A stretch of DNA of 64,000 nucleotides, taken from the NCBI GenBank assembly GCA_030141605.1, contig JAQGDQ010000238.1, positions 124,001 to 188,000 on the forward strand, given 5' to 3'. The position numbers were made by a program, and so were the translations under genes. Of the stretch, positions 1-64,000 are shown in pieces; the stretch's first letter is position 1, and every line of letters starts with the position of its first letter. The DNA is from Tubiluchus corallicola. Lineage: Eukaryota; Animalia; Priapulida. The notes beneath the pieces were generated by a model. The model had not been told where the DNA came from. It did no database searches and saw nothing but the letters and a program-made list of their open reading frames with translations.

Positions 1-70
1 GCTGTTGTTGTTGTTGTTGTTGTTGTTGTTGTCGATGTTGTTGTCGTTGTCGTCGTCGCTGTCGTCGTTG
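1..70. repeat. (GTT/GTC)n microsatellite
   Basis: Directly visible. Confidence 0.95.
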
Positions 71-1194
71 CTGGAGCAATGAATTTATAGTGGGTTCGGT
101 GCAGTTTTGTTTGAATGTTTTCCAGAACCATTATTAACCTTGCTTTTAATTTTAACCTTTTTTTACGAAAATATCTATATGTTTGTCATCTATCCCTATG
201 TTCCAAACACATTGGTGACTCAATATTTTTTGACGTATTGCACGATTCCTGTCGTATTATTCGCACTTTAGACAAGATTCTAACGTTATTTTTCTAACAT
301 ATGTTAGTTTTCTAACTAGCAGTTCGAGTGTGTTCAAGTCAGAGATTATTTCCTTTTCCATTTGTGAGACAATTTGTCACAGGGGGACAGTTGGCTATCA
401 AAAGTGTTGTCGAAAGTGTTGCCAAGGTAAAAAATGCTGACAGCAATTAATTTCATTAATTCCCAAAAACTTTTCAGCAGAACTTACTGACTTTCTCCAA
501 GGTCGTGATGGAGAAAACTCATCAATTTCAAGCAAAGATGAATAAGGTGGCATTGCAATTTCTTTTCTGCGTTGTACGTTATTCCTGCTCTTTTCCTTCT
601 TTTTTTCGGTTATAGGTCAGCTGGATATGGTCAGACCTGGATCAAGCGCTCTCCTGACGACACAGCTATTGGCGAACTGGCACCTTGTAGATCTCGTTGA
701 AGTTCTATGTGCACATCCTTTCCTTGAATGTTTATAGATTCAATTATGTGAATGCGGGAGATCAAATGATTAAATAAACATAGACATGCTTATTGATCTC
801 TTCTGGTGCACATTTGCATAAAATACACAACTAATTCAACGTATAAAATTTACACGAAAGTAAATGGAAGAAACGAGAAGTGATAAATTGGGTGCAAGGG
901 AACGGATAGCAAAAGACCATCAGGTCACGCGTTCACATACGTGTATAGTTGAATCCATAAGCTACCCTTGTTAAAATAAAATAAAACTATACGGGATGCA
1001 AAATTACTAGGAAGAAAGTACAATTAGGAATAAGAAAAAACAATATCAAAAACAACAAAAAAACAGTGATAAAGTTAAATTGTAAAGAAAAAAGATACAC
1101 CAAATAGTGTATGTATGTATGTATATATAATGAACATTTAACTTTTGAACATTGCATCTTAAGTTGTACTTGAATATGTAAATAAATATATTCT

Positions 1195-1257
1195 ACATAC
1201 ACACATACATACTGCACACACACACGCACACGCACACGCCCACGCGCACGCGCACGC

Positions 1258-1290
<33 letters not shown>

Positions 1291-1292
1291 CA
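1195..1292. repeat. (CA)n/(GCAC)n compound microsatellite
   Basis: Directly visible. Confidence 0.9.
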
Positions 1293-1841
1293 AATATATA
1301 TGTGTATGTTATTATTGTGCTTTTGTTACTATGCTTTTTTTTAGTATTATCGTCCCTACTACGTTTGAGCCGTTCCGTCCTATGTACAGGATCAATGTGT
1401 TTTTGGTCTCTTCATGTTGTACGCTCAATAATCTATATGTTCATACATACACATACATAAATACACAAACGAAATAATTACCATCAATGCACTTCATAAT
1501 CTTGCTCGTACTCTTACATAAAATATTGAATAAACATATTCCTAATAAACGGTTACGAACTAACCTAATCAGTTTTCTAAGTTATTTTAAAACATAGGCG
1601 TATACTTTTATGTGTGTTATATTATGTACGTACTGTCCCGTTTTTACTAGGAAAAGAAGCATTAGGCATTGTGCAACTGGGAGTTTTGTACCGCCCACAA
1701 CTGGGACCACTGCATCACTAATATTTGATAAAAAATAATACGCGTAAGTAAAAATTTGGCAATTTAACAGAGTTGCACCGCCCTGAACCAGCAGGCAGGA
1801 ACCGGAACCAATTAGCAACAACAAGCGCGCCGTAGGTGCCG

Positions 1842-1857
1842 CCCTCTAGGTGGCAGC
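1842..1857 (+). promoter_or_regulatory. CTCF-like motif
   Basis: CCCTCTAGGTGGCAGC matches the CTCF core CC.CYAGRKGGCRS within a small GC-rich patch. Confidence 0.45.
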
Positions 1858-3706
1858 CAGTTCTTAATGTGAATCATAATATCAATTCAGAGTTGATTTT
1901 TAACGAAGATTTAAATGACAAAGCTAGCGTAACTCAATACAAATAGTTCAGTGCTCTAAGAATGAGAAAAGAACGTTTTAGGGGGCATGTCCAAATACGA
2001 ATAAATAAAACTCGCCTAAAAGAAACCCTGTTTGACGTCAACGACAACACAAAAGAATGTTCCTCGTAGTAGCTACATAAATAGGTCTCTATTACCTATA
2101 TTCACAGTGTTTTTATTATAATTTAAGGCTACATCCAATAACCAGATAATCCAAGTTACTCGGAAAAGCCCCCTTTTATCTTTATATTAAGAAGTTTTTA
2201 ACTACCTTTAAAGCGGTGTGGTCAGCAATACAGTCAAAAAACATTTTTATACAGATCTAGTGTCCACAACGATAACTGACAAGTATAGGTTGCTTACAGT
2301 AGCATTTACCAGAAACTTCCCAGTGTTTAGTACTCTCTTACTTTTTTCAGTATTTTCTAAATTTATAACTATACAACTCTATTTCCTTTGCTTCTAATAA
2401 TCTTTTAAATGTTATGTATAAGTTCTCATGCAGTTTTCGTTATCTCCGGGTAACGCAAACCAACACAATTCCTTTCTTTCGCGAACATCGAAAATATTTG
2501 TAAGCATGTTGTGAGGTGTTTGTAGGCACCCCTATTTGTGTAACCAACTTCGATATTTTTTAGTTAATATTGCGTTCGTAAATGTATTTGCGATAATTTG
2601 CAAAGACACTAAACCGGAAAACCTTAATCTTCGAAGTACGAAAGAATAACTCCTAAATCTCGCTGGAATTTACTAAACTCACTAATTAGCTTATAGATAC
2701 GTATTGTACTTGCCTAAAAGATTTAGTATAAAAACTTGTCTGAAGGACCGCCCCTTAAATTCTAAACTCTCTCTTATTATAATAAATAATATCCATGACA
2801 AAAGGGTTCCCTTGTAAGGTTCAGTCAGCAGACAAAAAAATTCTATTCAGTTTTTTCTCTTGGCGAACGTTAATTGGCTTGGCAAGAGCCAGAGGCTAAA
2901 AACTCTTGTTTTTGTTATGCGCAGCGGTATGCAACGCAACACGTGATTTTGGGAGGTCCTTTGACACAACCCTAAACTACGATTATCGAGAACCTAGCCA
3001 CGATCTCTAGCCTAATAGTAACGTAAGGTGTATCATTTTTGTATATTTTCCCAAAAGGTCTGAAAGATTAGCTCCTATAACGCTTAGCTGAGAGAAAAAT
3101 ACTGAACTTGTACAGCGCGACAAATTTGGGGTCAAGTAATAATTTAATGCATTGATGTAGTAGTCAATGCCATAATTTATTCACTTCTTTGCTTAATTCT
3201 CAGCCTCCTTCAATGAAGTTGTACAAGTACCTTGGGTATTATCTTGCGAGTCATTGCTTCTGACAGCTTATAGGTGCGCTGATAGAATTTTCCAATTATT
3301 AACGTGAAGGATAACACCTTCTGTTCTTTCTCCTTATCACTAGTGTTAAGACCAAGAGTACCATTAGTTGTGGAAACCAATCCATACTCCACCTCACCTC
3401 ACCTGATCTCTGCTCATCTCGTCTCACCTCCACCTTACTTTACCTCTCCTTATCTTGCTTCACTTTCACCTTACTTCACCTCACATCATCTCGTCTGATC
3501 CCATCTCATCTTTTATTGTTGCTTATTAGAGAAAATACCATTACAATTAGGTACATAGATAGTAAAAAAACACAATAGTAAAAAAATGAAAAAAGTTAAT
3601 GACACTGACTTATCAAGGGAGCAATTAATATGTGAGCAATTAACATCTTACAGCTGAGCTAAAGGCTTGAAAAGCCCAACTTCAATGCATGGTGTATTGT
3701 TAAGTT

Positions 3707-3810
3707 GTCATCTTATCTCATCTCATCTCATCTCATTTCATCTCATCTCATCTCATCTCATCTCATCTCATCTCATCTCATCTCATCTCATCTCATCTCA
3801 TCTCATCTCA
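3707..3810. repeat. (TCTCA)n microsatellite
   Basis: Directly visible; a decayed relative lies at 3388-3512. Confidence 0.95.
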
Positions 3811-4708
3811 CTTTATTTTTACCATTTGTGCGTCTAACTTAAACACTTTTTAAAATAACAATAAATTATTTTTCACTTTTGAATCTTTCATATTTCATCC
3901 TTTAGTATCCTTCATATTTCAAGATTATTTCGGTCACCCAACTTCGTAATGACGCTAGCTCCGTCAGCCTGAGGTAACGTTTGTAAATCTCTGATCATTT
4001 GCTGAGATTGATAGGCACCATTTTTTAAGTGGCTTGCCTCTAACTAGCCTAAATCGCAGTAAATTATCTTCCCCAAACTGGTCTCCTAGCTTCTGCAGCT
4101 TGCGACCAGACTTTCTTGCAATATTTTTACGTCATATAAGTCTATAGTAGTGCACATAATTTCTCCCAGATTAGTGCTTAGGGTGACAAAGGGACGCAAG
4201 TGTCCGTGAAAGGAGAAATAATTCACTCTGTGATCACTAGAGGTGTCATCGTTTGAAAAACTGGGCTTGATGTATTTTTTGCTTTTGTGTCACTTTTGAA
4301 TTCGAACAACAACTGCAGTTACAGTTGTCTGATTTATCATTCACAAGAACAGCATGCAGAGTGCTTCCAAAAAATTTGTATTGTAAGATAATGTTGGAAG
4401 ATGCAGTGTAAAACTGTCTCTTTTGAGCCACCATATAATTTCCTCTTTGAATACGAAAATGTTAGCATATTTCCGTGTATTAGACGGCATTTTCTTCAAA
4501 AATTTAAAAGTTTACTCAAAACTTTTTAGACCTACTTAGTCTAGAATCAGTTCCGTAGTATCACTTAGATCCATAATATGCTGTATTGGTATAGTATTAT
4601 GTATATAGGAATATGACTAAGTTGTAGTTTGATTTTTACATTGCTGTATTAACTTTTCCTTTTATATCGTGAAGTACCTTGAACATTTCTATGGAAAAAC
4701 ACTCTAAT

Positions 4709-4710
<2 letters not shown>

Positions 4711-4779
<69 letters not shown>

Positions 4780-4790
4780 GTCATCGTCAT
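4711..4790. repeat. (ATC)n microsatellite
   Basis: Directly visible. Confidence 0.97.
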
Positions 4791-5775
4791 TATTAATAGC
4801 AAGTTCATGGCGTTTCAATTTTAAATTTAACAGCGTAATTTATATCACAGTTAAGTTTATAGCACTTCAACATTAATTTTTTTATAAAAAAATCCGTGCA
4901 CAAACAAGGACCCTACCATAACATAAAGTGTTAACTTGAATTAGTCACAAAGCACTAAAAAGATAGTTGAACGGAAAACATGCTAAATAATTTTCTTAAT
5001 TTTCTCGGCTTGTTTTTTTATTGCTAGAATGTAGCAAAACATTGCCAAACTCAATAAAATTAATTTTTGCTATTAAAATTTAGGACAGAAGCTATAATGT
5101 AGTCTAAAGAGGCATAGACTGCAATATACATAATACAAGTTAAAAGTATAGGCTCTGTAGGATTGCTGAAATGCAGACTGTTTGCATGCATACTTCGTGC
5201 AACTTTAACTACAGATAAGTAAGCTTACTACTGACAATTACGTAAGTAGTACAGAAGTTCTCGCTTTTATGAAACATATTATTGCGCAAAATTAAAAGTG
5301 CACCGGCTGCCTTTTTTAAAAATGCTAAGAATATTAACAAATTTTATTTCGTGGTGTTAGGCAGAAGATAACCTTTGCAAATTTTTGGAAACTTTTTCGA
5401 CCTTGACGAGGGCACGGTCCATGCTTGCTTCTGCCTCATCTTCTCTGTGCAGCTCAGAAACCGCTAAATTCCGCAATTTTGTGAAAAATAATGACAACCA
5501 AACAACTTTTATGACTATAATGACTAGTGTGTATTGTGGCAAGACCGTGGGAACCGAAATCTAGTATACGGATTTAATAATGCAGAAATTTGTAGCATTA
5601 TGGCTGGCGAGACAGTGAAGAATAATTACGGGTATTTTGTGTGCGTTTGTGACAGGCAGCAAGTAATGCGTGTCCAAACACGTGTGTAGAATGCGTGCAG
5701 CGTGCGTGCATGCGTAAACCTTCCGGTGTTACACACATTGAGTTGAAAAACCACAAAATCGGTGTCAGAAAGTAC

Positions 5776-5777
<2 letters not shown>

Positions 5778-5874
<97 letters not shown>

Positions 5875-5886
5875 CATCACCATCAT
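5778..5886. repeat. (TTA)n microsatellite
   Basis: Directly visible. Confidence 0.97.
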
Positions 5887-6974
5887 TTTTATTATTAAAT
5901 TTTGTTCAAACACTGTAGATTAAAGACTCAGTAATTCAAGAAATACAGTACAAACATTATCAAACAGAATTTAACAGTAGTAAAGGAAAGGCCAAGCCTT
6001 CTGCAGAGTTAGGCTTACTTCAATGTTGGCGAAAGCGTTAGAAAGATTTAGTAATAAAATTCAGTGAGATAAGCGCCTCTTGTAATTAGTAAAATCACTT
6101 TAATTAAAGTCGCGTTCATTTCAAGCTTCAGTGACAGCTCGCATTTTGAAACCTCCATTTTTCCAACAATGACATTGTTCACCGGCTTAAGAAAAGCAGT
6201 GCACTGCCAATTTACGTCAGAAGTGCAATACGTTTTCACAAAAAATAGACAGACAATTTTGCGACATTTTTGCATGATTATTAGGTAAGCTACAGAAATC
6301 TGAAATAGTTTAAGCAGCTCGCGCTTACGAAAAGGCGCGATTTAAGTCCTCCAATCACATCATAATTTTCAATGCCCGAACATTTCTATACAAACAGCAT
6401 TATAGACAGTTTTTGCAAATTTCTTTGTTATATTTAACTAAGTTTAATAAAATAATGGTAAAATAAACCAAACGTGCTAAATGACTTGTCCTTAATAAAA
6501 AAGCGAAAACAAATTAATAAATAAGCTTACTTAAGTTAGAAAGTTTTAAAAAAATTGGTATATTCTTAGTTTCTACTTAAAGACAGCATAATGTAAAACC
6601 TAATTCACAAGCACAAAAGTTGGGAAATGTTTGTTCACTTTTAATTTTATACTATCTTGAATTTATCAAACAATTGTTTAATATTGATCTGTAAAATTGT
6701 TTAATGCATGTTTACACGGAAACTGATACTAAGCTGTGGAATTGTTTACAAGTTGTACATACCTTGGACAGACTACTACATCCCTTTGCTGTTCTAATGT
6801 TTCAGCTTAACATTAAAATTAGCACAGTAAAACTCACGATAACATTTTTCTATTTTTAAGTATTAGTTATAAGAATTTATTGGTATACTGAATTGTCAAT
6901 ACAGTGATAAAACGCTTCTCTGAGAGCTACTTCGCGACTGTTTGTCCAACCCTAAACCGAATCCTAGACCTACA

Positions 6975-7233
6975 CTAGAGGAAACCTAGAGGAACCCTAG
7001 AGCAACACTAGAGGAATCCTAGAGCAACCCTAGATCAACCAAGAGCAACCCTAGAGCAACAGAGCAACCTAGAGCAACCGTAGAGCTATCCTAGACCTAA
7101 TCGTAGACCCACCCTAAAGCAACCCCAGAGCAACCAAGAGCAGCCCTAAAGCAACCAAAGAGCAACCCTAGAGCAACACTAGAACAACCCTAGAGCAACC
7201 ATAGGGCAACCCTACAGCAATCTAGAGCAACCC
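6975..7233. repeat. 11-bp minisatellite (CTAGAGCAACC)n, degenerate
   Basis: More than 20 variant copies of TAGAGCAACCC. Confidence 0.9.
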
Positions 7234-8896
7234 TCTTTACAGACACACACAATACGCAGTAAAGTAATAGTAAAATGAAACGACTGAAACAAAACTAGAG
7301 GTGTTTAAATATGATTATCAATCTCTTGTATTAAATATAATGCAACTGTAAACTATCACAAAGGTCATTCAGCTTAGCCAACTTAGCAAACCAGTATTTT
7401 CTCCAAAAAAAGTCTTGCATCGTGAGCTATATGAACTATAATAATTTGACGTAACAAGCCTCGCACCCTTATACATCCCCATTAAAGTAGTTTAAAACGT
7501 ATTAAACTATTATAATTATCATATTATTATAATTACATGGATGTTGTCTGGCGCAGCGGCCCATGTCTCCTTGTCGTTAGTAACGTGACAAACAAACTAA
7601 TTTCCCGAAATTGCTCGAATTTTTCCTTTCGTGTTGCACATCAATTACAGGTGTTATACAAGCAATTTAAAGAATTCTTGTCGTAATTTCAAAAAGTTGT
7701 GATTTTTCGTATTTCATGCTGCATTGGCATACCTCAATACAGGTAACTGTGTTGTAAGCACATATACATCAACAATATTAGATCCTAAAAACCTTTACTC
7801 GATTTACATTTTAAACAGGAGCCAACGTTTTTAATTATAATTCGGAAATCCTTCAATCTACGTAGCCGTACCAGGTTACAATCCAAAATGATAAGAACCT
7901 GATTTTCCAACATCGAAAGTTTCAAATTAGAAGAAAGTGGCTAAAAGTCGCGGTTTAATTTTGTTACAAAGTTAAGCAGCACTGGGTCTAGCTAGTAAAA
8001 TAATACGTGATCGCTCAGAGTAAACAGTTTGATCTGCCATTCAGGTTATTTATCTTGTTCAGGAATGCGGTATAAACATCCAAATATGGCTTAAACAGCC
8101 CTGCCGGTTCTGTATTACATTTCATTAATTAATTCTTGATAATTAGCAAAATCACCAGCGCCTGGTTATCCTATAGGCTAGCATAGCTGCAGTCTAGGGT
8201 CACTCAGCCGTGTGGGGCCCTCAACCTTTAGTAACATTCGGTAAAAAATGTTTCACTACGCTTGTGTTGAAATATGTGATCAATTGGTTTGTATTAAACA
8301 GTAAAGTAGTGGCATTTCTTAAAGACTATTTTTATTGACAAATAAAAGATAGTTATTCTAGTTTATTTAAAGAGTTTACAATAAGTTTACTGCAAGCTAT
8401 ATAAATGTTGTGCGTGCGTGTGACAGAGTGGGTAATTCCATAATTCCAGCCAAAGGGGCATAAAAAGTCATAATCCAGCCCTGAGTATAACGGTACTGCG
8501 AGAACTAGTAACGTTAATATGCAGTATAGCAGTTAGCAGTTATACGGGGTTGAGTATAAAAAGCTAATATGACTGTAAGCTAATATAACTTACATATGGC
8601 TGTAAATAAAAGAACACTCAAAAATAATAACTTTTCACTTGTTCAAGATCATTATGATAGTTTTTAGCTATTGTCGGTTTATCTACTATTATTGTTTTGT
8701 ATTTCAGAATTGTCGTCAGTCAATAAATTTCAAATTAATTAAAATGAACGAAATGCAGACACAATAGTAATTGATCCGACTACATATTACGTATTAGTAA
8801 TCGAAACGTCATATTCTGATTGCTATTTTTAATTTTTTCGCTTTTAAGTTTTTTTACTCTGAGTATTTTTGCGTTGGTAGGTTATTTTATGCAGTG

Positions 8897-9150
8897 TCAT
8901 ATCACACATATTCTACGTACTCCTGGCAGTCTCTTACACAGTGTATCCAGATGCAGGTATGTGCATAAAATATGGACAACATCTTCCTTGTGGTAAGAAA
9001 CTATAAACTTAGCAAATGAGCTCTTTGAGCGCCATTGTAACACGCCGCCAAGGAGACAGGTTAACAAAGCACGAACAAATTGAGAACTCTTTACAACCAA
9101 TAAATCCATCTCTTTGCTTTGTTGATACCAAGGATGCTGCATACATGCTC
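8897..9150 (-). mobile_element. Possible old LINE ORF2 C-terminal relic
   Basis: HPWYQ...LLGGVLQ...KEDVVHILC resembles a decayed C-terminal CCHC region (ED..H.L..C). Weak. Confidence 0.3.
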
Positions 9151-9495
9151 ACCTGACAAACCTATAAAATCATTTTAATCAAGTCAGACGTCGGCGCCTT
9201 TGATGTTCCTTGCTTGCACGATCGCCGACTTAGACAGAATGAACGGAAACAATTGAATGTTTGCTTAACCAATTGTTTTGAACGGTAATTGGTTGCTTAA
9301 TGAACCTCTGTAACTTTATCTGTGCCTCTGTATAATTAGGGATAATTCCTGTAAATGCTGTTCTTCATTAACGCGTTGCGTCAGACTAAAAGTTACAATA
9401 GCCTTAAAGTTAGGGGACAACAGCAAGTAATATATACCTTATCGCAAAGTTCAATCAATCTTACATTCATGATTAGCTGAACAATATATATAATT

Positions 9496-9716
<221 letters not shown>

Positions 9717-10129
9717 ATGAGAGGCGAAGAAGAGAATATAACAATGTATAGGTCAGTCAACTTAACAAGTCTGCAATGGTCCGTAGTATCTGCCATAGCT
9801 TTACTTTCAAAGATAAGTATGACAACAGCAACCCCGCAAAAAGCAGCATGACCAAAATGTCAGACATGCAATAGAACTTTGATCAACCAATTTATGTTGC
9901 TTAATTCAGGCCTTATTGGGTCTTATATTGTACAAATTAATTAATGAATTGGCTGGCAATTAACTCACTCAGGTAACTGGCTAATCACAGATAAAACGTC
10001 TCTTTGAAATGTCTTAATTAAAATTTTTGTTGCATGTGTTGCAAGTTTATTAGCACTTGTACTTTAAATTGAAAAATAAATTACCTTGTTTAAATATTGT
10101 TCTCAATTTATATTAATGTCTTCTTTATT

Positions 10130-10270
10130 GGGTTAAGTTTACAATTCCCCACACATAAAAACCTAGCTCGTGAAGCGGATCAGGATTAATATTAGGATTA
10201 GGTTTAGGGCTAGGACTAGGATTATTGTTAGAGTATCTAAATCGTGTAGGTAACTGTAAACTCCTTCCCT
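10130..10270. mobile_element. Short element with imperfect inverted ends and internal degenerate (TTAGGR)n
   Basis: GGGTTAAGTTTACAATT at the left pairs with AACTGTAAACTCCTTCCC at the right. Interior ATTAGGATTAGGTTTAGGGCTAGGACTAGG. Confidence 0.45.
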
Positions 10271-10331
10271 TAATTGTAAAGGAGCCATAGAGAACATAAA
10301 CTTTTTTTATAAAAATAAAAGACCTTTACTT

Positions 10332-11036
<705 letters not shown>

Positions 11037-13539
11037 TAGACGTGGCTCTTTTATCATAGTAGAGGACACTTCATCAAAGCGACGAATATTTTTTCTTCTC
11101 GCAAAGAGTTACGTTTTTCCTCATGGCATCTCTCCCGCCCTTTTCATTGCTTCTCAACTGTTTCTCTTAGTCATCTCATTTTTTCAATGTATAATGATCG
11201 GCTGGACAAAGCCTTTAGGCATTAGTATTCCGCACCATCTGTAAGAATAGTTTTTATAGTAACCTATGCTTTGTTCAACAAATGCCAAGATGGAAACACC
11301 TTGTATCTTCAGAACTTAATAAAACTTCGGGGCGTATCTGCTAGAGGGTGCCAATAAGTTGAATCACGCGTGAATTTTAGTTCTCCGCGCATTGTAACTG
11401 CAGCTACTCCTTAAACGTGCTAAACATCGAAATTTGCAAAATCATTTTCCAAAGAAAAAAACATCGAATAAAGTTTTATATTATTGTTACAAGAACCTTA
11501 ATTTTCTTTCTTAAAGATGGTTGCATCCTCTATCTTCTTACAACCCGCTCTTTTTGTGAGAGAAATGTTTATGTCTTTTTTATCGCTGTAATTAGTACTT
11601 TAATACCCACACTGGGACGCTTCGCACGCGATCACAAGTGTCATTATGGCATTTAATATTATTCTACAACGGAACACACCCTCACCTTGAGACAGCTCTC
11701 CTTACGGTCCAGACAAAAATTTCTTGGGGAAGATTTCTTTAATGTCCGAATTGTTGTTCGTGTAAAAGACAACTATGGCAACCGCTAAAGTAATGTCAGA
11801 TTAATAAAAGACTGTTAATTGTTGAGTTGCTTTAGATAGAAATTGCTTTAAATTTATTATACTGTGTTGCAACTTGTTAAACTTTCTTAACAAAAACACG
11901 AAAGTGAAAAAACTAAAGTAAAAATTAAACAAAGAACATTATATAGCGGAGTATATTAATAAAATGAGATACAAGATAAGTTGAGGTAAGGCCAAGACGA
12001 GGCATGACTAGACGCGATGGGACAAGAATGATATGAAAGAATGGTGGAAAAGAATGAATGATTGCAACAAGGTATTGTGATTCCATGGAAAATTCAGTGC
12101 ACTACCGGAGACTGCATACTGCAAATAAAATTTCGTAGCATTTTAGAAAGTGGCCATGCGTTTCAGTAATATATTTGCAGTCTTAAAGAATAATTATTAC
12201 TTCTCTTGACCAGATACGTACTTAATACTACAAAGCTATTTTTGGAAATGCCTACAATAAATAAATAACCATTTTTTTCATACTCACATTTATACATGTA
12301 GACATTATACATTTAATATAAAACTGTAAGAGTATTGTAATAATTACAACTCAAAACTATCTATTGCACTAAATGATTCTCGAATGGACGGATTTAAACA
12401 TTTCCTCGGGCGTTTATTTTAACCTTCAAAATCGTGGGAACTCGCCTCCAGTTGTGCAAAATCCCAACAGACACGGGCAATGCAGTTCTGTAGTCTAATA
12501 AAATCTAGACATGCGCTCCTAAAAATGACTTCAATTTGGTTTTATTATAATAATTTTAATAATTATGATGTAGTTTAGTTTATTGACGAACAACAAAAAA
12601 CAATATACAATACCATGTATATATAAAAGATCACACAACACACAAAACATCCCAGTACTTGGGTACGATCATCATATTTATTGAAACAGTAAAAGAAACA
12701 GTAGATGTTGAACAGTAAATAGTATTTACACGTTTGCAAAAATAATATAATTATAATAATGTGCTTTTGTTATCAATTGGATTGATAGTTGTTTATTTTT
12801 TATGTTTAAAAAAGCGTGGATGCTGCTATGATGCTGAAGAATAGAAGAATATCAATGACACACCATTGATAAAGGCTGCAATTATATAGGGGCCAGCAGC
12901 AAAGTAGCAGAACAACACTTAAGAAGAGGAGAGGGAAGAGGACAGAGAAGCTCTGACATCTATTACAGCAGACACTGCTAGTTCTTTCTTACATTTGCAT
13001 ATGTATTGTTTGCAAGTTTTGTAATGATGGTTTTAGTAAAGTAAAGCAGTTCTTAGAATCTTATGCAGAGTTCTTGCTCTCAACCCAGTGCATGTCTAGC
13101 TACCTTAAATTTTATTGGATAAGTTAAAAGAGACTCTGCTATGTATTCAAGGAGGTTCTACCGCTTCATGTAGACTGCTTGCGTTAATCATCATAATTCA
13201 GTAAACTCATGCGCTAGCTCATGGAATGTAATCCAAAAAGACTTTCCTTCATTTTCTGTAAGCCTGGGCGCCATTATCTCTTTTGTCGTGGCCAACATTC
13301 TGAATCGTCATGCATATTAGCATTCGATCTTGCCTGAAATTTAATTTCTGCCATAACTAAGTTTTGAACATTTCTTGGTCAACACTTTCTCCGGTCAATA
13401 ATTTCCCCTTGATCTATGAATTCAGCATTGTGGTTATTAGTGTATAATATTTGGACTCATTAAAAATCAGTTTTTAAACCAGGCAGGTATTTAAAGGTAG
13501 GAGTGGCGATAAATCTATATCTTCAGTCTCATATATCTT

Positions 13540-13895
13540 CTCGTTATACGTCTAAGTTTAAGTTTTTCATACAACAAATAAAAAGTAAACAACGTACATT
13601 GAAATATATACATGTACATACAAATATATACATCATATAAAAATAGGCAATACACATTAAAATATGAACACGCAGAAAATGCAATGTAATAATGAGGGGC
13701 GGTGTGGGGGAGACACAAAAAGCAAACGCTTCTTACATGAGTCTCTTAATTTAATACTAAGAAAGCATTTAGGTCGACAAAATTTAAGCGCCATTTAAAA
13801 AGGTTTGCATTTTGAGCTTTTATCAATGATGCAACATTTACAAGTTCTGGTCAACTGTTCCAAATTGGAACAATTCTGTTAGAAAGAAATGACAT
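13540..13895 (-). mobile_element. CR1/L2-like LINE 3' end relic
   Basis: The minus strand reads SFLSNRIVPIWNS*P...LFKWRLNFVDL, matching the FFSNRVV.IWNSLP motif, followed by an AT-rich UTR. Confidence 0.6.
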
Positions 13896-14526
13896 ACAAT
13901 TTAAGTGAGTTGTTACTTCTGGTCCGACTAGACGTAGCTAATGTAAAATATTGTCTATATCTCTGTCTATATCTATGTCTTTATGTATGATATGATAACG
14001 TAGCACTAAATCTTTATGTAACCTTCTTTCCTTTAATGATCTGAGAGATAAAAATTCAATCGTCACCGATACAAAAGTAGTGTTACATCTATAATACAAA
14101 CGTCTGGTAAAATACCTTTGAACTGTGCAATACTACTAACGACTTCTACAGTTCTACTGTTCCCATGACTATCAAATGACTCTGGTCAAATTGTTAAAAC
14201 TAGGTACACAACTGAATAATTACGCATATTTTCAGCTTTTTTTCGATGTTGCTTTTGTAAAACACATTTTAGAAACGCTAACTGTACATTCAAAGAAAAA
14301 ACAAAAATAACAGTATGTATAAAATACAAATCAACACTGCAAAATCCACGATTGTAGAATTTCGTAATGTTTATTTTTCTGTTTTCCTATTGTTTTTTCT
14401 AAAAATTTTGCAGCTAACTGCAGAAACTGCAGCTAAATTGTGCTAATTGCATGCTGTTTCAAGGATTTTATGATAAAGTACGTAAGTGGCTGAAGTGCTG
14501 AATTATTCGAAGCTATAATTTTAGGT

Positions 14527-14605
14527 TAGAATCGAATTCGAACTTAAAAAACTCGTTCGAATCGTATTCGAACGTTCGAACTCAAACGTTCGATGCTCAC
14601 CACTG
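14527..14605. mobile_element. Single end of a hAT-like MITE (clustered TTCGAA motifs)
   Basis: Five or six TCGAA/TTCGA motifs ending in GCTCACCACTG. No partner terminus seen. Confidence 0.45.
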
Positions 14606-15274
14606 CTGCTTCGTCTCTGCTTGCATTGTCGTGCTGTTTGTGCATTATGAGTTAAAACTATCCAGTTTTTGTTAAAAATGAACAAGTCATGTATCACACA
14701 ACATTCTCAAGCATGTGCAAGTGGCAATGAGTTGACGTGAGGTTAGAATGGCCAGCGGCAGCAAAATTACAACAACTCAACCATCAATTTTCTTCAAAAC
14801 AAGCAGGTTCAGACATGGATCTCGAGACACCTGTTTGGTTCCAGCTAAACCCTTGTCAACTGTAATTTATTCCTAGTGCTAGGTAGATCTCGTCATCGTA
14901 ACGATATTTTAATTACTGAAATATTTAGAAAAGCAAACTAGATTTCATTAAACCAGTGTTTGTGGACATATCTGAGCATAATCTTACGTCAGTAATGTGC
15001 AAGAGCCGATCAAAAAACGTTTGCTGCATAATCTGCTTGAATTTTTTAAAGCAAAGTGTTATATTTGTGTCTATATGTAGACATGCATAACAGAAAACCC
15101 CAAAGGTGTTAACTAATTTCTGTTTTATTATTAAATGAGAATCTTACTTTTACTGAAAACGTTTGTTTGTTTTTGACTTCTTAATGCTATGTGCGAGATT
15201 GTTGCAAGTCAGATGACAATTTCTTGTTTCTCTATAAAACTTTTGTGTTTCATTCCTAATGTTTTATATTTCTG

Positions 15275-15330
15275 TGTAAAACGGGGTGAATAAGTACAGT
15301 GGGGTGAATAGGGACAAAACCCAAGAAAAG
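15275..15330. mobile_element. Pogo-like transposon terminus relic
   Basis: GTAAAACGGGGTGAATAAGTACAGTGGGGTGAATAGGGACA contains a duplicated GGGGTGAATA motif. The other end was not found. Confidence 0.35.
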
Positions 15331-15578
15331 TTATTAAAGCTCTTACAACATTGCAGGAATAAGCAATGTACAGTTCATAATAATTCTATAAACCAACGTA
15401 TGCATGTACCATCTACCAAAGACTCTATATCATTGCGAGGTCACTCCTAGTTGCCACGGCAACTGTAAAATCTAAGGCATAATAATAACACAAAAAATAA
15501 TGGTAGTCTAACTTTTATTGCACAGGCCTAATCAGTGTAGCTGGCAGTTGAGTGACTTATCTTCAGTAACACCTAACG

Positions 15579-16392
15579 CAGTACAGAACATTACAGTGCA
15601 GTACAGTGCAGTGCAGTGCAGTGCAGTGCAGTGCAGTGCAGTGCAGTGCAGTGCAGTGCAGTGCAGTGCAGTACAGTACAGTACAGTACAGTACAGTACA
15701 GTACAGTACAGTACAGTACAGTACAGTACAGTACAGTACAGTACAGTACAGTACAGTACAGTACAGCACAGTACAGTACAGTACAGTATAGTACAGTACA
15801 GTACAGTACAGTACAGTACAGTACAGTACAGTACAGTGCAGTGCAGTGCGGTACGGTACGGTACGGTACAGTACAGTACAGTACAGTGCAGTACGGTACA
15901 GTATACAGTACAGTACAGTACGGTACAGTACAGTACAGTACAGTACGGTACAGTACAGTACAGTACAGTACAGTACAGTACAGTACAGTACAGTACAGTA
16001 CAGTACAGTACAGTACAGTACAGTACAGTACAGTACAGTACAGTACAGTACAGTACAGTACAGCACAGTACAGTACAGTACAGTGCAATGCAGCGTAGTG
16101 CAGCACAGTGCAGTAAAGTAAAGTAAAGTAAAGTAAAGTAAAGTAAAGTAAAGTAAAGTAAAGTAAAGTAAAGTAAAGTAAAGTAAAGTAAAGTAAAGTA
16201 AAGTAAAGTAAAGTAAAGTAAAGTAAAGTAAAGTAAAGTAAAGTAAAGTAAAGTAAAGTAAAGTAAAGTAAAGTAAAGCAAAACAAAGCAAAGCAAAGTA
16301 AAGTAAAGTAAAGTAAAGTAAAGTAAAGTAAAGTAAAGTAAAGTAAAGTAAAGTAAAGTAAAGTAAAGTAAAGTAAAGTAAAGTAAAGTAAA
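15579..16392. repeat. Compound pentanucleotide array (CAGTG)(CAGTA)(AAGTA)
   Basis: Directly visible; it is the source of the QYSTV/LYCTV pseudo-ORFs. Confidence 0.98.
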
Positions 16393-16627
16393 CTTATTTT
16401 GCTCAGAGCTTGCGTTAGCAGTAACCCAGTACAAAACTGGGAAATTTAAACTCCCGCGAAGACATATAGGTGCCCCTATTTCGATAGTATGTCGTTTTAA
16501 ACAAGTTTAGATAAGATTGCGAAAACTTTGGAAAAATTATTAGAGCATTCGCAGTGTATAAATGACTATGAATTTTCTTTTTTAGTTACGTAAACAGGTA
16601 AGCGGCGAATTATAAAGATTTTTTGAC

Positions 16628-16770
16628 AAGATTAGTCTAGTGGTAACGATTCCGCTTTCCGTCTAGCTTTGCTAGTTTGATATTGTGGCTATATTGTCAC
16701 ACCAAAGACTTTAAAAGTGGCACCTGCTGTTGACCTGCCTGGCGCGTTGTATTCACGGCAAACGTTGGGT
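16628..16770 (+). mobile_element. Degraded tRNA-derived SINE with Meta-domain-like core
   Basis: A-box-like TAGTCTAGTGG followed by GTCACACCAAAGACTTTAAAAGTGGCACCTGCTG..CCTGCCTGGCGC. This resembles the MetaSINE core as I recall it (GTCATACCAAAGACTTTAAAAATGGTAC). Confidence 0.55.
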
Positions 16771-17113
16771 AACAATTTCTGTAATATTCTTGTAGTTCAT
16801 TATTTACAGTATGTTACAAAAGTCTCATGGCAGAGCTTGTGTTGTCTGTTGAATTTAAAGCCGAGTTATAACTCTGTATAGAACGTTTTTAGGTCTTTAA
16901 AATTGCTCTTTCTTCTCCTTTTGAGAAAGTAATGGTTGTTTTTTATCGTTAGTATGCCAGCTACTTGCTTTTAGCTTGTGTCACTTTATATGCTATTTGA
17001 CCGCTTTCTTGCGGATTTACTCTATTTAAACCTTGGTTATCTTATAAACCCAATAGGCTAACAAACTTTATAATACGGCTATTTTAACATGAGCAGCTGA
17101 AACATAACATTTG

Positions 17114-17178
17114 AGCGCCATCTACTGCGAAACATTTGAACAATCAGTTTGTAGAAAATCCTGGCAAAAGATGGCGCG
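17114..17178. promoter_or_regulatory. Divergent pair of CTCF-like motifs (the second is also YY1-like)
   Basis: Minus strand GCAGTAGATGGCGCT at 17114-17128; plus strand GCAAAAGATGGCGC at 17164-17177. Confidence 0.45.
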
Positions 17179-17297
17179 CGGAACACCTAAAGTTATTGAT
17201 AACCCAAAGTTCGACGGTTTTAAAGGGAAATTTGAAAAAAGCTCACTCACTCACAAAGCTATTTTATGACAAAAACTAGGCACAAATGTTACCAATT

Positions 17298-17486
17298 AAA
17301 AAGGAGTGAAGTGAAGTGAAGTAAGGTAAGGTAAGGTAAGGCAGGGCAAAGAAAAGAAAAGAAAAGAAAGAGAAGAAAAGGAAATGAAATGAATGAAAGA
17401 AAAGAAGTGAAAAATAAAGAAAGTGAATCGAAGTGAAGTGAGGTGTAAAGTAAAGTAAAGTAAAATATGCAAAGTAAAGTAAAGTG
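17298..17486. repeat. Degenerate purine-rich pentamer tract (AAGTG/AAGTA/AAAAG)
   Basis: Directly visible. Confidence 0.8.
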
Positions 17487-18307
17487 CACAAACACAAAGT
17501 TTAAATCACAAAAACTGGTGTACTTACAGTTGTATAATTGTTGAAAAATGAATTTGAAAAATAAAATTCAAAATGTTATTGTTCGTCGTGCTAATGTCCT
17601 CTAAGCCACTACGGTTCTTGTGGTTGCGAAAAATATTCTTGAAGCTTCATAGAATGCTAAATGGAGAAAATTTAGCTGAGCTGAAAAAATACTAAAAATA
17701 ACAAAAAATTAAGATCGTTGTTACAACTTTTATAATGTCACACAATATGTTTATCCTTAGTGGATGATGGAAAATGGACAGCATTGAAAATGTTAGTTGG
17801 AATATGTACAGTAACATAGACATTTACAGTTATTTGTTCCTATGCTATGCCAAAAAAACTGGTACGTTGTTCAAGGTTCCTCGGATTTCTGACTATCCGG
17901 ACTATGCGACAAGTGGACATATATTAGCATACCATTAGACTTAGTAAAAGACACAGTACAGAGCAGGTGCAGTGTTAGACAACACCAAGAAGGAAACCCG
18001 ATTAGCTAGATTGATATCATCAGTCAAACGAGAGCTGACCATTGGCTATTTTGATTTATGGCCACGTCATGTAGCTGGACACATGTATAGCCTCACTTCT
18101 CTTTGTCACACTTTGTCCTCTAATGGGCCATAAATGCGGAACCTGCTAACGTGTGTGTAATCGTCTTATTCTCCTTGTGAGGCTTTTCTTTAGACAGGAT
18201 AGTTTAAGAAATCTAGTTTGAACGCCTTAGACAAAAGAAAACGTTAATTATAATCAGCCTGTCAAACTTATTCTATAATTTGAACTAGATTTTTTAAAAT
18301 TTGTATT

Positions 18308-18562
18308 CAATTCAATTCAATTTTATTTGCTCATATACATAATTATAATGTACATTGGTAAAACACTTAAAACGATCCATACATGTCAAATAATGCATAC
18401 ATGTAAAATTAATTCGTATTATAAGATTTGTGCGAAAAGTTATTTTTATAGAAAATAATTGTAACAATTATTCGCATTTTTGGTATGTTGTATATTAACA
18501 TGGTAAAGCTAGCTATCTAATTAAAATGCAGTACAAGAATCACAGTTAAATATTAGTATTTC
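18308..18562 (-). repeat. Dispersed repeat copy 1 (probable LINE/SINE 3' UTR with (TTGAA)n tail)
   Basis: Collinear similarity with 32541-32818, e.g. TATAATGTACATT..AAAACAC, TTTGTGC.AAA.GTTATTTT and AATCACAGTTAAAT. Confidence 0.7.
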
Positions 18563-21109
18563 AGTGGTATAGCGATCTGGCAGTTTGCCATTTCCCAGGG
18601 TAGCCTAGTAAGCTGTTTAAACTGACCAGTGATTCCGACACGTGTGCCCAATCCACGGCCCATGGGGTAAAGCGCACGTGTTTTAGTGTCATTTTCAATT
18701 TATATTTTTGTATTGCAGCATCCTTCGTTCACACGCCGTTCTTTGCCAGCTGTGACTACTCAGTTTACGCAAGCATGTGTCAGTACTTTGGTTAACTCTG
18801 CTAGATCCAGGGGCTGAAATTAACAGCCTAGATGAGGTCACATATTGAGTCATTCTGTGTCATTGCTGGAGAGTTGGGTTTCAGCTTGCTCTGTGGGAAT
18901 GAAGTAATTTTCACGGCTTGTGTGGGAACGGGGATTCCCAGCATCAACAGCTTGACATTAATTATCAAAAGCACAATTTAATATATACAAAAATGCAACA
19001 ATGAATTACAGTCGTGAGTAAACACAAAACATTTTTTGCAGTGGTGCATTAAAAATTTAGTTCTTCTTTGGTTTGCTTTGGCGATTAAAATTTACTTTCT
19101 TTTGCAATCTGCTTGTAATTTTCAAATCAAAACAAAATTCTTTTTGGCGCCTAGAGACATATCAGAGTATTTCGCTTGAAGAATTGAGAAGAGATGCTTT
19201 TTCTCCTTTTTCGTTGTTATCGATTTGCTAACTTGTATAGATTGAAACATTTAATGTGCGAAAAGCATTTCTGAAATATTAGCAGTTAACCATGGCGTAA
19301 GACAGGGAAGATTTTTGTTGCCTCGCTTACTCATTATTTATATTGATGTCTTGCTTTAAAGTGGCTATCATTTGGGTGATATTGTAGCTGATCTAAAGGT
19401 GGTGACATTGCTGGCAAACGTGGCTCTCAAATTTTAAAAAATGAAAATTTTATCGGAAGTTTTATGGTTTAATTATTTCATAGAAATTTCTTATAGGCAA
19501 GTTTTACTAATTTTGAAAGCCACGCGCTTAATTTTTTGGTAACTTAATTGAACAACATGGGTGATCTTGTCTTTAACAACCCATCGCATAAATTGCACAT
19601 TAGATGAACACGTAACTAAAGTTTTTGAAGTTTCTCTTTGTACATTTTAGAAGACTTCTCGGAAACCCGCCCAAAAATCATTTCTTATTATGGAACTAGA
19701 GTTACAAACCGTTGGCTGAAGCTGCTTGTCTTTAACAAGATTCGTGTACCGCCTATCTCTCACGCGCATTTGATTACATGTTTACGCAGGTGCCTTGTAT
19801 TTGTTTCAAAAGAGCACCCAAATAGGCTTAAGTAGAAAGAATACATGAAACACAAGTGAACGAAAATGAGGGTTTTTGCTGAAGCCGCACTGATTGAAGA
19901 CTGTAATAGTAAATTATAATTATTAAAATAGAAAAAAATTTATTGAAATAACTACGTATTATTTTTTCATCTATATTTATGTTCTAGAAATATTTTTTAA
20001 GTGATCTCACTACTTTTCTACAAGGACCTTCTATAGCTGAAATTCATTAATTATCCCTAATGAGACCTGCGTAATTCATTATGCAATAAAGGCAAAAGTA
20101 GTTTTTCAAAGATTTATTTAAAAATAAATAAATTTCTAACATTTTTCTAATCAATTTTTCTGATTTTTCTTTTTCTGATTTTTTTGCATTTAGGAAAAGT
20201 GGGACAATAGTAGCGGATCTCTAGAGAAAAAGTAGTTAAAATTAGTGTAGTGGATGTTACAGTCAATATGTTGAAGAAACTACACATTATTTTAAGTTTA
20301 AGGCAGGTTAAATAACAAAGCAAAATTAAACCAGAAACAGACATCAATCTCCTGATTATACACAAAAATACAAGGTCGTTGATTCTGCGAAGTAAAAATT
20401 CAATCTGTTGCCCACTTATGGTAGTTGGTCCTTATATATTTTTACTTGAATACTAAAATCACGCAATAATTATGGCTCACTCAGTCATACGACCGAAAAG
20501 TACTCTATACAAAAAAGCAGACTTGGCAGTTAATCCGTAATATCTAAAAATTCAGATAATAAAATTTTATTTGCATGACGCGAATGGAATTAAGATCGAA
20601 ATTGCAAAAATGATTGTTATTATTTTATTTGCATTAGTGGGTATTAATATTAAATCCTGTTTATAAAATCATTCTCCTGAAAATGGATCACATTTATTAG
20701 TTTGCAGACATGCACCAATATTTATATATCCACTAAGCATATTTAATGATTTAATGGATATGCAAATGTATGCCGACCCATGCGTGTATGGGTATATATA
20801 GATAATTTATTTATGCAGCGTATACTATTTATTTCGAATAATAGTTCAATGTAACACATTACAAAAAACAATCGAAACAATCACACGCACAAAGCAAAAC
20901 AACAAAAGAGTACAGTATGCATAAATAAAAACAAACATGTGTATATACAAAGAAAATTAGTACAAGACTAAGAGAATAAAAATCACAACACCGATATTGT
21001 CATGTCACACAAAAATACATTACTCATATATCATGCACGTTAGTTATTCTTGAAAAATAAATTAACGCAGAGGTAATAGAAAAAACTATTTAAAATCATC
21101 CGATAATTC

Positions 21110-21522
21110 GAACTGAACATTTCCGGTGTTGTAGGTCATCTCAGCAGTGATAAAATTGGAAGTAAAATTAAAAATGCAAAACAGTCGATTAGAATATTGT
21201 TATAAATAACATCAGTTTGTTCAAGCTATCAGCATAATTAAAATTTTACATTTGACAAAGTAAAAAAGTTCATTTTGAGTGAATTAATGTGAGCCTAAAC
21301 TACTGAATAAAATAACCCGAGTACCTTTCTGACTAGTTATATCATGTAAACTGAAGGACTTTTTTATTTTGTCAAATGTAAATTTTAATTATGCTGATAG
21401 TCTGAGTAAACTGGAATTATTTACAACAATAATCAGACGTCATGTTTAACGTTTATAATTTTATAGTCAATTTTATCGTTACTGGCAATGTTTACAATAG
21501 TTTAAACGAAGAAAGTTCCAGT
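21110..21522. mobile_element. Foldback/palindromic MITE relic
   Basis: 21226-21269 (CTATCAGCATAATTAAAATTTTACATTTGACAAAGTAAAAAAGT) is the near-perfect reverse complement of 21358-21400. Pairing continues outward (GATAAAATTG/CAATTTTATC). Confidence 0.75.
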
Positions 21523-22757
21523 AAAAAATTTCATTAAAATTACGCTTTTGTTAACAATCATCATTGCATTCTATACAACTTTTATACTATATTCTTTTAT
21601 TAAACATATAATTACTAGTTTGATTCTTAAAGATATTATAAAATTACGATATCAATGAACTACCGATCTCTTATTTGGTTCCTCTTGCTGCTGAGAATGA
21701 AATTTAATGATAATCAGCAGCCATTATTATTCTTTCTCCCAGGCAACTTGAGACAAGAACTATTGAGATTCGTGAGAACATTCTCAAATATGGCCACTGG
21801 GTAGAAAATTAACGAAACTCGTTGTAACTCTTAATTAAACGTTAATTACAAACCTGCATGGACATGCCGACATGCTTACTACATGTAAAGACGAAAGTAC
21901 ATCATGTAGTTTGCATTGTATGTACATGTGACAGATTGACATTCCTTAATCTAAGCAGGACTATGCATGTATTACCAGCAAGACTTAAAGAGAGTATTGT
22001 TAATTCTGCAAGTTGAGGGTCATCAGCTATCAATTTATGACGCTCTTGTTGCAAATCTGGTAGTAAACCATTTGTGTGATTTATGGGGGTCATAATTAAA
22101 GTGACGACTATTCGTGTATGCGTGGGGTGGGACGAATTTGTGATAGCAATTTGACAAACCTCTTATTCAGAAGGCAACTGGCAGTAAGCTTGAACTTACG
22201 GTGCTATGTAAAATTCCGGGAGGAATAGTTGATGACTTACATTAGCAGCTTAACAGTGTTATAATCATTCTAGTGTATGGTTCCTTAGTACTAGTTCCTT
22301 TTTATTTCGTATTGTAATCCTGGATGTGTCTGGTTTTGGTGTAAAACTCGTACACTTCAAGGGTGGGGATTGTCTGCCTTGTTCACAGCTAATCTGATTT
22401 ATAACATCGATTATCGGGGTTATAAAATCATCAAGGATCGGGTCCGGTTTATAACTATTAATAGAAATCTGGATAGGTTTAGGGTCGGGTAGTTTGCAAA
22501 GAGGGCAAAAGTGCGCTTATAAAGTGTTAATTAGTTCAATTTTAGCAACGACCTTGTCCGTTTTTATGAATGGCTGTTTAATCGTTTTGCTTATTTCTCT
22601 ATAAAATAACCCACATTTTGGAGTACATAAAAAAATAAGAGCTGATTTGCATTTCAGGGTTTGATGTAAACTACACCATTTTGCACACGCTGTAGAGCTG
22701 CTCAGCAAAAAGTTAGAAAACGTTTCTGAAATGAAAGCAAATTTACTTCTAGTTTTA

Positions 22758-23085
22758 AAGGAACGATGAAAGGCGAAAGCGAGAAAGGGAGAAGCAGGAA
22801 AAAATTGCGAGCAAAGAAGCGAGAACGAAAAGGCAACGAAAGGGGGAAACAGAGAAAGAGGTAGAGCGGGAGAAGATAGAGCGAGACAAAGAGAGAGTGA
22901 GAGTGTGAGGCAGAGAAAATGAAAAAGAAAGTGGGAGAGAAGGCAGAAATGAGAGAGAAAGCGAGATAGAGAAAGCAGAGAAAAAGAAAGAAAAAAGAAA
23001 GGACGACAGAAAGAGTGAAGGAAGATAAATAACGGAGAAAGAAAGAAAAATATAGCAGAACTGAGAGGCGGAGGGGCGAATGAAC
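22758..23085. repeat. Purine-rich (G/A) low-complexity tract
   Basis: Almost only A and G on the plus strand; looks like decayed (GA)n/(GAAA)n. Confidence 0.8.
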
Positions 23086-26000
23086 AAAGCCGTGATTAAT
23101 AATGTTTGTGTTATCAGGAGGATATTGAAGTCAAGGCAATCAGTCTCAGCAAATTACAAACTGTTGCCATCTTTACAGATGCTTGGAGAGCAAACATGGC
23201 CACACACACTCTGCACCTAAGCACACGGCGGGCCTTCCGGATGTTATGTCCACCCCGCGCTGACCATTTGTACAAATACGGTACATGTGTTCTCAGCGTA
23301 CTACCCTTTAATTAAATCGCTTAATCCGTCTATGGACACTACGTCCGACCAGCAAGTTTACCTGGAATGCGCCTAATTTATCCCCAGAGAGCACACATCA
23401 AAGACGAATGCCGTAAATCAAACGAACAGACCGACAGGTATATGGCATGTAATTACGTATTTGCTGGACTGTTGGCTAATACAGCCTTATTGATTATCAT
23501 AAGTCATAAAAGCACGTTTATAGGACTGGGGTGCAAAAAGCAAGGATCCAAACCTTGCTTCATACTAACAGCTTACGTAAACAAGTGCGAAAACAAATGC
23601 ATAATTGTGTAAACAAATTTTTCTAAAAAATACATAACATACATAAATACTGTACCGCCTCTTTGTTAATTCAACGCTTTTAATACAAAGTTATCTGACG
23701 TTCTAAGTGTGCAGTTTAAGTCTGGTTCAATCTAAATAATGTCATCTATTTAAGTTGATAAATTACTTAACTTTGAGTATTTAAAAGCGAATAACAAATT
23801 GTTGGACTTGCACATGTATGCGGTTACTGGCGATTTGTTCATTTTCCTGGTCGACCTATAGGAATGCCTTCCTCACAAATTGTAAAACAACCGATTATTG
23901 CAATAATTATATTATATATAATTAAATCTGATAACAGTAGTGCTCTTTGAAATTGTATATGATTTCAACTAAATAAGCGTGGTTCGCCTGTAGAAATTTT
24001 AACATGAATACCTGATTATAAATGATATTTATAATGTTCTTTAACCAATTTTAAACTTAAAGGGTCATTTGTTTTCAGTTTCTTTATTTTTCTTGCCGAA
24101 TGTGTAATAAGCGTATGTTCACCTATGTTCATGTATCTACCCTCTGCTGACCAACATGTTAGTCATATACAAAATGGTAGCAGGGCTATAAAACTTTATT
24201 TCTGTCTCTGCTGGTTATTTTATGTGGTAATGTCGTTAAAAGAGTGCTATTCGTCTTGTAATTATTGTTGATTTTTCCTCTGTGTATTGACAGGCGGTAG
24301 AAAAAACAGGTGTGGGCTCGTATTTGAGATGCAGGACCAGTGCTGACCTCTGCAGGGGACCACGAAGATGTGGCAAAAATTACTTACATTTCGAAGCAGC
24401 AGAAGAAAAAGTTGGTACAGTATAATAATCACAGATAAAATTGATCAAACGAAGCAGTTAATAAGCTGGATTAACTTAAGTAAGTTAACATACGTCTTGT
24501 GATATGTAGGCCATGTAAAATACAATACTTGTTAATGTTTTCATTATTTGTTCATTTATTCATTGTAACTCGTCGCAACTTATGGTATATAATAAATACT
24601 ATCCGTTTATACAGTTGCTCCATCTTCTTGCAAGAAAAAGTATCATTATAAATTAGTGTCCCTTGGAGGGAACAACAAAAAATAATTAAAAGCGACTCCA
24701 AGGTCAATTAATTCTTTCCCACCTTTTTAGCCGTAAACAAAGTCTACATCAATCTGCCTCGGGCTGAAGAGAAGCGGTAACTTTTGCCGAAAAAGGGTAA
24801 CTCAAAAGAGGTGATTTCTTCCAAACCTGTGATTTTGTCACCTCCGTGTGTAATTTGCGAGGCAGAAGAAGTTTTACAAGGTATAATGAAAAAATATTTA
24901 CCTTTGCGCTTTTCAATTAGCGCGTTTTCACCTCATACAGACTGTCTGTCTGACAGAATCACGCTTGAAGAAATGCCAACGCATCTTGTAGTAGAAGGAA
25001 CTTGTTTGTCCCTTGTAGCTTCTACTGTTTCACACCGTGGAAAAATCGATAAACTGTGACACAGTTTTGAACATTGACAATTTAGCACAAAAAGAAAACC
25101 AGGTACAAATTACCACAGAAATACCACTCGGTATCAGCAACAGAATGTAGCTTTTCTGTAGTTAGTTAGTTACAGTTTATTGTCATAAATCACACTCATG
25201 ACCATTCAAATGCGTTTTCAATAATACAATACTGTAGAACAGAGAGAAAACAATGATTAGGGACTGAACAATTGCAAGAAATTTAGCACACAATCACCGT
25301 CAACATTTAGAAATTCGTACCAGCTAATTAACCTAACATTATATTTATTTTTAGATGGTTTATCAGTCTAGATGTCACCATTACATGTTCCTCATCTTGC
25401 ACACTACTTTCATCACACGTATAATACTCTTTCATTACGAAGAATTGGCTGTCTTGTCCAAATACTAATTTGTGTTTCCGAATGCTGTACTATAGTATCC
25501 ATTGCTGTTTCTTCTGATTTGTTGTTATATTTATACGTTTGGCTATGTATGAACCGTGTTTTTGTTTTCTATAATAATTAATTTTTACAATATTATATTC
25601 ACTAGTAAGCTACGTTTTATGTTTTCACTAATACAGTATACAAAATCGTATGTTTTCGTTATATTCTTTTTATGAGATTTGAACTTGACCAAATTTGCTC
25701 AAGGACTGAGCCTGCAAGAAGTTCACCTTTAAAAATATTAGGCACGAAGTCATTATTAAACTGCACGCTCTTATTTCAATGCTAATAAATCTTTTTTACT
25801 TGACGACAAGGGTCGAAAAGGCAGGAAAGAACGTGATTAAAAACCGAATTCCTTTTCCGCTACGGAGGTTGGTCAATTTTCAAAAAGAAATCAACAGTTT
25901 AAAAGTACAGTGGATAACTCTACGTAGTAGTTAAGTATCTAGAATTTGAAACCATTTTTCTTTACTTTAATAATTATTTATAAAAATAATAATCGCAGTT

Positions 26001-28194
26001 CAAATATTTCATCAAGATGCAAGGGAGATGTCAAACAATGATGCCAAGACTGTTCATTTACCTTCGGTATTCAGTTAACTGTGAAAATGAATTATTATTC
26101 GGCTCGAGTTATGGGTGTTACCGACAACACGTGACGGCGGTCGCTGGGCTCAGATCAACTTTCAACTTTTACGACGCTTGAAAACATTCATGTGAAGAGA
26201 AAGACAGATGTTGCTCTCAACCCTTTACAAAAAAGCACTTGACTTCAGGCGCGTGCCACTCAGGAAGACTGAAGAGTTTTGAAAGCAGAGAAGAAGCTGA
26301 CATCGTTTTACTGGTGATTCTTCTGACAAATTTACATTCAAAACAAAACATGCACTTACATTTTATTGAAAATATTTCATCAGAAACAGATTTCATTTTG
26401 TGCCGCATGGGCCGCTTTTTGCAAGTGGAAATGCAAGGAAACGTACAAAATTATCTATAATTGGGAAATGTTTTCATTATTAAAGGGCTCATTATTATTG
26501 ATCTCTTTCAAGTATGCTGTCGTAGCACTCCTGAGGGTATAGTAGTATAGCTTACTGACTATAAATACAATGAATGAAACAAAAACTGGATTAAAAAGAG
26601 CGAAATTTACAGTCCATTATTCTTTTCGTTAAGAATTTATCACAAGTGAGTCACATTAGTATTTAAAATAAAATACTTGTACTAACTTTATACAATAGAA
26701 CATTGTAGTTTGATATCTTAAGCGAACAGCAAAATGTTAATAAAATTACTTTCTTTAGTTTTGAAAAGTTTGTAATACTTGAGAGCAAATTTCAAATGCT
26801 TGATTGCTTTCTACAATAGTAGACAGCGCAGAAAAGTTTACGCTGGAATATTTTCTTAACATTTCACTAGTTAAGTTACAGTTCATTAATACATGTTTAT
26901 TTGTTTGTGTCTCTCCGCATGTGCATTGCCATTGGTTTTTATCTCCACCGCCCCATCTACCGGTCTCAATCCTTAGTCAAGAGAAATCTATGAGGTGTTT
27001 TTCTATAGTATTTTCTGGTTATGTTTGGGGTGGTCAAGCCAAGGTTATAGCGAAGAGTTATAATCAGCTTCACAAGAGTATGAAATAATATTATCGTGAA
27101 ATATAGCGGATAAAAATTAACTGAGTAACCGTTAAGAATATTTTAAGATTCTAAACTTCTAAAGGTGCAAGAAGAACTTGGTTGACCTGTTACAATACTT
27201 TGTCAATACTTTGTCACGGATAATAACTAGCAAAACTAAACAGATTTTGATGACATCTCGGCTTGCAGCAATTATTATTTACAATCATTAGACTGGGAGA
27301 CGAAAATATGAAGTCCAAACTTAAGAGCACAGGTTCTTGTGATTGTCAGGTAAACTTGTCGGACAAAGAAGGACGTAAGTTCAGTTCCTGCGTATGATCC
27401 AGAAGAGGATGTCTTTCACTGTGCAAATCGTTGATGTTATTTTATATCAACTCATTATCTTATTAATACAATTGTACAACTGTAGTAGCTAAGCTTTTTT
27501 ACTTCTTGCTGCAAGAATTAAAGCAAACTAAATGCATAACATTTTTGTATCGAAAACTCTTAAGCTGGCTATACAATAACCTGCCGAAAGAAACATCAAT
27601 CACAGGCACACGTCATTATTCTAATTAGCACATCATCCAAGCACTTTGAAACCATATTAAACACGTCTTAATATGGTCTGAAATGGACAACAGAAGCTGC
27701 CGACATCTCGACTTGGGCAGTTATGCAGGAAACTGGTCATTCGCCTGACAATAGTCACCCCGGTGAAACATAAACCCAATGCAGGAATGTCTAAATTATA
27801 CTAAAGGTTCGTCCATTTCCTTAGCGAAGATTGCCGAGAGCAAGACGACGGTTACGTTGTTAAAGCTATAGTATCTAATTAGAATGTTTTTGTACTTTCG
27901 TTGTTACAATGTTGTGGCATGTCGGAAAAATCTCGGAACGTGTCATGGTTCCAAAAATTTCTACGCAGGTGCGAAAGCCACCATATGAAAAGTAGCGCTA
28001 AATAACATTAAACTCCTTCCCGTTTCTTTAACAAATTCTACTAGATTTTGCTTTTGAAATGACTAATAATGGTTTTCAATAGAAGTAACAGCAGTCTATA
28101 ATAAATGGCACATAACAACAACGACAACTGCAGCAACAAAAGCAAACGGCAGCTGAAATAGCAGCAACAGCAACAACAACGACAGTCAGCACAC

Positions 28195-28625
28195 GACGAA
28201 AACTCACTATAGGGCAGAAACTCATTTGTGCAAGAAAAAACTATAGAAAGAGGAATGGAGCGCATTGGAAAAAACCTCCAATTCGCCTTACGAGGCCTAG
28301 ATCCTCAGAATCGTGAACTCACTGTGATAAGGGCAAATTATAAAGAGGGAAAACAGGGCTGGAAGTCACAGCGTCAGCACTCACAGTGTAAGAATTCACT
28401 ATAAAACAGGACAAATCAGGGCCAGAGCCTATTGGACCACATGTTACAGGGCTGAAACGCCCCAGGGACATAAAATCCCCTACTCGCCAAACAAGAACTC
28501 AGCTATTGCAAGAGGGAACTTTAGAAGAGGCAAATTTGGGTCGCAACTCGCTATATCAGACCTCACAGGGCTGAAGCTCACTAGGGCAGACGCTCATCTA
28601 ACAAGAGATCACTATGGCTCAAAAT
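28195..28625. repeat. Highly degenerate ~15-bp repeat tract (AACTCAC..AGGGC.GA)
   Basis: Recurrent ACTCAC and CAGGGCTGA motifs, probably a decayed MITE interior. Confidence 0.45.
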
Positions 28626-28764
28626 TTATTTTCACAATGTGGTTTTATCATTGTTGTACACTTTACGTTTGGTTTAGCGTTTAGCTAATGAAGACAGCAG
28701 GGAGAAAACTTTATTAAAATATTTTACAAAATCACATTTGTCTGTTTATTTAGTATTTTTTATT

Positions 28765-29170
28765 TTTTTCGTTCGTTCGTGTTTTCAATCATTCTTGTAT
28801 TCATTAATTCGTTTGCTCGCTCGTTCATTTATTCACTTATTCATTTATTCACTCACTCATTCGCTCACTCACTCACCCGCTCACTCACTCAGACGCTCAC
28901 TTATTCATTCTCTCACTCATTCCTTTATTAATTCATTTATTCACTCACTCACTTGCTCACTCACTCACTCACCCACTCACTCACTCACTCACACGCTCAC
29001 TTATTCATTCACTCACTCACTCACTCACTCACTCACTCACACGCTCACTCATTCATTCATTTATTCATTCATTCAGTCATTCGCTCACTCACTCACACGC
29101 TCATTCATTCATTCATTCATTTATTCATTCATTCAGTCATTCACTCACTCATTCATTCATTCGCTTATTC
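28765..29170. repeat. (TCAC)n/(TCAT)n compound microsatellite
   Basis: Directly visible. Confidence 0.95.
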
Positions 29171-30664
29171 TTGCGGTATTTTTCATCTGCGAGATTGCAT
29201 TCATGATTGCAAAATAATAACAATCACGTCTGTGAATAATTTTAAGATTTTAAATAGCAATGGAGCAAGGCAAAACCTGTTGACTGTGAATTGAATAAAT
29301 TCGGGATGCACTTGCTGTTAATCTTACAGACTAAATTAAGTGAAAAGCTACGGATGGTCATGTTCCCATGAAAATACCCTGCTGAGAGGACCGTCAATCC
29401 ACACTAAAGAGATTGGTACCTGGATACATGTTAACATTAAGCGAGTTACCTGGCTTTCTAACATACTTCTTTGCCATATTTAGGCGCCATGGTTACTTAG
29501 ACACCTGTCTGGTAAATAACATCATGCACGGCGCGTCCAAAAAAAATGAAAATCAAGGTCTGAAAACTTAATGAGCCTTGTAGATTTTTTCTGATTTTTA
29601 ATCTCCAGGCATATCATAGTTAGAAACTGTTTATTCGCTTTTCGTCCACTTAACAGCCAAAATTTCTATATGCTTCACTTGTATAAATATAGTATAAATT
29701 GTATAATGTCTATAATAGATTTAAAAAATATTATCGTTTTTTTGTTACGTATGTAGTATATTTTATATAATTGCAGTATGTATTACAATTTATGTATATA
29801 TTTACAGTATTAAACGTGTATTAATATTACGTGTATTATACACTGTTCATGCAATATATTACAATTTGAAGCACAGACATTTTAAAAAACCGCATGATGA
29901 ATTCGAGTCTCGTACCAGAACGTAAACGATTTTTGAGCTTATTGCCTATAAGTCGGCAGGTGAATTAACTCAACACGCAGTATTGCACACTTCACTAGCA
30001 TTTTTTGATGTTACAGAGATAAGTGCGTTTATTACTGCCGCCAGCCACTGTGATGGCGGTGATGACAAGTATGGGGTTTTGATTGTAATGTATTATATTG
30101 TGGCGGTAGTTCAGATTTAAAGTGGTATTATTACTGCTGCCTTTTAAGTTGTGTTTAACAAGTCCGGTTTCTCCCAAATAAAAAAATTAATTCCCTGATA
30201 GAAATTTGCACGATTACTAATTTGCGGTAAGTTTAAAAAAGAAAATAAAAAAGTTCCGAACATCTTCAAATTCATATTAAGATGAGATTTTTTGATTAAC
30301 ATTAGTTGCTGATGTGGACAGAGGGGTCATGCTCAGCCTAGACACTAGTTGTAGAACACGCAGGACACAATCAGCTGCGTGATTTCGACAGTTTCAGATA
30401 CTTTTTGTTTTTTTTGGATGAAAAGGTCCAAAAAGGGGAAGGAAAATGGTAGCGTCCTTTAGCTGAAATAACGATTGCTGAGCCAGTAACAATTAATAAA
30501 ATGGCAATAACAATTGATATAACGACCAAACTAAGATTAGAAGTTAAGTGCATTGTAAAGCCTGTAGTTTTGCATGGTCCATGCTAAAGAATATAGCAGT
30601 GCACATCAGGTCAAACAGGTCTACAGCCTATAGTACGTTGACTTCGTCAAAGTACCCTTCCTAA

Positions 30665-30902
30665 GGATAGCAGTAAGGATATTTGAACATCATTTCAAAT
30701 TAATCTAAGCATGTATTATTGCTGTATTATTGCCATGTGTATTTTTGCCATGAAGTATTAAACGTATTTTTCAAATTGCTATGTGTATTTTCCAAATTAA
30801 TCTAAGCATGTATTATTGCTATGCATTTATAGATTTGCATAGCAATGCATTTATAAATAATACATGTTTAGATCAATTTGAAATATCTTCACTTTGCTAT
30901 CC
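30665..30902. mobile_element. MITE with long inverted termini and an internal duplication
   Basis: GGATAGCA..GATATTT..ATTTCAAATTAATCTAAGCATGTATTATT pairs with AATAATACATGTTTAGATCAATTTGAAATATCTTCACTTTGCTATCC. The left-arm segment is repeated at ~30793-30822. Confidence 0.7.
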
Positions 30903-32540
30903 GTTATAGCAGATAAAACCTACATGTATTTCTTTGTCTTTTTCAATTCTTTATTGGTCTTCGTCACTTTTGTTTCTTTCCGAAGAAAAGCTGTCTTTGT
31001 CTAAGCTAGCTTTTTTCACCAGAATGCCATAACCGATGGCTATAAAAGTTGGCATGCCGTAATTGCTAGCTTTCGCTCAATTTAACTCTTGCTTGTCCGT
31101 ATAGATCTGTCAAATCATAAAACTGTCGCGGAACAAATAATACCTGCACAAGCCTTTTTTGGGCATTATTCATTTTCAAGGACGCAAAATAACTGTCACC
31201 AAATGCACAACCGCTGATTAGGAAAAAGTCATGCGTGTTATATTCGAGAAGACGTTTAATTACAATAAAACGCCGACTGATATATATCTCAACTCTTTGC
31301 GTTGAAATACAATAAAAAAACGACAAAAAGCCAGCCGGTTTGAACAGATTTTCAATACGATTGCTTATTTTTATGTACTAGGAATAGTGCAGAAGCAAAA
31401 GTGCTGATTGGCTAGGTTTCGCTAACGCCAAACCTAGTTAGTAATTTCGAGTGATCGCTAGGAATAACTGCCTCAGCGCGAATTCAACTGCCATAAACTA
31501 AGTTACATGAAGCTACAAAGTAAAATAAGCTATTTTGCTGCTTTAATCATTTACCCGTTGCAAGTATCTCATTTTAGATGCTGTTTTTTTCCTATAAAGG
31601 AAATTGTAATTTCAAAAACGAAGCAAACATTTCTGCACTGGCTCAATTTAGAGAGTCAATCTCATAAATTGGCGAAGTTCCGACCCTGTCACCGCTCTGT
31701 CGGTGACTATACTATGCACTGCACTACTGTAACACACTGCATGAGAAATATTTGCGATTGGTAGAAATAAAATACATGCAACTGGTAAGAAAATAGCTTT
31801 TTCGCAGTGTAGTTTAATGTAGTTTTGTTTAAGCTAGTTTTATTGCATTAGTATTTTTACCAAAGTACTCCTGACATGACAATTCTTCTCTTCTTCTTCT
31901 TCTTCTTCTTCTTCTTGTGCTTACACATTATGGCAGACAGAAGTGGAGATTGACATTCATCGCTTGAAATATTTAAAATATTCTCAGAACGAGTCGTTGA
32001 GGGTAGCCGGAAACATCCTAACAGTTCAGCAGGATCCTAACATCATAAATTTACGCATTTGTTAATTCAAAGCCGTAGTGTCTGATTATGAGAGTTTTTT
32101 CAAGATGATTTGGGGCAGCAGAGTCAATGTCGTGAGGCTAAAGTTGTCGCTGGGGTGTGGGAGGGCCAATAACCGACATTGGGAGGTTTATCAGACTGTT
32201 TTTGAAGTTGCGATGTTCGTGTTAAACAGATGAAATCAATGGATGAAATACATCTGTATTTTACGCAAAATCGTAAACGTGATCAACAGTAGTAAAGGAA
32301 CATTAAAGTAAATCCATCAGCCAATATTATCATGTCATCTGAGTCAAAATGTTGTTTTGACCACACAACTGTTTAAGCCCATTGCTTGCCTTCTAACATG
32401 ATGCCTTCCCCGTTTGTAATAATTGATTTTTTGTATTATGTGCTTGGAGAAGAAAAATAAATTGCCTATATCTCTATGTCTCTATGTCAGTATGAGACAA
32501 ACTTAACAGATAATATACATACACTATACGTGAGCATTTA

Positions 32541-32818
32541 GATTCATATCAATTTCAATTTATCGCTCAAATACATATAATGTACATTTTCAAAACACAA
32601 TAGAGTACATACATGTGAAACAGTGCACACATATAAAATTGATTCATATAAGCTTTGTGCAAAAGGTTATTTTCAGTGATAAAATAATTAACATTTTGGT
32701 ATCATTTGTATTGGCATAGACATTGACATAGACATTGTATTGTATTGACATTGACAAGTTATCTAACTAATTAAAAGACGTACACTGATACTAAATCACA
32801 GTTAAATTTTGTACTTCT
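32541..32818 (-). repeat. Dispersed repeat copy 2 (same family as 18308-18562)
   Basis: Same blocks in the same order and orientation as copy 1. Confidence 0.7.
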
Positions 32819-35079
32819 CTGAAAAAAAGAAAAGGAGAAAATGACTTGAGTAGTATCTGTTTCAGCTATTTCAATAAAAGTTTATGAAAAATAAATAATG
32901 AATGCGTTATAAAAGAATTATGATAAAGTTTGCTGCTGTAATGCTATTTTGTTCCCTGGAGAACGGAGACGTTATTGCCGACTTAAGTTTCTTGTCCTGA
33001 TGTGGAACGGTAATGTTCGGTTATTCTATAAACATGACATACAAAGTTATGTGAGAATGATTGATACATACACACATAATGCATTTCGCAATTATTATCA
33101 ATTTTAACAACTATTTCGCAATAAAAATGATTAACTGTGACGCTGATAGATTTCTTTTCAAACCACCTTTATTCAAGTAGTCCGACACCTGGCGAACGAA
33201 CGTAAAGCGATCATATCTTGAAATTTGCAAAGATTCGCTTGATCTATCCGCTAAGCTGATACACATATTGGATTTGCCGTAGTGTCCCGTACAGAAATAT
33301 TTTTTCGTAAAAGTAGTCAGTATGGCTGGCCTTAATGGTATTCTATATGAAAAATAAAGTCGAAGCCTAATATTGAATTTAATGGTAAAGTATATTCTTC
33401 TCTATTAAATCAAAAGTTAAAAGTTGATAGTTCAGCTAAAAAAGCAAAATAATTCTTGGCAAAGTCGCTTAACGTTCTCACAATATGGTAGCCATCTTAA
33501 TGATTACTAATGAAATATAGTTTAAATTTAAGATTGCGTGGATTTTCGTAAAATTTATGTTACTGAACACTATTAACACTATTTGTTTTGCATTTAACAC
33601 TATTAATTGTTTTGTTGAAATAATTTTCGACAGTTTTAACGACAGACAATTCAGTGTTAAATGAAAATGAAATACAGTTACGCACGCACGCACGTACGTA
33701 CACACACACACACACCTTCATTAACAGGCATTCATATTTTGCATCATTAATATTTTTCCACGTTCATTGTTCAGCAAAGTTATCTGTTAAGAAAATAATT
33801 TATGTATAAATTTTATTTGTCTTAGTTCTTTAATTTCGGTGCGTGTTCAAGCAAGTATTTGAGCAGCATTCTTATTTTTACTGCATATTGTTTTTGTTTT
33901 TGTCGTTAACGCCGTTATTGGCGATGGCGTCTATTTAAAATTTAGCTGGCAGGTTAAACATTTTAATATGCACATTAGGGTCAGTCTACGTTGGTGCAAA
34001 GTTGGATGGATGGATGGAAGTCTGAAATAAAGAAGTTTGACTATCGATATGCCTGTTTTGAAAGTTAGATATGCCACGTTTCTTTATGTTATATGTTATA
34101 AAATATTTATGTTAATTTTCTTCATACTGTAGATGCACTGCAGTAGGATGCATTCAGGCGTTTTCTACTACGATTTAGCTGGAATTTCAGTTAAATAATA
34201 ACGCATTATACAAGCATTTCTTAAACAGTTCTTAAACGCTGCTATTTACCCGCCCCATGTTTCATTCATACGTTTACTTATGTAGATTACGACTACACAT
34301 GATTGTGATCATTTTTCCTGAAAGCTGTTAATTCATGCAATAATGGCGCCATGGGTTTGCGACCTTTAAATTATGCAAACGAGGGACTGTCAAGCTACAC
34401 AATTTTTTCGTGGAACATTTATACCATGGCTGCCTAGGCTGAAAAGCTTTCAATTTCAGCTGGAGATCTTGGTCACGCAGCACAGCAGTAGTCATATACT
34501 GAACAACAGTTACACAGAATGCTACTTAAAGACGTACATGCATTTACACAGAATGCATTTAAAACGTGCGTGCAATAAATAAGCGGCACACGAGGCCCGA
34601 TTGGACTTTTTTGTAAACATTTATTTGAAATAATGGCCTTTGCTAAACAGCAAATAAATGCTAATCAAGTTGCATCAGGCTGCAAAATTTGCAGTTTAAC
34701 AGGAGTGCAATTTAATAGGAAAAACAAATCTATCACAAAAAATATATAACTATTTGATTTGTTAATTAAGATAATTAAAACCGTTAAATGAACCAGTATT
34801 TTGCTGTATCATGTCAAATACAATGATGTTCTGTTCATAACTTAGTGAAGAACTATCAGAAAGAAAACTAAAATTTTTAATTGTGGGTCAAGGTTACTTA
34901 TATTAAAAGGTAAAGTGTTTGTTTGGTATAAGTTTGTTAGTCATTCTTCGAGTTCCTCTCTACTATCAACGTGCAAAGGGCATCCGATGGAAAAATATTT
35001 AATACTTTCAATTTGTAAACAGCAGATACACTTTTTTACAAGCAGCAACCATCGAATTTTTACAACTGTGGCAGTTTAA

Positions 35080-35450
35080 ACGCTCATTTAACTAAGAGAA
35101 ACCCACCTTAGTCGTGTATGGTGAATAGAGTTAAGGGGTGAACCGTACGAGTAATATTTAGGTCTATTAATGAAATTCAAGTGTTTTTTTTCAAAGAACA
35201 ACCAAAACGATTAATGGTGAGAGCTTGTTGTATGAAAACAGGAAGAGCATTCCAATCTACCACGGTGGCAGGGAAAAAAGATTTATAAAAATGTTCACTA
35301 TGTACGTTAAACAATCTATTTTCTAATTATCTAGGATTATATGTGGATACGTTTTTCTGTTAACCAGAAGCAACAAATCATGTAAATAAGATTTACAATT
35401 CTATAAAACAATATCAACTTATGAAATAACCGTGTTTTAAACAGCTATTG
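35080..35450 (-). mobile_element. CR1-like LINE relic
   Basis: The minus strand reads HSEHFYKSFFPATVVDWNALPVFIQQALTINRF, matching the SFFP.T..DWN.LP motif. Confidence 0.65.
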
Positions 35451-37234
35451 AAATTCACTGTCCTATAACAATTTAGACGTTTGTGAACCTTCATTGTTTT
35501 GCTACACATCAGTATCACATGGGAACTAGTTCGTAATGATACACAATTGATCAAACAAATTGCTACATTCTTGAGAATAATTAAATATAAAGGAAAACTG
35601 ATAATAATTGTAGTAGTTTATTTATATTTATAATTTTCACAAATCGAATCCTAGCATCGTACAATTTACATAATTAATTTGGTTTTAAATTTTAAATAAT
35701 GTCTGTAGTATTTATTCTTCAGACATTTGTAACAGGTGCTGCAATGCACAGTATACATTAGAGAACATTTATTGAAAAACTCACATAACTTTTATGCACG
35801 CTATTGTATAATAATATTATTATGTAATTAACTGTTGCTATATTTCATATATTATACACGTAGCGTATTTATGTGTAAAAAATGTATTGCACTGCTGCAA
35901 ATAGAGAATAAATTAGATTTATTATATTGCTACACACATAAGCAGCCCGTTTTTGAGTTTTCTACTGAAATAGGATCTACTTGCATTTTAACGTGTAGCA
36001 TGAAAGTTCTAAAAACAAACGTCGCGCATTTTGGACTAGACAAGAGTTGAATGGACTAACAGTGCCAAGTCAATTGAAAAAAATCCTAGACCGTATCGTT
36101 TACACCTCTTAACTTCTGAAATAATAATGGTTTGGTAAAGAGTAGCTGGTTATGGTGATCGTGATAATAGCTACGTCTGTTGCAGTACCTCTGCAAATGG
36201 CCGCCAAAATATAAGGCAGGAAACTCTTTGACCAAATACCAAACCTCATAAGCCCATAGCTCTGCACACATTTCAAACGAAAAACAGTTTCAATTGCAGT
36301 TTTCTAAAAAGATTAAGCCGTTGTCTGACCAGTCTTTTTGTGCAGACAGAAAGCCACCAGACAGTTACGAGTAAGCTGGATTTGACTCAACAGATTACCT
36401 TCCAGTGAAGATTATGGCGTCCACATCCTTAATCCAAAACTGGGATTTATTGCTATTGTAGAGCAAAGGCTATTGCTAGAATGGATCCAGCGCTCACTTC
36501 TTTTCTATAAGCACCAGTTCAATGTTTGAACATGAGATTTGCTTTTTTGTATGTTTCTTTTCAAGTTCTGAAAGCAAGTATAAGCGTTTGGACAAGTTGT
36601 TTATAATTGTTCTGGTCAAAACACGGGGCGTCTCTATAAACACAAGATTTATATATCCTATGTAAAAAGTCATAGCCAATATGAAAGTACTTATATTTGT
36701 CAGAGCCCACTGTAATGTAATCATAAGTTATGGCCCAAGCATGGCAAATGTTTCATTTTGAAATTGGTACTCATTAGTAAAATGATTACTTATGCCTTTT
36801 GAGACCCGTCCCGTTTATAGATCTGTCCCTTAACTATATTCAAAGGAAAAATAATGTGACAGTATGTTAAAGAAAAGCTGCACAATAATCCTTATTGTAA
36901 AAAAAACGTAATCTCACAAGTACAACTTACGGCAGCACGTTCTCAATGCGTTTCCGCCGTCTTTCTGTGTAATAATCGACACTAATCTGATTTTTGAACG
37001 AATTTTCCAAAACGAATTGCTAATACGTATATAATCATAACAGTTTGCCAGCAATAGGGCTTTCAAAAAACTGGTCTATTGAAATTTATGAATGAAAACG
37101 GGTGACTGCAGGCCATTTTCCGTATTAAATTTCTTAGTAACGTATTTTTTGGCACAAACTGCAAACTAGTTAAAGTGAGATACTTTTTCACGTGATTACG
37201 ATCTACGAAGGCATCAAATTACACTAGATTTCAT

Positions 37235-37421
37235 TTTGTTGCGGTTGTTGTTATTGTTATTGTTGCTGTTGTTATTGTTGTTGTTGCTGTTGTTGTTGCT
37301 GGTGTTGTTGTTGTTGCTGGTGCTGTTGTTGTTGCTGTTGCTGCTGCTGCTGTTCTTGTTTTTGTTGTTGTTGTTGTTCTTGCTGTTGCTGTTGTTGTTG
37401 CTGCTGCTGCTGTTGTTGTTG
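37235..37421. repeat. (TTG/CTG)n microsatellite
   Basis: Directly visible. Confidence 0.95.
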
Positions 37422-39122
37422 TGAAGTAATGTTAAACAGTAATTAAAACGTATTTTATTGCACCAATTTTTAATGTATTTATTAACGGTGACTTACGCTG
37501 TTGGAAATTCACAAACCTTATTCTACAATAAAAAGGGATGAAGAAAAGATTTCATTTGCTTGAAACTTGTGCATAATTTCCTTGTAACTGATGGCTACTA
37601 TGAATAGCTAACAAATTGTAAAATGCTTGCCTAGTTTGTTTTGTGTACTTTGGCAAAATTATCCGAAGCTGTACCAGAAATGCAAAACAACAATATTTAA
37701 GATTCAATGAAGGACCCAATTCTGGGTCGGCCTACGGCACAGGTGTGTAACAGAAATTATCAGCCATATCATGAAATAATCGAATTGTGGGTAACAATTT
37801 TCCCAACTCTAACAGGTGTCGTTGGGTGGCGTATCGCCTAGGTGTTAAAACGCATGCGCCACTCATTCGAGATTCCTAATTTACCGTTTTATAGTCCTCA
37901 GCGATCCCAACTTTTTAGCATTATTTTAGAAACGCAACATGTTTAATTGATCAGTATTCTGTTTACAAATTTCTGATCAGCAGTCAAACATCCCAGTTCC
38001 ATACACAGTCCGCCGTGACACCAATAAATGTGCAATTTGATTGCCACCCAGTGGTTCGGAAATTTTTATGAGCAAGCAAAATTGGGCGTGAAGCACGAGT
38101 TAGCGCCTCTAGGTCTAGAAAGTCTTAAAAACGCATTGATAGAGTAATTTTCTTCACTCTTTACCAGAGTCATAAGAAGACCACCCGCGGTCAAACAGCT
38201 TTGGCGTCTAGACTGTAACATGTAATGGCTGATATTATAGTTATCAAAACGGTACATACTGGGCAATTTATGGTAATGTCAGCGAAGATAAAAAATCGTT
38301 TTATTAAAATAACAATGAGAAGACATTCCATTATTAAATTGCGGATGAATAATAAACTCAAACGGTCTCTCACTGCACGAGTGACTAAGTCATGACGCGA
38401 GTTTGGAAGCACTTAGCGAGTATGGAAACAGTTTCTCAAATGTTTCAAGCAGCTAATAACAGCAATTTTGCAGTTGAGCACATAAATTTACACAAATGAA
38501 ATCTCTTCTTTAGCGACTGATATGTTATCGGAGACACACGCAGGAAAGGTAAAAAACCGAGCCAACTTAGAATCCCTGTCAAGCGTATAAATTCGTTTAA
38601 ACTCCAGTATTTCTTATTACAAATGAATATAAGTTGTAGAGATAATTAAAACTTCGCAAGCTTATTTTAAATATTTCAACTTTCTGAAGCTGTGAGCTAA
38701 AACTTTTTGAACAAAACAAGTAAATTAACTAAGAAATATGGCAAAACACTCAGAGAGTGCAGTCTTCAAAAACTGAACATTCATTTGGGTAATTTGAGTC
38801 AGAAGAGCTCCCAAGAAAATTATATACATCTTAGGAAACAGTATATTAGTTACTCGATTCAAAAAAGTTCACTTTTTTAAAAACTATTTTTCATAGTTGT
38901 TTTGTAGTGTGACCTTTGCAACATCTTGTTATAAAATGTAATCTTGACGTGACACAGTTGTTTGCAATTTACAATACTTGAATGGCTTCACAGATATTAA
39001 AATAATTATTGTAAAATTAATTGCATTATGACTGTGAATGCCAGCAGTTAATAAACTTTTGAAGTTTATTTCACGACAATTATTAACCCTGCGAGTAAAG
39101 AAAAGAGACATTGAAAAATTCT

Positions 39123-39193
39123 GAACTAGTGGAGATTTGAACCTATGACTCTGGGATTACAACTTTCATGTCCTCCACCTGAGCTACTAGTTC
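39123..39193 (-). pseudogene. tRNA-like sequence (SINE head or tRNA pseudogene)
   Basis: 71 nt with a perfect 7-bp acceptor stem (GAACTAG/CTAGTTC), A box TAGCTCAGGTGG and B box GGTTCAAATC. The anticodon and T stems are mispaired. Confidence 0.65.
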
Positions 39194-39412
39194 AAAATGA
39201 CACAGCTTGCATCACTTTTATAGCCTAGTCCAAGAGCGCCAACAGTACTAATGCCACTGAGTTGACAAAAAATAACAAAAGGACAACGACACTTATTTAC
39301 AGTCGCTGGTACAATAGACAACATTAGCCTTTGGCTACTATAAGCGACTATGAACGAATACAACAACACTGAGACGCGACAAATAACACAGAAAAAACTG
39401 TTGCGCAATTCA

Positions 39413-39493
39413 GGTGCTCGTGAGATTCGAACTTGGGCTGTAAGCAGAGTAGCACCCACAGTTCGTTACCTTAACCGCTTGGCCACCCGTACT
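39413..39493 (-). pseudogene. Second tRNA-like sequence (Leu/Ser-type D arm; SINE head or pseudogene)
   Basis: GTGGCCAAGCGGTTAAGG (A box) and GTTCGAATC (B box). Stems are poorly paired. Confidence 0.6.
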
Positions 39494-42312
39494 GCCACAA
39501 AGCAGTTGACACCAGAAATATAAAATTTTCACTAATTATTTGTTCTCTTTCAGTGCAGAAAAATTATTTGAAATATTTGAAGTTAAACACATTTATACAG
39601 TTAGCAGCTACTTCAATTTGGCTTAGTTTATTTTTAGCGTTGTACATAATTTTAGATAACAGAAACACTTGTTTTACAGATAGTGTTCTGATTATTAAAA
39701 ATTTTACATTATTTTTCCTCTTTAAATTAGATTATGCCCATGTGCCCAACGTACTACATTTCGCATCTTTCTTATTTTCCCCTTCAGTGGTTTTTGTCCT
39801 AAACCGCACCTAGTAGCTGACAGTATCCCTATTGTATCATGTAAGTGACCATTTCTGACCAGCGACACGTATTGTATTGCATTAGGAAAGTGACCAGTGT
39901 CCGAATCTAATGTAAATACTGAGACTAATTTATACGTCCTGGTGAATTGAGTGGGCACGCGAACACCACTTTAAATGTTTGCTAAAGTTAAATCCGTCTG
40001 CAGGTGCGCAAACTGTGATAGTCTTCAAGGGCAGAGCAAACTTGAGGTTCTTGCAAATATCAACAGTTTAACACGTTTACAAAGATGTTTCTACGTATTT
40101 TCAGAGCATTTGCATCTGGTAAAACAGCGCCAAACTAGCGGTTTGCTGCAGCGAATGCGCAGCGAGAAAACTAACTTTGATCATTTTTTAATTAGGTTTG
40201 TTCACTTAAAGTCGCTTGAGAACCCCATTGCTTTGAAACTTAAACTTATGTGCAATGATCATCGGTTAATAACAGCATGCCTATCACTTAATAATGACTA
40301 AACCATAGCCTCGCAAAAACAAGGATGTAATTAACTATTAGTGATACTAATAAGGTAAAACTGGATATATAAAGTTAAGTCATGAAAATTTTTTTTGGAA
40401 AACCTTACTTTCTCATAAACGCACTTGTTTATTTGACGTACCTGTATAATTAATTTGGGTGGCACACACGCACGCACGCACGCACACACACACACACACA
40501 CGTTGAGTTTAAAACTTTTAAATGCACCTAAACCATTTTGAGATTAATTATTTTTATGATCTTTAATTTCATTTCAATTAATCTGCGAACTGCCGCAATT
40601 GTTTGCTAAATTGTAATAAACCCATTTTGTTAAACTGTGTGTGTAAACAAAATGGGTATCTATACTCTGTTCTTATACTTAAAGTGAGAAAGCGTACAGC
40701 AACTCAGCAAATAAACTAACTCATCTCAGCAGGTACCTGCCTGATTCAGCAACAATAATTTAAAATGTAAATAAACTTCCTGATAAATATAAACAAAAAA
40801 TTGGATAAAAACTGTAAATGTATTTACCAAAAAACAGCAGCAAACAATTAATAATTTATAACAATTAACAGCTAACAATAAAATACTCTTCACTATAAAT
40901 TTTGTTAATCACAAATTCATACAAAAACAATTATTAAGAAACCAATAATTACAGCTACAATTACAATCGATACTTTCAATACACACTTTACCAAAACTTA
41001 AGTGAAATCCATACAAATACACGGTAAACAAGAAATTTTGCAAAAAGGTGTCTGAAACACATATAATTGACAACAAAGCATGTGGTACAAGGATCATTTG
41101 ATAAATAACAATTTATTTAATTTAGTAATAGAATTAAAAATTAATAACTAAATTATTAGTTGCTAATAATTTTGGACTAAAATGAACAGCAATTAAATAA
41201 ATGATGAAACTGTAATTAATTCATTAATAAAGGTTGGCATTGTAGCAAAGAAACTTTCATTATTTATTTAACACACGTTTTGCTCCATGTAGAGAAGCAC
41301 GTGTTAAATAAAGTATAATTAAATCTTTGTTTAAATGAATTTAACAAACATTGAGACAAACATTAAACAGCTTTTGAAATAAACTAATCGAACATTATTA
41401 CAATACGTGAAATTTGACAATACTGTAAACTGAACAGTTAAATAAAAAATATCTTGATTCTAACAACAGCACAGTGAAAAATAACAATTCATATTTTCAG
41501 ATAAGAACTAAAATGCAATGTTATCACTATAAAATTATGTGATCTGCTCTAACAGAAACGGTTTTTTGTTTAGAATACAGAGAGGTAATTGATACAACAA
41601 AATTATGCTACATTAGAAACTCAATGAATGCGTTTGAGTGCAAATGTGACTTTCGAAGTAATTGAGCAGTAATTCACAACTGCAAGTAAAAAAGAGTTGA
41701 AAACATAGTAAAAGAAAGTAAAAGAAATACAGAGAAATACAGCGATAGATAGTACGTAACAAAGCCTGCACATTCTAATAACACACAGAATCACTGACGT
41801 GAGTAGGTAGCAGCCGTACAGTAATTAAATGGAAAATAAATAACTCTTCAAGACAATTTAGTTGGAGAAATTTTGTCATGTTTACAAAGGTTAATGCTGG
41901 AGTATCATACTGGACAATAAAGTTTTAGAAGCAATTTTACATTATACCAGCTATTAGTATGGAAATCATCTTTTACGGAACTGCTATAGCCAAATTTGCC
42001 ATATCACTTCAAGGATTAAGTATATGAACACTTACTCAACGAATAAAAATTTCGTATAAATTAGACAAGTAAAGTTCTAGACAATTCTAGATTTATATAC
42101 TGTACGTCATACAATGCTATTAACCTTTATGTGTATTAACAAATATTAGATTCCTTTGCGGCTGCTAGCAGCTTGCTTTGTTCTAGTAGCTAGAGAAACT
42201 AGAAACATACCTAAACAACAAAATATTAATACATTTTCTATATGACTAGGATTCTATGCCAACTGAAGCAGTCAGTGGCAAGTCTGCTTGTGAGGCAGTA
42301 TACTAGTCACAA

Positions 42313-43052
42313 TTAATAAGGCTTTTCACTTGTATGTGTTCTCAGATGAGAGTGCAAATGGGCTGACCGAGTAAATGCTTTATCACATTTATAAGGCTTC
42401 TCTCCTGTATGTGTTCTCAGATGACGGTGCAAAGTAGATAAGTGCGTAAATGCTTTATCACATTTGCAACATTTATAAGGCTTCTCTCCTGTATGTGTTC
42501 TCAGATGACGGTGCAAATTAGATAACTGAGTAAATGCTTTATCACATTTGTTACATTTATAAGGCTTCTCTCCTGTATGTGTTCTCAGATGACGGTGCAA
42601 ATTGGATGACAATGTAAATGCTTTATCACATTTGTTACATTTATAAGGCTTCTCTCCTGTATGTGTTCTCAGATGACGGCGCAAAGTAGATAACTGAGTA
42701 AATGGTTTATCACATTTGTCACATTTATAAGGCTTCTCTCCTGTATGTGTTCTCATGTGATGGCGCATATTTTGCACTCGCACAAACCTTTTGCTACACC
42801 GAATGCACTTATGAGGTCTGGAACCACTATGCAGTTTTAAATGTTGTTGTAGATGTCCTGACTGTGTGAAATACTTATCACATTTTTCACACTTATATGG
42901 CCGCTCACCAGTATGAACTCTAGTATGGTGAAGAAAATGAGATTTCGTATTAGTTGAGTAGTGACAAGAATCACAAGCAAAACGTTTGCTGTTGTTGCTG
43001 AAAGTTTGACAGTTGTTACTAGGCCCGTATCTTTGCACCGTGCCTCTTGAAT
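42313..43052 (-). CDS. PRDM9: PRDM9 terminal exon: tandem C2H2 zinc-finger array (7 complete fingers and 1 truncated finger)
   Basis: Acceptor TTATTGTAG, phase 1. Repeated [11 protein letters not shown].....L..H.RTH units. Stop TAA at 42313-42315. Confidence 0.95.
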
Positions 43053-46000
43053 CTACAATAATAAAGCAATTATTTTACTGGTGATCAAAATTATTTACAG
43101 AACAATGGGATTATTCAGTAATTGAGTCCATGTTTTTTTTAGAAAGAGGAATCTATGCAGGCAATAGAGATAATTCAGAAATTGAGTTCATGTTTTTCAG
43201 TATGCTATTCCTCATAAAATTCAAATGCGCAGTAATTTTAATAGTTGCACAGCAAAAGTAAAACTTAGCATTATTCTTGAGCAAGTCAATATCTCCAAGA
43301 TTTGCAACGGTTCCTTTTAGAATGATTTTACTATTATTATCGTGATATGATTTTAAAGCAACTTTTTGAAATGAGTGCACTTGTTCTTTTTGCAATTTTT
43401 TCCGAAATGCTAAATAAATGGCAATAAACTGAATTCTTAAAGCAGGACTCGAGCTATGATTACAATTATTCTACACAAAAAGTTACTGAATGATTGATGA
43501 CAGCTCAAGTCATGGCTTAAAGCACAAGAAAACCATCCATTTACATAAAGTTTAAAAAATACGTCTTGAAATCTTGTGCTACTTACATATTGCTTTTATT
43601 GCATACAGGACCTGCATCAGCAGTTGAAAATTAATAAATTTTCTTTTCTAGTTACATAATACTTTCAAACAGTTATATAACGAAAAATTTTTTGGGACAT
43701 AGGTTAACTACATTTTCTTTTCTTCCCATGATTTATTTTGTGCTTATATCATCAACACAAAGATCAGCATTATAGATACAATCATGGCGCCATCAGATCA
43801 ATATTGTTAGAAATTTAAAATGAAAACGAACGAAAATGCCCTTTAACGCGAGTACGACACATGCACAAAATTGCTGTAAACTAATATAATTTTCTAAAGC
43901 GTTTTTCCGAAACCTAATTCAGGTACTCCTTTTCTTGTCCTTTAAAAGTTTTTCTCTTTTCAACATATTTGATTTCATCGCTAAGTTTAAATTTATTGCA
44001 ATTTATGTTCACATTCACGAACGTGCAATGTACTGCAATGTTACATGCAACATACATTTAACATGTAACATGCAATATACATTTCTATGCAGAAAGTCAG
44101 ACTTGTCCAGCATCCAGCACTCATTATCGGGTTTTATTTAATGTTGATCGTTGTGGCAGGACCAAAACCTAATTCATCAAGGTTAATGTTTTAAAATGAG
44201 GAGCTAAATTGACAAAGTTATCTCAGCTCTATTGTAACATGAATGAGCCTTCTTCAACGAGTTAAATATAGCGAGAACCAGCACAATGAAAGAAACCAAC
44301 AAATGAATCTGATGATTATCCATTCATTCACGTAAGGGCCGTTTTTTAAAGCAAAACCAGATCCAATCTTAAACTGCAGGTCAAAACAAGCTACTATTTA
44401 AAATATTGAAAGGAAATATACTACTTTTTCAAAAATTACTTACGTGAAAGAATTATTACCACACAAACACAATTTTGCATTCGCGCCACTAGTTCTTCTC
44501 TCTTAATGCAGTTCGCCATTCGCTAATTGGACGGTAAACAACGGCAAATTTGAAATTTGAATTTTTATCTTAAAACTTGCCGAGTTTTAGTACAATACGC
44601 TGAATATCTTACAGTAGCACTGTACATAAATTTTCGTTTTCGCAAAAACACATGCAACACGCACGTGGAATAACTTTGCTGTTGAATTATGTTAGTTTGT
44701 GATGTCATCAATAGTTGAGCACGTCCGCCGTTAATTAACTTTTTAATCTATTATTTAAATATCAGAAACGCTTTTGCAGTATTAATTGGGTTGAAATGTA
44801 TACTTTTTATTGGACTTAAAAATGGAGTAGTATATGACAAATCATCCTGTCTATCTTTAATTTTGACTACTGTATATATAAGTAACTACATCTGTGTGCT
44901 ATTGTCAGCTATTGCCAGCATCAGATATTACTCAGCTATTGCCAGCACCTCGTGAATATGTATCTGCAAATGTATGACTGAAATGTAAATATTAAGATTT
45001 TGTGTCAATCAGATATAACAGATTGGTATGAACTAGGAAATGACAGATTAGTAAGGTAACATCACAGGCAAATATTAGGTTCCGGTCCGGAAGCTACGCA
45101 TTATCAAAACGTACAATACCTGCTACATTGGCATGTTGAAAGTTCATGCAATTTACACTTTGGCTAAATGTCACTGTGCACTCACATACAATAATGGTGT
45201 TCCAATACATGAGGTTTCTTTAACTGTTTTCATTTTAAAGTAAATTTTTATGGTTCAGTGATCAAGAAATGTCCTACTGAAATATTAACAGATATTATAA
45301 ACATAGTACAGCATCATACATAGTAATAACATATAAGATAATATTACCTGTATATTCCAAATGTACCAGTTTACGATGTTTATTAAGATCTCTCATGTTG
45401 CCAGTTGTGAAATCACATTTAGGACACTGTATATGGATGGACACTACAGGTAAATGAAAATGCATGATAATTATTACTTAGACAAAAATGTAGATAATAC
45501 TAAGCTGATAAGCTGACAGTATTATACAGTGGAACCTTGACTTACGAAAACCCTATTATACGAAAAATTCAGAAAACGAATCGGGCTTCGAAGAAATTTC
45601 CGGCCCATTTAACGCAAAAATATTCCAGATACGAAAACGAAAATCGAAAGTGCCGCCCGATTGTGGTCCTCCCAGAAAACATTTCGTAGCATCACGTGAA
45701 TGCTCTGCAGGTGAATGCTTTGTTGTGCTCTTATCTTACACATTCGCCAACTTGAAAGGCAAAGTGTCATTATTCGTAGCAACATTTATTATTATTATTC
45801 ATTGATTTTTTTATTTTTTCATTGTTTTTTAACATTCATGTAAATGATAATGTGTCATTAACGAACATATTTCTTTTGGGCGGGTACAATATTTACACTT
45901 TTTTCGACTGTTTTTTTATGTCTGAAACGAATTACGCCATTTATAGGGTACATAACCTTGTCACATAATACGAAAATTCTAAGATACGAAAGCCCCTCCG

Positions 46001-49000
46001 GAACGAATTAATTTCGTATCTCGAATTACGCCATTTATAGGGTACATAACCTTGTCACATAATACGAAAATTCTAAGATACGAAAGCCCCTCCGGAACAA
46101 ATAAATTTCGTATCTCGAATTACACCATTTATAGGGTACATAACCTTGTCACATAATACGAATATTCTAAGATACGAAAGCCCCTCCGGAACGAATTAAT
46201 TTCGTATCTCGAATTACATCATTTATAGGGTACATAACCTTGTCACATAATACGAAAATTCTAAGATACGAAAGCCCCTCCGGAACGAATTAATTTCGTA
46301 TCTCGAATTACACCATTTATAGGGTACATAACCTTGTCACATAATACGAAAATTCTAAGATACGAAAGCCCCTCCGGAACGAATTAATTTCGTATCTCGA
46401 ATTACGCCATTTATAGGGTACATAACCTTGTCACATAATACGAAAATTCTAAGATACGAAAGCCCCTCCGGAACGAATTAATTTCGTATCTCGAATTACG
46501 CCATTTATAGGGTACATAACCTTGTCACATAATACGAAAATTCTAAGATACGAAAGCCCCTCCGGAACGAATTAATTTCGTATCTCGAATTACACCATTT
46601 ATAGGGTACATAACCTTGTCACATAATACGAATATTCTAAGATACGAAAGCCCCTCCGGAACGAATTAATTTCGTATCTCGAATTACACCATTTATAGGG
46701 TACATAACCTTGTCACATAATACGAAAATTCTAAGATACGAAAGCCCCTCCGGAACGAATTAATTTCGTATCTCGAATTACACCATTTATAGGGTACATA
46801 ACCTTGTCACATAATACGAAAATTCTAAGATACGAAAGCCCCGCCCACTGTATCTGATAATGCAGTACATTGAAATAAACTTTTAATTGCCTTTTAGGAT
46901 TCCTCTAAAAAGTCAGGTTTGAGAGTTTGAGTAACAGACTAACAAGCTTCTATGCTTCAACAACACCGGGTCTCTCTCTCTTTCTCTCCTTCCTTCCCTT
47001 CCCTCTCTCTACCCCCTCTCTCCCCCCTCTCTCTCTCAGTATAGCTCTACTAGTCTACAATTTCCACACTAACTTATTCAACACAACTTATTGTCTGTTC
47101 TGTGCTCAGTACTGATAAGGGTATAACTGTGCATACATCCAATCGTATGCTATACGATACTTTGTTTTACACATCGGATACATTACCAGGCATCAATCGC
47201 ATCGAATGCTTACAATCACTCGCTTACCAGGTGTCTGACATCGCATCTCTTTAGCACGATGATTTTCCAAACCCAGTTCCTTTGCATACGAATCGCCATA
47301 AAACACCAGTAGTTCAACAGCCTCTGGTACAGTTTCAAATGATCTATAGTATATTCCACCCTTATACTGAAAAGCTATGAGATTTTGTTCTTCATCACAT
47401 CTTGCGCAGTTCACGTATCTCATCCAATTCGACTTACTTTTCTTTTCCGCATCTATATAGTGCGATACCTTGCCATGCTTCATGATCTAAACATAAAAAT
47501 TATTACTGATATATAAAAATGCATTTTGCACAAAGGATTGTACTAAAAAACATGTCATGTTTGTTACCAAGTTAAGTGAAAAATTAAGTATATCTACAGA
47601 GAAAAAATAAAAATAGAGATATATAAGAATCCAATTAAAACCTATAAGAGTCTACAAAGGCAAAGAAGTTACATTATTTGACATCCATGAACAAGTGTTT
47701 TGTACATAGAGGGAAGTGAATAAAGCATAATGCATACAGTACATACTGCCTATATAATTTAAACAAACATTCATGTGTCTGGATCAGTCTGGTGAATTTT
47801 TAGACCTTAGAATTAAAACAATTGCGTTTTTTGTTCCAAAGGGTTCAATGAGGCCTGCTAATAACACTTGAGTGACACTGTTGTGCAAATTCGACAAAAT
47901 TTGAAATGATCACACTTTTACCTGCCAACAGTAACCGGTGATATGTGCCTCATTTTCACTGATGTGACGCACCACGCCTTTATAAGGTCCAAATACCCAA
48001 CCTGCAGGTACAGGTTTCTCTGTCCAGACTCCAAGACCAGCACCTCTAATAGCAGACAGACCAACGGAAAGAAAATCAGGGATTGTAGCATCGGCATAAC
48101 TGCTGAAAGAATGTCCCTTTCCTACCTGATCGAAAGAGATAATGTCATTACCGGTAATTTGTTTACTTGGTTCGTAAAACAATCCATTTTGCACCAGAAT
48201 TTTAGACGACTGAATTGGATTAAACCCCTCATTTATAGATGAAAATGAAGATCTGCAATTACTATTATTACCTATATTTGCAAATGTCACACATTCTCAT
48301 CACTTCATTTAGGTTAAAAATATGACATTCGTAGTTTTGTTGCTTTAGTTTTCACATAAAAGCTATAATATATACTTACCTTAGTATCAGGTACGAAGTG
48401 CATAGGACCATGTACAGGACAATCGCCTTCATATTCCGTTTCACAGCGATCACAATCTACAAAAAATTCTAGTGTTATAACTTCCACTAAAAACAACATG
48501 AAGATGTTAGCAATTTATTTACCAGTTTTCATTAAAATTACTTTAGTGACATGATTTCCACAGAATGTAAATGCTCCACTTACATAGAAAATCGTCATCG
48601 TCTAGTAATTCTGGTTCAGCATAGTTCTTTCGTGGAATATTGCGCATAGAATAGCGACGTAGCCCTCTTTCCTTTGAGTCAGATTTTGTTTTTTGTTTTT
48701 CAGCATCATCTTTTGATGCACCCTCATCTAGATGTGCTTCTCTCTGAGGGGATGTCTCCTTTTGTTGGTAAATCAAAACCGTATCTGAATTCTCCTTGCC
48801 CACTTTGAGATCTGACACGTCTTTCTCCTGTTCTAGTAAATTGTCATTATCACACAATGGACTGTCAGTTTGATGTTCAAAGTTGGATCTCGCATCATGA
48901 CATACGCTGCTGTAAAGCTTATCCTCTTCTGCTCCACCAGAACAGCATTGCAGGTTCTGATGGGCTGCCTGGTTTGGCAAACTACATTCCTCTTCCACCG

Positions 49001-52000
49001 TGTCTAAAATACACAAAACGTTTCAACAAATATAACCAAATTTGTAAGAACAAAAACTATCACAGATAAACTATTATGACTATGTGTCATAAATTTATAA
49101 ATTATTATAAACTTAAAACACTTACATCTGATAAAAGTAACTTCTCAATCTCAGTCACTTGCAGTCAAAACTCATTATAATGCCACCTTTTATAATGCCA
49201 ACCTTGTTTGACGCCAATACTTTTTGCAAAACCTATGTCTCATTTTTGCACAGACATGTATAATGATATTAATTTACCTTGTTATAATGCCAAACTCATT
49301 TACGTCAACTTTTTTGCAGTCACAATATAGGCGGTATAAGAGGTTTGACTATATGTAGATAATGAACAGCATAAATGAAGATCTATTCTGCAAGCCTCAA
49401 TACAATACAATATTATATATCATATTATCAATAAAATATTATATCTGATCTGCTATGAGTTTATAGCATTTAAGCTTCGACAACATTATTCCCTACATAA
49501 AGCTAGCTGCCAAGCTTTGGAAAGTCAGGCAATTCTGATGGCAAAAAAGTGTAAATTGCCCATCTGTTACACCTTTAAAAGTAGTCCTTACCAAGCTTTC
49601 TATCGCAATGCATGTTTGTTCTTTCGACTCCTCGGTTGACTTTGCAATGGTTTCTTGTAGAAACAAAAATATTTTGCTGTGCAATTTTTTTCAACAGTGT
49701 CTTTTTTGTCTGTGTAGTTATCAGATGGTTGTTTTTTTTGTTCTTCTAGTCTTTCACTATTGGTATTATTCCATAGTGGCAATCACCTATGTAACTATAA
49801 CCTATCTATTTCTCATAGTCATCTACTTGCACTTGTTTTACCACTTTTGCTTTGCTCAGCCTTTTAATTTTGTTAGTGGTTTTTGGTGTCAAAAGTGATC
49901 TCACCAGTGATAAACTGCCACTTTACAGATTTTGGTTCCAAACATACCAGATCACGACTTTCCCGACAACCATATTTTTGTTTTTGTGTTTGTATCTTTT
50001 ATTTTGTTCTGAATCCACAGCAAATGGGCACAACTGCCTATCCCTGCCAAGAAGTTAATCGTTTTTAGTTTTCAACAGGCAACACAACATGATCAATACG
50101 TCTTTTTTAACTAACCGACATTCTCAGCGTAATGCATTACGTCTTCAAATGGGTGCTCATCTATCTGTTCTTCTTCTTCTTCTTCGTTATCATCGTCATT
50201 TTCACTAGTATTAGATGAACTCAAATCAGCATCAACGAAAGCTTTAGTGAAGTCCAATTCCCATTGAGCATCTACAACCAGGAAGAAATTGGAAGCACTA
50301 TCTACTACATTATGCAACACATTTACATCAACTGAGCAAAAATTAGAAAGGTCAACAAAACGTTTAGCCCAAAACATCGAGGACAAATTGAATGAAAGGC
50401 AACTTAGATGCAATTTTGGTCCAGAATTACATGCTGCATAATGTAGTGTTAATAAAAAATGAATTTTACACGTGACATACATGTAAAAAACAACCACCAT
50501 AGTCAAAAATGAAAACCACAGACTTAGCAATATTTCACTTGCCAAAATTGTCGAATGTTTTCAAGGGCAGCAAACAGTGAAGAAGTTGCTACCATCAATC
50601 AGTCAATGAGCTGTAGCAATTACCAGTTACAGACGTTTTTTCAAATGCCACAAAACAATAGGAATCCCATGCTTCGTGTGAGCAGCACGGGTTTGATACT
50701 CTCTCTGGGCGGAATCAAGTGAAAACTTGTAAAGGGAGGATGCACATCTGAATTTTGGCTGAGACACTGCTGCCAATTCAGTGAAAAGTCATGCTCTCAT
50801 CACGTAACAAATATGCCTTTGAGTATACCCTCGTTTTAAGTACTGTCTGGTGTGCAATGTGCCAGAGTGTATAAAAAACACCAGAAGAACAATGAAGTGC
50901 CCTAAAATTCTATAAAATTTGGCTACCTTTAATTTGGCGAACAGAAAAGCCATGAAATGAAAGTTCCAGTTGATCACTTATAAACAATGCTTCTACAATG
51001 GAGGAATTACCATGGACTGAAGTATGTGGAGCCACCAGCTAGGAAACAATAATTGACAGATTACGAAATTGTAAAATAAAATAAAGAATTAAAACAACAG
51101 AAAAAAATGAATCTTAACTTGCTTAGTAGTTTACATGTTTAGGAATCATTTTTCCTAACTGCTTAGGGACTGCTTAAAGATCAAATACAACATACTTTGT
51201 GAAGCTTCAGTTTTACACAAAAACAGAATGGAAATGCTCTAACTAGAATTTTCTGATATCTTTACTATTTCAACAGGTTTATGCAAAAGGAAATTGGGTA
51301 CGAAGGTGTTATTTCATAAGATTCCCCACATTTAACTCGCTAGACGATGCCAGCAAATTACGTGAAGTGCCATGTTTCCCTGTGTAATATTGTTTACAAA
51401 TTCAGCACCACAGAAACGACATGGTATCCAGGGAACCATTGCTTGCACAGTTATTTAGCATGTGATTTTCTGAAGTTTCAGAAGCAAAACCAAACAACAT
51501 GCTTTAGGAGATAATACAAGTTCGAAGCCCGATTTCATTAGGAAAGAAGCCGTGAAATTTAGTAAAATTAGTGTCAAATTTTAAGTTACTGTTAGTTCTT
51601 TTAATTAAAGAATACTTAATTTTGACCTCTAACAGCCAAAGCTGTTCTAAAATAAGGGTAACAGAACCTAGCATCTTATACATTGGTAACTAATCATGCT
51701 ACACTTACGCGTACGGTGCGTCAATAACACACATTACATGAATAAATATAACTAATTAGGCTTCTTTTTGCAGTTGCACCGCCCTCTTGTAGCAGCTCTA
51801 CATATCTCAAAAATTTTAAAAACATCATTAACACAGTGAACACCTGAAATACATTATACGAACTTTCTCATTAACCTTGTCACTTGCACCGCTTTTATTT
51901 ATAGCTAAAAAACTGTTGCGTCTTGCCGAGACTTGTTTTCTATCAATCACTTCCTCTTTAGATGGGACCCATTCATCATCACTATCATCAGCATCACTAT

Positions 52001-53281
52001 CAACATTGTCATCCGTATCGCTGGTGTCACATAGGGCGTTTCTTCTCTTGTTCTTGGTCGTCTGACTTGGTTTTCTTGGCAACATAAAATCAGGCTTCCG
52101 AGGGTTCAAGCCTGAAATATAAAGAAATCTGAGTTATAACAATATTTACGATTCTACTCATGACACCTCTACAAATTAATTTGAAGCTACACAATCCACA
52201 CATTGTCATATAAACTTTTGATTTGCAACTTGCATTTACTGGCAGCACCAGTGCTGCGCGGCTTGACTATATTGTACATTTTCTATGTCATTTTTAATCT
52301 TATAAACAGGTAGATGCGCTGTTTGCAAGCTTGTATTTAGCACTTAATGCGTGGCTAAACAATTTTCATTGTTCTAGGGTGACTGTGATTTAGCCTATCA
52401 TCAGAATAATCCTCTGAAACAACATGAGTTACTAAACCGAGAAGGCAACTCCTGGCAATTGCCCATCCATTTCTGAGAAATGGTCAACTTTACTTAACTG
52501 TCATAGCCAAAAAACGCCATCACCAATCAACCATTCCTCACTCTCTCAAGCAAACATTTCTACAAGGTGTATACAACGAACATACCTTTTCCAAAAAATG
52601 TATACTAAACAATGAAACCTGTTTAAAACAGGTGAGTAAAATGGTTGTAAAAGTAAACCTTTGATTACTAACAATGGCTAATAGATTCAGTCTGTTAGAC
52701 TGGTCAAAGACTGGTCAATCTGTTAGACTGGTAAAATGGGTCAAAGAACCTTCATCCCAAAGTGATTTATTAAACAGCACTTGCTGTTATTGAAACAGGG
52801 TTCCCACAAAATTTTAAAATAAGTTTTCCTGACTTTTCCCTGACCAATTACTAATTTTCCATGACCAAGATAAGTAGAAATTGCATTACCAGTATACATA
52901 TTCATACATTTTTGTGTATGGACATTCATCAGAAATCGAAACTGGGAGCCTGCTATAGCAAAATTTTATTTGAACACGAATAGCTGAAAAATATGTTTGG
53001 AAAGATATCGGTGCACGGTAACTATTTCTGTAATCCTTTCCAATTTCCCTGACTTTTCCATGACATTCCAGGATAGCCTGTAATTTCCAAGATTTTCCCT
53101 GACTGTGGGAACCCTGTTGAGACTTACCTAGTGAAACCATCATGTCATAATTCTCCTTGATGCTTCTAAATCGAAGCTTCTCTAAATCGCAAAAGGTATC
53201 AAACTCGTCTCCGAAATACATCCGCAAATCGTCATCATTTTCCACCTCTTCATCAGGTGCAGCAAGCTCAACGGCATCCAT
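42313..53281 (-). CDS. PRDM9: PRDM9-like histone methyltransferase, full-length (KRAB-SSXRD-zinc knuckle-PR/SET-post-SET ZF-C2H2 array); spliced gene, 9 coding exons, ~741 aa
   Basis: Exons 53281-53128, 52111-51864, 51038-51011, 49003-48584, 48456-48380, 48125-47922, 47486-47228, 45443-45348 and 43052-42313 join with GT-AG introns and matching phases. The total is 2226 nt with no internal stop. Domain order and motifs match vertebrate PRDM9/7. The 28-nt exon and the exon-2 donor are the least certain parts. Confidence 0.92.
42316..42755 (-). repeat. 84-bp coding minisatellite (zinc fingers 4-8)
   Basis: The blocks ATAAGGCTTCTCTCCTGTATGTGTTCTCAGATGA and GTAAATGCTTTATCACATTT recur almost identically every 84 bp (75 bp for the last unit). 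Confidence 0.95.
45348..45443 (-). CDS. PRDM9: PRDM9 exon: single post-SET C2H2 zinc finger (absent from the ORF track)
   Basis: TTTACCTGTAG acceptor. Reads (V)[31 protein letters not shown], a CxxC-x12-H-x4-H finger. CAG|GTAATA donor; 96 nt, phase 1/1. Confidence 0.85.
45527..46850. mobile_element. Non-autonomous Tc1/mariner (Tigger/pogo-like) MITE with internal tandem array, in a PRDM9 intron
   Basis: TA|CAGTGGAACCTTGACTTACGAA at the left end and CCACTG|TA at the right end, consistent with a TA target duplication. Subterminal TACGAA motifs. Confidence 0.75.
45928..46842. repeat. 94-bp tandem repeat, ~9.7 nearly identical copies
   Basis: The unit CGAATTACRCCATTTATAGGGTACATAACC...CCGGAACGAATTAATTTCGTATCT starts at 45928, 46022, 46116, 46210 ... 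46774. There are no spacers. Confidence 0.97.
47228..47486 (-). CDS. PRDM9: PRDM9 exon: PR/SET domain, C-terminal half
   Basis: [49 protein letters not shown]...[15 protein letters not shown] contains the PRDM9-type [15 protein letters not shown] motif. Acceptor TGTTTAG and donor G|GTAAGC, phase 1. Confidence 0.95.
47922..48125 (-). CDS. PRDM9: PRDM9 exon: PR/SET domain, N-terminal half
   Basis: VGKGH...[22 protein letters not shown]...GWVFGPYKG...GYCWQ includes the FGPY tyrosine. Acceptor CTCTTTCGATCAG and donor CAG|GTAAAA, phase 0/0. Confidence 0.93.
48380..48456 (-). CDS. PRDM9: PRDM9 exon: pre-SET zinc knuckle
   Basis: (Y)[25 protein letters not shown] gives a CxxC-x7-CxxHGP knuckle. 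TTTTTTGTAG acceptor and AAG|GTAAGT donor. Confidence 0.93.
48584..49003 (-). CDS. PRDM9: PRDM9 exon: acidic linker and SSXRD motif
   Basis: Acceptor TATTTTAG (phase 1). Ends [25 protein letters not shown], compared with the SSXRD pattern YSLRERK..AYKEVSEPQDDDYL. Donor T|GTAAGT, phase 1. Confidence 0.9.
49162..49351. mobile_element. ~190-bp Tigger/pogo-like MITE (degraded)
   Basis: Left CAGTCAAAACTCATTATAATGCC and right GGCGGTATAAGAGGTTTGACTA form an imperfect inverted repeat. Internal TTATAATGCCA motifs. Confidence 0.65.
51011..51038 (-). CDS. PRDM9: Putative 28-nt PRDM9 micro-exon (LVAPHTSVH)
   Basis: TTGTTTCCTAG acceptor and G|GTAATT donor. It converts phase 0 to phase 1, which is what is needed to join exon 2 to the SSXRD exon. 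No homology support. Confidence 0.5.
51864..52111 (-). CDS. PRDM9: PRDM9 coding exon 2: KRAB-B-like segment and acidic DSDDEWVP motif
   Basis: Acceptor TTTCAG, phase 1. (G)LNPRKPDFM...[14 protein letters not shown] parallels PRDM9 GLRATRPAFM...DSDEEWTP. The donor is either AAA|GTTCGT (exon ends 51864) or AAG|GTTAAT (ends 51876); both are phase 0. Confidence 0.85.
52796..53116. mobile_element. 321-bp non-autonomous DNA transposon (MITE, hAT-like termini)
   Basis: Perfect 13-bp TIR CAGGGTTCCCACA...TGTGGGAACCCTG. Repeated TTTTCCCTGAC subterminal motifs. Flanks TTGAAA and TTGAGA may be a 6-bp target duplication with one mismatch. Confidence 0.8.
53128..53281 (-). CDS. PRDM9: PRDM9 coding exon 1: ancestral KRAB-A domain
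   Basis: MDAVEL...[36 protein letters not shown] resembles the PRDM9/SSX KRAB pattern (DISIYF..EEW..M..WEK.RY.NVKRNY..L..IG). ATG at 53281 follows an in-frame TGA at 53338. Phase-1 donor G|GTAAGT at 53127. Likely acceptor TTTTTTAG at 53355. Confidence 0.88.
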
Positions 53282-53392
53282 GAAAAAGCTTGTCACGTCT
53301 ACTCTAACACTTTCACAGTTAGCAAATGTTGAGAATCAAACACTATTTTCTATCCTAAAAAAGTGTTACAGAGTAAAGCTGAAATACTTTCT

Positions 53393-53490
53393 TATGTGGT
53401 GATGTAACTCATATATATTATAATGTTGAGCTACACAAATATGTGGTGATGTAGCACATATATATTATAATGTTGAGCTAAACAAATATG
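53393..53490. repeat. 47-bp tandem duplication
   Basis: TATGTGGTGATGTA...TATATATTATAATGTTGAGCTA.ACAAA occurs twice in tandem. Confidence 0.85.
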
Positions 53491-55842
53491 TTTTACTTAC
53501 ATTGAAGTTAGTGTTAATTACTGCATAGTACATGCAAGTATTTGAGCATTCACTCTACAACCCTATAAACCATGATCAACAACTAAAGGCTGCAAGTATT
53601 AGTTAGCATCGGTATAAAAGGAACTGAATTTTCATGACGGATGTTTCATGGAAAACTTTGGCTCATTAGACTGAAAGTAACAAAGTCATTATTTTTAGGT
53701 TAGGAAGGGCAGCATGCATCATATGATTCATCACTGTTAATATGACTAATTATTTCTTTGAAAATTATTATGCTGTGAAATTTTACAGAATAAATGAAAT
53801 TTAGGAAAGCATGCTCTTGTCTCAGCTGCTCATAGTAGATGTGTTTTCTTCAATGCTCTTTTGCTAGAAAGACTGTTTTATCAATATTGGCTGTATTACA
53901 CAGTATATGGCCAGATGCACTTAACTGAATAGAGCTGCTGTAAAGCACAGAAAACAAGTTTAGATTTGTAAAATTGAGCTGTGTTGCATTACAAGTGATA
54001 TGTTGTGCAGATAAATTGATAAAATAATAAGACACCATTGCTAAAAAATTGGTTTATAAAAAATCCCCTTCATACTTCAGAAGCTATGAAAAGGCTTCTC
54101 AAGGCCAGTCAAAATTTTTTTAACAGGCAGAAGTATGATTATGAATCTATTTTGCAGTTAAATCAATATGTGTAGAGCACAGAAATTTTGAAAACAAGTA
54201 AAAACTATTTAAATTTGCAAAGATATTAATTTACCAATTTTCATGATCCACTGATGCAAACTTTTGGCAGAGGGTGCTGCATACCCCGTTTTCCAGAAAA
54301 ATTGAGTCAGAGGTTTTGCGTTTCTACTGTTCCGACAAAAAAGACTTTTCCAGTGAACTTGCTTAAAGTGCTGACCTCTGAAAAGTGCTGCCCGGGCAGG
54401 GCTGTCCCTTCCTAACCCATTCACTATACCACTGATCTCATGTACACAATGTACACATTTACAATAAGAACAAAAAAGTCATTTACAATTACTGCAAAAA
54501 AGACCAGTTGTCACTCAAGGCAAAGGACTATCGCACTTTTTACCAACTGACTTCTGTTCAGTTCAAACAGTCTACTAAATTACCTTTGTAATATTTTATG
54601 GAAGATAAATAAATTTTTTTGAATATGAAACAAAATTATAATATAAATAGAAATTTGTTATGTTCATAACAGAATTTGCTAGTAATTAATAGATGGTTCC
54701 TACTGTCTTTGGGTGGTTGAGGTAATGAGATTGCAGTAGACTAGGAGCTATATTCTTCTAAAAATTGGCAAGAACTTTAAGAAAGAAGCCAGAGCGAATG
54801 GATTTGTAAGGAGCTGCACCTAGGAATGCCCAGAGTAGCTTTCATAACTAGTGGCATCGACAAAAGGAGAACCCTTTTCATAAATAGAGCAATAAAAAGT
54901 AACATGCTTTCACTCATTCAGTGAAACAAGATATATTGCAAGCCTGGATTAAATTATCTAATTCTAATTAAGGCAAAATTTGATATTGTTTTTAGTTGAT
55001 ATTTTTAAAATTGTTGTCACTGTTAGTGTACGAAATAGTCTATTTTCCTGGTGTAAAAGCAGACGTTTGCGAAAAGCATGATAGCGACTTACTGCAATAA
55101 AGAACCCTGGGGTAGTCTTTTAAATGAATGCACATCACTTAGACAGTCACAGTGAAATTCCAACATTTGATTTACTAATAGTAATTAAACGTATTTGTGC
55201 GAAACGCACACAATATTTTTAAATATTGTTAAAACATTCTTCAACCTCAGTACAAACTGATTTACCAACCAATTACTAAAGTGCCCGCCCAAGTGATAAA
55301 TATGATGGCTCCTGAACGTCAACTACACTCACGAATAAACATGCCAGTAAATGTAATCCTACAAAATATCTACTTAATACCTACAATTAAATTTGAAAAC
55401 GCACTTTTCTACTTTTCTGCTCTGCAGATGGCTGCGTGCTGCAAGCAGGGACTACTTGCATTGCACAATTTTTTTCTTTTTTTAACTTCGCAATTTAAAT
55501 GACAAAGCAGAGCATTCCTAACATGCAGCTGAACAGCTTTAGTATGGCATTGTATTTATAACATATAGTTATAATTATAATTATTAATAATATAATTAAT
55601 AATCTACATTAATAACTGATATTAATTCGGTACTAATACTCTTACTACTGTTAATAATAGTACTACCGGTAATACAATATTTATATTTTGACCTTCCATT
55701 TGCTCTCTAACCAAATGAATTTAACATATAGTTATAGTAGGATTTTCTTAAAATGCTAACTTAAGTGTTAACCAAAATTCTAAAAATGTGAGAGGAGATG
55801 AGAGAATTCCTAAGGGAAGAAAACGGAAATTGAAAAGCAGAG

Positions 55843-56040
55843 CAGCAACAGTAACAACAACAACAATATTTAAACAACAGTAATAACACGCATCACGACC
55901 ATTATTACTGCCATTGCGAACACGAGTGATGCCAATAATGATGATGATGACGACAACAACAATAACACAACCACAAATAGCACTACCGCATCAACCTCAT
56001 AGCAACCGAAACAACAACAATGACAACATAAACAACAAAC
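55843..56040. repeat. Degenerate (AAC/GAT)n trinucleotide tract
   Basis: Directly visible. Confidence 0.7.
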
Positions 56041-56812
56041 AGAACTGTAATTCACTACTTTTATTCACCTGTGTAATGGCATACTTTTTACTAACCAAAT
56101 AAGACATTGCAGAGATCTAACGTTTTGTTATTTCTTGTTTTTCTCATGAGTGTTGTTATTATTGCTAATATTGTAGCAGTACTTGCATGTACGCTATATT
56201 TTGCATTATAGAGATTATAATATCATGACTGTTAGTTAGTGTTAAGCTACTGTGTTACATATGCGTCTCCTCATGTTGTGTTTCATGAAGCATCAGGAAG
56301 GAGCGTCAGGGGGGGGGGTCCGGGAAGCAACAATGAAGCGTCAAGAAGTACCAACAAGGTACCAAAGATGTCAAGGCAAAATTAGCAGCAATAAGCTAAA
56401 TAACATCTACACAGGAATGCAAAGAAGCCAACTGGGAATATTTTACCCTGTATGCTAATATATATATATATATATATAATGCGTAAAGTGATATTGGATA
56501 AAGTGTAAAATGAACATGATTTATGTAGAATCGGATTTTCCTTAAATATTAATTTTTACTAGCAAAAGCCCCACATGAAATTTTGCGATTGAATCCACTT
56601 ATAATCAACAATGCACGAACATTCTACCTAGTGTTTGTTTATTTATCTAACGCAAAGCCAGCAGCGGCAGTTAAAATTATAAGGTTATAAGCAGAGTATA
56701 ATGGATGACGTCAGAACAATGGCTTTGCGTCAGAAGTTTTCCAGGAGAAAATTGCCCGAAATGGAACCTCCAATCAATTCACACAGCTCCTCAAGGTGGA
56801 GACGGCCTAAAA

Positions 56813-57187
56813 TACAACCCACACCGTCGAGTACCCCTGTTCTTCCTGTTTCTAAAGAGCCATATAATCTCCTTTCGAGAGTCTCACAAGGCGCCGCTAG
56901 AACGTTTTTTTTACAAGCTGTTTGTCCAAAAGTTTGAAAAAAATCGAGAGTTCGGTCCGGGAAAACGCACTTTGCCGGGCGCCGTGGTCGTCCCACGAAT
57001 TGTAAATACGCCTACTACACCCACCGTTGAATGGACTATATAATCATTGCCGACACCACCTCCGGCCCATTCCCGGCCCACTGCAGCCTACATCGTCGCG
57101 TACCCTTGTTTCTCCTCCTTCTAAAGAGCCATGTATCTCCTTCCAAGATACACACTAAGCGCCGCTAAAATGTTTTATACAAGCCGT
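56813..57187. repeat. Imperfect ~105-bp direct repeat (56813-56920 and 57082-57187)
   Basis: Both copies contain CGTCG.GTACCC.TGTT...TTCTAAAGAGCCAT.T..TCTCCTT...GCGCCGCTA.AA.GTTTT.TACAAGC.GTT. Confidence 0.85.
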
Positions 57188-57287
57188 TATATATATTATA
57201 ATAGATATTAATATAATAGATAATTCATATATAGACTAGACTTTTGCACATAAACCCATATTTGATCTATAATTCGTTTACTGGACA

Positions 57288-57390
57288 ATGACAGCCGAAC
57301 GCGTTCACTTGGGATTTCAGGGTCTGCTATTTCCGCTTCCTTTTGCTTCCGGTACCGACATACGGACAGGAATTTGGCGACCTGTGAGTT
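57288..57390 (+). promoter_or_regulatory. Candidate promoter/first exon of a plus-strand gene divergent from PRDM9
   Basis: CpG-richer patch with ETS-like TTCCGCTTCC and CTTCCGG motifs, then a strong donor CT|GTGAGT at 57384. Candidate next exon 58030-58086 (TATGCAG acceptor, AGG|GTAATT donor). Confidence 0.35.
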
Positions 57391-59069
57391 CGATATTTCT
57401 TATTTGCGTTTCTCTGTTCATTGCAAAACTGGAATGGCACCTAAAACGAATGACCTCTTTGACGGCAAACAGACGCGTTACTACTAGACTGTTGCGTCTA
57501 GTATAAAAGTTTCAGTATCAGTTTCATCTTGCATACGAGAGTCCAATGCAAAAAAACTTTGTTTGTTTACGTGTGTTCTGTGTTAATTAGGCGATAACAG
57601 TAAGTCCCACACACCAGCTAAATAAGTCTTCAAGTGTTCACACTGAATTGCGTAATTTCGTACCATACTTTTAAACATTTTTTCTCGTACCTTCGTGTCG
57701 TTTTACCGGCCTTCCTAACCAGGCCCAGCTAAGCCAAATTTTTTCAGCCAGTACAGGTGAAGTATGTATACATGTATTTGTAATTCTACAATTATCAACA
57801 TCAATAAAATAAATGTAAAATATTTAGTTATTTTATGTGTTATCTGATAATTGCTGTAGGTACTAACTGTGTTAACAATTACTACAGAAAGTCTGAATTT
57901 TTACTAAGAAGTAAACCATTACTAAGAAGAACGGTAAGGGAAAATTTCTGCTTCACTGACTTCAAGAACACTTTTCTAGTTGTTTGAATAATTTCGTGTA
58001 TTTTCTGATCTCTGTTGGTGTCTATGCAGATTATAAGACCAACTGAAACAAATGAAGCCTTCTTGGCTGGGAGTAATTTAGCCAGGGTAATTCAAGGTAA
58101 CTGGGAGGTTTAGCGCTACTGTTAGTTCCAAAAGAAACATTTAGACGTAGTTTTCAGCTTTTAGAAACTACAGTGGCCGTTTTGAACTGAATTAAGTTTT
58201 ATTCTGTTTTAACTGCCGGAGCAAGAGTGTAAAAATATCCAAAAGTAACTACGCATGGTATGGATGTGATACTGCTGTTCTTCAATAATACTTGGAACTG
58301 AATACAACTCCATTCATTGTAATTGTACCGCCAAGAGTCCACTGCAGAAAAGGTTTAGGAAGAGCATCCCAATGCTCAAACCTCGCCACAAACAATTAAA
58401 TCTTAATACTGGATTCAAACCAGAAGGGCGTTTCCATCCACAGAATAAATAACAGCAACATCCAACGTAACACTGACACCCCTCAGTGTACAAATGGCGG
58501 TGACACAAACTTTGAAAGTTTAAACTCTGTTTTCAAATACGTGACTGATTACAAAGTGATGTTTGAACTTGTTAAACAGTACTTCGGACTCTATCGCCAT
58601 CATACGGAAAGCGCCACAGCTCCAACTTTAAACTTCTCCGATCTTAAGTCTTCCCTGAGTTCCAAAGAAAATGCCATTTAAGAGTGGAATTAAGGAATTA
58701 AGCAGGTATTATCTTGCGCATTAACGGCTGATTATCCTCCCTTTTGCAGTTAATTATTTGCCTAAACACGCGGCATTTGTGTTTAAATAGGTGTGAAATT
58801 TTAATGAACAGCTGCAGATTGGGCAACATTGCCTAATTAACTCCGATAATAGGGCCAATGAGATCTAAAAGGCGCCAGCTGAGCTTTTGGGCACACAAGA
58901 CCCACACTCACGAGGCCATTTAAAGGCACCTTACGGTTTTCAAATGTCAGAATTTGTGAAATTCTCTGTCCCTCTGGCGACAGTTTACTACGTTCATATC
59001 AAACTGCTCAGCTTATCCAAAGTGGTATTATCTAAAGTGAATTATCATAAACATACACTTAATGGGTTT

Positions 59070-60200
59070 ACGAGCTACGCGGGAACGATTATTCATTACG
59101 ACTATTCTCCCTGCCATCGAGTATGGTAACGTAGTATAGTCAGGATGCAGTGAAAACAGTATACGTTTGTTAGAAAATGTTCAGCTAACTGCTGCTAGAA
59201 TCGCATAACTGGCGCTATGTTTCGATCTTCCCCTGCAAGTATCTTGTCTGATAGCGGCTTCACTAAATTAGTGACACGCTTCCATTATCATCGCCTATGT
59301 CTTTTTTCAAAATAATCAATGACTTAGTGCCCCACTATTTAAGTGCAATTCTGCCGCCAAAGGTAAACGAAGTTACCCCCTATTATATACGCAGTGGTAC
59401 TAAATACAGAAATTTTAATTGCCGTTCTGTTAGCTGTGAAAAATCGTTTTTTATATCGACCATTAACATGTGGAACAACTTACCACAGAACATTCGTGAA
59501 ATTACATCCATTTCACAATTCAAACAAGAGCTCAAATCTCATTTAAGTTTTTCGTTGCGTAAGAAACATTTTTCATTTGGTAAACCTCCAATATCAGTGC
59601 ATCATACGCGCATGAGAATCGGATTTTCTCAGCTAAACTATGACCTTTTCTCTAAAGGCTGTAAAGATAATAACGGTCATCCAATATTGCCGAATTGTAA
59701 CTGTGGATTTCGATTTGAGTCTGTTGAACACTTTTTGTTGCACTGCCCATTGCATCAACTACCTAGGGTAGTTATGTTTAATAAATTAAATGCAATACTT
59801 CTGCCCGAAAACCTTAATATTGCTGTCTTAGGAAATAATGATCTGTTGAAGTTGTTATTATTCGGTAAAGATGAATTTAACTATGTTACTAACTATAAAA
59901 TATTCCAATGTATACATGACTTTATATTATGTACTAAACGCTTCCAGTAGTTTCTATCTGATATAAAATGCATCATTCTTAAATAATCGTACATTAATAT
60001 TTACTAACCGTCATTTTCTACTAATGTCTAATGTATCACTGTAGTAAAACTTTAGTATACTAAAGTATACTACAAACTAAGTATAGTCTATTCTTACTGT
60101 AAATGTTCTTGTCAATAGTGTGTAAAGTCTGTTGTGGTGAGGATCCTAAATCATGTTGTACAAACTGTCTGATCCAATCCTAAATAAATTATGTTTAAAC
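59070..60200 (+). mobile_element. Degraded CR1-like LINE 3' fragment
   Basis: Frameshifted ORF2 C-terminus: ILPAIEYGNVV*..LLENVQLTAARI/ITGA..., FKIINDLVPHYL, SFFISTINMWNNLP, HTRMRIGFSQLN, CNCGFRFESVEHFLLHCP. The 3' end reads AATAAATTATGTTTAAAC. Confidence 0.85.
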
Positions 60201-60976
60201 TAATGGGTTTAATGCTGTTTCCTTATTTCTTTGGAATTATCTCGCTTTTTATTATCTCGTTTTTTAGAAAAAGTTCAGCACTTTGTTACAAAAAACAAAT
60301 TAAAAGATTGCATACAATATGACGTTAAAACAGATTGCATTTCACACTTTTTAATTATGCTCTTTCTCGCTGCAACTTTTGTTTAATTTTCTCTTTAATA
60401 TTTCAAAGTTGGAGAGCCTACGATCTTTGTTTAGAGTTTTTGTGCCAAGTTGCGCAACAGAAAAACAATTTAATGCAACATTTAAGTAACTACATGTATA
60501 TTGTAATCGTGCCTCAGAAATGAAATGTTTAAAGTAAGGCAAAAATAGCGCACCTCGCGTGGACAAGGGTGTTTCCCGCCATTCCAGGTCTTAGCAACAC
60601 AATGAACGCCACACAATAGAACCATGGCAGAATAATTATCAGCTTAGAGTGGACTAACTTATAGGCTTTTGGCCAGAATGAGTGTACTCCAGCGTAATTT
60701 TGTCACAGATAAGGACAATCTTTGAGTCACACAATGGAAAGAAGATGACGACTGTCGCCTGTTGTGAGGAAGTCATTATTGAAGATTTTGAGGGAACAAT
60801 GTTCAGCTGACATCCGCATTGTTGAAATAATTGCAAGCGTCATATATGTACACGATTTCTGATTTTCTCCAAATGTGCGCAGACATATGTACCTGATTTC
60901 AGATTTTCCCCAGATAGGTATAGATTCTACCTGTAGCGAATTAGCTTCCATTGAAGTGGGATTGGATCACAGAATT

Positions 60977-63213
<2,237 letters not shown>

Positions 63214-63300
<87 letters not shown>
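63214..63300. repeat. (GA)n/(GACA)n microsatellite abutting the LINE 5' truncation
   Basis: Directly visible. Confidence 0.98.
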
Positions 63301-64000
63301 GGTGCAGAGAAAAGGAGATAGAGAGAGAAGGGGAAAAAGAGAAGGAAAGAAGGGAAAGGACGAAAAATCGTATTTCCTTAACAACATTTTCTTAAAAACA
63401 ATTAGCAAGATGTTATAGGAGCCTAAGAGTAGAAAAGTATCCTTTCTCTCCGTCGGTGAAGTGCCTCACTTCACCTCCTGCTTTGCCATTCTTCCCATTA
63501 TCAAGACAGAATTGCTTATAATTGCACCACTGTCTTTGCCTAAATGTTTGGAATCAAGCAACTTGAATGGGAGGGTACGCTCGCATACGAGGCTCTGTCT
63601 TCTAATTCGGCTAATTAACGGCAATTATCCAAAGTCAAACTGAGTTAATGAACTGTTAAAAATATTATAGTCCGTAATTAGCGGTCAGACATCTTCCCTG
63701 CGCACTTAAGTTTCGCAATAAGTCAGGATGTATCAAGCATAGTTATTGCAGTAATTAGTTGTTAATTATGTTTAGGAAATATTTGCCCCAAACAGGGTTC
63801 GCTCAGTAATTGTGATGTTATCTAATGAAAGAAAGTCAGAAAGCAGCTGCATAGTATCATAATTACGCTGGGTTCAACAGAGTTTAACACAAGCGAAGGG
63901 TATAACCCAGGCAACACGACGAAATTGCCCCAATGTTGTCACAATACTTTCTGCAAATATTTTGACAATATGCACATTGTACCAACATTTTTATCAATAT

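What the first reader, a model, noticed from the sequence alone, without database searches (positions are those of the whole stretch)
42313..53281. Intact four-domain PRDM9 in an apparently invertebrate genome: a candidate PRDM9-directed recombination hotspot system
Seen: a phase-consistent 9-exon ORF with KRAB, SSXRD, knuckle, PR/SET, post-SET finger and finger array. The tyrosines in FGPY, IYYR and LLVFYG are all present. Established: these correspond to human Y276, Y341 and Y357, needed for H3K4/H3K36 trimethylation, and in vertebrates the complete KRAB+SSXRD+SET form with a fast-evolving array is the one that positions meiotic double-strand breaks. Inference: the host looks like a non-vertebrate bilaterian, where PRDM9-like genes have been noted but hotspot function is largely unproven. 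This locus has every sequence hallmark of that function.
Basis: partly seen in the sequence, partly recalled or inferred. Interest (0 to 1): 0.88.

Follow-up and report, generated by a model that had tools for sequence, protein, structure and literature searches.

The report
Invertebrate PRDM9 with half-frozen finger array
This is a real, apparently intact invertebrate copy of PRDM9, the gene that marks where chromosomes recombine in mammals; such copies are already known in many invertebrates, and this one likely marks recombination sites too, although its DNA-reading fingers look less fast-evolving than usual.

Summary
The gene is real. Minus-strand exons at 53281–42313 join in phase into a 737-aa open frame: ancestral KRAB, SSXRD, zinc knuckle, PR/SET, a post-SET finger and a C2H2 array. 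Both SET exons match PRDM9 best among solved structures, and the three catalytic tyrosines are present. All 8 listed SET-exon differences in an independent sample are synonymous. Splicing is unproven, and a 28-nt third exon is a guess.

Novelty is low. Full-length invertebrate PRDM9 is in print (cnidarians, termites), 14 of 62 named invertebrate relatives fetched here have the same architecture, and this scan earlier noted a sea-urchin copy on other DNA.

'Every hallmark' is wrong. Only 0.233 of finger diversity lies at DNA-contact sites, the lowest of 46 KRAB-bearing arrays (median of the others 0.50). The array has three old divergent fingers, four homogenised ones and a broken last one. The KRAB also lacks one helix residue.

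Verdict: an ordinary new PRDM9 member from a probable protostome. Hotspot function is about even odds and untested.

The parts
53128..53281 (-). Exon 1: ATG, acidic leader and ancestral KRAB-A; one residue shorter in the first helix than other aKRABs
   Evidence: 38.0 bits over aa 18-61; gap at a column filled in 69 of 71 seeds; the other 2 are N-terminally cut; an independent-sample contig over 53078-53320 has 0 differences
51876..52111 (-). Exon 2: aKRAB-B (PxxFM motif), acidic DSDDEW motif, linker; donor weak and uncertain
   Evidence: alignment; PxxFM motif described in PMC8835667
51011..51038 (-). Putative 28-nt micro-exon restoring phase 0 to 1; unproven
   Evidence: best donor score of 6 candidates; without it a stop follows at aa 187; alternative phase-0 acceptors in exon 4 exist
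48584..49003 (-). Exon 4: acidic linker and SSXRD (about 48584-48674)
   Evidence: 25.0 bits, vertebrate-only HMM; null maximum 7.5 bits; all-taxon HMM 20.5 bits
48380..48456 (-). Exon 5: PR zinc knuckle
   Evidence: Pfam PF18445 E 1e-7; PDB best hit PRDM4, then PRDM11, PRDM9
47922..48125 (-). Exon 6: PR/SET first half; Tyr equivalent to human Y276 at 47982-47984
47228..47486 (-). Exon 7: PR/SET second half; Tyr equivalents of Y341 (47346-47348) and Y357 (47298-47300)
45348..45443 (-). Exon 8: single post-SET C2H2 finger
   Evidence: Pfam C2H2 hits
42730..42981 (-). Exon 9, fingers 1-3: old divergent fingers (42-65% DNA identity to each other and to the rest)
42394..42729 (-). Exon 9, fingers 4-7: homogenised 84-bp minisatellite block (89-95% DNA identity); contacts (-1,2,3,6) QSTR, LSNR, QSNR, HSTR
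42313..42393 (-). Exon 9 end: broken last finger (three residues short, one Cys left) and stop codon
42313..43052 (-). Exon 9 as a whole: terminal finger-array exon; first Met lies inside finger 3, so it needs upstream exons

Best explanation
This is a full-length PRDM9 orthologue of a probable protostome invertebrate, under purifying selection, whose likely spliced product would bind DNA through its finger array, trimethylate histone H3K4 and H3K36 nearby and so likely position meiotic double-strand breaks. Shown: domains, reading frame, catalytic tyrosines, synonymous-only SET differences among those listed, and a homogenised four-finger block. Inferred from vertebrate PRDM9: germline expression, methyltransferase activity, and KRAB/SSXRD-dependent recruitment of the break machinery with ZCWPW1/2 as readers. 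In this reading the four C-terminal fingers are the part that turns over, and the three N-terminal fingers are a fixed module that lowers the whole-array statistic. PRDM9 identity is about 0.95 likely; the hotspot role about 0.5.
For: SET exons rank PRDM9 first in PDB: 80.8 bits against PRDM14 64.5, PRDM12 55.6, PRDM11 44.0; 34.1 against MECOM 31.7. KRAB and SSXRD are found by vertebrate-only HMMs far above null. The model aligns end to end with a lamprey relative (aa 18-737, 38% identity). In the 40 variant rows shown for independent sample X4, 8 of 8 SET-exon differences are synonymous, 3 of 3 linker-exon differences change residues, and 29 are intronic. Fingers 4-7 are 89-95% identical in DNA, with residue changes clustered in the recognition helix; their contact-site share is 0.39, or 0.49 with the remnant, inside the published full-length range. 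Oyster Prdm9 and Zcwpw2 are reported high in male gonad (PMC12111275 passages).
Against: Whole-array contact-site share is 0.233, lowest of 46 KRAB-bearing arrays and second lowest of all 76 arrays. It is the only one of the 46 with three divergent fingers. Positions +2 and +6 are invariant in fingers 4-7. The last finger is broken. The KRAB helix lacks one residue and Pfam does not see KRAB or SSXRD. The knuckle exon alone matches PRDM4 better than PRDM9. The exon 2-4 link depends on an unproven micro-exon or a weak splice site. In termites, predicted PRDM9 motifs did not coincide with raised recombination.
Confidence: 0.5

Rival explanations
1. It is a full-length, selected PRDM9 copy that has left the hotspot role (Red Queen turnover slowed or stopped) and now acts as an ordinary sequence-specific methyltransferase, perhaps with a paralogue doing the meiotic job.
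For: Contact-site share 0.233 lies in the range of truncated vertebrate and cnidarian copies. Three old fingers, a broken last finger and a KRAB deletion. Precedent: rainbow trout full-length alpha2.2 (r = 0.367) is read as retired (PMC11703093 passage). The source sample has further contigs with other letters over SET exons and introns (a second haplotype or a close paralogue).
Against: Fingers 4-7 are recently homogenised with helix-centred changes. The statistic is meant to be ranked within a species, which could not be done. A collapsed assembly of the minisatellite would bias it down.
Confidence: 0.35
2. The exons do not form one full-length transcript: KRAB is detached by a wrong exon 2-4 link or transposon-filled introns, leaving a truncated XSZ-type product or a young pseudogene.
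For: The exon 2 donor is weak; without the micro-exon, joining to the best acceptor gives a stop at aa 187. Introns 1-3 hold multi-copy repeats, one about 10 nt from the exon 1 donor.
Against: All homologous exons are stop-free with canonical sites. Exon 1 is letter-for-letter the same, and the exon 2 region has 3 differences in about 500 nt, in an independent sample. Other in-frame splice routes exist.
Confidence: 0.11
3. It is another PRDM subfamily member (PRDM4, 11, 12 or 14) or a chance neighbourhood of separate genes.
For: The knuckle exon alone matches PRDM4 best. No tree with other PRDM subfamilies could be built.
Against: SET exons rank PRDM9 first. aKRAB plus SSXRD upstream of a knuckle and SET is the PRDM9 layout. 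The sequence nests among proteins named PRDM7/9-like.
Confidence: 0.04

Closest known systems
Vertebrate PRDM9/Meisetz (PDB 4IJD, 6NM4, 4C1Q)
   Same: Domain order aKRAB-SSXRD-knuckle-PR/SET-finger-array, three catalytic tyrosines, 84-bp finger minisatellite.
   Different: Array only partly homogenised (0.233 against 0.33-1.0 for full-length vertebrate copies); one-residue KRAB deletion; function shown in vertebrates, not here.
Protostome PRDM7/9-like proteins (Limulus P0038, Tachypleus P0046, Ridgeia P0039, Periplaneta P0082, Mytilus P0013, Liolophura P0031)
   Same: Best SSXRD-knuckle-SET scores: Limulus 55% and 224 bits, Tachypleus 217, Ridgeia 213; shared [14 protein letters not shown] knuckle.
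   Different: Long branch (0.77-0.87); no close relative found; most relatives have better homogenised arrays.
Cnidarian full-length PRDM9 (bioRxiv 10.64898/2026.09.07.749791) and termite PRDM9 (PMC12047536)
   Same: Full-length invertebrate PRDM9 with hotspot role inferred but not shown; cnidarian KRAB and SET are each split over two exons, as here.
   Different: Cnidarian full-length share 0.29-1.0 (0.203 in one doubtful case); this one is 0.233.
Rainbow trout Prdm9 alpha2.2 (PMC11703093)
   Same: Full-length copy with lowered contact-site share and some damaged fingers.
   Different: There, expression and allele counts are known and a second active copy exists; here neither is known.

Membership tests
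PRDM7/9 subfamily | PR/SET domain closest to PRDM9 among PRDMs | tested here: met
   PDB ranking; no phylogeny with other PRDM subfamilies was possible
PRDM7/9 subfamily | Ancestral KRAB at the N-terminus | tested here: met
   Own HMMs 30.9, 38.0 and 53.5 bits, null 6.5; Pfam and PDB negative; one-residue deletion
PRDM7/9 subfamily | SSXRD just before the knuckle | tested here: met
   Vertebrate HMM 25.0 bits, null 7.5; mammal-only HMM 8.2 bits, Pfam and PDB negative
PRDM7/9 subfamily | Zinc knuckle, post-SET finger and tandem C2H2 array | tested here: met
Hotspot-directing PRDM9 | Y276, Y341, Y357 equivalents | tested here: met
Hotspot-directing PRDM9 | Fast-evolving array (high share of diversity at -1, 2, 3, 6) over the whole tandem array | tested here: not met
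   0.233 over 7 fingers, lowest of 46; 0.39 for the last four; within-species rank not testable
Hotspot-directing PRDM9 | Concerted evolution of fingers | tested here: inconclusive
   Met for fingers 4-7 (89-95% DNA identity), not for fingers 1-3 (42-65%)
Hotspot-directing PRDM9 | Finger-allele polymorphism in populations | not tested
   No reads were laid on the finger exon
Hotspot-directing PRDM9 | One spliced transcript expressed in the germ line | not testable with these tools
   No RNA junctions were available
Hotspot-directing PRDM9 | ZCWPW1/ZCWPW2 in the genome | not testable with these tools
   No genome is held for this window
Hotspot-directing PRDM9 | Allele-dependent H3K4me3/H3K36me3 and break hotspots | not testable with these tools
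   Needs ChIP, SSDS or LD maps

The most novel reading that the evidence does not exclude
A full-length invertebrate PRDM9 caught leaving, or half outside, the Red Queen race: three frozen N-terminal fingers anchor a short fast-turnover block, giving semi-stable hotspots between the PRDM9 type and the promoter type, in a protostome lineage with no characterised PRDM9.
Probability: 0.2. Interest if true: 0.6.

Novelty: new member of a known kind. Interest (0 to 1): 0.27.

Why it matters
Whether PRDM9 directs recombination outside vertebrates is still open in the papers read, so any invertebrate copy is a possible test case. This locus adds one more sequence to an already long list. Molluscan or coral copies with contact-site shares of 0.6-0.9 are better test subjects. 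Its one distinctive trait, the split array, would matter only if population and hotspot data showed slowed turnover.

Tried and rejected
No whole genome is held, so no ZCWPW1/2, paralogue or within-species finger ranking. No RNA holder listed; this is no evidence on expression. The run guessed as RNA (X6) covered only intronic repeats, and no joint shown (15 rows shown, 49 not) matched an intron. Pfam and PDB missed KRAB and SSXRD, and a homologue search with exon 1 alone found nothing among 8 candidates. I rejected this as evidence of absence: Pfam KRAB or SSXRD is listed almost only for mammalian relatives, while own HMMs score well. The representative-protein search and the atlas never ran, so no PRDM1-17 tree. 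Host: 188 other low-repeat window ORFs of 58 aa or more gave only one reverse transcriptase and one sub-cutoff DUF hit. AU tests did not reject placement with vertebrates (p 0.136) or with arthropods (0.234) and barely rejected molluscs (0.049), so the host is not fixed. The 50114-50560 ORF was rejected as an exon: no Pfam hit, multi-copy in DNA runs. PMC13320716 had no passage on invertebrates.

Full report
Observation. Reading 41000-56000 and translating it gives a minus-strand gene from ATG 53281 to TAA 42313. Nine exons join with GT-AG at all eight introns, in phase, into 737 aa with one terminal stop. Eight exons carry homologous sequence. Exon 3 (28 nt) does not: it had the best donor score of six phase-restoring candidates. 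Leaving it out gives a stop at aa 187, but other in-frame acceptors in exon 4 exist. The linker is therefore uncertain, while an open frame is likely.

Domains. Pfam finds the PR zinc knuckle (E 1e-7), PR/SET on exons 6 and 7 (27.6 and 100.4 bits) and C2H2 fingers on exons 8 and 9, but no KRAB or SSXRD. HMMs built from 10 vertebrate KRAB and 30 vertebrate SSXRD segments of fetched relatives score the model at 38.0 and 25.0 bits. The best chance scores among other window ORFs and 1000 shuffles are 6.5 and 7.5. A mammal-only SSXRD HMM gives just 8.2 bits. The PxxFM and downstream W motifs described for aKRAB-B (PMC8835667 passages) are present. The KRAB lacks one residue at a column filled in 69 of 71 seeds. 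An independent sample has the same letters over all of exon 1, so this is not an assembly slip.

Identity. Against solved structures both SET exons rank PRDM9 first: exon 7 80.8 bits against PRDM14 64.5, PRDM12 55.6, PRDM11 44.0; exon 6 34.1 against MECOM 31.7. The knuckle alone ranks PRDM4 first. Model Y353, Y420 and Y436 align to PRDM9 tyrosines spaced 65 and 16 apart, as for Y276, Y341 and Y357 (residue names from PMC5519329 passages).

Host. Trees of 115 rows (10 multi-copy fish rows dropped, 5 too short; quick method) and 38 chosen rows (careful) put it among protostome PRDM9-like proteins, weakly beside arthropods (92 SH-aLRT; 84/87), on a long branch and outside a 100/99 vertebrate clade. 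AU tests do not reject a place with vertebrates (p 0.136). The host is thus probably, not certainly, a protostome. No other PRDM subfamily was available as outgroup.

Selection. Four coded runs were laid on 47100-53500; X4 is a different sample and study. Of the 40 variant rows shown (572 not shown), 11 are exonic. All 8 in SET exons are synonymous, and all 3 in the linker exon change residues. This fits purifying selection on SET, on a partial list. The source sample also has contigs with other letters over SET exons and introns, either a second haplotype or a close paralogue; this is unresolved.

Finger array. Exon 9 has seven intact 28-aa fingers and a last one three residues short with one cysteine. 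Fingers 1-3 are 42-65% identical in DNA to each other and to the rest; fingers 4-7 are 89-95% identical. I used the statistic of Baker et al. (PMC5519329, section 25 read whole). The share of amino-acid diversity at -1, 2, 3, 6 is 0.233 over the array, 0.39 for the last four fingers and 0.49 with the remnant. Of 130 proteins (129 fetched plus the model), 76 have an array of four or more fingers and 46 also bear KRAB. The model is lowest of the 46 (median of the other 45: 0.50) and the only one with three divergent fingers. On the last-four measure it is about 12th lowest of 46, so unremarkable. Published full-length values are 0.33-1.0 in vertebrates (Table 1) and 0.29-1.0 in cnidarians. An assembly collapse of the minisatellite, or a fixed N-terminal module, could explain the low value; neither was testable.

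What is known. The cnidarian preprint (10.64898/2026.09.07.749791; parts 1-5 of 7 and passages read; supplements not seen, and its list of 97 metazoan PRDM9 proteins may cover this lineage) reports 45 full-length copies in 28 species. PMC12047536 (passages) reports full-length termite PRDM9 and hotspots but could not link them. PMC2779102 (passages) reported concerted evolution in Nematostella, Lottia and Capitella in 2009. PMC4760075 (passages) counts Prdm7/9 among ancient metazoan subfamilies. PMC11703093 (passages) gives a retired full-length trout copy. PMC12111275 (passages) finds oyster Prdm9 and Zcwpw2 high in male gonad. In my own data, a search seeded with a mussel protein (best 120 of 386 listed, mollusc-biased) gave 62 named invertebrate proteins. 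Of these, 14 pass KRAB, SSXRD, three tyrosine motifs and four or more fingers (seeds score themselves, and strict motifs miss some). Seven searches listed no paper that shows PRDM9-directed hotspots in an invertebrate; most hits were seen only as listings.

Mechanism and verdict. By established vertebrate biology, the product would bind a finger-specified motif in meiocytes and write H3K4me3 and H3K36me3, drawing the break machinery there. Every functional step is inferred. I put the hotspot role at 0.5, a retired but selected copy at 0.35, a broken transcript at 0.11 and misidentification at 0.04. It is a new member of a known kind, interest 0.27; the split array is its only unusual trait.

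Noticed in passing
window 52794-53118: High-copy miniature element with 15-nt perfect terminal inverted repeats, hundreds of times background depth, ending about 10 nt from the exon 1 splice donor.
   Followed up: partly
window 45528-46852: Intron 8 holds an element resembling a Tc1/mariner- or pogo-type miniature (label recalled, not from a call) whose inner 94-bp unit is tandemly repeated 9.7 times at 98% identity.
   Followed up: no
window 49500-50800: Decayed multi-copy coding-like sequence in intron 3, with a 149-aa acidic ORF at 50111-50560; probably a DNA-transposon remnant; no Pfam hit.
   Followed up: partly
window 61396-63465 (-) and 59267-59950 (+): Reverse-transcriptase ORF interrupted upstream by an AG microsatellite (RVT_1 E 1.8e-26) and a 227-aa ORF that looks like the tail of a LINE (by eye; no Pfam hit).
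   Followed up: no
window 47100-48700, runs X1 and X2: Extra contigs with other letters across SET exons and introns, several shared with X4: a second haplotype or a recent PRDM9 duplicate.
   Followed up: partly
window 6947-7234: Degenerate 11-bp tandem repeat (26.6 copies) among many long microsatellites in a 34% GC, gene-poor window.
   Followed up: no
proteins P0096, P0097, P0109, P0114, P0119, P0122, P0126-P0128: Nine Dreissena PRDM9-like paralogues without KRAB/SSXRD scores and without the standard Y341 motif form one clade with the KRAB-bearing copy P0035.
   Followed up: no
proteins P0038, P0091, P0100, P0103: Horseshoe crab and tick proteins carry aKRAB, SSXRD and SET, although PMC4760075 inferred loss of Prdm7/9 in chelicerates from its 2015 sampling.
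   Followed up: no
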